Notes under the pieces: model-generated
The model's database searches: none
Told to the model about the DNA's origin: nothing
Seen by the model: the letters and a program-made list of their open reading frames with translations, nothing else
Made by a program: the position numbers and the translations under genes
Assembly (NCBI GenBank): GCA_963697895.1
Contig: OY969100.1
Location: forward strand, 352,001 to 416,000
Direction of reading: 5' to 3'
Origin: an uncultured Methanomicrobiales archaeon
GTDB taxonomy: Archaea; Halobacteriota; Methanomicrobia; Methanomicrobiales; Methanospirillaceae
Length of the DNA stretch: 64,000 bases
In this document: positions 1 through 64,000 of the stretch, piece by piece
How the letters are laid out: each line of letters opens with the position of its first letter
Numbering within the stretch: position 1 is the first letter of the stretch

Positions 1-1033
1 CAGGGGTATTGGTCACCACGAGGGTAGCACCCCGGGAAAGCAGAGAAACTGCATCAGATTCCGGTTCCCACCCCATCTTGAAGGCGACGGTCAGCGGGTG
101 GAACCCGTCGATCACCTCATTGAGAAGTTTCGGGAAAGGCTCGAGTTGTATCGTGGCACGACCTCCACTCTTCAGCTTACCCTGCAGTCGTTCCGGCGCA
201 AAATCCGAGATAGCCGCCGAACTCACGTATATCTCAAATGCTTCATTCCGGAAAAGATCGAGCACAGCAGTCCGCATATCCCCGGCCGATGTAGCAGAAA
301 TATTCCTCACACAGGGGAACTTATCGCCATGGACAACCGTCACCTCGGCTCCGAGCCGGAACGCCTGGAGGGCAAGGGCTCTTCCCATCTGTCCGGTTGA
401 CCGTGTGGTGAGTACCCGCACATCATCAATGGGCTCCATGCACTTTCCACTCGTGATAAGCACCCGTATTTCAGCAAGGGGGTGGCCGAGAAGCGCCCGT
501 TCGCACTCCAGCACAATTCCTTCACTATCAGAAATTTTTGCTTTTCCCTCTTCAATTCGAGGCTCAACAACGGAAATACCCCAACTCATGAGGCGCTCGA
601 TCCCCGCGGTGACGGCAGGATGACGGTACATGCTTTCATGCATCGCCGGCACCAGGACGACCGGCATTCCCCTGCCTATCGCCGTCGTCGCGAAGGTGGT
701 CACCGGGGTATCGTCGATTCCTGCGGCGATCTTCCCGATGGTGTTTGCCGTGCAGGGCGCGATGAGGAGAAGGTCTGCCCCTCCACCCTCGCCACAATGG
801 GCGACATGCTCTACGAGACCGGATATCTGCGTGATAACCGGCCTCTCCGTCGCATATACGAGGGCGTCCGGGTGTATGATCCTGGTCGCCGCTCCGCTCA
901 TTACAACAGTGACCCCTGCCCCGCGTCGCCGGAGCATATGCACGATCCTGACCGTTTCGACAGCTGCGATGCTTCCCGTTACTCCGAGGACGATCTCTTT
1001 TCCTTCGAGCGTTCGGAGGTTGTTCACCGGCAT
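1..1033 (-). CDS. coaBC: Bifunctional phosphopantothenoylcysteine decarboxylase/synthetase (3' end runs off window)
   Basis: Not in the ORF track because it has no stop in the window. Manual minus-strand translation from ATG 1033: MPVNNLRTLEGKEIVLGVTGSIAAVE...LLIAPCTANTIGKIAAGIDDTPVTT...PAMHESMY...VLITSGKCMEPIDDVRVLTTRSTGQMG, which carries both CoaC and CoaB motifs. Confidence 0.93.
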   Translation of the reverse strand, partial: MPVNNLRTLEGKEIVLGVTGSIAAVETVRIVHMLRRRGAGVTVVMSGAATRIIHPDALVYATERPVITQISGLVEHVAHCGEGGGADLLLIAPCTANTIGKIAAGIDDTPVTTFATTAIGRGMPVVLVPAMHESMYRHPAVTAGIERLMSWGISVVEPRIEEGKAKISDSEGIVLECERALLGHPLAEIRVLITSGKCMEPIDDVRVLTTRSTGQMGRALALQAFRLGAEVTVVHGDKFPCVRNISATSAGDMRTAVLDLFRNEAFEIYVSSAAISDFAPERLQGKLKSGGRATIQLEPFPKLLNEVIDGFHPLTVAFKMGWEPESDAVSLLSRGATLVVTNTP

Positions 1034-1893
1034 CTCACATCCTGTACCCAGTGCCATATGCCTGGACCGTATTTTTTAACCTTTCGTATCGAAATTTCGG
1101 CCTTGTACCCTGCCTCGCAGATGATCGGATCGATAACCGGCGGCAGGTTTCCGGTGGTATGTACGTGGATCACGCTTCCCGAGCGGATATGTTCGAGGGC
1201 AACCGGAAGATACCTGACCGCCTCAAAGTGTCCCATCACGATCCGGTCATATGTTCCCGAGAGGAGATCGGCACAATCCCCATATGATGCAGTGACGCGA
1301 GATTCAACCCGGTTTGCCGGGATATTCTGTTCCAGGTACCTGAACGCGACCGGATTGATCTCCATCGCGTGAACATACGCACCTTTCATGGCGACAGGAA
1401 TGGTAAAGTATCCAATTCCTGCAAACATATCAGCGACCCGCTCACCCGGCGTGGTCAGCCGCTGCATGCGGACTTTTTCTTCACGGTTTCCTTGGGCAAA
1501 CATCACTCTGCAGGGGTTAAGGTGGAAGGTTATCCCCTGTTCCACGTGAACGGTCTCTCCCACACTTCCCGCCAGGAGCTCTGCATCAGGGATTCGCTCT
1601 GCTCCCCGGAACGATTTGATCCAGATAACTCCGCGGGGACGTCGCCATCTGATGATCCGATCTATCTCATCAGGAACCGGTTTTTTTCCATGCAGGACGG
1701 CAATATCTCCGATCATCTGAAAACCGCGCCCCTTATAGGGGCTGCGATCAGGGATAATCCGCTCACAGGGGTATTCATCCTTTACCGGAACGAACGCTTG
1801 CTCCCCTTCCACGTACGTGCGCCGACGGGTATCCGCCCACTCCTCGATCAGAATGTCTCCGAGCAATTTTCGCTCTACTACCCGGACACGCAT
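1024..1893 (-). CDS. taw2: Trm5/Tyw2-family SAM-dependent tRNA-modifying enzyme (Taw2-like aminocarboxypropyltransferase)
   Basis: VMFAQGNREEK, SAM motif DMFAGIGYF, EINP, DRIVMG, VKKYGPG. Confidence 0.75.
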   Translation of the reverse strand: MRVRVVERKLLGDILIEEWADTRRRTYVEGEQAFVPVKDEYPCERIIPDRSPYKGRGFQMIGDIAVLHGKKPVPDEIDRIIRWRRPRGVIWIKSFRGAERIPDAELLAGSVGETVHVEQGITFHLNPCRVMFAQGNREEKVRMQRLTTPGERVADMFAGIGYFTIPVAMKGAYVHAMEINPVAFRYLEQNIPANRVESRVTASYGDCADLLSGTYDRIVMGHFEAVRYLPVALEHIRSGSVIHVHTTGNLPPVIDPIICEAGYKAEISIRKVKKYGPGIWHWVQDVRCR

Positions 1894-1895
1894 GT

Positions 1896-2933
1896 CTAAT
1901 CCACCAGGATAAGGATATTTCCGTCCTTCAATACCTGCACCGTCTCTCCCGGGCCGATTTCGGACCGCTTTCCGACCGGAATCTCCCGGGTGATTCCGGT
2001 ATCCTGTTCGATAACCCCGATTATGTCCCCGTCCCGGAACGCAACGAGGGCCTGCTTGGCATCACGGGAATTCCCGATCACCCGGTTCACCTCTTCCAGA
2101 CGGGTGGTTCTGACCGTTCCACTCAGGAGATCGGTGTACCGGATACTTTGCTGATCGACCTGCATAACCTCCCCGTACCTCCCTTTAACCTCGATGATGT
2201 CTCCCCGGGAGAACCGCGGTAATCGCACCAAATAGGTGACCCGGTAAACCTGCCTTCCTGCCTTCTCACCGATGAGTTTCGGGTGGGTTGTAACCCTCCC
2301 TCCCAGTCTCCGGCAGATCGCAAGGGCAATTTCATGCCCTATATGCTGGGAACCAACGGTTATATCCAATCCATCCCGGGTCTCCTCGATCCTGACGATA
2401 AACGAGAGGCGTTCCCCGCCGGACTGCATCGCGTCTTCCAGCTCGGTCGCAATCCGTCCGGCTGTTTCCACTTCATGAAGGCTGGGTTTCCGTCCTGTAG
2501 CCCGGACCTGGACGACCCCTTCGTGGTAATTCCCGCTGATCCGGTTACAGCGGTCGCATTGTTCTTTCAGCCACGCAATCTCCACCTGACATTCCCCTTC
2601 CACCGGGATGCCATAGAGCAGCCCCTCAACGGTGACACGGGCGGACGACCGGTTTACGGTGTTCTCCCGGATAGCCATCCGGAGGGAAACCTGTTCCAGG
2701 TTCGGGTGGAGATACAGGCCTGTCCGCACTAGTTCCGGCCCGAGGGAATCCCGATCGAGGGTGGTATCGGTCCAGGTATTCCCGGATTTCTGTGCGCCGC
2801 ATACCGGACACCGGACACTGATCACCCGGGATTCCGATCGGAGCCAGGGAGTCTGCTCCACGCGGCATTGAGAGCATGTTCCCTCGTCTTTCACGGGTCT
2901 TCCGCAATGTGGACAGATCTGCTCGGTGATCAT
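1896..2933 (-). CDS. NMD3-family ribosome biogenesis protein
   Basis: Four CxxC pairs (CPHC, CSQC, CPVC, CDRC), SGNYHEGVVQVR, DGLDITVGS, and a C-terminal SH3/OB-like region. Confidence 0.88.
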   Translation of the reverse strand: MITEQICPHCGRPVKDEGTCSQCRVEQTPWLRSESRVISVRCPVCGAQKSGNTWTDTTLDRDSLGPELVRTGLYLHPNLEQVSLRMAIRENTVNRSSARVTVEGLLYGIPVEGECQVEIAWLKEQCDRCNRISGNYHEGVVQVRATGRKPSLHEVETAGRIATELEDAMQSGGERLSFIVRIEETRDGLDITVGSQHIGHEIALAICRRLGGRVTTHPKLIGEKAGRQVYRVTYLVRLPRFSRGDIIEVKGRYGEVMQVDQQSIRYTDLLSGTVRTTRLEEVNRVIGNSRDAKQALVAFRDGDIIGVIEQDTGITREIPVGKRSEIGPGETVQVLKDGNILILVD

Positions 2934-2937
2934 TACA

Positions 2938-3231
2938 TCAGAGCCTGAGGATCTGGGCGTGCGGTATCGTTCCGAGCATTATACAACCGGACTTATCGAT
3001 GAACCCTCGGGAGATTGCGAGCGTGATAACCCTCGGTCCCATGAGGTTTGCATTTTCCGCCCGTTCAAGCGCTGAGCAGACCTCTTCCGGAGTAGCCGGA
3101 CAGTTGCCGTAGAACTTTTCGGATACGCAGATATCGATATCACCATATTCTATGCGGGTATTCAGAAGTTCCCGATCACATGCGGCTACCACTTCATTGC
3201 CATCGGGTGTTCGGTGGATCTTTAAATACAT
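2938..3231 (-). CDS. DUF424 family protein
   Basis: MYLKIH..VVAACDRELL..FYG..ANLMG..IPHAQI pattern typical of archaeal DUF424. Confidence 0.85.
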   Translation of the reverse strand: MYLKIHRTPDGNEVVAACDRELLNTRIEYGDIDICVSEKFYGNCPATPEEVCSALERAENANLMGPRVITLAISRGFIDKSGCIMLGTIPHAQILRL

Positions 3232-3366
3232 CGATCATTATGGGAGGGTTGCGCTATTAAAAATATAAGCCGTGACACCCGGAACCGCCCGATCCCGAAG
3301 AATATCAGGATGTCAAAATTTCTATCCTCTCCGTATATGGCTTCTCCGGCTACGAGCAGGTCTGCC

Positions 3367-4194
3367 TCAAAGAACTATCTCGACCCCGTATACCTGTGCC
3401 GGGGTCTCGGTGTGGATCCGGTGTACATCTTCCTCCTCGATCATCTCCTCACCCAGCAGCCGAAGGGTAAACCGTGGAACCGATTTCGGACCGATTACAG
3501 CTCCTGGCCGGGAGAGTTCATCCATATAGTCGCTCTCCATCATGAACCTCCTTCCCGCACGACAGAGTTCAGGTATATCGGGATTCCTGGCGATGAGGGA
3601 GGGGACGAGAGGGGTTTCCCCCGATCCGTAATGCTTTACAACCCGATCCGGTGGCATGCCGGCTTGACGCGCGATCTCCGGTACATCCGCACAGGGGCCG
3701 GACTCGGCATGTATCTGAACTGCACAGTCGCACCGGCTACCAAGGGAGAATGCATGGCGGAGCACCTGATTCGATGCGTTCCATACGGGATCCGGCACCT
3801 CGTAATGGGGGCGTCCACTTTTAAGGGCGTACGCCGACCCTTCGCGGATGTAATCCGCAGCAATATCAAGTCCCCCCTTCATGATCATCACAGCATCCTC
3901 GAGGGACATGCTCTCAGACAGCTGGGTGAGCTCGGCTGGATGCACCCCGAGGATTGGAAAAACAACGAGGCCGATCTCGCGACAACTACACGCAATGTGG
4001 AGGGTTTCGTCAAATATCTGAATGTAATCCTCAGGTGAACGAGGAAGGATTCCGTGGGAACCGGCCGGTTTGTTAACCAGGAAGAGATGTGTGCCCCCGA
4101 CACGCTGAAAATCACGTGCCGCCTCGATACCCCGCCCGTTAACCGGGTCCAGGTGAATATGATCATCGGTGATCGGAAACGGAGGCGTCTTCAT
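3367..4194 (-). CDS. TatD-family metal-dependent hydrolase (archaeal type)
   Basis: DDHIH, GVHPAE, GRPHY, QIHAES, VKH, MESDYMD..RPGAV.GP motifs. Confidence 0.88.
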   Translation of the reverse strand: MKTPPFPITDDHIHLDPVNGRGIEAARDFQRVGGTHLFLVNKPAGSHGILPRSPEDYIQIFDETLHIACSCREIGLVVFPILGVHPAELTQLSESMSLEDAVMIMKGGLDIAADYIREGSAYALKSGRPHYEVPDPVWNASNQVLRHAFSLGSRCDCAVQIHAESGPCADVPEIARQAGMPPDRVVKHYGSGETPLVPSLIARNPDIPELCRAGRRFMMESDYMDELSRPGAVIGPKSVPRFTLRLLGEEMIEEEDVHRIHTETPAQVYGVEIVL

Positions 4195-4519
4195 CGCATT
4201 CCACGATCTCCATCAGAGGATATCCGCCGGCTCTGTGCAACCGCGCATGACAGGAGGCTGTTCCTACCCGTGTTCTGATCTCCACATCAAACATTAATCC
4301 CTGGACCTCTGAATACCCGAAGGCATTGGGATTCATCAGTCCTCTGTCGAGTCTCACCTTAATTTCCTCGACGAAAGGCTGCAAAATCACGCTTTTTTCG
4401 ATCGCCTGCTCGATCACCGGGGATATAGCCGGAGAGACCGGTGTGCCGACCCACTGATGATAGAGGGCGCCGAGTTTGATCGCCGCTTCAAATATTGCGC
4501 GATCCCGGTCGCTCGCCAT
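4163..4519 (-). CDS. mptD: Archaeal dihydroneopterin aldolase (methanopterin/folate precursor pathway)
   Basis: DRDRAIFEAAIKLGALYHQWVGTPVS, QPFV, FGYSE, YPLM. ATG 4519 preferred over TTG 4525. Confidence 0.85.
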   Translation of the reverse strand: MASDRDRAIFEAAIKLGALYHQWVGTPVSPAISPVIEQAIEKSVILQPFVEEIKVRLDRGLMNPNAFGYSEVQGLMFDVEIRTRVGTASCHARLHRAGGYPLMEIVECDEDASVSDHR

Positions 4520-4643
4520 GATCAAGGATAGGGGGTCACGGGTTATTAAAAGAGGATCCTTCAGATCCTCTCAAAGGAAAATATATTAAGGTGGGAGATG
4601 GAAGAGGTCGCTTTTCCGGTAAATTCCGGCCATTTCCGGGGAT

Positions 4644-6764
4644 CTAGAGAAGTTTAATATTTCCCGACTTTGGCTCCATCGCCTCACCACCCCGGCGGAG
4701 CATCTCCAGCACGTTGAGTATATCATCCCGGGAAAATCCGCGCTGGGCTATGAGACCGATCACATCGTCCACCTTCGCCCATCCGCTCGGATCGGCGATA
4801 TCCCGAATCACCTCCTTCGTGGTCCTGATCAGATCCCTTTTCCCCTTGGAGATCCCGGTGACGACTTTATCGATATCGAATGTTCCGGACTTTGCATCAT
4901 ACGCCACCTGTCGAAGGCAGGTATCGACGATATTGACCACCCGTTCTGCATCTGTCAGTTCGATCGTGTTGGAGAGCCGAATACGTGCACTTGCCTCTGC
5001 AAGCCTCACAAGAGCCTCCAACTGCCGTGCCGTTACCGGCACGGGTTTATTGGTATCTGCAAGGTCCCGGAGTTTCATATAGTAAGCGATGAGAGATTCC
5101 TTTGCCTCCGACGTGAGGCGCGGGAAACAGGTCCGTTTTGCAAATGCCACATATTTCCGGAAGAACTGGGGATCTATGTCCGGTGTCACGGGCTTTAATT
5201 GTTCCTTTATGAACTCATCCGTCACCCCGTGGATCGGGGAATGGGCATGCTGGACCATCAGCTCCCCAATTCCATGTGCCTTGAGGATGTGATCCGCGAT
5301 AGCGCTGTCACGCTTATGATCGGGACGATCCGTCATGATAAAGATAAGGTCGAACCGGGAGAGGAGTGAGGCTGGCATATTTATCTGGTCACCAATCGGC
5401 GCGAAATCATCAAACCTGCCATATTTGGGATTGGCTGCCCCGAGGAGGGCACACCGGGACTTGAGCGTCGCTGTAATGCCGGCTTTTGCCACACTGATGG
5501 ACTGCTGCTCCATCGCTTCATGGAGTGCACTCCGGTCCTCTTTATGCATCTTGTCCATCTCATCGACTGCAGCGATTCCCTTATCTGCCAGGACGAGCGC
5601 TCCTGCCTCCAGCGTCCATCGTCCATCCCCGAACTCATCCTTCACTGCCGTTGCGGTGAGGCCTGCGGATGTCGAGGATTGTCCACTCGTATAGATCGCC
5701 CGCGGTGAGAGCTTGACGACGTACCTGAGGAGCTGACTCTTCGCGATCCCCGGATCACCAATGAGGAGCACATGGATATCCCCACGAAGATGACTTCCGT
5801 CCGGCATTTCCTTGGCTATTCCTCCGAAGATCTGGAGTGCGATCGCTTCCTTAACGTCTTCGTTCCCGTAGATGGTCGGCGCAATCGAATGGACGATCTT
5901 CCGATAGACCTGCGGGTCTTTTGAAAGGTTCCGGATCTCTCCCTCATCCCTCTCGTTGATCTCCACCTCCTCAAATTCCTTCTCTGCGATCTCGATGGAA
6001 TTGCACTCCATATAGATGTCAAATATCGTGCTCTTGTCCCCGTGTGTGATCCTCTGAACAGACCGCAGTATCCCGTTCACGACGATACGATCTCCGGGAG
6101 CTACGATTCCGGTCAGGTCGTCTGTGACATCGACATCGATCGTCTGGGGCTGTTCTCCTCCGCGCAACCCTTCGGGCGATTCCTGAATCCGCAATTTCTG
6201 GGAATCAACAAACCGTGAACGCTTCGGCACAAGCTCGATCTTTTTAAAGGTGCATCCGTCTGTGGCACAACCGTCCGGCTCCTGGAATTTCCCGTATCCC
6301 TGTTTCTTCTCGGTAAAGTGACCGGCCGGGCAACGGAAGACCGCATGGACAACCCGCGGCCTTACTTCGGTCGTCTTTCGAAGGATGCCCTCAACGCTGA
6401 TGAACCGGTTGATGTCATCTGCCCGAATCTCGCGAATACCAGTCTTCCTTGGGAGATTGATGAACCGAATGTTGATGGTCGTCCCTTCTTTCTTATTCCG
6501 GGCCCTGAACAGCTGGTGGTTTTTGATGGCATTCTGCACATCCTCCAGCACTTTGCCCGGGTTTTCCAGGATTTCATCTGCTATCCGGGTTCCCGTCTTC
6601 CCGTAACTGACCACATCCCGATAGTCGATCGCGAGCGAACGCCTGAAAGGATACTCCCGCGTCAGCTCACCAAGTTGTTTTTTATACCGTGATTTGAGGA
6701 ATTTACTCCAGTCGGCATCCCGGTCCGTTATCTCCGGGTTTTCCGTTTCCTGCATTTCTCCCAT
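4644..6764 (-). CDS. mcm: MCM replicative helicase
   Basis: Walker A GDPGIAKSQ, Walker B variant AVDEMDKM, ALHEAMEQQ, SRFD arginine finger, TARQLE, C-terminal winged helix. No intein. Start at 6764 (after GAGG) or 6779. Confidence 0.98.
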   Translation of the reverse strand: MGEMQETENPEITDRDADWSKFLKSRYKKQLGELTREYPFRRSLAIDYRDVVSYGKTGTRIADEILENPGKVLEDVQNAIKNHQLFRARNKKEGTTINIRFINLPRKTGIREIRADDINRFISVEGILRKTTEVRPRVVHAVFRCPAGHFTEKKQGYGKFQEPDGCATDGCTFKKIELVPKRSRFVDSQKLRIQESPEGLRGGEQPQTIDVDVTDDLTGIVAPGDRIVVNGILRSVQRITHGDKSTIFDIYMECNSIEIAEKEFEEVEINERDEGEIRNLSKDPQVYRKIVHSIAPTIYGNEDVKEAIALQIFGGIAKEMPDGSHLRGDIHVLLIGDPGIAKSQLLRYVVKLSPRAIYTSGQSSTSAGLTATAVKDEFGDGRWTLEAGALVLADKGIAAVDEMDKMHKEDRSALHEAMEQQSISVAKAGITATLKSRCALLGAANPKYGRFDDFAPIGDQINMPASLLSRFDLIFIMTDRPDHKRDSAIADHILKAHGIGELMVQHAHSPIHGVTDEFIKEQLKPVTPDIDPQFFRKYVAFAKRTCFPRLTSEAKESLIAYYMKLRDLADTNKPVPVTARQLEALVRLAEASARIRLSNTIELTDAERVVNIVDTCLRQVAYDAKSGTFDIDKVVTGISKGKRDLIRTTKEVIRDIADPSGWAKVDDVIGLIAQRGFSRDDILNVLEMLRRGGEAMEPKSGNIKLL

Positions 6765-6775
6765 GTAACTTCCTC

Positions 6776-7748
6776 TCATTTACCGCTGCGCCGGGCGTGC
6801 ATCACGAACTGGGCAATCAGGGCTTCCATCTGGATCTCCGTGTCGGCGCCTTCGGAGAGGCGGAAATCGGTGACCCCGAGCCGGTCTATCAAAGCCACTT
6901 TTAAACCCTGATCCATGTCTCTTTTAACCAATGCGCGGTAACATTGGCTTATTAATTCCGGTGGGGCGATTCCCCGTTCGTTCAGCAGGCGATCCATTAC
7001 CATCTCAGCCCCGTCGAAATCGCCCGACAGGGAGAGAGCTGAGCAGCTCTTCGATCTCATCCGGCCGGGCACTCGATGTAATGGCATATACCCGCCCTGC
7101 ATCGATATCCGGGCTGATGATCGCTGCGCCCTGCAGGGCATTGATCGCCTTTCGCATGTCTCCCTGGGAGATGTACACGATCGCGTCGAGAGCTCCGTCG
7201 GTAAGATTCAAGCCCTCGCATTGAGCGATTCGGAGCATCTCTTTGATAACTGCATCCCTTCTCAGTGGTCTGAAACGATAAATTGCACACCGGCTCTGGA
7301 TGGGATCGATGATCTTCGAGGAATAGTTGCAGGAGAGAATGAACCGGCATGTCTGGGCAAAATTTTCCATGGTCCTTCGGAGGGCGGACTGTGCATCCGG
7401 GGTGAGCGCATCCGCCTCGTCGAGGAAGAGGATCTTGAAGCCTGCACCGCCAAGGGGGGAAGTCCGTGCGAACTGCTTGATCTGGTTCCGCACGACGTCA
7501 ATTCCCCGCTCGTCCGAAGCATTCAGTTCCCGAAAATTCAGGTGCCAGTTATCTTTGAAAAATTCCCGTGCAAGGGCTACTGCTGCGGTCGTCTTCCCGA
7601 CTCCGGCACTCCCGGTGAACAGAAGGTGCGGCAGACTCCCACTCCTGACATACGATGCGAGTCGCTCGATGATCTCTTCCTGCCCCACGATATCCGCCAG
7701 TTTCAGGGGCCGGTATTTCTCTATCCATATTGCCTGGCTCTCCTCCAT
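6776..7748 (-). CDS. rfcS: Replication factor C small subunit (apparent +1 frameshift at ~7040)
   Basis: [36 protein letters not shown] in ORF 7005-7748. The C-terminal domain (LSGDF...[19 protein letters not shown]) continues in the frame of ORF 6776-7141. Removing one base at ~7040 joins the two. Confidence 0.93.
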
Positions 7749-8172
7749 GAATGACCACTCCCTCTCCCAGTTAGATCATGATCTACAATGATGTAATCTA
7801 TTCTCTATATGATTCCCTCCCGCGTGGTGCGGAGGTGAAGAAGTGTGCCTTTATACTAGTAGCTATCCGTGGAAAGCGTTTCGTTAATCTTGAATCATCA
7901 TTTTCCAATCTCATCCCGGTGAATTCATTCTGGTGTGAACCGATGCCTGCACCACATTGCGCACCAGAGAGGAATATCTGTCTTCTATGAAGGAATGCAA
8001 GGTTTATTCCAGCCAAGGGAATGGATGGATGAGTGTTCACAAACAGAAGGGATATCACCTGATATGTCAAAAAAATACGGGTACATGCATTGCTTGCATC
8101 TGTGGATCGGTTCTCTTGGATCGGAGGAGATCAGCTAGGCGAAGCCAATATTAATAGGCCGCAGGGAAGGAG

Positions 8173-8946
8173 ATGGAAGCAGCAGCACGGGTATTTGCGG
8201 GCGAATTCAATCTGACCACGCTCGAGGTGGAAGCGAACGAGCCGGGCGACTCCACCGGGGTTATCACCCCGGGGGGATTGCACTGTACCCGTCTCTTCCT
8301 TTCAGGAGCCCTCATCTCGGTCGAGGGGAGTAAAGGTGAAGGGATGCATGCCCGGCTGGCAGACCCGACCGGGGTCTTTGGCATCTCCACGGACTGGCGT
8401 GATGACCATGTCTCTTCGATCCTTGCATATTTCACGCCTCCGGTCTTCGTTACCGCCATCGGCATGGCACGGCTATTCAGGCGGGGTGGAAAAGCCATCC
8501 CCGGGGTAACACTCTCTGAAATCAGGGAAGCAGGAAGAGATGTGAGGGACACCTGGGTGATCCATACCGCCGCCGACTCACTCATCCGACTCCGGGCATT
8601 GCAGGCAGCGGTAAGTGGCGGCCCCTCCCCGGGCGATATGAATCGGGTAATATCCCACTATCGGGTTGACCGACAGATGATACACTGTCTAGCCGGAATC
8701 GCAAGATCAGCACTTGATAAGGTGACTCCTATTTCCGGAGGAGCGATTTCACCGCGTGAAGACAGGGAAGTCATTTATGAGATCATCACCGCACAGAGCG
8801 GTCCGCGGGGGATTGCTGTGACCGACCTTATCTCACGCGCCGGAACAAAGGGTCTCGATGAAGCCGCCGTTACCCGGGTGCTCGAGGCACTGATACGGGA
8901 AGATGAATGTTACCAACCATCGCCGGGGATCATTAAGCTCTTATGA
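8173..8946 (+). CDS. RPA-associated/RPA32-like OB-fold protein with C-terminal winged helix (COG3390-like)
   Basis: AARVFAGEF, ITPGG..RLFLSG, ARLADPTGVF, RDTWV and C-terminal ECYQPSPGIIK. Confidence 0.75.
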   Translation: MEAAARVFAGEFNLTTLEVEANEPGDSTGVITPGGLHCTRLFLSGALISVEGSKGEGMHARLADPTGVFGISTDWRDDHVSSILAYFTPPVFVTAIGMARLFRRGGKAIPGVTLSEIREAGRDVRDTWVIHTAADSLIRLRALQAAVSGGPSPGDMNRVISHYRVDRQMIHCLAGIARSALDKVTPISGGAISPREDREVIYEIITAQSGPRGIAVTDLISRAGTKGLDEAAVTRVLEALIREDECYQPSPGIIKLL

Positions 8947-9707
8947 GACTCGAATTCATCGATTCCGGTCCGGCTCTGGTGGTCGAGGGAGATTCGAACC
9001 GTGTCCTGGTGGCCGCTGACCTGCACCTGGGAATCGAGGCAGACATGGCAGGTCATGGGCTGCATTTCCCGAGCGGGAGCTTCCGGAGGCAGGAGCGGCT
9101 CATCGGGTGTATCCGGGAGACAGATCCGGACCAGATCCTCCTCCTCGGGGATATAAAACACAGTATACCCGGGACAACGCGTCAGGAATACCGTGAGCTC
9201 CCGTCATTGATTGCCGCTCTCCGGCGGGAAGCCCCGATCCGGATAGCACCCGGAAATCATGACCCGGGGCTGGAACGGTTTCTCGATCCGGACGAACTGC
9301 TTCCCATGGATGGAGCACTTATCGATGATGTCGGGTATCTCCATGGTCATACCTATCCGGCCCAGGCACTTGCAGGACACCTTATCATAACAGGGCACCA
9401 TCATCCGCTGGTCTCACTCCGGGATGAAGTCGGATGTTCTCTCCGGGCCCCCGCATATCTTCTGGCGGATATTGCGGGTAAATGTTTCCGGACGGGGGCA
9501 TCCGGGGAGGAAAAAACGACCCGTGCGCTTTTCGTTCCTGCATTCAACGAGTATGCAGGTTATGACATCCTCCAGATCCTTGACAAACCATTCAGCCCGC
9601 TTTCCCGCTGTATTCAACGCGAGAGCGCGGAGATCTTCCTCGCCGACGGGACATTTGTCGGACCGATCTCAGTGGTGGAGACCCGTGAACCGCATCAGAC
9701 ATCTTGA
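8943..9707 (+). CDS. Calcineurin-like metallophosphoesterase (COG1407 type)
   Basis: DLHLG, GDIKH, GNHD, HGH, GHHHP, VPAFN. 4-nt overlap with the upstream gene. Confidence 0.9.
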   Translation: MRLEFIDSGPALVVEGDSNRVLVAADLHLGIEADMAGHGLHFPSGSFRRQERLIGCIRETDPDQILLLGDIKHSIPGTTRQEYRELPSLIAALRREAPIRIAPGNHDPGLERFLDPDELLPMDGALIDDVGYLHGHTYPAQALAGHLIITGHHHPLVSLRDEVGCSLRAPAYLLADIAGKCFRTGASGEEKTTRALFVPAFNEYAGYDILQILDKPFSPLSRCIQRESAEIFLADGTFVGPISVVETREPHQTS

Positions 9708-12376
9708 CGAACGGGTGCAGGCATGTATCAGGAAACGGGGATTTATCGAACTCTCTGAGATTCAGGACCAGGCAATTCCCCGCGTACTTGCCGGTGATCA
9801 CCTTCTCCTGATCGCGCCGACCGGCACGGGTAAGACCGAGAGTGCTATGCTGCCTGTCTTTAACGGAATGCTTTCACTACCGGCGGGCGGGTTCCGGGCG
9901 ATCTACATCACACCCCTGCGATCCCTGAACCGGGATATGCTTCAGCGGCTGGAATGGTGGTGTCGTGAACTCGGGTTTTCGGTCGGTGTGCGGCACGGGG
10001 ATACCCCGCTCTCCGAACGGCGCAGACAAGCCTTGAATCCCCCGGATCTGCTCATCACTACCCCGGAAACCCTCCAGGCAATCTTTATGGGAAAAGTGCT
10101 CCGGCGTCACCTGCAGCATGTCCGGTACATCATTGTCGATGAGATTCATGAACTGGCCGGAAGCAAACGGGGCGCTCAACTGGCAGTCGGTCTGGAACGA
10201 CTGATCCCTTATGCGGGGGAGTTCCAACGTATCGGACTATCCGCAACGGTTGGGAACCCCGAGGATGTTGGCCGATTTCTCTGTGGAGCGCGGCCATTCC
10301 GGATCGTCCAGGTCCCTGTTGCCAAACATCTCGATATATCGGTCACATATCAGGGGGATTCGTTTGAACGTGAGGCGGCCTGGGTCGGGGATTCGATAGA
10401 CAGGCACGGGTCCACACTGGTCTTTGTAAATACCCGGGTGACGGCCGAGGCGCTCGGGCATCAGCTTTTCTCCCGCGGGGATGTGGAAGTACACCATGGC
10501 TCGCTCTCGAAAGAAGTACGAATAGATGCGGAGGAACGGTTCAAATCAGGGAAAATTCATGCCCTGATCTGTACTTCATCGATGGAACTCGGGATCGATA
10601 TCGGTCATATAGAGCATGTGATCCAGTTTGGCTCCCCGCGTGAAGTCGCCCGCCTCGTCCAGCGGGTAGGAAGGGCGGGACATCAGACTTCACACGGTTT
10701 CGCGGGGGACCATCCTTGCGACCGGATTTTCCGATCTCCTCGAGTCGCTTGTGATCGCACGCAAAGCAAAGGAAAACGAGGTCGAACCAGTCCTGTTGCA
10801 CATTAATGCCGCGGATGTGATGGCAAACCAGGTTGCGGCGATGGCGGTGGAATATGGCGAGATTGAAAAGACCCGGGTTCTCGCGTGCCTTGAGCGGACC
10901 GCTCTTTTTCCCGTGTGTGCACCGCTCCTGGACCAGGTCTGTTCCCAGATGGCGGAGCACCGGCTTATTCGCATTGAGGGATCGCGAATCATAACCACTG
11001 CCCGCGCCCGGAGATATCTCTCCCTGAATCTTTCCATGATCCACGATGAGCGAAAAGTCCCGGTATTCGATATGGTCTCACGCCGCACGGTCGGAACGCT
11101 CGACGAATCGTTTGTTGTCGGATGGATTCATACCGGCGCGATCTTTATAACAAAAGGGCAGCTCTGGCGGGTCCTCGACATGGAAAACGGGCAGATCACC
11201 GTCGAACCGGCAAAACGCGCTAAAGGAGAACTCCCGTCCTGGGAAGGAGAGCAGATCCCGGTCCCCTATAGTGTCGCGGAGGAGGTCGGGGAGTTCAGGA
11301 GAACTCGGGCGGTTAAGAACTACACCCGGGAAGAGAATTCCATATCATTTGCTCTCCGTTATCTGGAAGAAATGGATAAGAATCGCTCTGCCGTGCCTGA
11401 CGATACCTGCATCGTCCTCGAAAATGCACCAGAAGGTGTTATCGTCAATGTATGCGCCGGCCATAAAGCAAATGAGGCCCTTGCACGGGTGCTCTCCATC
11501 CTGATCTCTGCTCGCTATGGCACTACCGTGGGGATCGAAGTGGATGCCTATCGTATTTATCTGAGGCTCCCCGCCGATATCCGGGCAGCGGATGTCAGGG
11601 ACCACCTGGTCGACCTGAACCCCGATCACCTGCAGGGAATTCTTCAGCTTGCAATGAAGAGAACTGCGCTTTTCAAATGGAAACTGGTACAGATCGCCAA
11701 AAAATTCGGGGCGATCGATGCCGATGCCGACTATGAGCGGATCAGTATCCACCGGCTGACAGAACTCTTCGATAATACGGTTGTGCAGAGAGAGGCCTAT
11801 CGCGAACTCTTTTCCGTGTACATGGACGTCGAAACGGCCGGGCGGGTTGTTCGGCGGATCCGGGAAGGGTACATTCGGGTGATGACCGGACCGGTGAGCA
11901 TACTCGGTGCTGAAGGCCTCTTCTCGTCCCGCGATCAGATGCAACCTCCATCTGTTGATCAGGCAGTGATCAGCACGCTGAAACGGAGACTCGAAGAGCA
12001 GAACGTCATTCTGGCATGCATGAACTGCAGACAGTGGAAGAGCAGGACGGTCGTATCGCGGGTGCCGGAGAGGCCGATATGCCCGAAATGTGGTGCCCGC
12101 CTGATCGCCGTTCTCAAACCATGGGAAGAGGATCTCTATGCCCAGGCAAATAAGAAAAAAAAGACAGAAGAAGAGCGAAATATCGAGATACGCCTGATCA
12201 GGAATGCCAATATCGTCCTATCGAGTGGCAGGAAAGCGGCTGTTGCACTCGCGGGGAAAGGGGTAGGGCCCGATAATGCATCACGGATCCTGGCCACCCT
12301 CGCCACCGGAGACACCTTTTACCGCGAGATTCTGAAGGCAGAGCGGAACTATATCCGCACCCATCGGTTCTGGTGA
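9685..12376 (+). CDS. lhr: Lhr-family DEAD/DEAH helicase (apparent +1 frameshift at ~10684)
   Basis: GTG 9685; APTGTGKT, TTPETL, DEIH, SAT, HHGSLS, QRVGRAGH. The second part (ORF 10751-12376) has PSWEGE and a C-terminal CMNC/CPKC Zn ribbon. Deleting C10684 gives GRAGHRLHTVSRGTIL. Confidence 0.92.
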
Positions 12377-12448
12377 GGATTCCCATAGGATTTTTCAAAT
12401 CCGCGGAACCAAAATAATTAAGGTGATTTTGCCATATACTGAGTCAAT

Positions 12449-12637
12449 ATGTCGAAATGTGCCTGTCATCCGGATAAGGAAGGAACGGGCACCTGTGCCG
12501 TCTGCCAGAAAACCTATTGCGAAAACTGCAGAGGAAGCAGATTCGGCATCTGCAATCGTTGCGGATTTAAAATCATGATCATCCTCCTAATCGTCATGGT
12601 GGTACTCTCGTACACCGTCTGGTTCGGAATTTTGTAG
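12449..12637 (+). CDS. Small B-box-like zinc-finger membrane protein
   Basis: CxxH-x7-CxxC-x4-CxxC-x7-CxxC-like pattern (CACHPDKEGTGTCAVCQKTYCENC..CNRC) followed by one hydrophobic helix. AT-rich TATA-like element ~25-30 nt upstream. Confidence 0.7.
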   Translation: MSKCACHPDKEGTGTCAVCQKTYCENCRGSRFGICNRCGFKIMIILLIVMVVLSYTVWFGIL

Positions 12638-12861
12638 GATGAAGTTCGGTTATTTCCCTATGGGCATGGAAAGTAAACCTATATCAGCAATGGGAAACCG
12701 GAGAACAAGATCAGTAAACCGATCCGCAGATCCAAGGCACGATCTGGATGAATGAAGTCTGTGATCTCCCCGCTGTAGTCCGTTTATTGCACGTTCGGAA
12801 GAAGCAAAAGAGACATCTTCATCAAATTGTCTCACAAGTACGGATACCCTGCTTGAATTGA

Positions 12862-13213
12862 ACGGCCTTTCCACTGAGGCGAGAGGCGAAGATCGGAAAG
12901 ATCCTTATTTTGATCTCGATCGTTCTCTTTGTTTCATCGGAATCGTCATTATCGTGGCTGTATCCCTTTTCCTGAATGCCATTGCTGCAGCACCTTATTT
13001 TGTTCTTCTTATTCTCGCGAGATCGTAGCGATCCTGAAGGGAGCGGGCCTCTTTGTCGGAATATTTGCCTTAAAAGCAAGCGATGAAAAAATATTATCGA
13101 AAGCGGGAGTCCTTGCGGTGATCTCGAGCATCCTTCCCCCTCTGGACATCATCATGTTTATTGGGGGAATACTCTGCATCGCAAGCCCGGAAGCGCAACA
13201 GAAAAGGGAGTGA
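12862..13213 (+). pseudogene. Degraded small multi-pass membrane protein gene
   Basis: Hydrophobic segments continue across three frames: RREAKIGKILILISIVL / FIGIVIIVAVSLFLNAIAAAPYFVLLILA / EIVAILKGAGLFVGIFALK...PPLDIIMFIGGILCIASPE. ACG sits where a start codon would be expected. Confidence 0.5.
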
Positions 13214-13405
13214 GAAACGGTCCGGAGACCAAAGGGAGTCTGAGTTATTGCATCGAGTCTGAGTCCCGTGTTGCCTCGGTGAAGATTCGATGGAAGGAAC
13301 TAGCTTTCTCTATTATATATTTATTTTAATAACAGAGCAAGTGGAAACATATTTTAAAACCAATGCTCAAGATCAGCAGAAGGATTTAATTATAACGGAG
13401 GGTGT

Positions 13406-15367
13406 GTGACCGGCATTTATGATCGGGCATTCAGGCAATCGATCGATAATCCTGAATCATTCTGGGAAGCGGCCGCAGATGACATTGTCTGGGACCGGCG
13501 ATGGGATCGGGTTCTTGATGATTCCCATCCTCCTTTCACCCGATGGTTTCCCGGCGGGAAGCTAAATACCTGTTTTAATGCCCTCGATCACCAGGTCGAA
13601 TCCGGGCGAGGGTCGCAGCCCGCCCTGATATACGATAGCCCCGTGACTTCCACAATCCGAACATACAGTTTCAGGGAACTTCGCGAGATTGTTTCGAAGG
13701 TTGCGGGGGGGCTCACCAGAGAAGGGGTCGGGAAAGGTGATCGGGTCGTCATTTACATGCCCATGGTACCAGAATCGGTTATCGCGATGCTGGCCTGCGC
13801 CCGGATCGGTGCCATTCACTCGGTGGTCTTCGGTGGGTTTGCCCCCCGGGAACTGGCAACGCGGATCGACGATGCCCGACCGAAGATGGTGATCTCAGCA
13901 TCCTGTGGGATCGAGGTAAACCGGCTTATCTCCTATAAACCTCTCCTAGACACAGCAATCGCCATGTCATCGTACCCACCGGTATCCTGCGCAATTCTCC
14001 AACGGCCGGAGTTGAAAGCACCACTCGATCCGGGCCGGGATATTCCATGGACTACGCTGCTAGAGGGAGATCCGGTCGATTGCACGTCAGTGGATTCGAC
14101 CGATCCGCTCTATATTCTCTATACCTCCGGGACCACCGGTATTCCCAAAGGTGTCGTCCGGGACAATGGCGGCCACCTGGTTGCGCTCCGGTGGAGTATG
14201 GAGAACATTTACGGAGTGAAACCCGGAGAGGTTTTCTGGGCAGCATCCGATGTCGGATGGGTTGTCGGACATTCATACATTGTATATGCGCCGCTCATTT
14301 CAGGTTGTACCACTGTTCTCTACGAGGGCAAGTCGGTCGGGACCCCGGATCCCGGTGCGTTCTGGCGGGTGATAGAGGCACATGGTGTTTCCGTACTCTT
14401 CACTGCTCCAACGGCGTTTCGTGCTATCAAGCGGGAAGATCCTGATGGAACCTATATATCCCGCTATAATATGTCGGGATTCCGATCTCTTTTCCTGGCC
14501 GGAGAGCGGTGTGATTCCGACACGCTGAAATGGGCGGAAGAACGTCTGCATGTCCCCGTGATCGATCACTGGTGGCAGACAGAGACGGGTTGGGCGATCG
14601 GAGCGAACCCGATTGGCCTGCAGCACTTTCCTGTAAAACCCGGGTCGTGTACTAAACCGGTCCCCGGATATGACGTTCGGGTCCTCGATGAAGCAGGTCA
14701 TGAGATCGGACCCGGGAAGACGGGAAATCTCGTCATCAGGCTACCGCTCCCTCCCGGATGCCTGACAACACTCTGGAATAATGAAAAAGATTTCATAAAA
14801 ACCTATTTCCATGAATATCCCGGCTTTTACGAGACTTCCGATGCGGGTTTTATCGATACGGAGGGGTATCTCTGGATCATGGGCCGCACCGACGATATCA
14901 TCAACGTTGCGGGCCACCGCCTTTCCACGGGATCAATGGAAGAAGTGCTTTCTCTGCATCCGGATGTGGCGGAGTGCGCGGTTACCGGTGTTGCAGATCC
15001 CGTGAAGGGTGAGATACCACTTGGGTTTATCGTTTTAAAGGCAGGTGTTAATAGATCGCACGCGGATATCGTCGCAGAGACGATCCAGATGGTAAGGGAA
15101 CGAATCGGGCCGATCGCTTCTTTTAAAGTGGCTGTTGTGGTAAGACGGCTTCCCAAGACACGGTCAGGGAAGATTCTCCGCGGAACGATGAAAAAGATCG
15201 CAGACGGAGAGCCCTACAAGGTACCGGCAACGATCGATGATCCTGCAAGCCTCGACGAGATAGCGGAAAGTCTTGCAACGCTCGGATATCCCCGAAAACG
15301 AGGGAACGTTAAAAATAAAGGTTCGGTCCGGTTAACTCAAAAAAAAAATAGTCAAATGAATGCTTAA
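13406..15367 (+). CDS. prpE: Propionyl-CoA synthetase-like acyl-CoA synthetase (PrpE/ACSS3 type)
   Basis: YTSGTTGIPKG, SDVGWVVGHSY, GTPDPGAFWRVI, LFLAGERCD, DHWWQTETGW, PKTRSGK. GTG start after GGAGG. Confidence 0.82.
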   Translation: MTGIYDRAFRQSIDNPESFWEAAADDIVWDRRWDRVLDDSHPPFTRWFPGGKLNTCFNALDHQVESGRGSQPALIYDSPVTSTIRTYSFRELREIVSKVAGGLTREGVGKGDRVVIYMPMVPESVIAMLACARIGAIHSVVFGGFAPRELATRIDDARPKMVISASCGIEVNRLISYKPLLDTAIAMSSYPPVSCAILQRPELKAPLDPGRDIPWTTLLEGDPVDCTSVDSTDPLYILYTSGTTGIPKGVVRDNGGHLVALRWSMENIYGVKPGEVFWAASDVGWVVGHSYIVYAPLISGCTTVLYEGKSVGTPDPGAFWRVIEAHGVSVLFTAPTAFRAIKREDPDGTYISRYNMSGFRSLFLAGERCDSDTLKWAEERLHVPVIDHWWQTETGWAIGANPIGLQHFPVKPGSCTKPVPGYDVRVLDEAGHEIGPGKTGNLVIRLPLPPGCLTTLWNNEKDFIKTYFHEYPGFYETSDAGFIDTEGYLWIMGRTDDIINVAGHRLSTGSMEEVLSLHPDVAECAVTGVADPVKGEIPLGFIVLKAGVNRSHADIVAETIQMVRERIGPIASFKVAVVVRRLPKTRSGKILRGTMKKIADGEPYKVPATIDDPASLDEIAESLATLGYPRKRGNVKNKGSVRLTQKKNSQMNA

Positions 15368-15519
15368 TTTGAATATTACCCAACAGGAAACACCGAATGG
15401 GCACCTGGTCAGTTCTCTCACCGATGATCGGATGGGAGAACCCTTTTAAGCACCCGAAGGATTGTCTCTTACAGATTTTATTCCGGTGTGCTTTAATTAA
15501 TCAAAATTGTTTTCGTGAA

Positions 15520-15909
15520 TTATTCAGTCATCGGAAGATACAGGTTGAGATGGGTGATAACCCAGGTGTGACCCGTGCCCCTGAGAATGAGTGTCAATTT
15601 TCCGGGCGTGTGTTTCACATCACCTATATAGCCATAGGATATCGTGAACATCCCCGTCACCCATGCGATCGTCCCCTCGGCCCTTACATCCATTTCGGAA
15701 AGGTCCGACGGCAGATCACGTCCACTTTCCTTCAGCCAGCGCGCAAAACTGTCCCGGTTCAGGACCCTGTCCGATCTCCCGCTGACAAACCCGCTGAAAT
15801 CTTCCGCTATCAGATCCATTCCCTGTACGATATCTCCCCGAGAGGCAGAAACAAGCAATCGGTCGACGATATCGATCACCTGGATCCGGGTCTGTTGACT
15901 AACTTTCAT
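15520..15909 (-). CDS. NTF2/SnoaL-like fold protein
   Basis: 129 aa with GTIAWV..., TLILRGTGHTWVITHLN, typical of the SnoaL_3/DUF4440 C-terminus. Confidence 0.65.
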   Translation of the reverse strand: MKVSQQTRIQVIDIVDRLLVSASRGDIVQGMDLIAEDFSGFVSGRSDRVLNRDSFARWLKESGRDLPSDLSEMDVRAEGTIAWVTGMFTISYGYIGDVKHTPGKLTLILRGTGHTWVITHLNLYLPMTE

Positions 15910-16115
15910 AAATTACTGTAATATTATTCAAAAATGCATGTATAATGGTTCGGTTAAGAGGTTATCACCCGGTATTCTAACTTATTAAGAAGCCTTTCAT
16001 CCCTTGAGCAGATGGGTCTCTCCGTTCAGTCATGGAGAAAAGGCTTTCAATTCGTATATTCCAACATTGTCTGTAGTGCCGGCGGTCTGGAGGACCAAAT
16101 AGCAGGAGACTTCGC

Positions 16116-16388
16116 ATGTTCAGGCCCGATTTCATTCACACAAACGAAGAATGGGTCATATGGCTTCTCGGTGAAGAATTCCCCTCACATGCGTCTCCCC
16201 AGCAACTCATCGAACGGACACGATTATTGGCGGAACAGGTCGATGAGGCGGTAAGGAACCTGGAGCGGATTAAGGCGGTGAAAGTCGTGCGGATTCCAGG
16301 GCGTTTCCCCCTGGAAAATGTTCAGACGGTTGGCTTGCAGAAAGCCGGCTATTCAATGTTCGATGAACTCAAACGCCTGAGCAAATGA
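16116..16388 (+). CDS. Small hypothetical protein, possible winged helix-turn-helix
   Basis: AGGAG upstream; pattern EEWVIWLL..SPQQLIERTRL..EQVDEAVRNLE..V..V..GLQKAG resembles a MarR-like wHTH. Confidence 0.5.
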   Translation: MFRPDFIHTNEEWVIWLLGEEFPSHASPQQLIERTRLLAEQVDEAVRNLERIKAVKVVRIPGRFPLENVQTVGLQKAGYSMFDELKRLSK

Positions 16389-16542
16389 CAGATACCGTCA
16401 TTTTATCTTCCTGGTCGTATGGATTATCAGACTCAATTCTGCTATCTTAGTGGCTGAATGGATATCATCACCCGTTTAATGCGTGAATCCACAGAATAAC
16501 GCGCGAATGATATTTGTAATGAAGAGGGAAAAAAAGAGAATT

Positions 16543-16971
16543 TCATTCGATGGTGATTCCCTTCATCGGTTCAATAACCGTCTTTTTGAGATGTACTTCA
16601 AGGACATTGTTCTTAAAACTTGCCCGTGCTCCTTCCTCGGTGACGTCGGTGGGAAGCGGTACTATCCTTCTCATTGTACCAAAACTTCGTTCGCTGACAT
16701 AATACCCCTCTTTTTTTTCTTCCCTCACATTTTTCCGCTCGAATGATATCTCGAGGGCACGCGGGTTAAGCAGATCCATGCGAATATCTTTCTTTTCCAC
16801 TCCCGGAATAATATCGGCCGTTACGGTCACTTCATCGCCGTGTTCCAGTACATCCACCCGGAACTCACCTCTCGTCGATGGAAGCATCGTTTCTGTCTGA
16901 CCAGCGGGAAGAAGAGCCCACCTGTTCATATCGGACATCTGCTGGAACATATCATCCATGTAAGCCCTCAT
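16543..16971 (-). CDS. Hsp20/alpha-crystallin small heat-shock protein
   Basis: VDVLEHGDEVTVTADIIPGV.K, ERSFG.MRR.VPLP, ASFKNNVLEVHL. True start may be GTG 17020 with a one-base insertion (see findings). Confidence 0.93.
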   Translation of the reverse strand: MRAYMDDMFQQMSDMNRWALLPAGQTETMLPSTRGEFRVDVLEHGDEVTVTADIIPGVEKKDIRMDLLNPRALEISFERKNVREEKKEGYYVSERSFGTMRRIVPLPTDVTEEGARASFKNNVLEVHLKKTVIEPMKGITIE

Positions 16972-17144
16972 TTCATCCAGTTCGTCAAATAACGATCTCC
17001 GGTACCTTCTGTATACGCACTGTCCAATCCTCCTGTTCGATCTTCCCGATGAATTTTCAGACCTCGGGCAATCGAAGGATGGAATATAATGTATATATAG
17101 TTTTTTCCAAATCCGGGTTCGCCGTTTACGAGAAGATCACACAT

Positions 17145-18584
17145 TCATCGGCTCTTACCGCGTGCGAGCGATGCAAAAATCCCGAATATGCAGAGGATGG
17201 TAAAGAGGGTGAATGCATATCGAAGACTCAGTATGAAGGATGAATAATAAGCGGGGGTGATCTCAACCCTCCCGATCACGATCGAGAAGATCATAATCGC
17301 GATTCCCATCGAAAGCATCTGCCCGAGCAACCGCATCGTCCCGTTAATCCCGGAAGCAACACCGTAATATTTCCGATCGACTGCACTCATGACTGCATTG
17401 GTATTCGGAGAGGTGAACAGTCCCGCCCCCATACCGAGGATCACCAGACTGATCATGATATACCAGACCGGGGTGGCCTTGGAAAGAAAGATAAGAAATC
17501 CAAGTCCGAAAACGGTGAATCCCATGCCTGTCGATGCGACGATCCGTGGATCGACCCTGTCCGACAAGCGACCGGAGAACGGGGAGACAAGCATCTGGAC
17601 CACTGCCTGAGTGACAAGGATCGTTCCGGCGATTTCTGGCGAAAAGGATTGCGTGAACTGGAGGTAGAGACTCAGCAGAAAAGTCACTGCGAAGGTGGCG
17701 CTGTAGTTGATGAGGGCCGCAATGTTTGAATAAAGAAATAACCTGCTTTTCGTGAAGAGTTTCATGTCCAGGACAGGGGAAGGGATTCGCATCTCAAACC
17801 ACATAAAGAACCCCAGGGAAACCAAGCCGAGGAGGATAAGGGTTCCTCCCGCTATGGTGGGGAGTACAGAGAAACCGCACATGATGGCAACCAGGGAGAC
17901 TCCGTAAAAAACGGAACCCGCGAGATCAAACCGTTCACCACGGCATTCTGCCCAGTCACCCTTGAGTCTCCAGAGTACGAGAAAAATTGCCAGGATCCCT
18001 ATCGGAATATTCACGAGGAAAATGCTCCGCCAACCAAGATACTCGGTCATCACCCCGCCGAGGAACGGGCCGAGCGACAGGCCGAGGTATACTGCAGTAA
18101 TATATATTCCCAGAGCACCCCCGCGTTCTTTCGGGGGAAAGACCGAGGTAAGGATTGCTACGGCTGTCCCGAAGATCATGGCGGCTCCGGTCCCCTGCAC
18201 GATACGTATAGCGATCATGACCTCCGCGGATGGGACCATCGTCATCAGAAAGGATGCGACAGTGAATATACCAAGACCGATAAGAAATACCCGTTTCCTC
18301 CCGTATATATCCGCAATTTTTCCAAATGGAACGATGAAGACCGCCGATGCGAGAAGATACGCGGTGGAAACCCATGAGAGGGCGACGGCGTTCATATGGA
18401 ACTCCATGCTGATCACCGGGAGCGATATGTTAACGGCAGATCCGTCAAACGGTGTGATGAAACCGGCGAGAATGGCGATAAGAAGGACAATTCTCTTCTC
18501 TGTCTTTGTCGGGACAGCGGTTGGATACCGGCAGATCTCGGATTCTTTGGCAGGCACCGGATATTTCGTCATCTGAACGTTCAA
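17145..18584 (-). CDS. MFS drug/H+ antiporter (DHA2, 14 TM)
   Basis: GKIADIYGRKRVF motif A, RIVQGTG, GPFLGG, GRLSDRV. Confidence 0.92.
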   Translation of the reverse strand: MNVQMTKYPVPAKESEICRYPTAVPTKTEKRIVLLIAILAGFITPFDGSAVNISLPVISMEFHMNAVALSWVSTAYLLASAVFIVPFGKIADIYGRKRVFLIGLGIFTVASFLMTMVPSAEVMIAIRIVQGTGAAMIFGTAVAILTSVFPPKERGGALGIYITAVYLGLSLGPFLGGVMTEYLGWRSIFLVNIPIGILAIFLVLWRLKGDWAECRGERFDLAGSVFYGVSLVAIMCGFSVLPTIAGGTLILLGLVSLGFFMWFEMRIPSPVLDMKLFTKSRLFLYSNIAALINYSATFAVTFLLSLYLQFTQSFSPEIAGTILVTQAVVQMLVSPFSGRLSDRVDPRIVASTGMGFTVFGLGFLIFLSKATPVWYIMISLVILGMGAGLFTSPNTNAVMSAVDRKYYGVASGINGTMRLLGQMLSMGIAIMIFSIVIGRVEITPAYYSSFILSLRYAFTLFTILCIFGIFASLARGKSR

Positions 18585-18934
18585 CCCTGAAAGATCTGAA
18601 AAATCTTCTATGCGTATGATCTGCGTATATTCCCCTCTAATATATTCCGATATCCTTTTTCCATCAAAAAGGACGACAGGATGTATGAATCAGGATCATT
18701 CTCCCAGAAGATTACCTGCAGTGAAATTTCAGGTTTTTCGCCCATCCAGAAGTAAGGATTTTTATCACGTTCTTCCAGCAGGCTGGATCGTTTTTGTAAT
18801 CGAACCGAACGGTTGCATCGGCATCATCAGACCCCTGAAAATGACGCATTCTTTTTTACCGGTTTGATACCATTATACTACCACCTGCACGGGAAAATCC
18901 CGAGGAGTGAGCTTTCTTCGCAGGAGAAGATCTC

Positions 18935-20026
18935 ATGAGACAGAGCCGGATTATCCTTCATATCGATATGGACAGTTTTTACGCATCAGTAGAGATACGG
19001 GAGCACCCTGAATTGTCAGGGCTTCCGGTTGTTGTTGGTGCAGACCCGAAAGAAGGAAAAGGGCGTGGGGTTGTAGTGACCGCCTCGTATGAAGCACGGC
19101 GTTTCGGGATACATTCAGCGATGCCGATATCGCGTGCATGGCGGCTTTGTTCTCACGCGGTCTATATCCACCCTCATTTTCCTCTGTATGCAGAAGTATC
19201 GGGGGAGATCATGGAGATCCTCTCACAGTATACCGACCGTTTCGAACAGGTCAGCATCGATGAAGCGTTCCTCGATATTTCGACATCCGGGAACTATCCT
19301 GCCGCAGAAAACCTTGCCGGCCGGATTAAAGACGAGATCCGCGAGAAGGAGAGGCTGACCTGTTCGATCGGTATCGGTCCGAATAAGCTTATCGCCAAGA
19401 TTGCCTCTGATTATACAAAACCAGATGGTTTAACCGTTGTAGATCCGGCTCATGTTCGGGCGTTCCTCACGCCTCTTCCCGTGGAAAAGATTCCGGGTAT
19501 CGGCAGAAAGACCGCTGCGGAACTTCACCGCATGGGGATAACGACGATTGGGGCGCTTGAACGTCACGATGTGCAGGCAATGATATCACGTTTCGGCCGG
19601 GGAGGGGTCATCCTGCAGGCTATGGCGCGGGGAGAGGACGAACAAGAGGTTGGTTCAAGGGAAGGGGTACGATCGATCAGCCGGGAACACACCTTCGAAA
19701 AGGATACCAACGTTTTTAGTGAAATTACTGGTACCCTGGATGCCCTTGCGGAGGATCTACATGCGACACTTCGGGAAGAAGAGCTCCTGTTTCGGACGGT
19801 TACGGTGAAGGTTCGATATGAGGGCTTTATAACGCGCACGAAATCGCGCTCCCTCGAACACCCTGCGGTAGACCTCACACCAATCCGTTCACTTGCCCAT
19901 GCTCTCCTTTTCGAATTTCCCCAGGAAAAAAAGATCCGGCTCATTGGACTCCGTTTATCCGGTCTGACCCGGAAGGAATCGGATCAGAAGACTATTTCGG
20001 AATTTTCCACCCCAATTACCGAATGA
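18935..20026 (+). CDS. dinB: DNA polymerase IV (Y family)
   Basis: HIDMDSFYASVE, SYEARRFG, SIDEAFLD, AKIASD..KPDG, IPGIG, IRLIGL. Confidence 0.96.
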   Translation: MRQSRIILHIDMDSFYASVEIREHPELSGLPVVVGADPKEGKGRGVVVTASYEARRFGIHSAMPISRAWRLCSHAVYIHPHFPLYAEVSGEIMEILSQYTDRFEQVSIDEAFLDISTSGNYPAAENLAGRIKDEIREKERLTCSIGIGPNKLIAKIASDYTKPDGLTVVDPAHVRAFLTPLPVEKIPGIGRKTAAELHRMGITTIGALERHDVQAMISRFGRGGVILQAMARGEDEQEVGSREGVRSISREHTFEKDTNVFSEITGTLDALAEDLHATLREEELLFRTVTVKVRYEGFITRTKSRSLEHPAVDLTPIRSLAHALLFEFPQEKKIRLIGLRLSGLTRKESDQKTISEFSTPITE

Positions 20027-20317
20027 ATTATATTCGGCTGTAAAAGCAAAATGAGCTTGAAAAAAGGTCAACCAACAACGATCCAACTCTATACGATCAT
20101 TGCGGTCTTATAGGTTACCTCATCTTATTTCAAGGGATATTCCGAATCGAAATCAGATCGCGGGAAAAAGAGGAAGAGACCTGAGTGTCGCCATCCCGTA
20201 ATTGAAATATGCAAGGAGACCCAATGGCTATTGCCTATCCCATCATAGCGGGACCGTTCATATCGCATGCGTGTATTCTGGAACGGAAGAAATGGAATCG
20301 TTTAATGTGGTATACCC

Positions 20318-21235
20318 ATGGATGATTTGTATTGTAGTGGCAGGGAGCCCCGGGAACAGGATAGTCTTATCTTCGCCGATGTCACCTTCGATCATCCGGT
20401 AATCGAGGAGATCAAAGCAGCCGGCCTTACGGCGGTGGATATGCATTATCATACCAATCACTCCGACGGGATGACTCAGGTAAAGGATGCCCTGAAACTT
20501 GCCCGGAAGCGGAGGGTTGGTCTCTCAATAACGGATCATAACGAGATCAGCGGGGTTGTCGAAGCCGCACGCACAGGAAACGAAGTTCTTCTTATCCCGG
20601 GAATTGAGGTCAGTGCGCTTGACGGTCCGCATGTACTGCTTTTTTTTTCTCAGGTATCAGACCTGAAAGAGTTTTATACTCGACATATTGAACCCAACAA
20701 GGGTATTAGTCCCTATCTTGCCACCCGTCTTCCAACAGAAGAGATCGTTCGACGTGCCGAAGACCACAATGCCGTGCGGGTAGCGGCACACCCGTGTGGG
20801 TATTTACTGTTCAATCGGGGTGTACAGCGATGCATCGACCGGGATTGTCTCAGCCCGGATATTATGGATTACTTTGAAGGACTTGAGGTGATCTGCGGTA
20901 CGATGACCCGCGAACATAACGGACAGGCTGCAGAGCTTGCACGGCGGTATCGTCTGGGTATCACCGGGGGAACGGATGGTCATCTCCTCGGAGATCTTGG
21001 ACGGGTAGTGACCTGTACAGAGGCCGATGGTGTGGAGGAGTTCCTCGAGGCAATTATCCGGAGAAAAACCGTTGTTATCGGTGCAGAAAAAACCCTTCTC
21101 GCGAAGGGTATGATGGGGGGCCTCGTCCTTACGCGATATATTAAATATACGATACCCTCTCTGCAGGTCCATTATGAGCAGAATATTCCGCGAATCGGCA
21201 AGTTCCTGAAGAAGACCCGGGATCGTTTCCGGTAA
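20318..21235 (+). CDS. PHP-domain metal-dependent phosphoesterase
   Basis: DMHYHTNHSDG, ITDHN, GIEVS, AAHP, GGTDGH. Confidence 0.88.
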   Translation: MDDLYCSGREPREQDSLIFADVTFDHPVIEEIKAAGLTAVDMHYHTNHSDGMTQVKDALKLARKRRVGLSITDHNEISGVVEAARTGNEVLLIPGIEVSALDGPHVLLFFSQVSDLKEFYTRHIEPNKGISPYLATRLPTEEIVRRAEDHNAVRVAAHPCGYLLFNRGVQRCIDRDCLSPDIMDYFEGLEVICGTMTREHNGQAAELARRYRLGITGGTDGHLLGDLGRVVTCTEADGVEEFLEAIIRRKTVVIGAEKTLLAKGMMGGLVLTRYIKYTIPSLQVHYEQNIPRIGKFLKKTRDRFR

Positions 21236-21536
21236 CGGATGATATCATCCCGTTCCTCGTCGAGGTGTCCATTGTCAATCGGGAAATGGGATGAAATGAT
21301 TATGCCGATACACTCTGATCAGAAAGAATCGATATTTCTTCCATATTCAGTTCTCAACGTGAAAAAAGGGGAAGAGCGTGATAGACGTATGCATAACGAG
21401 CATATTTCTGTGAGGGGTAGGGCGCCATCCTCCGATCTACTGTAAACGTATCCCATGGCGCATCTCTTCCTCATGAGTCAATTATCCTTGAAAAGATCAC
21501 CATGCTTATATGAGGTCGGGTCCGAGAGTTCTTCTG

Positions 21537-22412
21537 ATGAACGGGGAAACCGATCTGATCCAGTCAAGGTATATCGATACACCTGGCGGAAAATACCGGC
21601 TTGTTCTCCGAAAGGAAGATCTTTCTGCATTTTACCCGGGAATGATCCGATACACGATCCTGCTTTTGTCCGGCGAGCGTATATCCGGTACGTTCCGGAC
21701 AAATACCTACGAATATTCCCCCTTAATGCCGCTTGAAGCAGAGCGGGTTGCGTTTCTTATGGCGGAAAAATGGGAGCGGGAGTTAACAGAGAATCCCCGG
21801 GAATTTCTCGATTCACTCAGTCCTGAGCATCACAGGGAGCCGATGGGTTCGATCACGGATGTCGTTGTTGTACAGGGAAGTCCACGTGCCGATGGGAACT
21901 GTAGTATTCTCGCGGGATGGGCTGTAGCGACCGTACATCAGCTGGGAAAAACCGTCCAGGTGATCTATCCACACGATATGGATATCAAACCATGCAGTGG
22001 CTGCTATCAATGTTATAATACCGGTACATGTACGATCGATGACGACATGAATCGCCTTATCATTGCCTTCCGGCATGCATTGCTCGTGGTCATCTGTACC
22101 CCAGTCTATACCAACACGGTCCCCGGGGATCTGAAGATCGTTATCGATCGGTTTTTGGCGTATCACGCGGAACGGACACTGGGTAAAATGGAAAACAGGC
22201 CGAAGGGGCTTCTGTTTTCCGTCGCCGGTAGATCGGGAAGAGGGAACTTCGTCTGCATTACTAAGGTGGTTCATGCTTTCATGCACCATATCGGGATCGT
22301 GCCTGCCGGAGATCTCCTCATCGACGGTATGGATACGCATCGGGATGTGCGGAATATATCCGGGACGAAGGATCAGGTGGAGAACCTGATAAGATCGTGT
22401 TTTCTTTCCTGA
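21537..22412 (+). CDS. Iron-sulfur flavoprotein (Isf)/NADPH-dependent FMN reductase family with N-terminal extension
   Basis: GSPRADGN, CSGCYQC-x5-C, TPVY, LKIVIDR. Start ATG 21537 lies ~25 nt after a TTATAT box (ORF track starts at 21510). Confidence 0.85.
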   Translation: MNGETDLIQSRYIDTPGGKYRLVLRKEDLSAFYPGMIRYTILLLSGERISGTFRTNTYEYSPLMPLEAERVAFLMAEKWERELTENPREFLDSLSPEHHREPMGSITDVVVVQGSPRADGNCSILAGWAVATVHQLGKTVQVIYPHDMDIKPCSGCYQCYNTGTCTIDDDMNRLIIAFRHALLVVICTPVYTNTVPGDLKIVIDRFLAYHAERTLGKMENRPKGLLFSVAGRSGRGNFVCITKVVHAFMHHIGIVPAGDLLIDGMDTHRDVRNISGTKDQVENLIRSCFLS

Positions 22413-22854
22413 ATCACAAAATCCAGACCTTTTTTTCTTTATTTCAGAAAGGAATTATCCGGGATACCGGCAGATCTCTCCGTTATCCTGTTCTCATCTC
22501 TCTCTTTCTTCTTAATTCGCCGAGTAAAACACACGAATTCAAGGATATAGTCAGGACTTATATCCGGATGTCCTGTGGAGGCCATGATCGGTCTCGATGA
22601 ACGGGACCAAATGTACTTCCAAAGGAAATTGTGACCTGCAAGATCACGCTGGGACAAACTTGCGGTTATCCCCACACATAAGAACGGTAGAGTCTGCAGG
22701 TACGCCTGATAAAAATGGAAAACTTACCGGGCTCATAAAACTGTATTGGTCTGGTATCGAGCGATATCATACGTTGATCACTGATACCCTGAATGAACTC
22801 CAGTGTGTTGGGCGATTGGGGCCGCATTCCTTCTCCAATCCGCGTTAATCAAGC

Positions 22855-24276
22855 TTATTCGTGATTCCTGAATGCCCTGGGTGGTATTGTGATCTCGAAC
22901 CGGGCACCTTCTCCAGGGACTCCAGTCTCCCGGATACCGAGACCGGTTATATCCAGAATTTCCTTCACCAGAAACAGACCGAATCCTGTATTACGCCCAA
23001 AACCACGGTCAAATATACGATTTTTATCCTCGTCAGCGATGCCTTCCCCATTATCCTCAACCATCAGGATTCCCTCGTCTCCTTCTTCCCGGAATGACAC
23101 TCTGATCTCGGTTACCTGTCCCCCATGTCGAAGGGAATTGTCAAAAAGATTGGAGAAGACCTTCTCAAGAAGGGGATCAGCAAAAATTTCAAGTGAACCG
23201 GTCCTGATTCGGAGGGAAATATCCGGAGGAATTACATCCTCCGCGAGCCTGACGACATCCTCCACCCGCTGCCATTCTGGTGCCCTGACACCGAGATCCT
23301 GGTAATCGCGGGTGAAGGTGATCTGTCGGCGTATCTGTTTCGTCGCCTTTGTTGCCTGAAGGCAGTACTCCCGCATCTCAGATTCTAATGGGAGCATTTC
23401 TTCCAGGAGGGTCAGATATCCGAGGACCACCATGATCTGGTTGAGGATATCGTGCCGGGTGATGCCTCCGAGAAGGTTCAATTTTTCGTTCGCTGCCTTT
23501 ATCGCATCCCGGTATGTTCTCATCTCGGTAACATCATGGAGCGTCCCGATAACCCTCACGGGGATCCCAACCCCATTTCGCTCGATTACTTTCCCGTGGA
23601 TATTCATCCATTTCCAGCTGCCGTCTTTCCCCCGTATTCGGGCATCAACTGTAAAATGGGGAGATCTTTCTTTTATATGCGCTAAATATGCCTCTTTGAC
23701 ACCTTCGAGGTCTTCTGGATGGATATAGCCCCGGTACCGGGTACCCACGTCTTTGATCTCGGATCCCTGATAACCAAAAATTTCTGGAATTTCGATGACC
23801 AGTGTCATGTCATCACTCACCGGTTCCCACTCCCACACGATGAGCCCATTGGTATCCAAAGCGATCTTCACCCGCTCTTCGCTCCGGCTAAGAAAATCAC
23901 CATGGATCTCCCGAAGGATTATCGCCCTCAAAATGGATGTCTTCGCCTCCTCCTCCGCTTTCTCCATGAAGAAGTCGACTCCGGAGCAGTATGCTTCCTT
24001 TGCAAGTGCTTCGTCTTTCCGGCTGCAGGAAAGGATGAACGGGATATACATTCCTTTTTTTCGAAGTTCCCTTACCAGTTGGATTGCATCTTTGGCAGGC
24101 GGCTCATGCTCGGCAAAAACCACCCGATACTGACCCGCAGAGACACATTCAAGGGCTTTCTGGGTGTCCGGAATCGTATCAACAGCGACATTGTGCTCAT
24201 CCTGAACGACGCCCTTCAGGATCTGCGGTATATCCGGGTCATCCCCAACATATAGTATGGATATCAGAAAAATCAC
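22855..24276 (-). CDS. Hybrid sensor kinase: degenerate REC + PAS/PAC + HisKA-like + HATPase
   Basis: ITRHDILNQ H-box, NLFDNS, DNGEG, GFGLF; PAS IHPED..DGSWKW. Confidence 0.92.
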   Translation of the reverse strand: MIFLISILYVGDDPDIPQILKGVVQDEHNVAVDTIPDTQKALECVSAGQYRVVFAEHEPPAKDAIQLVRELRKKGMYIPFILSCSRKDEALAKEAYCSGVDFFMEKAEEEAKTSILRAIILREIHGDFLSRSEERVKIALDTNGLIVWEWEPVSDDMTLVIEIPEIFGYQGSEIKDVGTRYRGYIHPEDLEGVKEAYLAHIKERSPHFTVDARIRGKDGSWKWMNIHGKVIERNGVGIPVRVIGTLHDVTEMRTYRDAIKAANEKLNLLGGITRHDILNQIMVVLGYLTLLEEMLPLESEMREYCLQATKATKQIRRQITFTRDYQDLGVRAPEWQRVEDVVRLAEDVIPPDISLRIRTGSLEIFADPLLEKVFSNLFDNSLRHGGQVTEIRVSFREEGDEGILMVEDNGEGIADEDKNRIFDRGFGRNTGFGLFLVKEILDITGLGIRETGVPGEGARFEITIPPRAFRNHE

Positions 24277-24605
24277 CCCATCCGCTAATCAGACACCCCA
24301 CCTAATGCCCATCTCAACGGGGAAGAACGATATAGGTTTCGATATGAAAATTCGGAACCTGAATTCCCGAATATACGTTTATGATCCGGGATTGAGGATT
24401 ATTCACCCTTAGGTCACGTCAATCCCAGGCATAGATGATCCTGTGCGAACGGCCCAGGTTAAAAAAAACGATTTGTTTAAACCATTCAACATGCGCGGGC
24501 CGATATATCACGATTGGTGAGAAATTTCGGGGAAATGAAGCATCAGGTCGGTTATCCTGGGTAAAAAAATATTCCCTGTATCCTTAAGTTCGGATATGGT
24601 CCGTT

Positions 24606-25358
24606 TCACCGGAGATCTTCCCGGTCCTGCACGATAAGACCGAGGTATGGCCGTGAACCCGACGGGAATTCCCAGATCATGATCTCTGCCGGAAAACGGG
24701 TGCCGTCCTTCTGAAGCGGGCAGGTGAATGTATAACTGCTGATTTCACCTCCTGGGGATGCCTGGTTAATGCAACATACCTCGAAGATACAATCGCTCGT
24801 AAGTCCGATCAGCTCGTTTCTGGAATACCCGAACAACCGGCACGCGGCTTTGTTGGCATCTACGATCTTCCTGGTGAAACGATCGACCAGGATAAAAGCC
24901 ACGGGGGAAACCTCGAAAAATTTCCTGTATTTTAATGATTGTTCCCGGAGTAATCGCTCATGATCATGATAATAAACCAGCTGACGGATTTTCATCCGGA
25001 TCTCATCATACAGCGCCTTCGGATTGGAGTCCTTCGTCAGATAATAGTCAGCTCCCTGGTTGATCGCTTTCATTGCAACTTTTTCCCATCCCTTTCCGGT
25101 AAGAATCATGAATGGGGTTCGATGGCCGCTGTTCCGGAGCGCGGTGAGCAGATCAAGACCATTTGCTCCGGGCATCTCGTAGTCGCAGATGATCACATCC
25201 ACCGGCTCACGGTCGATACATATAAACGCCTCATTGACCGAATGTGCCTTCACCACTCGTATGTCCCTCTCTTGTTTGAGGAATAATTCCGCAATGTCAA
25301 GGCACTCCGGTTCGTCGTCGACGACAAGAACAGTGATAACCCGGCTCTCCTCCGACAT
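24606..25358 (-). CDS. Response regulator REC + PAS protein (no kinase domain)
   Basis: VLVVDDE, CDYEMPGANG, ILTGKG, GADYYLTK; PAS ANKAACRLFGYS..KDGTRFPAEI. Start probably 25358. Confidence 0.88.
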   Translation of the reverse strand: MSEESRVITVLVVDDEPECLDIAELFLKQERDIRVVKAHSVNEAFICIDREPVDVIICDYEMPGANGLDLLTALRNSGHRTPFMILTGKGWEKVAMKAINQGADYYLTKDSNPKALYDEIRMKIRQLVYYHDHERLLREQSLKYRKFFEVSPVAFILVDRFTRKIVDANKAACRLFGYSRNELIGLTSDCIFEVCCINQASPGGEISSYTFTCPLQKDGTRFPAEIMIWEFPSGSRPYLGLIVQDREDLR

Positions 25359-25541
25359 ATCATCCGAGGAATCAGTTGCAGGACATAAAAATATTTTCAT
25401 ATTCGCCTTTTTTCTCGGAAATTGTTGATCGGGTCATGGCTTTTCTCGTACGCAAAATCACAACAGGTTTTTTGAGAATGCTCTTCTGCAAGCAATGCCC
25501 AAAGGCATATTATCAAGCCCGAGACGATATGTACTGGTACA

Positions 25542-26153
25542 ATGGACCGTGCCCGATTCGCAGAAATAATAATTGTGATTTTTTTCGAGGCTATCTTTGC
25601 AGCCTTAGCGATTCAGGCGATTTTCATCCAGGATTTCCCACGCCTTTTCAATGTAATTGCAGCAATGATCATCGCTGTACTCCCTATCGTCTTTGAGAAG
25701 GTCATGGGGATGTCGCTTCCTTTCGGGGTAAAGAGCCTGGTGCCTTTTGCCCTCTTTTTACATGTCGCCGGAGGAATCATGCGATGGTATTGGTTATACA
25801 TGCCATTTTATGATAAGTTCGCGCATCTTGTTGCAGCGATTGCCATTGGGCTAAGTGTGTTCGTTTTTTTCCTTGTCCTTGACTATTACGGGGTAAGAGT
25901 CAGCAAATGGAAGGTGTTGCTTGGCATATTCATTATAACCCTGTTATTTGGCGGAATCTGGGAATTGGGAGAAAAAACTATCGATCTAATGGTAAAATCG
26001 TCCTATAACAACGGATTGATCGATACGATTGGTGATGAGATAGGTAATATAACGGGTACACTTATTGCCATTTTAATTGCAAATATATATATCAATTCAG
26101 TCCCTTCGGGGAAGAGCATGTCGTGGCTTGTCAGAAAACGAGAAACCTCGTAG
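25542..26153 (+). CDS. Integral membrane protein (DUF2238-like, HxxG/DKxxH/WE/D motif set)
   Basis: About 6 TM; FLHVAGG, FYDKFAH, GIWELGE, DTIGD. Confidence 0.7.
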   Translation: MDRARFAEIIIVIFFEAIFAALAIQAIFIQDFPRLFNVIAAMIIAVLPIVFEKVMGMSLPFGVKSLVPFALFLHVAGGIMRWYWLYMPFYDKFAHLVAAIAIGLSVFVFFLVLDYYGVRVSKWKVLLGIFIITLLFGGIWELGEKTIDLMVKSSYNNGLIDTIGDEIGNITGTLIAILIANIYINSVPSGKSMSWLVRKRETS

Positions 26154-26308
26154 GGTACCCACGATTCGACCATCCCAATACATTAGGGGCATTCTCGGGG
26201 ACTTTTTTGGTGAAATAATATCCAAAGTCCAAATATTTTGGCCGCCCCACCATTACAATCAACGCAGAAAATGGCATCCATTCCAAGTGATTCAACTCCC
26301 GGCAGAAA

Positions 26309-26764
26309 TTATGCAGGTACAAAGATCAAAAGTTTCGTGACATCATAATATGAGAGTGATAACCCGTTTTCATCGACATTAAAACGGGTCGCATTTCGCA
26401 GGAGCGGAAGGTACGCCCCCTCTTGTACCATCCCCTCAGAAGGTCCGTTACATCCGGGGACTATCCCCTCTGTGATGTTACTGGTGGTCAGCAATTCCCC
26501 GCTGGTAGTGTATGTTCCGGAATATCTCGTGCAGTTGCCAATAGTTCCGTTGAAATGACCGTTTTCGTAAAAATTCAGGGTAATCGGGTTGTCGAGGGTG
26601 ACCTGAATAAAATTCCCTTCCCCGTCGTTATATGAAACAAGTCGCCACTGGTTTTTTGTCAGCTCTCCCGTTGGCGGTGAAAAGAATCCCGTAGTGCACC
26701 CGGTGAAACAAATGGCAATAAAAATCAATACCGCAGGAATGAGACGTGTCGGATCCATGTTCAT
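26309..26764 (-). CDS. META/HslJ-domain lipoprotein
   Basis: Lipobox-like FTGC; WRLVSY, ITLNF..G.FNG..CTRYSGTY, E.AYL.LL. Confidence 0.8.
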   Translation of the reverse strand: MNMDPTRLIPAVLIFIAICFTGCTTGFFSPPTGELTKNQWRLVSYNDGEGNFIQVTLDNPITLNFYENGHFNGTIGNCTRYSGTYTTSGELLTTSNITEGIVPGCNGPSEGMVQEGAYLPLLRNATRFNVDENGLSLSYYDVTKLLIFVPA

Positions 26765-26848
26765 CTATCCGCTTCTGATTTAAAATAATAATTATCTATA
26801 CCTAAATACATTGGGTATGCGGGCATAGGAATTCCTGATTAAGAATAT

Positions 26849-27349
26849 GTGAAGATTACTGCTCTTAACCATGATATTTCGTTACCCTCTTATATGATCA
26901 GCGATGACCCCACTGAGGAGATCTTCATGCTGGACTTGCTGCAGAAGTTTGAGAAGATCATCTATATTGCGTTGGTCATCCTGCTCGCAATTGTTGTCAT
27001 TTTTTCAGTGATCGAGCTCGGATATCTGGTGTTTATCAGCCTCATAAACAATAGTATCCGTCTGGAGACCTATGATCTGCTCAATCTTCTCGGTTTTTTC
27101 CTCCTTGTGCTGATTGGAGTCGAACTTCTGGACACGATCCGGGTCTATATCGAGAAAAATGAGATTCATGTTGAGGTGATTGTGCTCCTCGCGATAATCG
27201 CCGTTGCCCGTAAGGTAATCATCCTTGACCCGACTGCCCTTGATTACTCTCTCCTTGTCGGTCTTGGAGTACTCTTCTTTGCCCTCGCGGCAGGATACTA
27301 CCTGATCAAGCGGGCCGGAAATCCGTTCAAGGATTGGGGAATTTCGTAG
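26849..27349 (+). CDS. Phosphate-starvation-inducible PsiE-like membrane protein
   Basis: 4 TM; LLVLIGVELLDTI, IHVEVI..AIIAVARKVIILD. True start probably downstream (26894 or 26927). Confidence 0.82.
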   Translation: MKITALNHDISLPSYMISDDPTEEIFMLDLLQKFEKIIYIALVILLAIVVIFSVIELGYLVFISLINNSIRLETYDLLNLLGFFLLVLIGVELLDTIRVYIEKNEIHVEVIVLLAIIAVARKVIILDPTALDYSLLVGLGVLFFALAAGYYLIKRAGNPFKDWGIS

Positions 27350-27550
27350 TTCTCGTATTAAACCATTTAAAATTAGATCTGGTGGGATATTTTAGGGATT
27401 TTTCGCGTTGATTTGACCGGACACCGGGTTTGTATGCTCATTATCTGGCTTCCGATCCTCCGTCCGACGAATCAGCAACTGCTGCAGGAAGTGTATAATT
27501 TTTTTCCGAAGATTTCTATTTAATAAACGATGATTCCGGGCAGGTGTCGA

Positions 27551-29401
27551 TCAGGGTGTATTCCGGTACTGCCCGGCCGGCACATGGATCTCGAACCGGG
27601 CACCATGGCCTGGATCTCCTGATTCGGTGATCGAGAGGTTAGTGATCGAGAGTATCTCCCTGACGAGGAAAAGCCCAAGTCCACTCTTCCCCCCTGCATT
27701 TCGTTCGAATATCCGTGTTTTCCGGTCGCCGGGGATCCCACATCCATTATCTTCGAAGATCAAGATAAGCCCGTATTCCGATTTACGGGTAGATAGTGAG
27801 ATTTCAGTCACTGATTCTCCATGCACGATCGAATTTTCAATGAGATTGTAGAAGACCTTTGGGAGCAACGGGTCCGCATATAGTTCGAGACCATCGAGCT
27901 CTTCGTGAATATTCACTGCCCCAGTGTTGAGGTACGAAAGGCCATCCATCAGAATTTGACGGATGTTCTGCCATTCAGGGGCAGACTGGCCGATATTTTC
28001 ATAATCCCGTGCGAAATCGATCTGGTGGCGGATCGCATCAATAGCTTCGGTCTGAGCCTTAACGAAACTCTGGATCATCGGGTCCGTAGTCTGTTGACGG
28101 GTCAGTTCCAGATACCCGGAGAGGACGTAAAGGCGGTTCAGGATATCATGCCGGGTGATGGAAAAAAGGAGGTTTAATTTTTTGTTCGAGATCATCAGGG
28201 CCTCTTCCGCCTGTTTCCTCCCGGTAATATCGCGGATCGCGAGAAGATTTGCAGCATTTCCTCTGAACTGTATCTTTGTTCCCAACCCTTCGATGATTAA
28301 TTCGCGTCCTCCAGGTATCCGTACGGTGTATTCCTGGAGATAGCCGTCAAGGCCCCTATATACATTCATCAGGTCGTTGATGGCAATCTCCCGGGATTCC
28401 GGTGCAAGAAGGTCCAGACTGTTCTTACCGATGATCTCCTCTGCAGAATCCATCTCCAGTACCCTCCTGATTGTCTGATTCGCAAAGAGGATCGTACCAG
28501 CAAAGTCCTGTATAAGGATACCATCCAGGGAATTCTCGACGAGTGCCCGGTATTTTTCTTCACTTTCCTTTAGCGCTTCAGCGATCAGGCGTTCCTGTGT
28601 AACATCACGACCGCAACCGACTGTCCCGATCATCCGGTGCTCGTCGTTCCAGAACGGGGTCTTTAAAACATCAAGATAAAGGAGATCTCCCTTCACACGA
28701 CCGCACTCCTGGAACCGTCCGGGTTTTTGACTGCTTATAACGACTTCATCGGATTCCCGGCATCGGGTATCGAAAGTATGCCAATCCGTCTCCTCCTGAT
28801 GCCGCTTTCGCTCACGATCTCCAAAGTATCGATCCCTTTTCCCAATCGGTTCATTCGTATCAGAAGCATTCAGGATCTTTTCACAAATCGCTTTGTTACA
28901 AAAAATATACTTGCCATCCGGATCTTTCGCCCAGATGAGATCGGGGACGTTGTCACACATCAACCGGACCATGGAGTAGAGGGATCGATATTTCTGTTCA
29001 CTTTCGACGAGTTCCTGTTTCGTTCGGTTCTGCAACACCGCAAGTTTGATCTTATGGATGAGTTCGGCAAATTGTGCTGACGGGTCACCACCCTTCTGGA
29101 GGTAAAAAGAAGCTCCGTTGTTAATCGCCTCGATAACGACCTCTTCTCTCCCCTTCCCGGTAAAGATGATGAACGGGGTTTTATCCTCTTGTGCCCGGAG
29201 CATCTTGAGGAACTCGATCCCGTTAATATCCGGCATGATATAATCAGATACTACCGCATCGTACTTTTTTTCCTTCATTTTTCCCAGTGCTTCGGCTGCT
29301 GAAAGGGCCGTATCCACCGCTATTGAACCTTCTTTTTCGATAAACAGGCGGGCAAGGGTGAGGATCTCAGGTTCATCGTCGACGAGCAGGACCAATAGCA
29401 T
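27551..29401 (-). CDS. Hybrid sensor histidine kinase REC-PAS-PAS-HisKA-HATPase
   Basis: VDDE, SDYIMPDING, FTGKG, two PAS domains, ITRHDILN, NLIENS, DNGCG, GLGLF. Confidence 0.94.
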   Translation of the reverse strand: MLLVLLVDDEPEILTLARLFIEKEGSIAVDTALSAAEALGKMKEKKYDAVVSDYIMPDINGIEFLKMLRAQEDKTPFIIFTGKGREEVVIEAINNGASFYLQKGGDPSAQFAELIHKIKLAVLQNRTKQELVESEQKYRSLYSMVRLMCDNVPDLIWAKDPDGKYIFCNKAICEKILNASDTNEPIGKRDRYFGDRERKRHQEETDWHTFDTRCRESDEVVISSQKPGRFQECGRVKGDLLYLDVLKTPFWNDEHRMIGTVGCGRDVTQERLIAEALKESEEKYRALVENSLDGILIQDFAGTILFANQTIRRVLEMDSAEEIIGKNSLDLLAPESREIAINDLMNVYRGLDGYLQEYTVRIPGGRELIIEGLGTKIQFRGNAANLLAIRDITGRKQAEEALMISNKKLNLLFSITRHDILNRLYVLSGYLELTRQQTTDPMIQSFVKAQTEAIDAIRHQIDFARDYENIGQSAPEWQNIRQILMDGLSYLNTGAVNIHEELDGLELYADPLLPKVFYNLIENSIVHGESVTEISLSTRKSEYGLILIFEDNGCGIPGDRKTRIFERNAGGKSGLGLFLVREILSITNLSITESGDPGHGARFEIHVPAGQYRNTP

Positions 29402-29629
29402 GGAAATCTATCACCTCTATGTATGGAATAGGCAGGTGTCGATGAGAGCAGATATAAGCATAACTGATTATAAGGGATTAATCATACATCAAATACTTTC
29501 TCCGGAGAACAATAATTTTTTTTCTCTCCCCGCAAATAAGGCCAAATCTCCGAGACATGATTACATCCTTGACTTACTCTTCTTGTCTATTCACCAGCTC
29601 TTTTATTCCGGGCGGGAAAAATAGTATCA

Positions 29630-30271
29630 GTGATCGTGAGCAGCAACCATCTGATTCCCACAGATAAACCATCCCGGATTCCGGACACCTGTGAATATTC
29701 GGCGATCAGGGAGATCTGCAATCGGCTGAACGGTGCGAAGACCCGCGGGGAGCTCGGATTACTCCTGGCACAGGAAGTCAGTCGGTACTCGATCTCTGAC
29801 CTGCAGATTATCGGAGGAAGGTTAACCCGCGAGGTGGATATACTCCCCTCACCCTATCGCGAGCGGATTCGCCCGTATTTTACGGAACAGCTCTTCGGTA
29901 TTCATCATATGCTTCTTCAGATGTATCGTAACGGCAATTTCAGGACAATGTACGTACCACTTCCGGATAAGAACCAATCCTTGTCATACTGGGAGATGGT
30001 TCCGCAGGGGTGCTTTTCATGGGATGATCGGGGGGAAAAAAGCTCGTTCGGCTATTCATCATATCACCGCTTATTCTACTACCTGATATCCGGGTTCGCC
30101 ATGCTGGTCCTGGATAGACCGGGGCATCCGGTCGGAACGCCGTTTCCCGGGGGTTTTTTTGTAGAAAAAAAAAGTGACGAATACCGTTGTCCGGTCCGGG
30201 ATAAAGAAAAAGATGTTTATTTTTCAATATGTAACTATTGCCCGGCAAAACAAAGCGATATGCCACGGTAG
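29630..30271 (+). CDS. DUF2115 (UPF0305) family protein
   Basis: PGHPVGTPFPGGF..YRCPVRDKE....SICNYCPAKQ; methanogen-typical. Confidence 0.85.
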   Translation: MIVSSNHLIPTDKPSRIPDTCEYSAIREICNRLNGAKTRGELGLLLAQEVSRYSISDLQIIGGRLTREVDILPSPYRERIRPYFTEQLFGIHHMLLQMYRNGNFRTMYVPLPDKNQSLSYWEMVPQGCFSWDDRGEKSSFGYSSYHRLFYYLISGFAMLVLDRPGHPVGTPFPGGFFVEKKSDEYRCPVRDKEKDVYFSICNYCPAKQSDMPR

Positions 30272-30404
30272 CGTAATGAGGGACCTTAAATCCCAAAGAC
30301 AGGAATAGTTAAGGCTTGGCCGCGATTTGTACCAGTACCCTTCGAGCTTTGTCATTTCTTACCCGGGAGACATATTTGCCGCACGCTCGTCGACAAAATC
30401 CTCT

Positions 30405-30746
30405 TCAGGTTCGAATATAGGCATATCCTTCCCGCTGTCTCCTTACCAGCTCTCCGACCCCGGACGGTACAGGTTCGACGAAAGGCATAATCCCCTCACG
30501 GGACAGGTTGCGGATTCGCATGCTGTTGGCGCACGCGGTGAACCGCACCCCTTCGCCCGACAGTAGGCCGGCCTCCTCCAAATGGGGTCCGTTTTGCTTG
30601 ACAGCATAGACACCATCGCTGTTAGCCATAACTTCCACGATAACGGAACCAATCCCCGGGTCTGCAAAAAGGTTCCGGATCTCATCGAGAATTACACCGA
30701 ACCGATCCGGCTCGGCCAGGTGGAATATAACGAAGTTCGATTCCAT
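30405..30746 (-). CDS. DsrE-family protein
   Basis: VIFH, VEVMANSDGV, GVRFTACANSM, VPSGVGELVRRQREGYAYIR. Confidence 0.88.
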   Translation of the reverse strand: MESNFVIFHLAEPDRFGVILDEIRNLFADPGIGSVIVEVMANSDGVYAVKQNGPHLEEAGLLSGEGVRFTACANSMRIRNLSREGIMPFVEPVPSGVGELVRRQREGYAYIRT

Positions 30747-30878
30747 GTTGATTCCTCTTCCAGATCGTGTCGGGGGGAGATGAATGTATCCGTATAATGT
30801 TCGAAATTGAGGGTGCTATTTGAAGGAGGAATGTATCCTTTCCCCTTTATGGTAAATGTCAACCTCCCATCTGTAATT

Positions 30879-32267
30879 TCATATTGCTGTGCCTCCTGCG
30901 TGGCGAAGGGTGAAGCAGATGATGAGCCCGGAAACTGATATGGCCGTAAAGAACAGCATAGTGGTCCGGTTCGCGGATAGGAATGCCGATATATGGGCGG
31001 GGACGATCGCAGCCCCTCCAAGGACGAGTGAGAATATGACAGTCGTAATTGCGAGGCTCAGGGTGATTCCCACGAGACGCATGGATTCAGCCATCGATCC
31101 CGCGAGGCCGTAATTATCCTGTCCGACCGCATTGATCACCATATGAGCCAGCGAGGGTTGAAAAAACGCGATCCCCAGTCCATATAGAAAATACGCTGCG
31201 ATTACGACAGAGATCGGAGTAATCCGGCTGAGAAAGACAAGGGGAATAAGCCCGGCAATGAGAACAATGAGTCCGCCCGATGCGACAAGACCCGGACTTA
31301 TCCGGTCTGAAAGTCTTCCGCCGTATGGGACGAAAACGATTGTTGCAATCACCTGGGAGAGCAGGATAAGTCCTGTAATACGGGAATCAAAACCCATCAC
31401 ATCCTGGAGATACAGGCTCCCGAGAACGGAGACGGCAAAGGACCCGGCCCAGGCCATTAGCACGACCACGTTCGCCCGCAAAAACACCATATTCCGGGAG
31501 AAGAGATGTAGATCGAGGAGCGGACTATTGCAGTTCCGTTCCCACCGGATAAACAGGGTTATGAACACCACCCCCAAAAAAATAGCAACAATACCAGGGA
31601 CACGGGGGAGTAACGTACATCCGATAATAAAGAAAAAGATCATGATCCCGAACAGGATACTCCCTCCCCGGTCTGGTTTTCTGGCCCGGGCCAGAGCACA
31701 CTCTCCGGGAATTCTGAACCGGATGAGGGCTGTTACGATGAGAGTTACCGGGATAACGAAAAGGAATATTGCCCTCCAGCCGATATAGAAGATAAGAAAT
31801 CCGCCAGCGAGAAACCCGAGAAGGAACCCCAGTGTCATCGCCATGACATTAAAACCAATCGCCTTTCCACGCTCCTCCGGGGGGAAAACGAGACTTAAAA
31901 GGGCGATGGAGGTGCCGAATATCATCGCAGCCCCGATGCCGGTCAGGAAGCGTGCTGCGATCAGAAACATGGCAGAAGGTGATAGTAAACAGAGCAATGC
32001 AGAAACTCCATATATAGCAATACCCATGGAGAAGACCCGTTTTACCCCGTGGATATCCGCGAGACCTCCTATGGGGACAAGGAACACAGCCGCGCCGAGG
32101 AAGAATGCCGACGTTATCCAACCGAGAAGCACTGCATCTGTGGAAAATTCCTTCCCAATTGTTGGAAGGGCAACTATCAGCGCGGAGACCATGAACGGGG
32201 CGAGTGAAGAGCCAAGGGCAGAGGTCAGCAGAACACTCCGTTTCGTCTTTTCCGAATGACCTGCCAT
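30879..32267 (-). CDS. MFS transporter (DHA2-like), paralog of 17145-18584
   Basis: GGLADIHGVKRVF, RFLTGIGAAMIFGT, GRLSDRI; about 14 TM. Confidence 0.9.
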   Translation of the reverse strand: MAGHSEKTKRSVLLTSALGSSLAPFMVSALIVALPTIGKEFSTDAVLLGWITSAFFLGAAVFLVPIGGLADIHGVKRVFSMGIAIYGVSALLCLLSPSAMFLIAARFLTGIGAAMIFGTSIALLSLVFPPEERGKAIGFNVMAMTLGFLLGFLAGGFLIFYIGWRAIFLFVIPVTLIVTALIRFRIPGECALARARKPDRGGSILFGIMIFFFIIGCTLLPRVPGIVAIFLGVVFITLFIRWERNCNSPLLDLHLFSRNMVFLRANVVVLMAWAGSFAVSVLGSLYLQDVMGFDSRITGLILLSQVIATIVFVPYGGRLSDRISPGLVASGGLIVLIAGLIPLVFLSRITPISVVIAAYFLYGLGIAFFQPSLAHMVINAVGQDNYGLAGSMAESMRLVGITLSLAITTVIFSLVLGGAAIVPAHISAFLSANRTTMLFFTAISVSGLIICFTLRHAGGTAI

Positions 32268-32537
32268 GATATGGGGAATTCTCTGATTAATGTATTAATG
32301 GTGTCGATTAAGCGGGTTGGATCTTTCTGCTGCATCATAAAAGAGGCCGGACTGGGAGCTGCTAGAAGAGGAGGTCCCAACCGGGAAAGGACTCCCGAAC
32401 GGGACTCCCGAATCATTTACTTCTTCCTTGCATTTGCTGTCAAATTCCACCAATAATGACCTCTTCAAAGCATTCATTACCCGGACAAACTTCCATCCAT
32501 CACAATAATTATCTCCATTGACTCCCATTCCCACAGC

Positions 32538-32768
32538 ATGGCTGAAGAATGTGAATGTGAAGTGCGTTGTGATACATGTGGTTCATGGTTTCCCTACCCG
32601 AAGGCACCGATCCATTTCGCGAGCTGGGAGGAATATTACGAATCGGACAAACGGAAGGTTGCTGTACGATGTCCAAAATGCGGCGCCGAAACTGAGCTTA
32701 AAAAGGAGAATACCCGTTTCCCGGGGAAAAAAACGGGAAAGGATTCGGCAAGGGGGGGGGGTAAATAG
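32538..32768 (+). CDS. Small zinc-ribbon protein
   Basis: RCDTCG...RCPKCG double CxxC with a basic C-terminal tail. Confidence 0.65.
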   Translation: MAEECECEVRCDTCGSWFPYPKAPIHFASWEEYYESDKRKVAVRCPKCGAETELKKENTRFPGKKTGKDSARGGGK

Positions 32769-33149
32769 GCACATGCAGTAAACGGGCTGCCCCCTACATC
32801 AGTATTTTTATTCAGTCAACGACAAGCGCAACAAAAGTGAAAACCGTTTTTAGTTCAGAGTTTTTGTAAATAATACTCCATTTCCTGAGTCTGCCAATTC
32901 AATATGCGCAGGGTTTAGTGTGTTATGACAATCCGTCTCTCTCCCGGCTGATACCGTATTTTACGAACCATCAACCAGAAAAGTCCTTCCCGGGGACTTT
33001 TCACCATAACGCCGCAAAAACCGTACGGAAAAAGGAGATGAGATCGGTTGAGATCCCGGTGTAAGATGAAAACATTCTCATGTACATAGGATTACCTCTA
33101 TGTACCATCTTCAGAACGGCAGGTTGCCGGTTAAGATCGGGGAAAGAGC

Positions 33150-34361
33150 ATGTTCCTGAACTCGTGTAAAAAACACTATATACTCGATACCCAGCGCACG
33201 GTACCACCGGAAGAGACCCTGGCCCGTATAGAGAAAAAGATCGCAACCGCAGGGATTACCCGTGTTGCCGATATCACCGATCTCGACCGGATCGGCATCC
33301 CTGTTTTCTCAAGTATCCGCCCAACGGCCGAAATGGGGTCCGTATCGGTATACAATGGGAAGGGGGCGACTCCTACCGAAGCAAAGGTTTCTGCAATGAT
33401 GGAGGGGATCGAACGGTACTCCGCGGAATCGTCCGGGAGGAACATGATAATGGCATCATATGATGAGCTTCCCCCGGATCGGGATGCGGTAAAACCTTCC
33501 GACCTCATTCTGCCCCGTGAGGCGGATGGCGAAGCTCCTCTTCCCTGGGTCGTAGGCTGTGATATTATCAAAGGTGAGGAGCTGTTTGTCCCTGCTCATG
33601 CCGTATTCCATCCGCTCCCGAGATTGTATCCTCCTCTCTTCCGGACAAATACGAACGGTCTCGCATCCGGGAATACCCGGGAGGAGGCGGTCTTTCATGC
33701 CCTGATGGAAGTGATCGAACGGGATGCCTGGTCACTTGCAGAGGCAACCCGGAATACCGGTCCACGGATCTGCAATATCGGGGATGGGATCGCCGCGGGT
33801 CTCCTCAAAAGGTTTGCCGACGCGAATGTGGAAGTGCATTTGAGAAACATAACCAGCGATGTTGGTATTCCTACATTTGCAGCCGTTTCTGACGATACCC
33901 AACTGAAAGATCCTGCGTTGCTTACCATCGGTATGGGAACGCACACCAGTGCCCGGATTACACTACTCCGGGCGATCACGGAAGTTGCGCAAAGCCGCCT
34001 GACCCAGATCCATGGCGCAAGGGAAGATACAACGGTGGCGGATTTTCGTCGGACAGCCGGATATGAACGTGCCCGCCGAATGAACAGATACTGGTTTGAT
34101 GGATCCGAAGAGGTTGACTTTTCTTCGATACCTTCGTTTGACAGCGATGACTTTCTCACAGATATCCGGTATGTCTGTTCCGCGCTCGAAAAAGTGGCGG
34201 TGAACCGGGTTGTTGTGGTGGACCTGACGCGACCTGAGATAGGAGTTCCGGTGGTTCGGGTGATCGTACCGGGACTCGAGATGTATGCAATGGACCAGGA
34301 TCGGATGGGAGAACGCTGCCGGCATGCCAGAAATCGTCGTATTCCTCGGCCCCAGTCTTGA
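33150..34361 (+). CDS. ycaO: YcaO-family McrA glycine thioamidation protein (methanogenesis marker 1)
   Basis: GITRVADITDLDRIGIPV, YNGKG, MEGIERYS, NTNGLASGN, EVIERD, EVAQSR..HGARED, PVVRVIVPGLE. Confidence 0.96.
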   Translation: MFLNSCKKHYILDTQRTVPPEETLARIEKKIATAGITRVADITDLDRIGIPVFSSIRPTAEMGSVSVYNGKGATPTEAKVSAMMEGIERYSAESSGRNMIMASYDELPPDRDAVKPSDLILPREADGEAPLPWVVGCDIIKGEELFVPAHAVFHPLPRLYPPLFRTNTNGLASGNTREEAVFHALMEVIERDAWSLAEATRNTGPRICNIGDGIAAGLLKRFADANVEVHLRNITSDVGIPTFAAVSDDTQLKDPALLTIGMGTHTSARITLLRAITEVAQSRLTQIHGAREDTTVADFRRTAGYERARRMNRYWFDGSEEVDFSSIPSFDSDDFLTDIRYVCSALEKVAVNRVVVVDLTRPEIGVPVVRVIVPGLEMYAMDQDRMGERCRHARNRRIPRPQS

Positions 34362-34980
34362 TCGCGAGACCGCCCGGAAACTCCTCGATGCAGAGTACCG
34401 ACCTCCGGCTGCGCGTGGCGACATACTCCGTGCAGCGGCGGATGGTGCGCGGATAATCGGTCTTATAGACGGAGTTTTTTTCCAGGAATCCGCCGTGGCG
34501 CATCGTGAGATACTGGAGGCGCTGAATAAAGGGCTAAAGGTAATCGGAGCGTCGAGCATGGGTGCGCTCCGTGCCGCAGAGCTTGATACACTGGGGATGG
34601 AGGGCGTAGGAGAAGTATACCGCCTTTTTAAAGAAGGTATTTTGAATTCGGATGATGAGGTAGCGCTCATATTCGATCCTGTTTATTTCATTGCGGTTTC
34701 AGAACCGCTGGTCAATATCCGGTGCACAATCGGCAGGGCAGTGGGTGCAGGTATTATCAGTAATGCCGCCGGAGAAAAGATCATCTTTCATGCTAAATCA
34801 CTTTATTTCCCGGAAAGGACATATGAGACGGTTATTGGTGCAGCGCGGGCGTCAGTTGCTGCCCAAGAGCTTTCACAGTTTAGTGATTATGTGGAAAGAT
34901 CCGGGTGCGATCTTAAGCGGGAGGATGCGATTCGGGCATTAGAACGAATACAAGTGGTATGGAATACAAGCAAGGCCTAA
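34324..34980 (+). CDS. tfuA: TfuA, partner of YcaO in thioamidation
   Basis: VFLGPSL, PPAARGD, IDGVF..HREI, GASSMGALRAAEL, DDEVA, SEPLVNIR, DLKREDA. Overlaps the ycaO 3' end. Confidence 0.96.
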   Translation: MPEIVVFLGPSLDRETARKLLDAEYRPPAARGDILRAAADGARIIGLIDGVFFQESAVAHREILEALNKGLKVIGASSMGALRAAELDTLGMEGVGEVYRLFKEGILNSDDEVALIFDPVYFIAVSEPLVNIRCTIGRAVGAGIISNAAGEKIIFHAKSLYFPERTYETVIGAARASVAAQELSQFSDYVERSGCDLKREDAIRALERIQVVWNTSKA

Positions 34981-35171
34981 AATGAAAGATACCTCGGATC
35001 CCGTTTGTTTTGGAAATTTTCTCCGGACAACTGTTTTTCATGTCTGCATATGCGGTACCCTATGGAATAAGGGGCAATTTTGTTCAGAAAACAGGAAATG
35101 GATGAAGAAGACTTTCAGAACCGGGACCTGTGTATTCAATAATCGGTTCCTATTGATCGTAGGGAGATATT

Positions 35172-35917
35172 ATGCTGAATGCCAGAGAACGTGAACGATA
35201 TGCCCGCCAGATGACGCTGCTCGGGGTGAACGGTCAGGAGCTTCTGAAGAACTCCCATGTCTTCATTGCAGGGGTCGGAGGGCTGGGGTCGCCTGTTGCG
35301 CTGTATCTCGCCGCGGCAGGAATCGGGACGATAACCCTGGCCGATTATGACAGCGTCGAACGCTCAAATCTGAATCGTCAAATTCTCCACTGGGAAGGAG
35401 ATATTGGCCGTCTGAAAGTCGAATCAGCACAAGAAAAGCTAAAAAGCTTAATCCGGATATTGAAATACGCACTCTGGATACCAGAATTGACGAGACCAAT
35501 GCGTATATGGTCATAGGTGATGCGGATATCCTCGTTGATGCCATGGATAATTATCTGATTCGGTACAGCCTCAATCATATCGCGGCTATAAAACAGATCC
35601 CTCTCGTACACGGGGCGGTCAAAGGCTTTTCCGGACAGGTGGCGACACTTCTTCCGGGAAAGACCGCATGTCTGCGATGTATCTTTCCCTATCCGCCACC
35701 GGAGGAACCTGTACCCATCATCGGAGTGACCGCCGGTATCATCGGATTAATCGAGGCAAACGAGGTGATCAGGTATCTTACGGGGGCCGGCCCTGAGCGG
35801 GAAACCCGGTTACTTCTCTGGGACGGAACCAGCTCTGAACTTGAGACAATTTATGTAGAACGGGATCCTGCATGTAGTGAGTGTGGAACCGGAATGAATG
35901 ATCCGGAGAAGCGTTGA
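35172..35917 (+). CDS. ThiF/MoeB/UbaA E1-like ubiquitin-like-protein activating enzyme (apparent frameshift at A5 run 35441-35445)
   Basis: [20 protein letters not shown] in frame 1; DAMDN, CLRC, CSEC in frame 2. Adding one A restores [11 protein letters not shown]. Confidence 0.9.
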
Positions 35918-35918
35918 A

Positions 35919-36197
35919 ATGAAAGTAAGGGTGCGGGCATTTGCCCAGTTCCGGGAATTGATCGGGAGTGAGCGTATCGTAGACCTCCCCGAGGAGGCCG
36001 ATGTGTATCTCCTCCTCATGCTCCTGTCTGATAATAATGTTGAACTAAAGGAAGCACTATTCGACGCGGAAGGAAAGGTAAAAAAATATGTGATTATCAT
36101 GATGAACCGAAGACGGGTCGGCCAGGACCAAGTAAAGGGACTGAAAATGGCAGAGAATGACGAGATTGCCATATTTCCGCCGGTTGCAGGGGGGTAA
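35919..36197 (+). CDS. MoaD/ThiS/SAMP ubiquitin-like sulfur carrier
   Basis: MKVRVRAFAQFRE...DEIAIFPPVAGG, ending in a C-terminal di-glycine. Confidence 0.93.
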   Translation: MKVRVRAFAQFRELIGSERIVDLPEEADVYLLLMLLSDNNVELKEALFDAEGKVKKYVIIMMNRRRVGQDQVKGLKMAENDEIAIFPPVAGG

Positions 36198-36610
36198 TGC
36201 CATTGTCCGTTATCATTACGAGGGATGATTTTGAACCCGGAATCCTTATCGAGGGTGCTAAACGACGCAAGACGGGTGCTGTGGTCATATTTCTCGGCAT
36301 TGTACGGGATGACGGGATCGAAGAGATCGAGCTGGAAGCATATGAAGAGGCAGCGATGCAGGAACTCCAGTCCATTCAAGACGAGGCGATGCAAAAATTT
36401 TCCCTCCTTTCTGCGGAGATCATACACCGAATCGGGGTCCTCCGGGTCGGTGACCACATACTCCTGATCGTTGTCGGGGCCGCACACCGTCAGGAAGCAT
36501 TTTTAGGATGTGAGTACATCCTTGAACAGATCAAGATGACCGTCCCGATCTGGAAGAAAGAAGTCACGCTCTCTGGTACCCGATGGGTGAAAGGGGACTA
36601 TTGGCCTTGA
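36197..36610 (+). CDS. moaE: Molybdopterin synthase catalytic subunit
   Basis: GAVVIFLGIVR, LEAY, HRIG.L.VG, AHRQEAF, PIWKKE. 1-nt overlap with the Ubl stop. Confidence 0.94.
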   Translation: MPLSVIITRDDFEPGILIEGAKRRKTGAVVIFLGIVRDDGIEEIELEAYEEAAMQELQSIQDEAMQKFSLLSAEIIHRIGVLRVGDHILLIVVGAAHRQEAFLGCEYILEQIKMTVPIWKKEVTLSGTRWVKGDYWP

Positions 36611-36740
36611 TCCTGTAACTCGAATGGCCATGTACGATTCAGATAAATATCAGGCATTCACGGATATTGTTTTTTTTATGTTTTGGAACCGGGGGACATG
36701 GGATACCGGAAAAAGGAAAGGATATAATCGGTTACCATGT

Positions 36741-37403
36741 TCATTCGTCATCATCGAAGGTCATGCTCTTGGACAGTTGGAAGAGTCCTCTGACTGTTGT
36801 TACATCCTCGGACTGGGTATCGGAACTCTGGGCATCCCCACGGCCGCCCATTTCATGGACCCTGATATACGCGGACGCACTCCCTTCGGCCTCCGAATCG
36901 GTGCCGTTCAGTCCATGGGCATCGATATCATAATGAATTGACGAGCCGTCCTTCGTACTCGCATGGGAGACCGCCGAGACTTCCGTCACATCAAGGTCAC
37001 TTCCTGCCTGAGCCATGGTGAATTTCGCATCGGAGGAACCGTCGGAAGCGGCTGCCCCGGCTGTTGTCACCTCCTCACGCGAGGTCATCCTGCCGTTCGG
37101 ATCCGCATCAAAAGTTATCAACCGGGTCGATTCCAGGTTATTGCTCCCTGCTGGCTGACTGCCTGTATTATATGTGAAATATTTGTAATACGTGATGTTC
37201 CCCTTTATTGCATGGGTGTTTTCAGAATATGCGGATAACCCGTATGCCCCGCCCTGATTCTCGGCTGCCAGTGATGAAGTGGCGTCAAAGCTGCCTCTGA
37301 CTGAGGCACCGGTCTCCACCGTCATTCCTGCAGCCATGACGCTCACACACAAAAAACTGCAGAGTATCAGAAAGATCATACCCCCTCGTATGCGTATTCT
37401 CAT
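36741..37403 (-). CDS. Secreted Ser/Thr/Gly-rich hypothetical protein
   Basis: Signal peptide ending VMA-A; ITFDA...GRMTSREE, AGSDLD, HYDI, GSASAY pattern, as I recall from Methanomicrobiales surface-protein families. Confidence 0.7.
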   Translation of the reverse strand: MRIRIRGGMIFLILCSFLCVSVMAAGMTVETGASVRGSFDATSSLAAENQGGAYGLSAYSENTHAIKGNITYYKYFTYNTGSQPAGSNNLESTRLITFDADPNGRMTSREEVTTAGAAASDGSSDAKFTMAQAGSDLDVTEVSAVSHASTKDGSSIHYDIDAHGLNGTDSEAEGSASAYIRVHEMGGRGDAQSSDTQSEDVTTVRGLFQLSKSMTFDDDE

Positions 37404-37586
37404 ATAGTTGCCACCGTTTGGAATGTATTCCTCACTCGACTTTCGTTTGAGTCTATAAAAGGTTTATTGTAAAATAAGTGATGGCTTCGTATAGTGAGAA
37501 TACATCGAATAACCTGGCGGTTCGATGAAGGGTTTCAAAATAATGTTCTGCCCCTCTAAAGAAGATGATTCATAGAAGGAGGTTAA

Positions 37587-38141
37587 TCACATTATACTTT
37601 CGAGTTTTTGCTCGAGAAAGTCCAGACCACGTTTGACATCCTCTAGATTTTTTCCCCCGGTCAGGATGATCTTTCCTGAAGAGAAAAGAAGAGCAACAAT
37701 TTTTGGTTCTTTGATGCGATAGACCAGCCCCGGAAATTGCTCAGGTTCATATTCGATATTTTCAAGATTGAATGTCATTACCACTTTGTTCAGGTTGATG
37801 TATTTTCCGATATCATAAGAACAGACGATATTTGTAATCGCGACGCGAGGTTTGTCGTACGTCTGAACTCCCGCTTTTTTCATGGAACGGATGATAAGAT
37901 CGAGACCGGCATCAAGTGATTCTTTATCTCGTATTCCGGTAAGGACGACTTTTCCGGATGAGAAGATGAGAGACGCAATCTTCGGCTCTTCGATCCGGTA
38001 TACAGCGCCAGGAAATCGCTTCGTATTCAGCTCGCAATGCTCGATCTTCTTTGAGATCATTGCGAGATCTATGGAATCAGCAATTGCCCCTGATGCGACG
38101 ATATTCTCAATTTTTAAAGAATCATATTTTTTATCATCCAT
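37587..38141 (-). CDS. tbp: TATA-box-binding protein
   Basis: Two repeats: IENIVAS..FPGAVYR..LIFSSGKVVLTG and ITNIVCS..YEPEQFPGLVYR..LLFSSGKIILTG. Confidence 0.98.
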   Translation of the reverse strand: MDDKKYDSLKIENIVASGAIADSIDLAMISKKIEHCELNTKRFPGAVYRIEEPKIASLIFSSGKVVLTGIRDKESLDAGLDLIIRSMKKAGVQTYDKPRVAITNIVCSYDIGKYINLNKVVMTFNLENIEYEPEQFPGLVYRIKEPKIVALLFSSGKIILTGGKNLEDVKRGLDFLEQKLESIM

Positions 38142-38399
38142 TTAGTAGTACATGCTTTTTTTCAGGCATAATACTAATGGACAATCTTTATGTTGTCCTG
38201 ATTTGCGCGTATTCGCTGAAAATTTGTCACAATATCGGAGAAATCATGCTTGGACTGCTGGTAGTTCTGAAGCGGTTCCGGATCGACCATCTCCAGAAAA
38301 GGGTGTGATCTCATCCGGTGCGTATCCTATATTTATTTTTTGATATCTGGTGCAGTAAATGCGACAGAATAATATGATGCACCAATAAACGGTGTATGT

Positions 38400-40268
38400 A
38401 TGGTGCGATATTCTGTTACAATGGACGAGGAGTTGACTGAAAATATCGATAAAATTCGGGAAATACGGGGGATGTCCCGTTCAGACTGGATCAATGAAGC
38501 CTGCACCGTCCATCTGCGGGAACCCGTGCATCTTGGTTCAGGAAGTGAGTTCCCAGTCGCAGGACCTGCAAATATATCGGGAGAAGAACGGCATCGGCAT
38601 AACATGGCGGATTACGACGAGACTCTTCGGTGTTTCCGGGTTAACATTCCCGAATATTTCAATTTTGGGTTCGATGTAGTTGATGCCTGGGCAAAGAAAG
38701 ACCGGAATAAGATCGGAATGATATGGGTGAACCAGAAGGGGGAAGAGAGAAAATTCACCTTCTATGACCTTTCCCGGCTCTCCAACCAGGTGGCGAACAT
38801 ACTTATCAAATATGGGATCGGAAAAGGAGACCGGGTGATGATCATGCTCCCGCGTATACCTGAGTGGTGGATCTTCACCATCGCACTGATCAAACGTGGT
38901 GCAGTATATTGTCCCTGTCCTACCATGCTCACTGTAAAGGACCTCAAATACCGGGTCCAGACTGCCGACATTAAACTGGTCATCACAGACCAGGAAAACG
39001 CTAAAAAGGTAGATGAGATCTTTGACGAATGCCCCTCACTTTGTGGTCGGATGTTGACGGATGGAGAACGGGAGAATTGGATAAGCTATCCGGTCGAATT
39101 GAGTTATCCCGCTCCAGTATCAACGCGTCTCATCAAGATACCCGGAATGAAAAAAACAAAATCAACCGACCCGCTGGTCATATTCTTCACCTCTGGCACC
39201 ACCGGACAGGCGAAGATGGTGGTGCATGATCATGGTTATCCTCTTGGACACATCGTCACCGCCCGATACTGGCAGGACGTAACGAGCACCGATCTCCATT
39301 TCACCCTGTCAGATACCGGATGGGCGAAAAGTGCTTGGGGAAAGATCTATGGCCAGTGGATCGAAGGAGCGGCCATATTTGTCTACGACATCAGGAGTAA
39401 ATTCAATGCTACGGAGATTCTTCCCCTCATCGAGAAATACGGGGTAACCACCTTCTGCTGCCCGCCAACCATCTATCGGATGCTTATCCTTGCCGATCTG
39501 GATAAGTTTGATTTTTCAGAGCTCCGTCATTGCACCAGTGCAGGGGAGCCGCTTAATCCTGAGGTAATCAAGGCGTGGCGGGACGCAACTGGCCTCATTA
39601 TTCACGAAGGATACGGGCAGACTGAGACGGTTCTCTGCATCGGGATATTTCCTTCGATGTCGCCGAAACTGGGGTCAATGGGCAAACCGGCTCCCGGATG
39701 GGTGATTGAGCTCCATGATGATAATGGAAACTCCGTTGGTATTCATGAGGAAGGAAAGATCGCGATAAAGCTGGATCCCCGACCGGTAGGTCTGTTCAAG
39801 GAATATTTGAATAACCCGGAGGAGAACGCAAAGTCGTTCGTGAACGGATGGTACTACACCGGTGACAAAGCATATCGGGACGAGGATGGATACTACTGGT
39901 TCATCGGCCGGGACGATGACGTGATCAAGGCGTCGGGGTACCGGATCGGTCCCTTTGAAGTTGAGAGTGCACTGATAGAGCATCCGGCAGTCCAGGAAGC
40001 AGCAGTCGTAGGTTCACCAGATGATATCCGAGGCCTTATTGTGAAGGCATTCGTGGTTCTTGCCCCGGGGTCCGAGCCTTCGGAAACCCTCGTAAAGGAG
40101 CTGCAGAACCATGTAAAGAAAGTGACTGCACCATACAAATACCCCCGGGCGATAGAATTTGTTAGCCAACTTCCGAAGACGATATCGGGGAAGATCAAAA
40201 GAAATGAGCTTCGGGACCGGGAGTTGAAACAGTCGCAGAATGCAGGAAACGTAAGGGCAAAGTCCTGA
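38400..40268 (+). CDS. Acyl-CoA synthetase (ACSM-like AMP-binding enzyme) with N-terminal ribbon-helix-helix domain
   Basis: Residues 1-40 RYSVTMDEEL..ID.......SRSDWINEA (CopG/NikR-like RHH). FTSGTTGQAK, GYGQTET, GRDDDVIK, PKTISGKI. Confidence 0.9.
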   Translation: MVRYSVTMDEELTENIDKIREIRGMSRSDWINEACTVHLREPVHLGSGSEFPVAGPANISGEERHRHNMADYDETLRCFRVNIPEYFNFGFDVVDAWAKKDRNKIGMIWVNQKGEERKFTFYDLSRLSNQVANILIKYGIGKGDRVMIMLPRIPEWWIFTIALIKRGAVYCPCPTMLTVKDLKYRVQTADIKLVITDQENAKKVDEIFDECPSLCGRMLTDGERENWISYPVELSYPAPVSTRLIKIPGMKKTKSTDPLVIFFTSGTTGQAKMVVHDHGYPLGHIVTARYWQDVTSTDLHFTLSDTGWAKSAWGKIYGQWIEGAAIFVYDIRSKFNATEILPLIEKYGVTTFCCPPTIYRMLILADLDKFDFSELRHCTSAGEPLNPEVIKAWRDATGLIIHEGYGQTETVLCIGIFPSMSPKLGSMGKPAPGWVIELHDDNGNSVGIHEEGKIAIKLDPRPVGLFKEYLNNPEENAKSFVNGWYYTGDKAYRDEDGYYWFIGRDDDVIKASGYRIGPFEVESALIEHPAVQEAAVVGSPDDIRGLIVKAFVVLAPGSEPSETLVKELQNHVKKVTAPYKYPRAIEFVSQLPKTISGKIKRNELRDRELKQSQNAGNVRAKS

Positions 40269-40310
40269 AACATCTACCTTTATTTGGTCTTAAAGTTACA
40301 TACTAAAGGC

Positions 40311-40395
40311 GCGAGGGTAGCCAAGCCTGGTCAACGGCGCCAGGTTCAGGGCCTGGTCTCGAAGGAGTTCTTGGGTTCAAATCCCATCCCTCGCA
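40311..40395 (+). tRNA. tRNA-Leu(CAG), intronless, CCA not encoded
   Basis: Acceptor GCGAGGG/CCCTCGC-A, anticodon arm CCAGG-TTCAGGG-CCTGG, long variable arm CTC-GAAG-GAG, T loop TTCAAAT. Confidence 0.97.
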
Positions 40396-40747
40396 TTTCG
40401 AACTAGTAATACGATATATCACGGTTTTCAAGGAGATATTTTTTATATATAATTTAAGGAATAGAATCGGGCTTTCGATAATAGGAAAGGCCGGAATAAT
40501 AATAAGGCCGGCGATCCGGCTGGAAAACAACCATGACAGCACTCAGTAACCTGCTCATAATATCTACTTCACCATACCCAGGAACTGGCACCCTGATATC
40601 CGGTTGAACGCCGGTCAGTAGATCGCATCATCCCTCCGCATCACCTATCCAGCCCGTGACTGGAAAGAGGAAAGACATTTCGATGAAATTGCACTGGATG
40701 AAGTATGTCGGTACTTTTTTTTCTCCTCCCGCCATTCACTCATCTAT

Positions 40748-42043
40748 ATGCGCAAAGCCTCCATCCTCCTCGAGAATGCCACGCTCCCCGACGGCAGGCG
40801 TGCTGATCTTTCTCTTGCCGGGGGAATCGTTTCCCACGTGGGTGCCCCCGTCCATGCAGAACGGGTTATTGACTGCTCCCGCTTTATCGTGATGCCTGCA
40901 GCGACCGATATGCACGTGCATATGCGTTCCGGTGTCCAGCGTGAGAAAGAAGACTGGGAGAGCGGAAGCAGGAGCGCCCTTGCGGGGGGAGTAACAGTGG
41001 TCGTCGATCAGCCGAATACTATTCCGCCACTTAATACACAGGAAGCAATAATAAGTCGGTTAGCCGATGCACGGTCCCATAGCTGGTGTCATTTTGCGGT
41101 GAATGGAGGTATTGGTCAGGGGGTGGACCTCCTTAAACTGTGGCAAAGCGGGGTAACGGCATTTGGGGAGATATTTATCGGCCCCTCCAGCTATGGGAGC
41201 GCTGTTCCGCATGAGATACTCTGCAAAGCCTTCGGAGATCTGAAGGAGCTCGGGGCTATGGCGACGATTCATGCCGAGGAAGTATGTTTCATCCGGGCCG
41301 GAACTCTGGAAGAGCACCATCGATCGCGTCCTCCGGCAGGGGAGGAACGGGCGGTCAAAGCGGTACAGGACGATAACCGGGTAAAAATTTCACTACATTT
41401 CTGCCACCTGAGCACCGCCGGGGCGGTTCAGGCGGCGGGAGATGCATCGGTCGAGGTAACACCCCACCATCTCTTCCTCGCGCTGGAACAATTTGACCCG
41501 AAGGACACACATGGGAAGGTAAACCCTCCGATCAGACCGGAAAAGGAGCGGCGACGTCTCTGGGAGTTATGGGATCGGATCGATGTGATCGCATCAGATC
41601 ATGCGCCGCATTCCTCTGATGACAAAACGGAATCTTTCGAAGATTCACCATCCGGTGTCCCCGGCGTGGAGACGATGATGCCACTTCTTATGGCCCAGGT
41701 CCTGAACAAACGCTGCTCGCGTGTTTCTGTAATAGAAAAGACCTGTTATCGTCCTTCCCAGCTTCTTGGTATCCCGGCCGCGGGGTTTACTCCTGGGTGC
41801 AGGGCCGATTTTGCTCTCTATCCCCGGCAATGCCGACGGATAGACCCCGATATGCTTCACAGCCGCGCGGGATGGACCCCATTCGCCGGGCATGCGGCCG
41901 CCTTTCCTGTCTTCGTGATCATGGGGGGTGATCTGGTATTCGAGGAGGGAGAGTTCCTTCCCGGGCAACCCCGGTGGTATCATGGAAAGGGATATATAAA
42001 TCACGAGGTGATGGATGATGGTGCCGACAAAGCGCATCCATAG
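40748..42043 (+). CDS. pyrC: Dihydroorotase
   Basis: DMHVHMR, AGGVT..DQPNT.PP, HAE, CHLST, EVTPHHL, KVNPPIR, SDHAPH, SGVPGVET. Confidence 0.9.
   Translation: MRKASILLENATLPDGRRADLSLAGGIVSHVGAPVHAERVIDCSRFIVMPAATDMHVHMRSGVQREKEDWESGSRSALAGGVTVVVDQPNTIPPLNTQEAIISRLADARSHSWCHFAVNGGIGQGVDLLKLWQSGVTAFGEIFIGPSSYGSAVPHEILCKAFGDLKELGAMATIHAEEVCFIRAGTLEEHHRSRPPAGEERAVKAVQDDNRVKISLHFCHLSTAGAVQAAGDASVEVTPHHLFLALEQFDPKDTHGKVNPPIRPEKERRRLWELWDRIDVIASDHAPHSSDDKTESFEDSPSGVPGVETMMPLLMAQVLNKRCSRVSVIEKTCYRPSQLLGIPAAGFTPGCRADFALYPRQCRRIDPDMLHSRAGWTPFAGHAAAFPVFVIMGGDLVFEEGEFLPGQPRWYHGKGYINHEVMDDGADKAHP
41986..42000 (+). promoter_or_regulatory. BRE/TATA promoter inside the pyrC 3' end, likely driving the H/ACA RNA
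   Basis: Purine-rich GAAAGGGA followed by TATATAAA (41993-42000), ~21-25 nt upstream of the first RNA helix at 42021. Confidence 0.6.
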
Positions 42044-42194
42044 GTCCCCGGGCGATCTCATGGCGATTGCCTTGAAATGAACCACGGGACAACCCGGTTG
42101 CGCGACAGGCACCGCCCGGCCGAGGGTTAAAAAACGGGTGAAGGACGGCAGCACGCCACTGATGATCCCTGTTTGTTAATGCCGGGCGACATCC
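42021..42194 (+). ncRNA. Two-hairpin box H/ACA guide RNA (23S rRNA pseudouridylation)
   Basis: Hairpin 1: GCGC/GCGC lower stem, CCCG/CGGG upper stem, GA..UGA K-loop-like apex, ACA at 42105-42107. Hairpin 2: CGCCCGGC/GCCGGGCG lower stem, AAACGGG/CCTGTTT upper stem, UGA/CUGA K-turn-like motif, ACA at 42189-42191. Both 3' guide strands begin 14 nt before their ACA. Confidence 0.8.
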
Positions 42195-42207
42195 TTCTTC
42201 CATTACC

Positions 42208-42540
42208 ATGAATCCGGATATATCCCCTGCAATTGCAATAGAAGAAAAGGGTGTCGTCGTCACGATAGAGGCCACTACCGGCTGCCGGGAAGATCAATTT
42301 CCCTCCGGATATAACAGCTGGAGAAAGTCTATCGGATGTCATACGACAGCACATCCTGCTGAAGGCAGAGCAAACCGGGCGATCGTTCGGCTGATATCAG
42401 AAGTCTGTTCGGTTTCCCGATCTCAAGTCCGGATCATATCGGGTACCACTTCTTCTCTCAAGCGAGTCCGCATTACCGGCAGATCAGCCGAAGAGATCTC
42501 CAAAATACTCACAGATCTGCTGAACGATCATACCGCTTAA
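42208..42540 (+). CDS. DUF167 (UPF0235) family protein
   Basis: FPSGYNSWRK, PAEGRAN.A, V.IISGTTSSLK.V.I. Confidence 0.85.
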   Translation: MNPDISPAIAIEEKGVVVTIEATTGCREDQFPSGYNSWRKSIGCHTTAHPAEGRANRAIVRLISEVCSVSRSQVRIISGTTSSLKRVRITGRSAEEISKILTDLLNDHTA

Positions 42541-42722
42541 ATTTAACGTAGGAGGCACTTTCCTGAAAGGAATATATGGTACATAAATCATAAAATTTAT
42601 ACAATAAAATATAAATAAAAATATTTTTCCTGAACCAATAGTTTAAATAATACGCCATGCGATTATTCGTCACCTATGATCGCGTGTCATCATATTTGCA
42701 CGAAGCATGGGGGTGCATTTCA

Positions 42723-43991
42723 ATGTATTCACCAGATACCACCAAGTACCTTATTCATCTTCACCTCGAGGCCGAGGGGGTGGTCGAGAAACCCGATGTC
42801 ATAGGGGCTATTTTTGGCCAGACAGAAGGGTTACTCGGCGAAGACCTCGATCTGCGGGATCTGCAGCGGACTGGACGCGTGGGAAGAATCGACGTCCAGA
42901 TCAGCAGTAAAAAAGGGGAGACCAAGGGAGAAATACTCATCTCATCCTCACTTGATCGTGCGGAGACGGCAATCCTTGCAGCATCGCTGGAGACGATCGA
43001 CCGGGTCGGTCCCTGCGTCGCGCACGTCTCCGTGGATTCGATAGAAGATATTCGGGTAAACAAACGAAAGAAGATCATAAACCGGGCAAAGGAGCTGCTC
43101 CTCGATTCCTTCGAGGAGGGCACCATCGACTCCTATGAGCTCCTCGATGAAGTCAGGGAGAGCATCCGGATCGAGAAGATCAGTACCATCGGTGATGATA
43201 AAGTTCCCGCGGGGCCGAACGTACTCGAATCTGACGCGATCATCGTCGTGGAAGGCCGGGCCGATGTGATAAATCTTCTCAAATTCGGCATAAAAAACGC
43301 AGTAGCTGTTGAGGGAACCCACATCTCCCGAACCATCATCGATCTCTGCGAAAAAAAGACCGCGACCGCATTCCTTGACGGGGACCGGGGGGGAGAGCTT
43401 ATACTTCGCGAACTTCTTCAGGTGGCTGATATCGATTATGTCGCGTATTCTCCCCGGGGGAAGAGTGTCGAGGACATGACCAGAAAGGAGATCATCAAGG
43501 CACTCAGAAATAAAATACCGGTAGAGTATGTAAAAGAGCAGTATCTTGAGGAGTCACCCGGCGAAGAGCCGCCAAAAGAGCAAAAACCGGGAAAGACGCC
43601 AGTCTCCCGGTCTCCGCAGGAAGCAGCAGAATTGCCAGTCGAACAGATGGATAAAAAATTCAAGCCGAAATTCCCCATTCGACGGGCAAAGGAGCCAGCC
43701 CATAAGGCAGCACCGGTAACCCTGAAAGACCACTTGGATGCGGTCAAGGGTCATCATATCGCACGTTTTCTTTCATCCGATCTGGTAATCATCAGAGAGA
43801 TAAAAACGGAAGATCTGGATCGAGTACTTGACGAGCTGAACGGAGATGTCGCAGGGGTGGTCACCGATGATGCGGTAACTCAGAAACTGCTGGACCATAT
43901 GGTGGGCAAGGGGCTCGAGTACGTCGCGGCACGTGAATTCAAGGGTATAATCAAGCGCCCGCTCACGATCAGACTGATGAAGATCGCGTGA
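42723..43991 (+). CDS. dnaG: Archaeal DnaG (TOPRIM; exosome-associated)
   Basis: [47 protein letters not shown] 42723 preferred. Confidence 0.96.
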
Positions 43992-44062
43992 AAACTCCTG
44001 GACTTCCGCTCGTGGGAACCTATTTATTTTTTTATGACCTTCTTCGTACAGGAAGTGAGCCC

Positions 44063-44347
44063 ATGCACAAGGAAGAACTTATCACACTTCACCAGATGCT
44101 ATTCGACATCAAGGACTATTTTGAATCCATTAATCCAGATTTGAAATTTTCAAACTATTATTCCCTGAAAATTAACCCCACGCAATTGCACAAGAGTAAG
44201 ATGGAGCATAAATATGCGATATTCGTGTTGGGTAACGAGCTTGCAAACGCAATGAAGGAGGTTGAATTTTCCGCGTCAGGACGGATATCTGCACGGATGA
44301 AGGAACTGGCGGATAAGACCCTCAAAGAAATTGAATGCGTTCAATAA
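44063..44347 (+). CDS. UPF0058 family protein
   Basis: MHKEELITLHQ..Y..LKINP..HKSK.EHKYAIFVLG. Confidence 0.88.
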   Translation: MHKEELITLHQMLFDIKDYFESINPDLKFSNYYSLKINPTQLHKSKMEHKYAIFVLGNELANAMKEVEFSASGRISARMKELADKTLKEIECVQ

Positions 44348-44417
44348 AGCAGTTACCCCGAATCTTTTTTTAAAAATCAATAATTCCATTTTATTCTCTC
44401 GTCACCGTGTTCACCAT

Positions 44418-45212
44418 CTAACTGGTGAACTCACGTTCTTTTTCTATGAGGTATTCCGCCAGGAGAATAGGTATCGGGGCTGCCATGCAGTGCCAATTGG
44501 GCGTTCCGTTCACCTCGAGCACGGTGTAGGCGTCGTCCTGCATGAGGAGATCCACGCCGCCGTAATCAACCCCGACCGCCTTTGCCGCGGCCTGTGAGAT
44601 CTCCTGCATGGAGTTATCGATATGACACGGGCAACCGACTCCACCCTGATGGATGTTGTGTGCAAGTGAATCTGAGGTCCTGCTGATCGCACCGACTGCT
44701 TCTCCATCGATAACAAAAACCCGAAAATCCCGGTCATTCTGGATATATTCCTGGAGATAATAGGGAGGAGGGCCCAATTCCCTTGATGAACGAACCAGGC
44801 GGATGTCTTTTCCGTCGTACCCATAGACTGGTTTTGAGACAACCGCTCCCCATTGATCGATGAATGCCTCGGCTCTGTCACGTGACGCCGAAAACAGGGT
44901 TTCCGGGGAAGGAACCCCCGATTTAAAGAGGATGGCGCTGGTTTTCACCTTGCTGGCACAGGCAAGAATCGCGTCGGGGGTATTGATCAGGCGGTTTTCG
45001 GCCTCAAGAGCATTCAACACCTCGAACTGATGTGTATCCTGGCGCAATCCGCATATCCAGATGACGCACCCCCGGGGTCCATCCGAAAAGGGATCGATAG
45101 TGTCGAGATTGAGCAACTGGTGAGAGGATCCCGCCCGTTCCAACTCCCTGATGACCATTGCCGTTGAGTTATCGATGGAAGAGTCGGTCGGTTTTGGTAC
45201 GATATGGATCAT
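44418..45212 (-). CDS. RimK-family ATP-grasp ligase (coenzyme glutamylation type, MptN/CofF-like)
   Basis: KPVYGYDG, YLQEYI..DRDFRVFV, NIHQGG, YGGVDL, EVNGTP. Confidence 0.85.
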   Translation of the reverse strand: MIHIVPKPTDSSIDNSTAMVIRELERAGSSHQLLNLDTIDPFSDGPRGCVIWICGLRQDTHQFEVLNALEAENRLINTPDAILACASKVKTSAILFKSGVPSPETLFSASRDRAEAFIDQWGAVVSKPVYGYDGKDIRLVRSSRELGPPPYYLQEYIQNDRDFRVFVIDGEAVGAISRTSDSLAHNIHQGGVGCPCHIDNSMQEISQAAAKAVGVDYGGVDLLMQDDAYTVLEVNGTPNWHCMAAPIPILLAEYLIEKEREFTS

Positions 45213-45341
45213 CGTTAGTGATTCCTTGTACAAGAACTGGGGTGGCATAAGATAAGAATCGAATCATCTTGATCAAACCTGATTTAAGCGGGTGATTGAT
45301 CGAACTCAACCGTTTTATTCTCATCTTACCAGACCGTATGT

Positions 45342-45578
45342 ATGGCGGTTATCGAAGAGAAAGACACCGTAATGATGATTAAAGACTGTGCATACTGTAA
45401 AGGGGAAGGTCGCATCGGTGTGATCAACTGTCCTTCCTGTGATGGCAGGGGGCAGGTACTTGTCCGGAGTCCGCCGACCCGGTGTGCAATTTGCAGCGGG
45501 TTTGGTGTTGCCGGGTGCTGTCGATGCAGCGCGTGCGAAGGAACCGGTTGGTCGGGGGCAATGAAGCGGGAAACCTAG
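45342..45578 (+). CDS. Stand-alone DnaJ-type zinc-finger protein
   Basis: Four CxxCxGxG repeats (CAYCKGEG, CPSCDGRG, CAICSGFG, CSACEGTG) and no J domain. Confidence 0.75.
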   Translation: MAVIEEKDTVMMIKDCAYCKGEGRIGVINCPSCDGRGQVLVRSPPTRCAICSGFGVAGCCRCSACEGTGWSGAMKRET

Positions 45579-45673
45579 TGCAGTTTTTTTCCGTTCTTCT
45601 GCTTACATGGATACTGTCTCTTTGTCCATTAATGTAAATCAGCTTGAAGATGTTTCTCACCGATCTGTAGTCC

Positions 45674-46609
45674 ATGAAGTATTATGCCGAACCCGACCTG
45701 GGTCTCGATATAGTGATGATAAACCAGGCAATCGAAGATGTATTTGCCGAGCATGGACGAGGCAGGGTTCAGATGCCCCCCAAGGTATACATCACCTTCG
45801 ATACCGGGGATTTCCGGACGATGCCAGCGTATGTACCGGCCCTGAATATCGCCGGGGTAAAGATCGTCAATGTGCATCCCGGGAATCCTGGCACGGGTCT
45901 CCCGACCGTCATGGCATTGACAATCATCATTAATGCACAGACCGGGATCCCGGAAGGGGTCCTAAATGCAACCCGGCTGACAGACATGAGGACCGGTGCG
46001 GCGGGAGCAGTTGCCTGTAAATATCTTGCGCCGAAAAAGTCGATAGTCCTCGGTCTGATCGGCAGCGGCCGTCAGGCTCAGGCCCAGTTCGAGGCAATCT
46101 CACAGGTCCTTCAGATCGAAGAGATCCGGATCTGGAGCAGAAACGAAAAGAATGCGGCGGCATTTCGCACCAGGTATCCGGGTTATGACTGCAGAAGTGT
46201 GCCGATCGAAAAGGCATGTGATGCGGATGTCGTTGTTACCACCACTCCCTCGCGTTCTCCGGTCGTGATGGATGCATGGATCCACGAAGGCACGCATATC
46301 AACGCAATCGGAGCGGATGCCAGAGGGAAGCAGGAACTCGACCCGGCAATTTTGAGGCGTGCAACGGTGTTTGTTGATGAACCGGCCCAGGCGATCCATT
46401 CCGGAGAGATCAACGTCCCGATCGCGCAGGGTCTTTTCACCCTGGGACAGATTGCTGGTACCCTTGGAGAAGTGGTGCTGGGGGTAAAAAGTCGGGAAAA
46501 TGCGAAACAGATCACGATATTTGACTCAACAGGGTTGGCGATACAGGATCTGGCAATCGCGAAGATCGCCTTGAAAAGTGCCCGTGGGATCGAATTACCA
46601 TTCCCATGA
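45674..46609 (+). CDS. ala: Ornithine cyclodeaminase/mu-crystallin family (archaeal alanine dehydrogenase-like)
   Basis: MPPKVY, GDFRTMPAY, KIVNVHPGN, LTDMRTGAAG, GSGRQA, HINAIGAD..GKQEL, FDSTGLAIQD. Confidence 0.85.
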   Translation: MKYYAEPDLGLDIVMINQAIEDVFAEHGRGRVQMPPKVYITFDTGDFRTMPAYVPALNIAGVKIVNVHPGNPGTGLPTVMALTIIINAQTGIPEGVLNATRLTDMRTGAAGAVACKYLAPKKSIVLGLIGSGRQAQAQFEAISQVLQIEEIRIWSRNEKNAAAFRTRYPGYDCRSVPIEKACDADVVVTTTPSRSPVVMDAWIHEGTHINAIGADARGKQELDPAILRRATVFVDEPAQAIHSGEINVPIAQGLFTLGQIAGTLGEVVLGVKSRENAKQITIFDSTGLAIQDLAIAKIALKSARGIELPFP

Positions 46610-46637
46610 CCACGTCGTTATCAAACAGGAGAACAGA

Positions 46638-48101
46638 TTATTCGTTCGTTTTCGCGTGTTTCTTCCATACCTGCTCCCGGTAGACGGGTCCGCTGTTGTA
46701 TGTACAGAAGGGGATGAGAAGGCCGTCGGGGGTCGCATAGTGGATACAACACCTCTGGACTCTCCCGATATCATAGTTGTATTTGTCCATGAAATGCATA
46801 GTACCGATAAAGAGGGCATTCCAGTGAAATTCCCTAAGGGCATCAAAATTCTGGAGGACAAGTGCCTTTGCAATGAGTTTCCAGAATTCTGTCGTACTTC
46901 CCTGCTCGCTATTCTTTACCGCGGAGTGCATATCTTTTATTCCCTGTAGGAGCGATGCATATTTATTGACGGATCCTCCTTTCTTCAGTTTTTCGGCCAT
47001 TTTTTCCATGGACCCGAAGAATGAATCAACATCAACCATCCGGTTGACCGGCACCAGACCGTTTTCCGTGACAAAAACATAGGTGGCGGCCCCGCAGTGC
47101 TGGTGGGTGGTAAACCGGATCTGTGGGCGCCCGGTGTATGCCTGAACCAGGTCAGAGAATGGTACTACACAGGGAACCGGGTAGAAATCATCCTTCTTTA
47201 TAACCCCATTCGTCTGCTCTTCTATATTCTCGACAAGTTCGGGGATGGTGATCCGTTCCCTTCGCACATCATCCTCGCTTGCCGCCCCCGTGAACGAGAT
47301 AGGCTGAAAATTGACGCCCCGAATAACGGCGATGTTATCGGCGGCATATTGAATGATTGCTCCTACTTCATCGTCATTTCGTCCACGGATGACTGTCGGA
47401 ACAAGGACCATCCCTAGGCCAACAGTTTTACAATTCTCAACGACCTTATGATTTAACCTCAATTGAGGGTTTGTTCTGGTCGATACACCGTCAAAATGAA
47501 GGTATATGGTCGAAAGTCCCGCCTCTTTCAGTTTTCGAACATATCTGATGTCCCGTGCCAGCTTGATACCGTTGGTGGCCAACTGAACCTGAGGAAATCC
47601 CATTGCTTTTGCTGTTCTGATTATCTCCGGAAGATCATCCCGCATCGTGGGTTCTCCTCCGGAGAATTGCACTGCAGGTGCAGGCACCGGTCTTTCATCC
47701 CGGAGCACCTGGAGCATCATGACGACCTGGTCAAACGTTGGTTCATATACAAATCCGCAGGCACGCGCATTTGCAAAACAGAAATCACAATTGAGATTGC
47801 ACCGGTTTGTCAGGTCGATATTTGCAAGCAGCGTTGCGGATCGATGGTTATTGCAGAGACCACAGTTCGAGGGGCAACTATCAGCGTTGCCGTTCGTGTT
47901 CGGATTTTCCACCCCTGTCCCAATGTTCTCATATTCATCGAACCGCCGGTACATCACCGGATCCGACCAGTAAATATCGCGGAATGATCCATGCTCGCGG
48001 CATACCCGTCTCAGCCAAACCTTTCCCTCCTCTTCGACAATATCTGCTTCAAGCACGGTTTTGCAGACAGGGCACAGACTCTTTGTTTTTCTCATTAACA
48101 T
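46638..48101 (-). CDS. tes: Tetraether lipid synthase (GDGT-macrocyclic archaeol synthase, radical SAM)
   Basis: N-terminal CPVC..CREHG, CPSNCGLC..H, DLTNRCNLNCDFCFA, GGEPT, HQHCG, QRCCIHY..IPFCTYN. Confidence 0.93.
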   Translation of the reverse strand: MLMRKTKSLCPVCKTVLEADIVEEEGKVWLRRVCREHGSFRDIYWSDPVMYRRFDEYENIGTGVENPNTNGNADSCPSNCGLCNNHRSATLLANIDLTNRCNLNCDFCFANARACGFVYEPTFDQVVMMLQVLRDERPVPAPAVQFSGGEPTMRDDLPEIIRTAKAMGFPQVQLATNGIKLARDIRYVRKLKEAGLSTIYLHFDGVSTRTNPQLRLNHKVVENCKTVGLGMVLVPTVIRGRNDDEVGAIIQYAADNIAVIRGVNFQPISFTGAASEDDVRRERITIPELVENIEEQTNGVIKKDDFYPVPCVVPFSDLVQAYTGRPQIRFTTHQHCGAATYVFVTENGLVPVNRMVDVDSFFGSMEKMAEKLKKGGSVNKYASLLQGIKDMHSAVKNSEQGSTTEFWKLIAKALVLQNFDALREFHWNALFIGTMHFMDKYNYDIGRVQRCCIHYATPDGLLIPFCTYNSGPVYREQVWKKHAKTNE

Positions 48102-48167
48102 GTTTATTCCACCAGTGCCGTTCGAGGACTGAAAGATTGGTTATCATTATTGAATTGAGATACTTTA

Positions 48168-48758
48168 ATGTTTATATCTGCTCTTTATTACAGATATTGG
48201 AGTGCTATTATTAGTATTGATTCATTCTTAATAGCATTGGCGGCGGCATTCTGGATCATGCTTCCTGCTTATATTCCCAACTCTGCTGCAGCACTATTCG
48301 GTGGAGGAACGCCCATCGACGGGGGTCGCACCTCCACCGATGGCAGGAGAATTTTCGGGGATGGAAAGACATGGCGGGGTTTTATCCTCGGAGTGACAAC
48401 GGGTGTCGTTGTTGGAGTCATACAGATCTGGATCCGGGACGTTACCGGGTGGACATTTCTCCCCGCCCTGACCCTGCTGTCGGTTATCCTTCTTGCGACA
48501 GGGGCGCTTCTCGGGGATCTGGTGAAGAGCTACTTCAAACGAAGACTCGGCAAAGAACGGGGAGAGCCATGGATAATTGCCGACCAGTATGATCTGGTTG
48601 CCGGAGCATTTACTCTCGTCCTTATCTTTGACTACCCATGGCTGGCCAGCGTGATGACCCTCCCCATCTTTCTGATAATCATTATTATCACCCCGATTCT
48701 CCATAAGTCGGTAAATGTGATCGGATACCTCATCCGGGTAAAGGAGGTGCCATGGTGA
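48168..48758 (+). CDS. carS: CDP-archaeol synthase
   Basis: PAYIPN..A.FGGGTPID.G, GDGKTWRG, GDLVKSYFKRRLGKERG, DQYD, H..N.IGY...KEVPW. Start codon uncertain. Confidence 0.93.
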   Translation: MFISALYYRYWSAIISIDSFLIALAAAFWIMLPAYIPNSAAALFGGGTPIDGGRTSTDGRRIFGDGKTWRGFILGVTTGVVVGVIQIWIRDVTGWTFLPALTLLSVILLATGALLGDLVKSYFKRRLGKERGEPWIIADQYDLVAGAFTLVLIFDYPWLASVMTLPIFLIIIIITPILHKSVNVIGYLIRVKEVPW

Positions 48759-49264
48759 AAGATATTCCCGCCCTTTTGCGGGCAGCCGGAGCCGTTGAAT
48801 ACGGCTCCTTCGTGCTCGCATCGGGTGCGAAGAGTGATTATTACCTTGATATAAAAACAGCGGTGACGGATCCGGTTCTTCTCCGAAAGATCGGGGAAGA
48901 AATTGCACGAAAGGCGATCTTTGATACCGTGGCCGGTATAGCAGTCGGGGGGATAGCGATCGCAGTGGCTACATCGTTTGCGAGCGACAAACCGTATGCG
49001 ATCATCCGGAGTTCCGACAAGACCCACGGGAAGTCGGGCAGGCTCATTGGAAGGGTTGAAGGGAGACGGGTGCTTCTTGTTGAAGACGTCACGACCTCCG
49101 GGGGATCAGCCCTTTACGGAATCGAAGTACTCCGGTCATGTGGAGCGATAGTCGATACGGTCGTAACGGTGGTCGATCGGCAGGCTGGAGCATTTGAAAG
49201 ACTGGGTGCTGCAGGGATCAGGTTGGTCTCCCTTGCAACCACCGAGCAGATCCTCAAGCGATAA
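48752..49264 (+). CDS. pyrE: Orotate phosphoribosyltransferase
   Basis: [35 protein letters not shown]. Confidence 0.95.
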
Positions 49265-49292
49265 ACATCTTTTTTTAGGAGTTGTTCAAATA

Positions 49293-50585
49293 ATGACTAT
49301 GAAGATTCTCGTTGTGGGAGGGGGCGGCAGAGAGCATGCCATTGCCCGGGCATTGTCCCGCAACATGGAGACCCGTATATTTTCGGTGATGGCCAGGAGT
49401 AACCCCGGGATCTCAAGGTTATCGGAGAAGATCCTCATCCACCAGGAGACCGATATCCCCGAAATCATCGCATTTGCGCAGAAATGCGAGGTGGACTATG
49501 CTTTTATCGGGCCCGAATCTCCTCTGGAGGCAGGGATCGTCGATGGCCTCGAAGAAGTCGGAGTGGGCTGCGTGGGACCTACCCGATCAGCGGCACGGCT
49601 GGAGACTGATAAGGGGTTCTGCCGGACGATGATGGAGCAGCATGGAATTGCCGGTTGCCCACGCTACCGGGTTTTCCATAATGCCAATGATGCGGTTGAA
49701 TTCATGCGGGAGTTTGGCGGGGACCTCGCGATCAAGCCGATTGGCCTGACCGGAGGGAAGGGCGTGCGGATCATGGGTGAACATCTCGATCAGGCGGGAG
49801 CGATCGCTTATGTGAACGAGCTTGACGGGAATGTGGTCATGGAAGAGCGTCTGATCGGAGAAGAGTTCACAATCCAGGCATTTGTGGACGGGACGCACCT
49901 GGTGACAATGCCGGTCGTTCAGGACCATAAAAGAGCAAATGAAGGAGATAAAGGGTCGAATACCGGAGGGATGGGTTCGTATAGCATGCCGGATCACTCG
50001 CTCCCCTTTATAACAGATCAGGATCTGAAAAAGGCTAAGGGGATAATGGAGGACGCGGTTGCGACTATGGGAAGAATCGGTCAGCCCTACCGGGGGATCC
50101 TCTATGGGCAGTTCATGAATACCCGGAACGGACCGATGGTAATCGAATTCAACGCCCGCTTCGGAGACCCGGAGGCGATGAATGTCCTTTCCATCCTGGT
50201 GAGTGATCTCTCGGAGATTGTCCCCCGGTTGATTGAAGGTTCCCTTTCAGCATCCCGCGTAACCTTTGAAAAGAAGGCAACTGTCTGCAAGTATATTGTA
50301 CCCGAAGGATACCCCGAGGCACCGGTCAGAGGGAGTCCGATCGCGATCGGCAACTACGAAAACGCCTTGCTATACTACGCGAATGTGGCAGAAGAGGAAG
50401 GCACGCTTGTCACTCAGAAATCACGGACTCTTGCCTTCGTCGGCGTCGCGGATCGGCTCAGTGAGGCAGAGGAGATTGCAGAACGCGCAGTTTCTTCCGT
50501 CAGCGGAAGGGTTTGGCACCGCCGGGATATCGGTACCGAAGAGCTCCTGCAAAAACGCATAACCCATATGAAGGAGCTGCAATGA
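49293..50585 (+). CDS. purD: Phosphoribosylamine-glycine ligase
   Basis: [46 protein letters not shown]. Confidence 0.97.
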
Positions 50586-51493
50586 AAAAAGATCTGATCT
50601 CTATCCTCGACCTGGACCGGACGGAACTCTTTGCCCTGCTTGAGGAGGCAAACCGGCTTAAAAATCACCGGATGGCGGGAAGACCGCATAATACCATTAA
50701 AGGGAAGAATCTTGCAATGATCTTCGAAAAGCCGTCTACCCGGACGCGGATATCCTTCGAGGTCGGGATGTACGAGCTCGGCGGTCACGCACTCTTCCTG
50801 AATGCACAGGATATGCAGATCGGCCGGGGGGAGGAGATACGGGACACGGCAAGGGTCCTTTCCCGGTATGTCTCGGCGGTCATGATCCGTGCGTACCATC
50901 ATGAGAACGTCGAGGAATTCGCACGTCATGCGACTATCCCCGTCATCAACGGGCTCTCTGACCGGGAGCACCCCTGCCAGATCCTTGCGGACGTTATGAC
51001 TATCCAGGAACGGTTCGGTAAAACCGACGGCCTCCGGGTGGCCTGGGTCGGTGACGGAAACAATGTCTGTAATTCGCTCGTGCTCTCGTCCACCCTTACC
51101 GGAATGGAGATTATCGTCGCGAGCCCGCCGGGTTACCATCCAAAGAAGGAGGTTGTTGAACGGGCCCGTAAGGCGGGAGGAAAGGTAACGCTGGTTACCA
51201 GACCTGAGGATGCCGTGCGGGATGCCCACGTTATCGAAACGGACTCCTGGGTTTCCATGGGGGACGAATCGCAGCGCGAGGCACGCCTGAAGGCATTCCA
51301 GGGATACACGCTCACGCCGGAACTCATAAACCTTGCCGATCCGGGCGCAAAAGTGATGCATTGCCTGCCGGCACATCGCGGGGAGGAGATCACGGACGAA
51401 GTGATCGAAGGTCCCCAGAGTGTTATCTGGGATGAGGCGGAGAACCGGCTCCACACGGAAAAAGCGTTACTGGTGCGATTGCTGGGAGGATAG
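50582..51493 (+). CDS. argF: Ornithine carbamoyltransferase
   Basis: [36 protein letters not shown]. Confidence 0.97.
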
Positions 51494-51936
51494 GAACTTT
51501 TCTATTTTCATTGGATCGAATCCGTCACACAGATGGACTTTCTTGGCCGGATTAAGTAAAAAAGGAGTCTCTACCTGAACGAAGCTTGAGCGCATATTAA
51601 TTCATTTTAATGGACATCATTAACAATGATATATTTTCGATTAATTTAAGAAACAGGGATGAATCAAACGAGATCGCCAAAGTTTTCTTGTTTTCTGTTA
51701 TAATCCTCTGCGCCAATGATCTGGATTAGTCTCCTAAATTCCAAAATGTTTATTAAATATTGAGGGGAGTATTCAATTAACGCCGACAATTCCATTCGAT
51801 GGCACTGACTAAGGGGGTAACGTGCCAGCACAGATTGACTGTGATGTGGTCTTGATGTGAACAGTATATTCTGGGCGGGATGTTAGTTTACTGAATCGGA
51901 TTTCAGCATTTACAGAATGTTAAGGAGGACTAAAAA

Positions 51937-52842
51937 ATGACATATACCTGTACACCATGTCCATCGGACTATACCTACTACAAAACCAGGAATAATGGTG
52001 AAGTTGAAGCACCCATCCAGGGAAATGTGAATAACTGCTCATTCATGGCATCACTTATTGCAGTTTCGTGGGTGACTGGATTTCAATCTGCAGCCTTTTT
52101 GCCCGTTACAAGTTGGCCAAAGAAAGTTGATCTAAATTCGAGTCCTAAAAGATATCAGATCCCATTTTGGAATGCACCCGGTACTGCTGGTCTGAACAGC
52201 ACGGAATTCTGGGTATCTGAAAAATTCTGGATGGATGAAAATAAAAATTTCAAATATGGACATTCATCCGAATTAAAAGAACTATGGCCAGCGGTAATGG
52301 AAAAAGCATTTGCAAACTTCATTCAGGCTGATAAAACCAAGGACATGGACGATATGTCGCAAATTGGCTGGTCATCGTTCGATTCGCCTCCCCTGATGAC
52401 CCTCTCGGGATGGACTCCAAACACGCCTAAAACAACAGCTGGGAAGACCGGGGACACTCTCTATTCAGAGATCGGAGGGAAGACCAGTGGAAAGAAAACA
52501 ACACGTCCGATGATCGGCTGGACAAAAGCAGCTTGTCCCACGGATGCCCAGATGAAGCCGAATCATACATATGCCATTCTTGGAATCTGGTTGAGCGGGA
52601 ACATCAAATATATCGTCCTCCGCAATCCTCTCGGTAAAATGGCAGGAGGAAACACCCCTGGTGCACTTGTCGCAGGTTCCTGGGCTGGTGTGAACGATAC
52701 GTGGTATAATGAAAAGAAGCAAGCCCTGGGAGGACCAGGTCTCATCGATAAAATCTTCGATGTCACCATCGGGCTCTTTGCCCTCCCTGCAGACAAGTTC
52801 CAGGCTTACTTTACCGCGTACACCTGGGTAGGGTTACCCTAA
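51937..52842 (+). CDS. Calpain-family (peptidase C2, CysPc-like) cysteine protease
   Basis: IQGNVNNC(34)SFMASL matches QGxxGDCxxxAxL; ELWPAVMEKAFA; NH(210)TYAILG; IVLRN(230)PLG matches RNPWG; GLF.LP..KF..YF tail. Strong SD AAGGAGG. Confidence 0.82.
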   Translation: MTYTCTPCPSDYTYYKTRNNGEVEAPIQGNVNNCSFMASLIAVSWVTGFQSAAFLPVTSWPKKVDLNSSPKRYQIPFWNAPGTAGLNSTEFWVSEKFWMDENKNFKYGHSSELKELWPAVMEKAFANFIQADKTKDMDDMSQIGWSSFDSPPLMTLSGWTPNTPKTTAGKTGDTLYSEIGGKTSGKKTTRPMIGWTKAACPTDAQMKPNHTYAILGIWLSGNIKYIVLRNPLGKMAGGNTPGALVAGSWAGVNDTWYNEKKQALGGPGLIDKIFDVTIGLFALPADKFQAYFTAYTWVGLP

Positions 52843-52884
52843 AACCCAAATAATTCGAACATCGGTCAAATTAATGGTGAGATC

Positions 52885-55683
52885 ATGAATAAATCGGGGA
52901 CAAAAGCAAGCAAATCGGTTGCAATGCTTCTTTTGATAATCTTGATTACTACCATGTCTGCTTCAGGCGAATTCGTTTATCCGGTTCTGACCGGAACGAT
53001 GACCCCGGTTTCAACAACCCGAACGGATAGCGATCAGACTTTCCCAGCAATTGACAATGATCAAATCGTCTGGCAGACCATCGATTCATTCAATTTCACC
53101 TATGATATTGTCCTTTACAATATCACGAATGGACAGGAGATCATGCTGACGCCTGGCACGGACGATACGGATCAGGTGAACCCGTCTGTATCCGGAAATT
53201 TAGTCGTCTGGGAAGATGGCCGTAATGGTCGGTCGGATATATATCTATATGATCTCTACAATCGACAGCAAATGCCGATAACTGCTAGCACTCCCAATTC
53301 AAATCAGGCTCGACCAGCAATCGATGGGAGAAAAATTGTATGGCAAGATAACAGGAACGACAAATGGGACATTTATCTTGCTGATCTGGATAATTCAAGC
53401 GAGACGAGAATTACCGGCGGCTCAGAGGACAGTGAATTTCCAGACATATCCGAAACCAAGATCGTATGGCAGTCATTAGACGAACTGAACCAGACATACG
53501 ATATCAACATTTATGATAATGAGACGGGTATTACCAGTCTGTTAACCCTAAACACAACGGATTCAAATCAGATGTTCCCCCGGATATGGAAGGATTACGT
53601 CGTCTGGCAGGGGGTGGATGTTGTTAATGGGACAAATGATATATATCTATATGACCTCACAGGAAGCGAGGGAGCAATATGTATTACACCCGATACCGGC
53701 AATTCAAACCAGGAAAGACCTGCTATCGATGAAGGCCGGGTAGTCTGGGAGGATGACAGAGATGGAAACTGGAACATCTATTCTTATGAACTTTCGACCG
53801 GGACCACCTCCACCCTCCCCACTGATACCTATGATAGGACATATCCAGCTATATCCCGGGATCGTATAGTATGGCAGGATATGCATTCTGGTGTATCACA
53901 GATCTACCTGTTCACCATCGGTAATTCGGTTTCCTGTCCCCAGGCTGATTTCGATGTAAACACCTCGATTGGGTCTTTACCTATCACCGTCTATTTTTCA
54001 GATAAATCCACCGGAAACCCGACCAACTGGAACTGGGATTTCGGGGACGGAACGTCAGGAACCGGGATGAATGTTACCCATGTGTACAACAATTCGGGCA
54101 TCTACACCGTCACTCTGACTGTCAGTACTCCCTATTGCCGTAACTCGAAGAGAGTTGAAAACCTCATCACCGCCGGAGACATCCCGGGAGCACAATTTTC
54201 CGTAAACATCACCGAAGGACCTTCTCCGCTGACGGTGGGATTTATCGATGAATCTTCCGGCGAGCCGACCGGTTGGCTCTGGGAATTTGGGGACGGGACG
54301 ACATCGACCGAGCAGAACCCGGAGCACATCTATCCCCCGGGGGTATACACGGTCAGACTAACGAGCAGCAACCAATTCGGAAATGATACCATCGAAAAGG
54401 AAAATCTGATCACGGTTATTAATGGAAATCTGAATCTGATGAATTGGTCCATTCCGGGGTTGGATGTTCAGGAATTTGATGGTAGACAACATATCGTAGT
54501 TAACACAACGCAAATATCCGTTTATTCTTTTAATTATACAGAAATCAACCTTTCCTATCCACAGGGGCATAATCTCCGGTATGTCCGGTTTTATTCTGAA
54601 AATGAGACCGGATTTTTGAAAACGAACAATACAACGATCGAAGGGAATATATCCAGCGTGCACCTTGAAAGTGAAACCCTCGGTCCTGATGGAATCGTCC
54701 AGATCGGGATTAATCCACAATATTTTGATCAGAATGGCTCTCTCTCCCTGACCACGTGGGGGAATATCACCCCCCTGGATCTTGAAGCAGTAAAACAGGC
54801 ATGGTTTAATGTGACCATCGGAGATGTGACAGGTGCAGCATATACCGCCCAGTTTATTAAAAACGGGATGAATCAGACCGGCCCTGCCACCATTCGGATG
54901 GCAGTGAACTCATCATGGATTAAGGAGCAGGAACCTCTCTATGGTATGGAGATCGATTCCGATCCTCAAGGGGCGAATGTATACGTGGATGGTGTATTCA
55001 AAGGGGTAACCCCGACGGTCATTGCAGGTACTACGGCAGGCAGCTACAAAGTGGAGGTAACCAAAAACGGATTCAATGACATCTCCCGAACGGTTTCCTT
55101 GGGGGGTATCCGGATCATCAGAATAGGTGATGACGGGATCTCCGAAGTATTGCCCACCAGATATCTGTACACGGACACAAGAAAAAACCTCGACTACTTT
55201 GAGGCAGATTCACCGGGGGGGTTATCCAAATTTAGCGTAGTGGGTCTCTCCTACTCTGGAAATCCCTTCCAGCTCCTTACCCTCACTATAACCCGGTACA
55301 TCACCGGTGGCGGCGGAGGAGGAGGTGGCGGCGGAGGCGGCTCTCCATCGGGCAGCACAACCACAGCCACCCCATCACCTGCTGCCACTGAATCGTCCAC
55401 GATCTCATCGACAGAAGAGGGAATAAACCTCGAAATCACCCTCACCCCTGAACCAAGCGTACCGCAGGGGGAGCCAACAACCCTAATCCCCGAAGAACCA
55501 GCGACTCCGGTCCCGACTCCCACTACACCTCCGCCTCTGGGTCCGCTGGGTATCATACTCGGTATGTTCGGATGGCTGGAAACGATCCTGAAGGGTCGGA
55601 TGGTATTCATCCTCGCTGCAGTGGCCATCACGGTCGTAAGTGTAATTGCCATATGGAAGAAAGGGTATCTCGGACGGGAATGA
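52885..55683 (+). CDS. Cell-surface protein: signal peptide, 7-bladed beta-propeller, 2 PKD, PGF-pre-PGF-like domain with PEGA insert, Gly/Pro/Thr linker, C-terminal TM anchor
   Basis: Seven iVWqd..n.DIylYd repeats; WNWDFGDG and WLWEFGDG; IDSDPQGANVYVDG..GVTP (PEGA); G12 run; PTPTTPPP; hydrophobic helix followed by WKK. Confidence 0.9.
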   Translation: MNKSGTKASKSVAMLLLIILITTMSASGEFVYPVLTGTMTPVSTTRTDSDQTFPAIDNDQIVWQTIDSFNFTYDIVLYNITNGQEIMLTPGTDDTDQVNPSVSGNLVVWEDGRNGRSDIYLYDLYNRQQMPITASTPNSNQARPAIDGRKIVWQDNRNDKWDIYLADLDNSSETRITGGSEDSEFPDISETKIVWQSLDELNQTYDINIYDNETGITSLLTLNTTDSNQMFPRIWKDYVVWQGVDVVNGTNDIYLYDLTGSEGAICITPDTGNSNQERPAIDEGRVVWEDDRDGNWNIYSYELSTGTTSTLPTDTYDRTYPAISRDRIVWQDMHSGVSQIYLFTIGNSVSCPQADFDVNTSIGSLPITVYFSDKSTGNPTNWNWDFGDGTSGTGMNVTHVYNNSGIYTVTLTVSTPYCRNSKRVENLITAGDIPGAQFSVNITEGPSPLTVGFIDESSGEPTGWLWEFGDGTTSTEQNPEHIYPPGVYTVRLTSSNQFGNDTIEKENLITVINGNLNLMNWSIPGLDVQEFDGRQHIVVNTTQISVYSFNYTEINLSYPQGHNLRYVRFYSENETGFLKTNNTTIEGNISSVHLESETLGPDGIVQIGINPQYFDQNGSLSLTTWGNITPLDLEAVKQAWFNVTIGDVTGAAYTAQFIKNGMNQTGPATIRMAVNSSWIKEQEPLYGMEIDSDPQGANVYVDGVFKGVTPTVIAGTTAGSYKVEVTKNGFNDISRTVSLGGIRIIRIGDDGISEVLPTRYLYTDTRKNLDYFEADSPGGLSKFSVVGLSYSGNPFQLLTLTITRYITGGGGGGGGGGGGSPSGSTTTATPSPAATESSTISSTEEGINLEITLTPEPSVPQGEPTTLIPEEPATPVPTPTTPPPLGPLGIILGMFGWLETILKGRMVFILAAVAITVVSVIAIWKKGYLGRE
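55306..55341 (+). repeat. (GGN)12 poly-glycine linker
   Basis: ggtggcggcggaggaggaggtggcggcggaggcggc, in frame within the surface protein. Confidence 0.9.
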
Positions 55684-55954
55684 CCGAACTAACCTACTAA
55701 TTTTTAAAAAACCTGTTATAAGAAAGCAGAATTTGTGCGATCTTTGACCAGGAATTCTTTCTGATGATGAAAGAAGCGTCCTGTTTTCCCAAATACATTG
55801 ACAATAAATAATTAAAAAGGAACCGTGACCATAATCGTCACATTCGTTTTGTCGACCAGAACGGATAGTATATTTACCTCGTTGTCGCAGGTACCATTAC
55901 CGTTATCGGCGTCATCGTGATCAGGAAGAGAGGTTGGCCGAAAGCTGATGAATT

Positions 55955-56914
55955 ATGGCTCCACTTCGCTTAAAACGCAGAATTCCGGATATCGAAGGAA
56001 TGAAACAGCGGAATGATATCCGCGGCCTGATCCGGCTCCTGGGCGACCGGAATTTCACCGTTCAGTGGCAGGCAGCAGCAGCGCTCGGAACAATGGGCCA
56101 GGCTCCTATTGACCAGCTGATAAAAGAACTGCATCACCCGGACCGGAATGTCCGGCTCGGGATCATCGAAGCGCTGGGAGATATCCATGCACCTGAGGCG
56201 GTTCCCGCGCTGATCGCACTCCTCGAGTCGGACCGTCGCGCAGAGATCCGCTGGGCGATCACGCTGGCTCTGGGGGACATAGGGGATCAACAGGCAGTAC
56301 CATCCCTTAGGAGAGCGCTCCGCGACCAAGATAAATATGTCAGATATGGTGCTGCCATCGCACTCGACAGACTAAACCAGGTGCCGGATTCGCCTGTTGA
56401 TAAAACGTATTACCTGATAGCGAAACACGAGTGGGAACGGCTGAAAACCGAGAAAGACATATCCGTTGATGCACTGCTCCAATCAACCCGGGAACGGGAT
56501 CCCCAGGTCAGGATTAAGGTGGTAGAGGTAATCGGAGAGTTGAAAGATCCTCTCGCCTGTTCCGCAATCGCTCCGGCGCTCCGGGATCGCGACAGCCGGG
56601 TCCTCTGGAAAGCGGTTACTTCCTTTCAACGATGTGGAGTGTCTCCGTTGTATATGCCAATGGGAGTGGCAAAGCGGCCCCGTTTTGGTAAAAATCCCTG
56701 GGTGGCCGCATTCCTTAATTTCTTCTTTGTCGGTCTCGGGTATAATTATCTTGGGATGTGGTGGGGATTTTTGCTCTTCCAGACGAACATGACTATCGTT
56801 GTCCTCGCTTCCCTGGAGATAGGGCCGCTGATTCCAATGGTTGTTTCCTATTCTGTCTCGTTGCTATTTAGTATCCATTCGTGGTTTATGGCAAGAAACA
56901 TGCAGGTAATTTAA
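55955..56914 (+). CDS. HEAT/PBS-lyase repeat protein with C-terminal TM2-like membrane domain
   Basis: Repeats of VR..A..ALG.IG..AVP.L..L.D; KNPWVAAFLNFFFVGLGYNYLG. Confidence 0.85.
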   Translation: MAPLRLKRRIPDIEGMKQRNDIRGLIRLLGDRNFTVQWQAAAALGTMGQAPIDQLIKELHHPDRNVRLGIIEALGDIHAPEAVPALIALLESDRRAEIRWAITLALGDIGDQQAVPSLRRALRDQDKYVRYGAAIALDRLNQVPDSPVDKTYYLIAKHEWERLKTEKDISVDALLQSTRERDPQVRIKVVEVIGELKDPLACSAIAPALRDRDSRVLWKAVTSFQRCGVSPLYMPMGVAKRPRFGKNPWVAAFLNFFFVGLGYNYLGMWWGFLLFQTNMTIVVLASLEIGPLIPMVVSYSVSLLFSIHSWFMARNMQVI

Positions 56915-56934
56915 GAAAAAGGAGAGGTGAGTGT

Positions 56935-57888
56935 ATGGCCTGGCTGAAATCCCGAAAAAAACCGGATATTCAGGCGATGAAGGAACGATCTGACCTTCGG
57001 GGGCTCATCAACGCGCTCAGCCATGAAGACCTGCAGGTTCAGACAGATGCTGCACAGGCACTCGGAGAGCTGGGAAATTCGGATCTTACGCAGCTGGTGC
57101 ACGCGTTCCGGCAGCGGAACAAGCATGTAAGGCTGGGTATTATCGAAGTATTTGCGGAATTAAAAGATCCCGGCACATTTGAATTGTTAATCTCGGCGTT
57201 GGGGGATCCTGATAACGAGGTGAGATGGGAAGCAGCCCTCGCTCTTGGCGAATTTGGAAACCCGGATGCTTATGAGCCCCTGAAGAAAGCACTGCGGGAT
57301 CCTGACAAATACGTTCGTTACGGCGCCGCTCTTGCTCTTGAGAAACTGGGATGGGAACCAAAAAAGGATGACCTCGATGCAGCGTATTTCTCCTTCGGGA
57401 AACAGGACTGGGATCGACTGAATGAGCTCAAGGATGCCTCCCTCATCCCCCTGACGCAGGCATCCTGCGACGGGGATGCAGGAATCCGGGCGAAGGCCGT
57501 TGAGGTTCTCGGAGACATCGGTGACCAACGGGCAATACCCTCCTTATATCAATCCCTTAAGGATGAAAATGACAGTGTGCGCTGGAATGCGGTGATTGCT
57601 GCGCCCCGATGTGGGATCGCCCTGATGCATCTTCCCCGGGGTCTCTCCAGACGCCCGCGTATTCGGAAAAACCCTCTCATAGCAGGTTTCTTAAATTTTC
57701 TTCTCCCCGGAATGGGATATCTGTATCTTGGTTTTTGGTGGGGAATTCTGGTTTTCCAGATAGACATAACCGCAACCCTGTGGTTATTTGCACGAAACGA
57801 GCAACTGACATATAGCACAGTATTGCCAATTTACGCCCTGCTTGCCATCCATGCCTGGTTTATGGCGAGGAAGATGCCCGACCTCTAA
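56935..57888 (+). CDS. HEAT/PBS-lyase repeat protein with C-terminal TM2-like domain (tandem paralog)
   Basis: Same architecture; LRDPDKYVRYGAA shared with the upstream gene; KNPLIAGFLNFLLPGMGYLYLG. ATG 56935 after GGAGAGGTGA. Confidence 0.85.
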   Translation: MAWLKSRKKPDIQAMKERSDLRGLINALSHEDLQVQTDAAQALGELGNSDLTQLVHAFRQRNKHVRLGIIEVFAELKDPGTFELLISALGDPDNEVRWEAALALGEFGNPDAYEPLKKALRDPDKYVRYGAALALEKLGWEPKKDDLDAAYFSFGKQDWDRLNELKDASLIPLTQASCDGDAGIRAKAVEVLGDIGDQRAIPSLYQSLKDENDSVRWNAVIAAPRCGIALMHLPRGLSRRPRIRKNPLIAGFLNFLLPGMGYLYLGFWWGILVFQIDITATLWLFARNEQLTYSTVLPIYALLAIHAWFMARKMPDL

Positions 57889-58940
57889 ACCTGCTCTTCC
57901 CCGCTTCCGATCTCGGTGGACTCTTCCGGTCCCACCAGCTCCCTCCGGAAGATATGGACCCCCCCGATCAACCCGAGGAATATGTTGAAATAGAACAGGA
58001 CTGCACGCCATAGGAGAACAAATATACCGAGTATTGAAGAAGGGATAATCAGAGCATAGAGCGATGTCGCACTGATCTCTGCAAGGCCGGAAGAGCCTGG
58101 CGTCAGGGGGACCATCATGATCACTGCGATGACCAGCTGGAAGAGAAAGGATTCAGCGACAAACGGTGGTTGTGCGAGTCCGACGAGCAGCAGGGAAGCG
58201 ACGAGAAATTCCGATATCCAGAAAAATGCGGTGAAAAAAGAACCGTAAAACAAACCCATAACCGATTTCCCGGTAAAGTGGTTTAGACTCCCGAAGAAGT
58301 TATCGATCTCATCGTCTGCCTTCTTGATCGCTTTTGCTACCGAAGGATGTTTATACCGCCTTTCCACCCAGTGGAGAATCCTGAGTATGATGCTCTTTGT
58401 CCATTCTGGTTTCTTCGCAGAAAAAAACACCAGAATGACAACAGTGGCCATGAACAACCACCCGAGTACCGCCACGATCAGCAGCTCGACCGATAACTGC
58501 CGGATGATACTCCCCAGCAGGATAACTGCAAGGAGTCCCATCACGGTGAGAATGACACCGTCAAGAACCCGCTCCATGATGACGATTGCGGTGGCATCAC
58601 CCACCTTTACATGCTCCCGGTAGAGCTCATGGACACGTACAGGCTCCCCTCCCGCCTGACCGGGGGTGATCGCACCCGCGAGGAGGTTGGCAAGGACGAG
58701 GTTCCAGCAGGCGGAAAATTTTACTTTGTACCCCAGGGAATGGGACATGACCTTAATCCGGCCGGACCAGAAGAGGAGGGACGCGATCCGAAGCAGCACT
58801 GCATAGAACAGGAACCAGGGATCGAGTTTCCGGAGGTAGACCAGTGTATTTTCATCAAAAGTTGTAAGAAGAACAATTGCAATAACGGCGATGCTAAATC
58901 CGATTGAAATCCAGATCCACTTCTTCGGATATGTTTTCAT
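57885..58940 (-). CDS. UPF0104/lysylphosphatidylglycerol-synthase-TM (flippase-like, AglD2-type) membrane protein
   Basis: ITPGQAGGEPVR, ERVLD, PLTPGSSGLAE, LLWR. Confidence 0.88.
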   Translation of the reverse strand: MKTYPKKWIWISIGFSIAVIAIVLLTTFDENTLVYLRKLDPWFLFYAVLLRIASLLFWSGRIKVMSHSLGYKVKFSACWNLVLANLLAGAITPGQAGGEPVRVHELYREHVKVGDATAIVIMERVLDGVILTVMGLLAVILLGSIIRQLSVELLIVAVLGWLFMATVVILVFFSAKKPEWTKSIILRILHWVERRYKHPSVAKAIKKADDEIDNFFGSLNHFTGKSVMGLFYGSFFTAFFWISEFLVASLLLVGLAQPPFVAESFLFQLVIAVIMMVPLTPGSSGLAEISATSLYALIIPSSILGIFVLLWRAVLFYFNIFLGLIGGVHIFRRELVGPEESTEIGSGEEQV

Positions 58941-59212
58941 GGTCTTTTTATTACTCCGGAACTAACCGCGAAGGAGTTCCGATCCAATCTGCATTTCCGG
59001 GAGGTGCCGGAAGCCTTGATACCCTTCGGAACGGCCCGCACAGGCAGGCTCCTTCCAAATCTGGCCTTCTCATCTCTTCTGCGGTTATTATAGTAATAAA
59101 GGAACTCATTTTCGATATAAATATCTCTATTTTCTTAAGAAAGGCGATGACAGACGCAAGATGAAATCGCTCAGTCGTCTCGCCTCATCCACCTGTCCGG
59201 GTTACGGTTTTT

Positions 59213-59848
59213 TTATCGTCGTCTAGTAAATGCTGCTTTACGCTTCTTGATCAGGAACAACCGTGTATGCTCTTCCCGATCGATCTCATCCCGCCTCAAT
59301 TCGATTTCGTTCTTACGACGATAAAGAAGGGGGATTATCTTGAATTCCAGGCTGTTCACCAGCCTCCTTGTTCGTTCGATCTCGATGAGCAGCGTTTTAA
59401 TGCGCCATTCTGCCTCCGCATTTTTAATAATGCGGTCGACGAGCTCTTCATACGCATCTGCAACTTCGTCGATCACCCCTGTTGTCCCTAAAAGACCGTA
59501 TCCGCGTTCGTGCAGCGTCTTTTTTACCATCTTAGGCTTTAGCACCGGGAGATGGACACCAAGAATATTGAGTATATCACTATCAAAGGTAGGATACTCT
59601 TCGATCGAAAATGCAGCAATTGCAATCCCGGTCTCTCCCTCCATCATCGAGGCGACCGCAAGCTGGTCTTCCGCCGCCTGATACTGCACCATTACCTTAT
59701 CCCTCTCTGTTTTCGCATGCGGGACGATCCGGATCAATTCCAGCAAAAGGCCTTCCTCCTTCAGTTTCAGGACACGATGTGCCCGTTCTGCAACGGCAAT
59801 CTGCCGCTTAGTCGCCAGCAGTGCCATTCGGGTCGGGGGGATATCCAT
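59213..59848 (-). CDS. atpD: A/V-type ATP synthase subunit D (isolated, divergent copy)
   Basis: PTRMALL..K..A.R.H.VLKLK.E.L, NILGV.LP, RGYG, EIERTRR.VNSLE..IIP. Confidence 0.88.
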   Translation of the reverse strand: MDIPPTRMALLATKRQIAVAERAHRVLKLKEEGLLLELIRIVPHAKTERDKVMVQYQAAEDQLAVASMMEGETGIAIAAFSIEEYPTFDSDILNILGVHLPVLKPKMVKKTLHERGYGLLGTTGVIDEVADAYEELVDRIIKNAEAEWRIKTLLIEIERTRRLVNSLEFKIIPLLYRRKNEIELRRDEIDREEHTRLFLIKKRKAAFTRRR

Positions 59849-59933
59849 AAGGTTCTCACCTGATCGATTACTGGATACAGAGCATCGAGGACGTATCCGG
59901 GGTATTAACTCCTCGTTTCAATGGTAAGTCCCC

Positions 59934-61058
59934 TTACAACACCAAAAAGGTCTGGATCCGTTCTGAAGGAATACCGAATTCCTTCCCCCGTGCAATGGCC
60001 CTCAGGTTGAATACCTCGTATTTTTTGTGTTCAAGATAGGAGAGGATAGGAAGAACGGAGAATGGAAATCGTTTCGAAAGTTTTTCCAGGAGATGCAGTC
60101 TGACTGCCGCTACTGCGATCTCCACCTCGTGAACGGCCCGCTCCCGGGTCTGGAACCGGTCCCAAACCAGTTCAATAGCATCATCCTCATCTATAAGGGG
60201 ATTCTTCTGGAGTTGACGAAGTGCCGCGGTGAGAACAGGCAAAATGTTCGTTTTCTTAAACATCGCGGCAAACTGGTCACGATCATCAAGGGTATACAGT
60301 TTCTCAAAGAAGCCGATAGGGATATCCCCGTCCGGTATAACATTCTCCTCAATCATACCCCGCTCACACCGGCTCTCGCCGCATCTAAGCCGGAGGAGAT
60401 TACGCAGATTCGTAATATCGATCTCGAATCGCACATACCTCGCAAGAATTTCACCCCCTTTTACGCCCACGACTGCATCATTTATCAGATTATAATAAAA
60501 TTCTTTGTACAATGCATTTTCCAGACGGGCAAATGCACCCTTCTCCTCGCACATATTATAATATGTCCGGAGTACCGGATATAAGGGCCAGGCTCGGAGC
60601 GCCTCCACTATCTCCTCGCATGAATTCCGTGACAACAGATGTTCAAGGAACGCCGGGTCGAGCACCCCGGCCGGGATAAGGACCCGTGATACAGTGTCGT
60701 CAGGGATGTGATGTTGTTTACCCCGAAGAATCGTCATAACATTGGCTATATCCCATTTATTTACATATTCTGCGATGAGGTGGTGCAGATACCCAGGGGT
60801 GATGCGCATGATATTCCGGAAGGATTCCGCTAGATTTCTGGATAATGCCGCTTCTATAAGGTCTATTCCTGAAGCGCTTCCTGACAGACTCATTACCTCT
60901 TCACGGTAGGTTCCTTCTCCGATGAAACGGGCGATCTCCGGGAGGCTCATGTTGAGGATACGGCCGTACTCATCACGGGGATAGAGAAGAGTCGCCCGTG
61001 TCTTCAGCCGTGTACAGACGTAAATATAGGAACTGGGAAGGGTGATGGTCCGGATCAT
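59934..61058 (-). CDS. atpC: A/V-type ATP synthase subunit C (AhaC/NtpC; isolated copy)
   Basis: YVCTR, IEAALSRNLA, WDIANV.TILRGK, EIDITNL..LLR, PFSVLPILSYL..K..EV.NLRAIARGK. Confidence 0.88.
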   Translation of the reverse strand: MIRTITLPSSYIYVCTRLKTRATLLYPRDEYGRILNMSLPEIARFIGEGTYREEVMSLSGSASGIDLIEAALSRNLAESFRNIMRITPGYLHHLIAEYVNKWDIANVMTILRGKQHHIPDDTVSRVLIPAGVLDPAFLEHLLSRNSCEEIVEALRAWPLYPVLRTYYNMCEEKGAFARLENALYKEFYYNLINDAVVGVKGGEILARYVRFEIDITNLRNLLRLRCGESRCERGMIEENVIPDGDIPIGFFEKLYTLDDRDQFAAMFKKTNILPVLTAALRQLQKNPLIDEDDAIELVWDRFQTRERAVHEVEIAVAAVRLHLLEKLSKRFPFSVLPILSYLEHKKYEVFNLRAIARGKEFGIPSERIQTFLVL

Positions 61059-61226
61059 GGATAGGAATACACTAATGAATGCCTTGATGAACGTTTAGGG
61101 TTTGCGTAATTTTTTTCCCGGATTATATCCGTGTCATTCGATGAAAGTTGAGGGTATTTTACATAAATCCAGTTTTCTGCCGAGGTCACGAAAAACAGAG
61201 AGAACTTATGATTTTAGCGACGTAAT

Positions 61227-61538
61227 TCATTCACCAACATACTCTTCCAGCCGCTTGAGTAGATCCTCTTCGATCTTCAGGATGACTTCACGCGTCCCCC
61301 GGAATGCAAGGAGCTCGCGTTCATCACCGGCCATATTTGCAAAGTACAACCGTTCTTTTCGGGAGACCAGTTCAACATCATAGTTCTTCATGATATCGGA
61401 GATCATCTTTCGCGGCACACCCGGGGGGATCAGCAGATCATAGAGTTCTTTCTTTGTTTCCGGTGATTCAGACGGAACTGGTATCTCTTTACCGGTTATC
61501 CGGCCGCGATCTTCTGGCGACTTGGGTTCTTCTGCCAT
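61227..61538 (-). CDS. Conserved hypothetical protein downstream of marker 14
   Basis: LYDLLIPPGVP...ELVSR..LYFANM.GDERELLAFRG. ATG 61538 is 24 nt after the marker-14 stop. Confidence 0.72.
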   Translation of the reverse strand: MAEEPKSPEDRGRITGKEIPVPSESPETKKELYDLLIPPGVPRKMISDIMKNYDVELVSRKERLYFANMAGDERELLAFRGTREVILKIEEDLLKRLEEYVGE

Positions 61539-61561
61539 GGTTATCACGCGATTGAAAATAA

Positions 61562-63061
61562 TTACTTCCCTGCTTTGATACGCCTGTTCATAATACAGGG
61601 ACCACCCCATACGCCACCTATCGGGTTTCTGGGTTTCCCAAGGGAATTCATGCATCTACCCATCAGAGCTGCGCCCCGGGCGAGACCATCATCGACAAAT
61701 ACGAGGTGATTGTTTGGATCTTCGAATAGGTGCCGCTCGGTAAGACCTTCAAGGATGTATTCGGGTTTTCTTCCGGAGATTGCTGCTCTTCCGGTGAACC
61801 CGATCGATGAGTGGGGAAAGACAAGACGCTCAACAACCGCGATGTCCACGAGCCTCAGTGCCATCCGTGCACATACACGGTCTATCACATCGTTGAGAAG
61901 ACCGAGGCCGTATTTCTGATAGATCTCTGTACCGATCTCCCTCAGATCTGTGAGCCCGCTGCCATCCACTCCAGCGTCACAGCCGATGAGTGCTACTCCT
62001 GACTCCTTCGCAACATCAGCGTAAACCGGAACCCGACCGAATCTCCGGCGCTCGGGAGGAACAATCCGGATATCGATGAACTGGTGACAGGCATCAACAT
62101 ACCCGGCGACGACCGAGCTCTTCTGTTTCAGAGAAAATTCACCGACGATACTTCGGTCACCGAAGATATCGAGGGCCGTCCCCGTCCGACCATCCACCAG
62201 ACCAGTCCCCCTCACGATCGCATCAGGGATCGCCCCGGCAAGACCACAAAAATTACCGATTGTCTTAGCGAACGGATTCGGATCGTCCGGTTCTACGTCA
62301 CTCGTGATACGGCCGTCAAGGGTGGTTCCGAAATCTATGGAAATGCAGGGGTTCCGGAAATCGATCGGGGTCCATTTTGCACCTTCTTTGATTCCGGCCA
62401 TCGCGAGTTCTCCCTCCATCTCGTTTGCCACCATCTCGACCCCTGTGCTGCCGACGGGTGGTACCACCCCTGCAACCGCGCCGATGAAGACGACCTTATC
62501 GGCAAAGCTGTAGGGCTGGAGTTTTTGCGGCTGATTTGCCTTTGACATGGGAGGGGTCATCTTCCGTGGCGGCACACCTGCAAGGAGGCAGCCGTTCGCG
62601 AGTGCCAGGACAAACATCCCCACCTGATCGGGGGAATCCATTGCGGCAACAACGCCTGTGCTTCTCACAACGAAATCCAGGTCCTTCTCGATATCGAGAT
62701 GGGCTTCCCGGTGGCATTCTATGAGGGTATCACGGACCAGTTCGGTGACGGACTGCTTGGTCAGTTTGGTTCCGTCCAGGGTTTCTCCGAAGATCTCCTC
62801 CCCCGGTTTTGGCTTCCGGACATCCCGGCTCATCTTCACGGTCTTGTTGATAACGTAACACATTCCGGTCTCCAGATTTACCCCGGTGAGGATGCATTTC
62901 GTTGTCGTGTTCCCCATCTCGACGGAAGCAACGATAAAATACGGCTTGATCTTGTATTCCGGGATGACCAACCCGGGACCGTGTGCAATGGACGGCGGAG
63001 GCGGACTTTCGACAATATGAGGAGTTGGTTTAAAAAAGCGGTCGAAAAACCGTGCACACAT
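61562..63061 (-). CDS. Methanogenesis marker protein 14 (actin-like/ASKHA ATPase fold)
   Basis: YFIVASVEMGNTTTKCIL, DLDFVVRSTGV, VANEMEGEL..AGIKEG, DFRNPC.SIDFGTTLDG, FVDDGLARGAA. Confidence 0.92.
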   Translation of the reverse strand: MCARFFDRFFKPTPHIVESPPPPSIAHGPGLVIPEYKIKPYFIVASVEMGNTTTKCILTGVNLETGMCYVINKTVKMSRDVRKPKPGEEIFGETLDGTKLTKQSVTELVRDTLIECHREAHLDIEKDLDFVVRSTGVVAAMDSPDQVGMFVLALANGCLLAGVPPRKMTPPMSKANQPQKLQPYSFADKVVFIGAVAGVVPPVGSTGVEMVANEMEGELAMAGIKEGAKWTPIDFRNPCISIDFGTTLDGRITSDVEPDDPNPFAKTIGNFCGLAGAIPDAIVRGTGLVDGRTGTALDIFGDRSIVGEFSLKQKSSVVAGYVDACHQFIDIRIVPPERRRFGRVPVYADVAKESGVALIGCDAGVDGSGLTDLREIGTEIYQKYGLGLLNDVIDRVCARMALRLVDIAVVERLVFPHSSIGFTGRAAISGRKPEYILEGLTERHLFEDPNNHLVFVDDGLARGAALMGRCMNSLGKPRNPIGGVWGGPCIMNRRIKAGK

Positions 63062-63306
63062 ATGATCGAATTTCTGGCTGTATCACCATATATCTTTCGA
63101 TTTCGGCGAATTTTCTGCTGGGATGGATTGGACACCATATCCTGGGTCCATTTCCATGATCTTCCAATGAGTAGTGAACATACCCTTGAAGAGACGATCA
63201 TGGCGGGATAACTATATCGAATGACCTGAAAGACACCTGAACCGGAAAATTCCTGCATGAATGATCGCATTTTTTAACCTTACAACCAGAAATCATTTTC
63301 AATCAC

Positions 63307-63558
63307 ATGGGAAATCGTTCACGGAGCAAGCTGGTCATCACCCTGCTGATCCTCATACTGACCATGGCCGGGCTGGCCCTGTTCGGACTCATGCTGATGA
63401 TATCGGTCGATCCAACGGCAAGCGGTCCCGGATATGATATCGTCCGGTGGATGGAACAGGTAATCCCCCCGTATGTTTTTGGTCTGAAAGAGTGGATCGA
63501 ATATATCTTCCAGCAATTGCAGCAGTTCATTCAGGGCATTGTTCCCGGAAACGGTTAA
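63307..63558 (+). CDS. Small membrane-anchored hypothetical protein
   Basis: Basic N-terminus plus a 22-aa hydrophobic helix. TTTTTAA box ~30 nt upstream. Confidence 0.55.
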   Translation: MGNRSRSKLVITLLILILTMAGLALFGLMLMISVDPTASGPGYDIVRWMEQVIPPYVFGLKEWIEYIFQQLQQFIQGIVPGNG

Positions 63559-63635
63559 AGAAGACGGGGGATGATAACGATTACCGGGGATTCATTTCAG
63601 TTAATACCATTAGATAACGTGATAATTCTGCATAA

Positions 63636-64000
63636 TTACGACGACTTTCTGTGGACAGACGACATATCTACAAGCCGGCGGGCAAGGTGCATGATAGCCG
63701 TGCGGGCAGGATTATCTGCCGGGATATCTGTGATAGGGGTCCCGGCAAGGTCGGCCCCTAATATTCCGCGATCTTCAGGGATCAGTCCGATGACGGGGAT
63801 CTGACCGGTAATATCAGCCGATTCTCCCCGATAGCGGTTGAATACGAGAAAGATTTTCCGATCTTCGATTCCGAGAGCGCGTGCGATCTCCCGGATACGG
63901 TCTGCCGTCCGGATCCCGCGGACACCGGGGTCGCTTACAATTAGCAGGATATCGGGTTTCCCGATCGTACCCCTGCTGATATGTTCCATTCCGGCCTCGG
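63636..64000 (-). CDS. cooC: CooC/AcsF-type nickel-insertion ATPase (5' part outside window)
   Basis: EAGMEHISRGT..PDILLIVSDP..RGIRTA.RI, LVFNR, G.IPED, D..G.P. Confidence 0.85.
   Translation of the reverse strand, partial: EAGMEHISRGTIGKPDILLIVSDPGVRGIRTADRIREIARALGIEDRKIFLVFNRYRGESADITGQIPVIGLIPEDRGILGADLAGTPITDIPADNPARTAIMHLARRLVDMSSVHRKSS

Follow-up and report, generated by a model that had tools for sequence, protein, structure and literature searches.

Positions 42020-42193 on the plus strand of the window (the whole stretch of 64,000 nucleotides of methanogen DNA that was analysed) very probably encode a box H/ACA guide sRNA built of two guide hairpins. This unannotated 174-nt RNA most likely directs Cbf5 to two or three uridines in the core of 23S rRNA. 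It corresponds, in this methanogen, to a guide RNA that is known from Haloferax and Pyrococcus. Both the mechanism and the RNA family have been described in those organisms; the member in this class of methanogens is new. The assignment is supported by the anatomy of the element, by its conservation and covariation, by its complementarity to the organism's own rRNA and by the presence of the protein genes. It predicts three pseudouridines within the ribosome's functional core, in helix 69 and in the peptidyl-transferase region.

Read directly, the sequence contains two hairpin-pocket-ACA units (Table 1). Each follows the archaeal H/ACA layout of lower stem, pocket and upper stem, with an ACA located 3' of the lower stem. 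In both hairpins the 3' guide strand begins exactly 14 nt 5' of the ACA (A42091 and G42175), which places the target U at position 15; the rule for H/ACA RNAs sets the distance of the target U from this box at 15 +/- 1 nt (PMC7075261). The original prediction had described the two units with this spacing, and the coordinates as well as the ACA boxes of all aligned sequences agree with it. It had also pointed to K-turn-like GA/UGA motifs. These contain 3-nt bulges, and their letters are conserved in 51-56 of the 56 sequences aligned to the covariance model, from which all per-letter counts were taken. The individual counts are 55 (G42054), 56 (A42055), 56 (U42078), 56 (G42079) and 55 (A42080) of 56 in hairpin 1, and 51 (G42140), 56 (A42141), 56 (U42163), 56 (G42164) and 53 (A42165) of 56 in hairpin 2. 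Counted from the base of the upper stem, the distal G:A pair is at position 9 in P2 of hairpin 1 and at position 10 in P2' of hairpin 2, where 9-10 is the rule (PMC7075261). A sheared geometry of the G:A pairs may be expected from the letters of both kink-turns. One pair of the model, G42136-C42169, is unpaired in 39 of the 56 relatives with letters there.

Table 1. Coordinates of the features of the two-hairpin RNA gene and its putative promoter in the window.
Feature	Position	Strand	Remarks
Probable TATA box for the RNA	41990-41998	+	within the last codons of the pyrC-like ORF; putative promoter
P0, 5' strand GUGCC	42021-42025	+	partner 42108-42112; G42020 may give a sixth pair
Hairpin 1, lower stem P1, 5' strand	42032-42039	+	8/8 pairs with 42096-42103 show compensatory changes (58 rows)
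Hairpin 1, 5' guide GGUC	42043-42046	+	pairs with 23S G2621-C2624 (GACC) in the target scan; conserved in 55-56/56
Hairpin 1, upper stem P2 with kink-turn	42047-42088	+	flanking stems covary on both sides
Hairpin 1, kink-turn	5' GA 42054-42055; 3-nt bulge 42076-42078; 3' GA 42079-42080	+	
Hairpin 1, apical stem-loop	42062-42071	+	
Hairpin 1, 3' guide AACCCGGU	42091-42098	+	begins 14 nt before ACA
ACA box 1	42105-42107	+	56/56 sequences
P0, 3' strand GGCAC	42108-42112	+	immediately 3' of ACA box 1
Hairpin 2, lower stem P1', 5' strand	42113-42120	+	partner 42181-42188; 7/9 model pairs compensatory; 96.9% of cells paired
Hairpin 2, 5' guide GAGGGUUA	42122-42129	+	pairs with 23S U1961-C1968; core GGG(U) with A1963-C1966
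Hairpin 2, upper stem P2' with kink-turn	42132-42174	+	helices 9-11 covary
Hairpin 2, kink-turn	5' GA 42140-42141; 3-nt bulge 42161-42163; 3' GA 42164-42165	+	
Hairpin 2, apical stem	42147-42149/42155-42157	+	
Hairpin 2, 3' guide GUUA	42175-42178	+	pairs with 23S U1955-C1958 (UAAC); GUU in 56/56, A in 51/56; 14 nt before ACA
ACA box 2	42189-42191	+	56/56 sequences; probable 3' end region of the RNA

The fold of the single sequence is mildly better than that of shuffled sequences (z -2.07 on the plus strand, -1.49 on the minus strand). Such folding is no proof for or against the structure, and the case therefore rests on conservation, covariation and the uniqueness of the targets. Of 60 relatives, blastn detected the element in 56 (E <= 3e-5). 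Searches with the covariance model R1 recovered the RNA in 151 of the 151 genomes sampled from the class, at one place per genome and split in one genome, and in 66 of the 132 genomes from other orders of the phylum; full-length matches (E 1e-8 to 1e-19) were obtained in many other families. Covariation was assessed by pair counts and shuffles. In the model alignment, which was fitted to the proposed structure and is made up of related sequences so that the counts are somewhat inflated, 36 of the 45 base pairs have compensatory changes, and 92.7% of the cells are paired compared to 34.5-43.1% when the partners were slid by 1-3 columns. None of the covariation measures was reached by shuffles (0/500). 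Conservation of the stems and boxes in relatives had been proposed as a check on the original prediction; they are kept across the order.

The pairing of the pockets with the organism's own 23S rRNA had been suggested as another check. Both pockets pair over 12 bp, each at a unique best site; the general rule is complementarity of the pocket strands to rRNA or tRNA around an unpaired U-N, with a total of at least about 8 bp (PMC7075261). For hairpin 1 the best site is U2619 (E. coli 2586), with a runner-up of 7 bp. The target expected around E. coli U2586, GCUGGGUU-U-A-GACC, is exactly present there. The strand AACCC (42091-42095, conserved in 55-56 of 56) pairs with G2614-U2618; the adjoining GGU (42096-42098) could lengthen the pairing to G2611, but it is also part of P1. 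For hairpin 2 the best site is U1959 (E. coli 1915), with a runner-up of 8 bp, and U1961 (1917) follows two bases on. The site of the original prediction thus stands. The target sequence that it gave, UAAC-U-A-UAACCCUC, does not; the genome reads UAAC-U-A-UGACCCUC (UGAC, not UAAC), and at this one base the guide forms a U-G wobble in place of the expected U-A pair. In hairpin 2, GGG is present on the 5' side of the pocket in 52 of the 56 sequences and GGGU in 40. From these pairings, hairpin 1 is proposed to direct a pseudouridine at U2619, in the stretch between helix 90 and helix 93 close to the peptidyl-transferase centre, and hairpin 2 a pseudouridine at U1959 in the loop of helix 69.

The guides of the two hairpins gave nothing above 8 bp with 16S rRNA and 46 tRNAs, and shuffled guides attained 12 bp anywhere in 23S rRNA in 8 of 2000 and 26 of 2000 trials. 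Some features count against the pairings. On one side of each pocket the pairing is short, 4 bp of GGUC/GACC in hairpin 1 and 4 bp of GUUA/UAAC in hairpin 2, and A42089 and C42090 would stay unpaired at the hairpin 1 junction. Over the whole genome, chance sites of at least 11 bp number 7 for hairpin 1 and 54 for hairpin 2, so that specificity for rRNA is an assumption taken from the family. The 23S fragments of relatives have the same target letters in 38 of 39 cases at the U2619 site and in 32 of 33 at helix 69. A possible tracking of helix-69 changes by the variable 5' guide of hairpin 2 was rejected on account of this invariance, and the variation of that guide is therefore one of pairing extent. 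As the rRNA targets are nearly invariant, co-variation of guide and target rests on one evolutionary event, that in genus g30 described below.

The genome encodes Nop10 (77.3 bits), a 345-aa ORF with TruB_N (Cbf5-like) and two L7Ae-family genes; the match to Gar1 is weak (23.7 bits, below the Pfam cut-off of 29.3). By homology with the archaeal H/ACA RNP, L7Ae would be located at the kink-turn of each hairpin, and Cbf5-Nop10-Gar1 at its ACA box and lower stem. Pairing of 23S rRNA with the open pocket, on either side of the unpaired U-N dinucleotide, would then put the target U in the active site of Cbf5, some 15 nt away from the ACA. At helix 69, the UAUG would stay unpaired and both U's would be modified in turn, as in Haloferax. 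By this analogy U1961 (E. coli 1917) is probably a second substrate of hairpin 2. In the original prediction the second uridine could be reached by a shift of the pocket along the A-run. Such a shift is not needed, because the Haloferax RNA sR-h45 modifies both helix-69 uridines from one pairing with UAUG unpaired (PMC7075261), and UAUG is also found here.

It is less likely, though deserving of serious consideration, that the RNA is of the H/ACA type and that hairpin 2 modifies U1959 only and not U1961, or that one hairpin serves mainly as a scaffold. Double modification requires an unpaired U-N-U (PMC7075261), and A42129 and U42128 are able to pair with U1961 and G1962; the pairing can reach U1961 in 17 of the 56 relatives. 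Moreover, the homologous motif of P. abyssi made only the 1915-equivalent in vitro (PMC2584109). Yet these two additional pairs with U1961 and G1962, an A-U and a G-U, are weak and not conserved, and in 39 of the 56 relatives the best pairing of the 5' guide stops short of U1961, as it does in Haloferax, where both U's are modified.

The scaffold variant of this reading is favoured by genus g30, which keeps hairpin 1 without its target U. This genus provides a rare natural test of guide-target coupling, in which the target U is lost, the guides are altered and the hairpin is kept. The 23S rRNA of g30 has C at the hairpin 1 target in all 17 copies from 9 genomes. In all 12 g30 RNAs both guide strands of hairpin 1 are changed (GGUC to GGCC and AACCC to AACA-N), and the guides of hairpin 2 are unchanged. 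The kink-turn and ACA box of the retained hairpin 1 are intact, as is P0. Retargeting of the g30 hairpin 1 was unsupported in a search of the 23S and 16S rRNA of genome G072 in three registers, where the best sites had 6-8 bp with contiguous pairing only considered.

P0 is the closing helix of the original prediction, whose two strands, GUGCC and GGCAC, agree with the sequence. It has compensatory changes in 3 of its 5 pairs, and 96.5% of the cells are paired in its 4-bp core. No equivalent of it was seen in the other-family sequences examined. In this clade-specific helix the 5' end pairs with the linker that directly follows ACA box 1, and hairpin 1 is thereby closed into a three-way junction that includes hairpin 2. 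A tentative proposal, which we hold to be doubtful, is that P0 was gained in this class and locks both hairpins in the three-way junction, and that hairpin 1 has a structural or assembly role beyond guiding. If true, this would explain why g30 has retained hairpin 1 after the loss of the target U and of guide complementarity.

As the original prediction had it, the element lies between an upstream amidohydrolase gene (pyrC-like) and a downstream DUF167 gene. The guide RNA would be transcribed from its own promoter, and the putative TATA box is placed accordingly in relatives: in 47 of 56 loci an A/T-rich 7-mer begins at -33 to -24 relative to the start of the RNA (mode -28/-29), against 3/56 and 22/56 in control windows. 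A bacterial-type scan detected neither a sigma-70-type promoter nor an intrinsic terminator, and neither is expected in an archaeon. The fit between the genes is tight, with the pyrC-like ORF extending 24 nt into the element and the DUF167 start codon 14 nt past its end, and 70 of 71 same-order loci (with some genomes counted twice) share the arrangement pyrC-RNA-DUF167. This would suit a cis element of a neighbouring mRNA in place of a separate guide RNA: the pyrC-like gene might have its 3' end or terminator here, or DUF167 its leader. This explanation is nevertheless very improbable. The RNA persists in 12 loci of other families that lack this pair of neighbours (both flanking genes in 0/12, a pyrC-like gene upstream in 1 and DUF167 in 0), no intrinsic-terminator-like site was found, and a leader or terminator leaves unexplained the invariant ACA boxes, the kink-turns, the rRNA-complementary strands and the covarying stems. 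Still more remote is some other L7Ae-binding structured RNA (C/D-type or another kink-turn RNP) with coincidental complementarity to rRNA: UGAUGA-like and UGA motifs are present, as in C/D boxes, and no Rfam family matches, H/ACA or other, but the kink-turns are located within hairpins, their distance from the pocket is H/ACA-specific, as is that of the ACA which ends each hairpin, both pockets match exactly the two rRNA sites of the same-order hairpins of sR-h45, and shuffled guides seldom attain such pairing anywhere.

The guide RNA gene escapes the current Rfam models. There were no matches in the whole window at gathering thresholds, and in 41800-42400 at E <= 10 only a chance-level C/D match was obtained (sR7, 12.7 bits, E 2.8), within the DUF167 ORF. 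A search of the whole genome with RF00064 (HgcG) gave nothing at the locus; its best scores, 8.8 and 8.1 bits, were elsewhere (E 4-7), and the gathering score is 77 bits. Rfam is thus without a detecting model although the RNA is present in every genome sampled from the class and in half of those from other orders, and the alignment and covariance model from this work could seed a new family. A literature search on Methanomicrobiales and other methanogens found no paper on this RNA, although Additional file 8 of PMC2584109 could list methanogen homologues, and no rRNA modification or pseudouridine map for this lineage.

The closest known relative is sR-h45 of Haloferax, for which deletion, rescue and in vitro assays have assigned Psi2605 to SL1 and Psi1940 and Psi1942 to SL2 (PMC7075261). 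These correspond to E. coli 2586, 1915 and 1917 (PMC2584109). The original prediction had named sR-h45 as the guide for the equivalent positions, and rightly so: the sites are the same and so is the order of the hairpins (PMC7075261). Both RNAs have two guide hairpins directed to the same two target regions, with a kink-turn and an ANA box in every hairpin. The 5' hairpin is directed to the third U of a UUU run, with two guide A's pairing with the first two U's, and the 3' hairpin to the helix-69 loop, the UAUG of which is at the pocket. They differ in the linker, which in sR-h45 is 56 nt long with an H-like box (PMC7075261); in the present RNA 5 nt separate the hairpins and form P0 with the 5' end. 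Haloarchaeal-type genomes give weak split matches to model R1 (23-26 bits per hairpin, E ~1e-3 per genome), and two such loci (L153 and L154) have the same guide letters, AACCCA, GAGGGUUU and GUUAG. The core guide letters are also common to other families of the phylum.

According to Grosjean et al. (PMC2584109), both hairpins of the haloarchaeal RNA are homologous to stems II and III of Pf7, and in Thermococcales these stems are adjacent, like the hairpins here. Pf7/Pab40/Pho40/Afu4 of Thermococcales and Archaeoglobus (Rfam HgcG RF00064; PMC2377435) have three motifs, whereas the present RNA has two hairpins. Motif 2 of Pab40 has been found to act at another site; motif 3 guides the helix-69 site in vitro (PMC2584109). 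Among eukaryotes, yeast snR191 and human U19 resemble this RNA in that one guide RNA is used for both helix-69 uridines (E. coli 1915 and 1917; PMC2584109). They are snoRNAs with an H box and with Nhp2 in place of the L7Ae kink-turn, and are likened here by description only.

Comparative analysis identifies the element at 42020-42193 (+) as a real, unannotated gene for a predicted two-hairpin box H/ACA guide RNA. The original prediction was right in both observation and interpretation, save for one base of a target, and all the letters and coordinates that it gave for the element were found in the sequence. The layout was read off the window sequence and refined on alignments. In both hairpins the 3′ guide starts 14 nt before ACA, as had been claimed, and the distal G:A pair, counted from the P2 base, lies at position 9 in hairpin 1 and 10 in hairpin 2. 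According to PMC7075261, H/ACA RNAs have 15 ± 1 nt between ACA and the target U and 9–10 positions between the distal G:A pair and the P2 base; both spacings are found in both hairpins. Single-sequence folding was weak relative to shuffles (z = −2.07 on the + strand, −1.49 on the − strand), and the case for the RNA therefore rests on comparative data.

Features of the predicted guide RNA, in window positions
Feature	Position	Strand	Basis
P0 closing helix	GUGCC 42021-42025 / GGCAC 42108-42112	+	read from sequence
ACA boxes	42105-42107 (hairpin 1), 42189-42191 (hairpin 2)	+	read from sequence
Hairpin 1 pocket strands	GGUC 42043-46, AACCCGGU 42091-98	+	read from sequence
Hairpin 2 pocket strands	GAGGGUUA 42122-29, GUUA 42175-78	+	read from sequence
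Hairpin 1 P1	42032-39 / 42096-42103	+	sequence, alignments
Hairpin 1 pocket	5′ strand 42040-46, 3′ strand 42089-95	+	sequence, alignments
Hairpin 1 P2	42047-52 / 42082-88, A42084 bulged	+	sequence, alignments
Hairpin 1 kink-turn	G42054 vs A42080, A42055 vs G42079, bulge 42076-78	+	sequence, alignments
Hairpin 1 distal of kink-turn	pairs 42056/42075, 42057/42074, then small apical stem-loop	+	
Hairpin 2 P1′	42113-20 / 42181-88	+	sequence, alignments
Hairpin 2 pocket	42121-31 and 42175-80	+	sequence, alignments
Hairpin 2 P2′	42132-38 / 42167-74, U42170 bulged	+	sequence, alignments
Hairpin 2 kink-turn	G42140 vs A42165, A42141 vs G42164, bulge 42161-63	+	sequence, alignments
Hairpin 2 distal of kink-turn	pairs 42142/42160, 42143/42159, then apical stem 42147-49/42155-57	+	

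A blastn search with a 186-nt query matched the element in 56 of 60 relatives (E <= 3e-5); the other four are assemblies that are 62–93% complete. The 56 relatives were aligned (A1), a 45-pair structure was written on the alignment, and a covariance model, R1, was built from both. R1 detected the RNA in all 151 genomes sampled from the class (six families), at a single place per genome except in genome G039, where the hairpins lie apart. In A2, the 58-row alignment fitted to R1, 92.7% of cells are standard pairs, compared to 34.5–43.1% with the 3′ partners slid by 1–3 columns, and 36 of the 45 pairs show two-sided changes, none of the observed measures being reached by any of 500 shuffles; these pairing figures are generous because A2 was fitted to the proposed structure and the sequences are related. 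One model pair, 42136/42169, does not form in most relatives. The letters expected to be invariant in a guide RNA are invariant in the aligned relatives: ACA in 56/56 for both boxes, the kink-turn GA/UGA in 51–56/56, and the guide letters GGUC, AACCC and GUU in 55–56/56. The proposed check for conserved stems and ACA boxes with covariation was borne out by compensatory changes as well as by the boxes.

The genome has one 23S and one 16S rRNA. The pockets were paired against its own 23S by scanning every U and counting the uninterrupted base pairs that flank U-N on either side. The best sites were U2619 (E. coli 2586) for hairpin 1, with 8 + 4 bp including two G-U pairs (runner-up 7 bp), and U1959 (E. 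coli 1915) for hairpin 2, with 4 + 8 bp including one G-U pair (runner-up 8 bp), the uridines that had been proposed. With the same pockets no site of more than 8 bp was found in the 16S and 46 tRNAs. Shuffled guides attained 12 bp anywhere in the 23S in 8/2000 (hairpin 1) and 26/2000 (hairpin 2) cases; genome-wide, 7 and 54 sites, respectively, reach 11 bp or more by chance. In helix 69 the 23S reads GGGGGUAAC-UAUG-ACCCUC; the target given in the original prediction had an A in place of one G. These letters are identical in 32 of 33 23S fragments of relatives and the UUU-A-GACC site in 38 of 39, the two exceptions being a G005 fragment and G056. The former, L092 (G005:C68), is the sole 23S-like fragment found in the G005 assembly; it is 75% identical to the 23S studied here, differs in the helix-69 stem, and is probably a foreign contig. 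U1961 (E. coli 1917) may be modified as well; two weak extra guide pairs over U1961-G1962 are possible in the RNA by the target scan, and are not conserved among relatives.

Genome G056 belongs to genus g30, and its 23S fragment L089 has a C at the hairpin-1 target. A 23S fragment was found in 9 of 31 g30 genomes, and the 189-nt stretch with that C is 100% identical in 17/17 copies from the nine. In all 12 g30 guide RNAs fetched (L058, L166-L176), both hairpin-1 guide strands are unlike those of every other genus: GGUC is changed to GGCC and AACCC to AACA with a variable base after it, the 3′ strand being shorter by 1 nt. These RNAs retain the kink-turn, the ACA and P0, as well as both hairpin-2 guides (GGUCA, GUUA). 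A scan of the rRNAs of genome G072 turned up no new target for the altered pocket. In 3 of the 12 RNAs the 5′ strand GUGUU can pair over its whole length with the 3′ AACAC, which may leave the pocket partly zipped. The g30 pattern, a single evolutionary event, is the one predicted by the idea that hairpin 1 serves to modify that uridine.

A pyrC-like ORF (40748-42043) ends within the element, and a DUF167 ORF begins after it, at 42208. This order is kept in 70/71 same-order loci, a count that includes some genomes twice; of 12 other-family loci, none has both neighbours (pyrC-like upstream in 1/12, DUF167 downstream in 0/12), and the RNA is still there. An A/T-rich 7-mer, probably the TATA box of the RNA gene, begins at −33 to −24 from the RNA start in 47/56 loci (mode −28/−29; control windows, 3/56 and 22/56). 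In most loci it is coded within the last pyrC codons (Gly-Arg/Lys-Gly-Tyr-Ile; window 41975-42043), with Lys in this genome and Arg in most relatives. Here and in 11 other loci the pyrC-like ORF runs on into the RNA gene and stops at a UAG belonging to the 5′ pocket strand of hairpin 1; elsewhere it stops earlier. Of the H/ACA machinery, the genome encodes Nop10, a Cbf5-like ORF and two proteins of the L7Ae family; its match to Gar1 is weak. A weak C/D-box sR7 match inside the DUF167 ORF (42286-42364; 12.7 bits, E 2.8) is at chance level. The gene following DUF167 (42657-43991) has a Toprim domain and may encode a protein of the archaeal DnaG type.

The RNA is assigned as the probable Methanomicrobia-class member of the lineage of Haloferax sR-h45 and Thermococcales Pf7. 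The Haloferax precedent that had been invoked, two hairpins acting at equivalent positions, agrees with PMC7075261, where H. volcanii sR-h45 is an RNA of ~200 nt. Its SL1 directs Psi2605, the third of three U's, with two guide A's pairing the first two, and SL2 directs both Psi1940 and Psi1942 through a single pairing in which UAUG is left free. The supporting evidence comes from deletion, rescue and in vitro assays (PMC7075261). According to PMC2584109 the sites correspond to E. coli 2586, 1915 and 1917, and the two haloarchaeal hairpins are homologues of Pf7 stems II and III. The RNA described here matches sR-h45 in its predicted targets, hairpin order and core guide letters. Its hairpins are adjacent as in Thermococcales, whereas those of halobacteria have a long spacer between them (PMC2584109). 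R1 found full-length relatives in 66/132 genomes from other orders of the phylum, and weak split matches in haloarchaeal-type genomes; two such loci (L153 144-346, L154 109-300) carry the same core guide letters in two hairpins, with a G+C-rich spacer of ~45 nt between them. The Rfam HgcG model (Pf7/Pab40) gave no match at the locus. P0 is the distinctive feature of the predicted RNA in this class; 3/5 of its pairs show compensatory changes in A2, and it was not seen in the other-family sequences examined. In G039 (L057 500-891, minus strand) the hairpins are split by an A/T-rich insertion of ~215 nt containing a perfect hairpin; in G075, of the same genus, they are adjacent. The split arrangement resembles that of haloarchaeal sR-h45, with its long spacer.

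Follow-up and report, generated by a model that had tools for sequence, protein, structure and literature searches.

In Pseudomonas, the dedicated cysteine protease LapG frees the giant surface adhesin LapA; it is a transglutaminase-like cysteine proteinase with a signal peptide and is active in the periplasm. To our knowledge, the functions of prokaryotic calpains are almost all unknown. The accessible text of Rawlings 2015 (PMC4631099) and of Veselenyiova et al. 2022 describes archaea as lacking calpains, as the earlier note on this DNA had said of the reviews, and in both works a scenario for the origin of calpains is built on that absence; the accessible part of a 2026 paper names only bacteria and eukaryotes as calpain hosts. 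No publication on an archaeal calpain or an archaeal Peptidase_C2 protein was found, and the supplementary species lists of calpain papers may contain archaeal entries. Archaeal surface proteins that combine RIVW/beta_prop_Msarc propellers with PKD domains are treated in the accessible text of Adindla et al. 2004 (PMC2447325).

The methanogen DNA analyzed here (the window, a stretch of 64,000 nucleotides) encodes a bona fide calpain-family (C2) protease core in an archaeal host. Its gene (positions 51937..52842, + strand) codes for 301 amino acids and is followed, after a gap of 42 nt, by the gene of a dedicated partner, an exported and C-terminally anchored surface protein of 932 amino acids (52885..55683, + strand); both open reading frames lie exactly where the earlier note had placed them. 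The new part of the finding is the conservation of this calpain/surface-protein gene pair in Methanomicrobiales, the novelty being tempered by a Methanomicrobiales MAG homologue already named "C2 family cysteine protease" at NCBI. The observation is not due to chance, since the family profile matches human calpains and all related archaeal loci examined contain the gene pair.

The 301-aa protein was assigned to the calpain family (MEROPS C2), as a CysPc core only, from its ORF and from Pfam, profile, AF2 and Foldseek analyses. Peptidase_C2 (PF00648) was matched at residues 27-236 with 25.1 bits (cut-off 23.8, E 1.1e-5), and a six-frame scan of the genome, with neighbours, gave 24.6 bits. The same Pfam family was matched by 51 of the 59 aligned family members (best E 5.1e-25). 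A single-sequence search of PDB sequences with the protease returned 0 matches at E≤10 and the family profile alone succeeded, the profile of 59 relatives matching calpain-8, -9, -5, -1, -2 and -3 over the whole core (E 2e-22 to 1e-13). In its AF2 model (pLDDT 90.5, pTM 0.92), the protease shows the papain-like fold typical of calpain cores, with the two subdomains PC1 and PC2, and the best Foldseek matches of this model were all calpain cores. Both the score above the gathering cut-off and the predicted calpain-core fold are in line with the identity proposed earlier from motifs.

The catalytic set of the protein consists of the oxyanion residue Q28 and the triad C34, H210 and N230, present in the order read in the earlier note and kept in relatives. 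These four residues and E122-K123-A124 are invariant across the 8 closest sequences. All 22 aligned archaeal proteins retain Q28, C34 and H210, while 18 have N and 4 have D at the third triad position. The active site is maintained despite an overall identity of 25-35% in 16 of the 21 other archaeal sequences (52-94% in the six closest). Judging from these residues, the protease is probably catalytically intact. Pfam at E≤1 detected Peptidase_C2 alone in the 301-aa protein, with no EF-hand, C2-like (CBSW) or penta-EF-hand domains, and the chain stops at residue 301, directly past the core. No 19-residue window of the protease has a Kyte-Doolittle mean of 1.6 or more, and neither a signal peptide nor a transmembrane segment was found in any of 20 archaeal proteases scanned (the window protein and 19 orthologues). 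Hydropathy and Pfam thus agree with the description of the protease as leaderless and free of EF-hand and C2-like domains.

The closest structures are the cores of human calpain-1, -3, -8 and -9 (e.g. 6bdt, 1zcm and 2nqa), from which the archaeal protease differs in its identity of about 15%, its length of 301 aa, near the minimal core, and its host. Unlike classical calpains, it has no C2-like/CBSW domain, penta-EF-hand domain or small subunit. Leaderless bacterial proteins from Chloroflexota, Actinomycetota and Rhodanobacter belong to the same subfamily, with 25-32% identity over 60 loci (tblastn best segment), and calcium-binding domains were detected neither in them nor in the archaeal protease. 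An N-terminal extension ('IGxRNPYAxxE...LFDP..SPLY') is found in the bacterial subfamily and in some Methanomicrobiales and has been lost in most archaeal members. The bacterial sequences cluster tightly in one clade, in which branches are very short even between phyla, whereas the archaeal members are long-branched.

The surface protein was characterized from its ORF, Pfam, NCBIfam and orthologues. Behind the signal peptide (about aa 8-32) come an RIVW/beta_prop_Msarc propeller of seven stretches (about aa 40-350) and two PKD domains (about aa 350-515). The C-terminal half is specific to the family and precedes a stalk, a transmembrane helix and a basic tail. The NCBIfam model TIGR04275 (beta_prop_Msarc) matched in 7 stretches with 220.3 bits (cut-off 85), and Pfam found the 2 PKD domains and PEGA at aa 688-739. 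Two hydrophobic windows were located, at aa 8-32 and 900-927 (19 residues, Kyte-Doolittle mean ≥1.6), and the signal peptides of the partners are Sec-like, with no twin arginine. A run of 12 glycines (aa 808-819; 55306..55341, + strand), identified from the sequence and the orthologue alignment and kept in most orthologues, starts a stalk rich in Pro, Thr, Ser and Glu. The C-terminus reads ...PPPLGPLGIILGMFGWLETILKGR, then the transmembrane anchor recognized by hydropathy and sequence (aa 900-927; 55582..55665, + strand), then the short basic tail KKGYLGRE. The PGF-CTERM sorting signal, already reported as missing, gave no NCBIfam match at E≤1 in this protein.

While the partner is an ordinary RIVW/beta_prop_Msarc member in its N-terminal half (TIGR04275 and two PKD domains), its family-specific juxtamembrane module (aa 505-807; 54397..55305, + strand), delimited with an AF2 model and the orthologue alignment, sets it apart from such proteins. 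Strong matches of this C-terminal half, with its PEGA insert and its SPxG[LF]SxF...GNPxQ motif, were obtained only in calpain-linked orthologues; propeller/PKD paralogues are common in protease-free genomes, yet their alignments are limited to residues below 515. The module is modeled as an all-beta domain (about aa 515-685 and 745-790) with PEGA (aa 688-739) inserted, followed by a helix (AF2, pLDDT 74.7). The nearly invariant motif S776-P-G-G-L-S781-K-F783 (55210..55233, + strand; orthologue alignment and predicted secondary structure), with the consensus SPxG[LF]SxF followed by GNPxQ, sits in the predicted turn that joins the final two beta strands of the module, and this turn can be taken as a lead to a processing site. 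The module was also compared with GAIN (adhesion GPCRs) and ZU5/FIIND, which are juxtamembrane/autoproteolytic beta-sandwiches with an HL|T or HF|S cleavage motif. Foldseek returned only matches with TM<0.2, an Atlas search gave no usable match, Pfam at E≤10 found PEGA only, and the sole matches of a PDB profile search with the module alignment were Gly linkers of scFv constructs; the resemblance to GAIN/ZU5 is therefore a lead and not a finding.

In the species collection, all 18 Methanomicrobiales loci with sequence behind the calpain gene encode the surface protein, as a full-length orthologue, directly downstream and on the same strand (18 of 18); a 19th locus, ending at a contig edge, is left out of the count. 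In a second set, formed by the relatives' loci with downstream DNA, a full-length, same-strand orthologue directly follows in 7/7; three loci are common to both sets. This linkage is much stronger than the earlier note could tell. The surface protein was found at none of 60 bacterial calpain loci and not at the single 'Thermococci' locus. The two genes stay adjacent in at least two families although their flanks are rearranged, and the protease family was seen only in two Methanomicrobiales families, in 13 of 401 genomes of the phylum.

Several Methanolinea-type genomes carry the pair at one syntenic site, with radical SAM, CarS, PRTase, purD and argF genes before the pair and two HEAT genes after it. 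In the syntenic site of one genome (G017), argF is followed by the two HEAT genes with neither gene of the pair, and both genes are likewise missing from that of a second genome (G007); tblastn at E≤10 found no remnants of the pair at either empty site. The calpain and surface-protein genes are thus present or absent together at this site, as in a joint gain or loss. Identity between relatives is 25-38% for both genes of the pair, versus 56-72% for the flanks. In a comparison of archaeal and bacterial members, the Methanomicrobiales proteases show deep divergence and would fit a single clade.

These data bear on the origin of the pair, which the earlier note had described as a horizontally acquired, AT-richer block. 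The GC content of the calpain-like and surface-protein genes (0.466 and 0.484) is indeed below that of purD (0.551) and argF (0.572), with 0.509 for the whole window, but the shift is mild, as other neighbouring genes have 0.49-0.50. Recent horizontal transfer was rejected because of the shared syntenic site in Methanolinea-type genomes and the deep divergence, together with the small GC shift. The identity of the protease and its linkage were borne out, and the recent acquisition was not. The picture is that of an archaeal calpain lineage with an intact active site, found in one order, that has diverged deeply and has been inherited vertically at a syntenic site. Rooted phylogenies of family C2 should include it.

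The reading preferred here, put forward tentatively, is that of a two-gene, probably bicistronic module in which a leaderless calpain-family protease would process a dedicated single-pass surface protein. The protease, reduced to its CysPc core, would be made together with the surface protein, presumably from a common transcript, and this protein would be its substrate, in maturation, shedding or turnover. The two might meet at the cytoplasmic face or before export, or outside the cell after some export route. The only part of the partner predicted to be cytoplasmic is the tail of about 8-15 residues, so with a leaderless protease and an exported partner the folded ectodomain would be out of reach of a cytoplasmic protease, which counts against partner processing. 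The module would be analogous to LapG-LapA in logic only, in that a dedicated cysteine protease and its presumed target, an adhesin or receptor, are encoded together; in contrast to LapG, the archaeal protease is Peptidase_C2 only in Pfam and has no leader. A complex prediction for residues 505-932 of the surface protein with the protease gave a score of 0.00, was run without controls and was counted neither way.

The main rival to partner processing is a receptor-coupled cytoplasmic effector, a rather unlikely arrangement in which the surface protein would sense a ligand, a neighbour cell or a virus and recruit or release the cytoplasmic protease. The signal would pass through the transmembrane helix and the basic tail, possibly with the membrane-bound HEAT neighbours, and cytoplasmic targets would be cut, in signalling or in an abortive-infection-like defence. 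The topology suits this proposal (the protease is leaderless, and its partner spans the membrane once and ends in a conserved basic tail), and both the fast divergence of the pair relative to its flanks and its presence/absence polymorphism at one site are expected of arms-race genes; the very short tail of the partner argues against it.

The HEAT-repeat neighbours bear on both sides of this question. Behind the pair lie two tandem genes for HEAT-repeat proteins whose C-termini are hydrophobic (55955..57888, + strand; 55955-56914 and 56881-57888); they are regarded as context, not as a proven part. At 10 of 16 loci such genes come next after the pair, and HEAT-repeat membrane proteins are present in 8/8 protease-positive relatives, which favours a receptor-coupled effector. 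However, the tandem HEAT pair also occurs without the protease (G017 and G035) and is absent beside the calpain/surface pair in Methanoregula-type loci, and in G012 it is found elsewhere in the genome. Because of these exceptions, the idea that the HEAT-TM proteins are a required third and fourth component was rejected. In PADLOC-DB 2.0, 0 families matched the protease or the surface protein at E≤0.01, which also speaks against the effector, and the two downstream HEAT proteins gave generic HEAT-ARM matches only. PADLOC and Pfam together provided no functional hint for the module, which counts against partner processing as well.

Non-classical export, by which the protease would act extracellularly on or beside the surface protein in a LapG-LapA-like manner, is improbable. 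Plausible cut sites are available in the nearly invariant, membrane-near beta-turn motif (SPxG[LF]SxF) and in the long flexible Gly/Pro-Thr stalk, but all 20 archaeal proteases lack a leader and the neighbourhood contains no conserved export genes. Tat hitch-hiking of the protease on its partner was rejected as unlikely, given the Sec-like partner leaders without a twin arginine.

Little probability is likewise given to a pair of merely co-regulated, unrelated genes, or to a calpain-fold protein that does not cut proteins (e.g. an amidase or transpeptidase whose substrate would be a small molecule or an envelope polymer). The bacterial subfamily members without the partner agree with this alternative, and the 60 bacterial loci also count against partner processing, as they indicate that the calpain enzyme does not intrinsically need the surface protein. 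On the other hand, adjacency in 18/18 and 7/7 loci across at least two families with rearranged flanks, the joint absence at the syntenic site and the partner-specific C-terminal half are difficult to account for unless the genes are functionally tied. An archaeal 'adhesion-receptor plus calpain' signalling/defence module, whose fast-evolving surface sensor would be cut at the invariant G[LF]|S turn of a GAIN/ZU5-like juxtamembrane domain and would control a dedicated cytoplasmic calpain, is very unlikely; if true, it would represent a prokaryotic counterpart of eukaryotic receptor-coupled calpain signalling and an archaeal lineage old enough to bear on the origin of eukaryotic calpains.

Returning to partner processing, the invariable pairing offers a concrete candidate substrate or partner for a minimal calpain, which is rare among prokaryotic calpains, and a system of just two genes is small enough to lend itself to tests. 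An AT-rich intergenic region of 443 bp (51494..51936, + strand; GC 0.375 from the sequence) lies upstream of the pair, presumably carries the promoter of these two genes, and opens with a T-rich stretch right behind the argF stop. A sigma-70 promoter/intrinsic-terminator scan was disregarded as not meaningful for an archaeon. The Shine-Dalgarno sites noted earlier before both genes are present in the sequence: GGAGG (51924..51928, + strand) lies 8 nt 5' of the ATG of the calpain-like gene, and GGTGA (52876-52880), within the 42-nt spacer (52843..52884, + strand), precedes the ATG of the surface-protein gene by 4 nt. T-rich stretches occur behind argF and behind the surface-protein gene and none inside the spacer, which has no T-run of 4 or more and is thus consistent with a bicistronic transcript. 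Orthologous spacers measure between -77 and +121 nt, with a split gene in one case.

The conserved pairing of the calpain-like protease gene with the surface-protein gene directly downstream is the main new result of this analysis. The protease was present in 8 of 40 relatives' genomes, and a full-length homologue of its partner was located directly 3' on the same strand in all seven of the relatives' loci having downstream DNA. In a scan of one genome per species, covering bacteria and archaea in full, 105 loci were confirmed, and the 80 kept comprised 60 bacterial loci, one from a 'Thermococci' MAG and 19 from Methanomicrobiales (Methanolinea, Methanoregula, Methanoregulaceae, one Methanomicrobiaceae and unclassified MAGs). 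The partner gene adjoined the protease gene in 18/18 Methanomicrobiales loci having downstream DNA, three of which also belong to the set of seven, and in 0/60 bacterial loci and 0/1 'Thermococci' locus. The linkage proposed in the earlier note thus held at all of these Methanomicrobiales loci, with spacers ranging from an overlap up to 121 nt. The commonness of propeller/PKD proteins, found in 32/40 relatives (33/41 genomes with the window's own) whether the protease is present or not, would by itself weaken this argument. The paralogues in protease-free genomes matched only residues below 515, and strong matches to residues 515-685 and 740-850 were found solely at protease-linked loci, with weak partial ones elsewhere. 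Neither the propeller nor the C-terminal module has a paralogue in the window's own genome.

The protease ORF (51937..52842, 301 aa) and the surface-protein ORF (52885..55683, 932 aa) are both on the forward strand. The Shine-Dalgarno sites and the 42-nt gap described previously were all seen, with GGAGG 8 nt upstream of the protease ATG and GGTGA 4 nt upstream of the second ATG. Because a T-rich stretch immediately after argF opens the 443-bp upstream region (GC 0.375), the spacer is free of T-runs and a T5 run follows the second stop, the sequence suggests a bicistronic unit under a putative promoter of its own.

Peptidase_C2 (PF00648) was the sole Pfam match of the protease (residues 27-236; 25.1 bits, slightly over the cut-off of 23.8), and no match was obtained in NCBIfam, or in the PDB with the single sequence. 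Among 1.84 billion cluster representatives, all of which were searched, 239 were relatives at E≤1e-3 (62 at E≤1e-10). A profile built from 59 of these, 51 of which individually match PF00648, matched calpain cores of human and rat across the whole of the two subdomains (E 2e-22 to 8e-14). The AF2 model (pLDDT 90.5, pTM 0.92), the structure prediction that the earlier note had called for, had calpain cores as its significant Foldseek matches. Q28, C34 and H210 were kept in 22/22 archaeal sequences and the third triad residue was Asn in 18 and Asp in four, while 16 of the 21 other archaeal rows are only 25-35% identical overall to the window's protease; the active site is under selection. As first described, the first gene encodes a true calpain-family protease core, its activity being predicted from the conserved catalytic residues. 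The reported lack of accessory regions also held: Pfam revealed no EF-hand or C2-like domain, and no hydrophobic leader or transmembrane segment was detected in this protease or in 19 archaeal orthologues scanned.

In the available text of a 2026 paper, bacteria and eukaryotes are the only calpain hosts mentioned, and no paper was recovered by full-text searches with 'archaeal calpain' or with calpain, archaeal and Peptidase_C2 combined. NCBI labels one homologue 'C2 family cysteine protease [Methanomicrobiales archaeon]', and the others carry precomputed PF00648; thus, the family is already in databases, though absent from the literature searched. No description of a conserved protease/surface-protein module was found in that literature on archaeal calpain.

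In the surface protein, Kyte-Doolittle segments at 8-32 and 900-927 mark a signal peptide of Sec type and a transmembrane helix near the C-terminus. Seven stretches match the beta_prop_Msarc repeat (220 bits, NCBIfam cut-off 85), called 'RIVW repeat' in the available text of Adindla et al. 2004 (PMC2447325), and the protein also has two PKD domains and one PEGA domain (688-739). No PGF-CTERM model of NCBIfam matched, in agreement with the original description. Residues 505-807, without any family besides PEGA, were modelled by AF2 as all-beta with a terminal helix (pLDDT 74.7). After residue 807, a 12-glycine run (55306-55341), a Pro/Thr/Ser/Glu stalk, an amphipathic segment, the transmembrane helix and a short basic tail follow, a layout common to the orthologues, most of which keep the glycine run. 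A search of the domain profile against PDB sequences matched only artificial scFv Gly linkers. In the juxtamembrane module, a nearly invariant SPxG[LF]SxF motif occupies the turn that connects the final two strands, followed by helix, Gly run and stalk; SPxG[LF]SxF...GNPxQ, at 55210-55233 (aa 776-783) and in orthologues, is located in a beta-turn immediately ahead of the stalk. The best structural matches of this domain include GAIN, ZU5 and FIIND autoproteolytic domains, with Z at background. Methanoregula-type orthologues (L087, L088, L096, L084, L105) have an additional conserved domain in the last ~250 aa, between Gly run and anchor (…TAKIYAN.QGVI.QAT.LQS.DG… and …HFCCFALF…), which is missing from the window's protein. 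L083/L013 (G009:C33) and L089 have a surface-protein gene broken into two or three ORFs beside an intact protease gene, with one in-frame TAG reported in G009; gene decay or an error of assembly could account for this.

These comparisons show a leaderless calpain core, predicted to be catalytically intact, that is genetically linked with a single exported protein anchored in the membrane. In the preferred reading, put forward tentatively, the protease would be a dedicated processor of its partner. Topology is the chief objection, and it favours instead a partner that would act as a receptor coupled to a cytoplasmic protease effector, an alternative that we consider possible but rather doubtful. 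Export of the protease by a non-classical route and cleavage outside the cell would fit the SPxG[LF]SxF motif in the juxtamembrane turn, but is improbable.

The window's gene order (radical SAM, CarS, phosphoribosyltransferase, purD, argF, protease, surface protein and two HEAT-repeat genes) is common to seven Methanolinea-type loci. The pair is gained or lost as a unit. In one relative with the same backbone (G017), argF is followed by 0.8 kb, both HEAT genes and LPG-synthase; in another (G007), purD and argF are followed by other ORFs over 2.7 kb and by a HEAT gene that is truncated. Protease and surface protein are both absent from these two sites, where no remnants were detectable. Both proteins evolve fast, with identities to the window's genes across Methanolinea-type loci of 25-31% (protease) and 28-38% (surface protein), compared with 56-72% for five backbone genes and 34-55% for the HEAT genes. 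The GC content of the two genes (0.466 and 0.484) is slightly under the window mean (0.509), a difference too small to argue for the horizontal acquisition proposed in the earlier note. The HEAT genes (55955-57888) encode tandem paralogous proteins (HEAT_2, PBS-lyase type) with a 34-nt overlap and hydrophobic C-termini. Such membrane proteins co-occur with the protease in 8/8 positive relatives. They were treated as backbone neighbours and not as module parts, being present without the protease at the same site in G017 and missing beside Methanoregula-type pairs; in G012 they are located elsewhere in the genome.

Of 401 genomes taken from across the phylum, 13 contained the protease by the family profile, all of them in two families of one order (11/28 and 1/3, plus the window's own genome), with 0/369 in other families. 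In a quick, unrooted maximum-likelihood tree built from 87 sequences, 58 bacterial rows and the 'Thermococci' row grouped as a single clade (SH-aLRT 100), in which branches are short and phyla mixed, and the Methanomicrobiales rows fell outside this clade with long branches. A single archaeal origin is compatible with these sequences, because holding the 26 Methanomicrobiales rows together gave a likelihood 4.95 units above the free tree (p-AU 0.598). An N-terminal extension of ~100-180 aa (IGxRNPYAxxE...LFDP..SPLY), common to the bacterial clade and kept in six archaeal members, is missing from the window-type protease. No Pfam family covers the corresponding conserved domain (IGxxNPYAxxE...LFDP..SPLY) of the bacterial subfamily. 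Members of this subfamily (L036-L110) from different phyla are joined by very short branches, with Bacteroidota within a Chloroflexota group and Frankia near Rhodanobacter, which suggests a recent spread. The 'Thermococci' calpain (L035, 7-kb contig), a long form nested in the bacterial clade beside Verrucomicrobiota and Omnitrophota sequences and without partner gene, could reflect mis-binning or a separate transfer. Two protease matches may be variant or decayed copies, one split into two overlapping pieces within a 589-aa open frame (G272:C1:1440812-1441879) and one with an in-frame TGA (G355:C12:84548-85363). At L049 and at related loci of Aggregatilineales, a divergently oriented Ser/Thr kinase-receiver-LuxR gene adjoins the calpain gene, with a TIR-NACHT gene in the vicinity.
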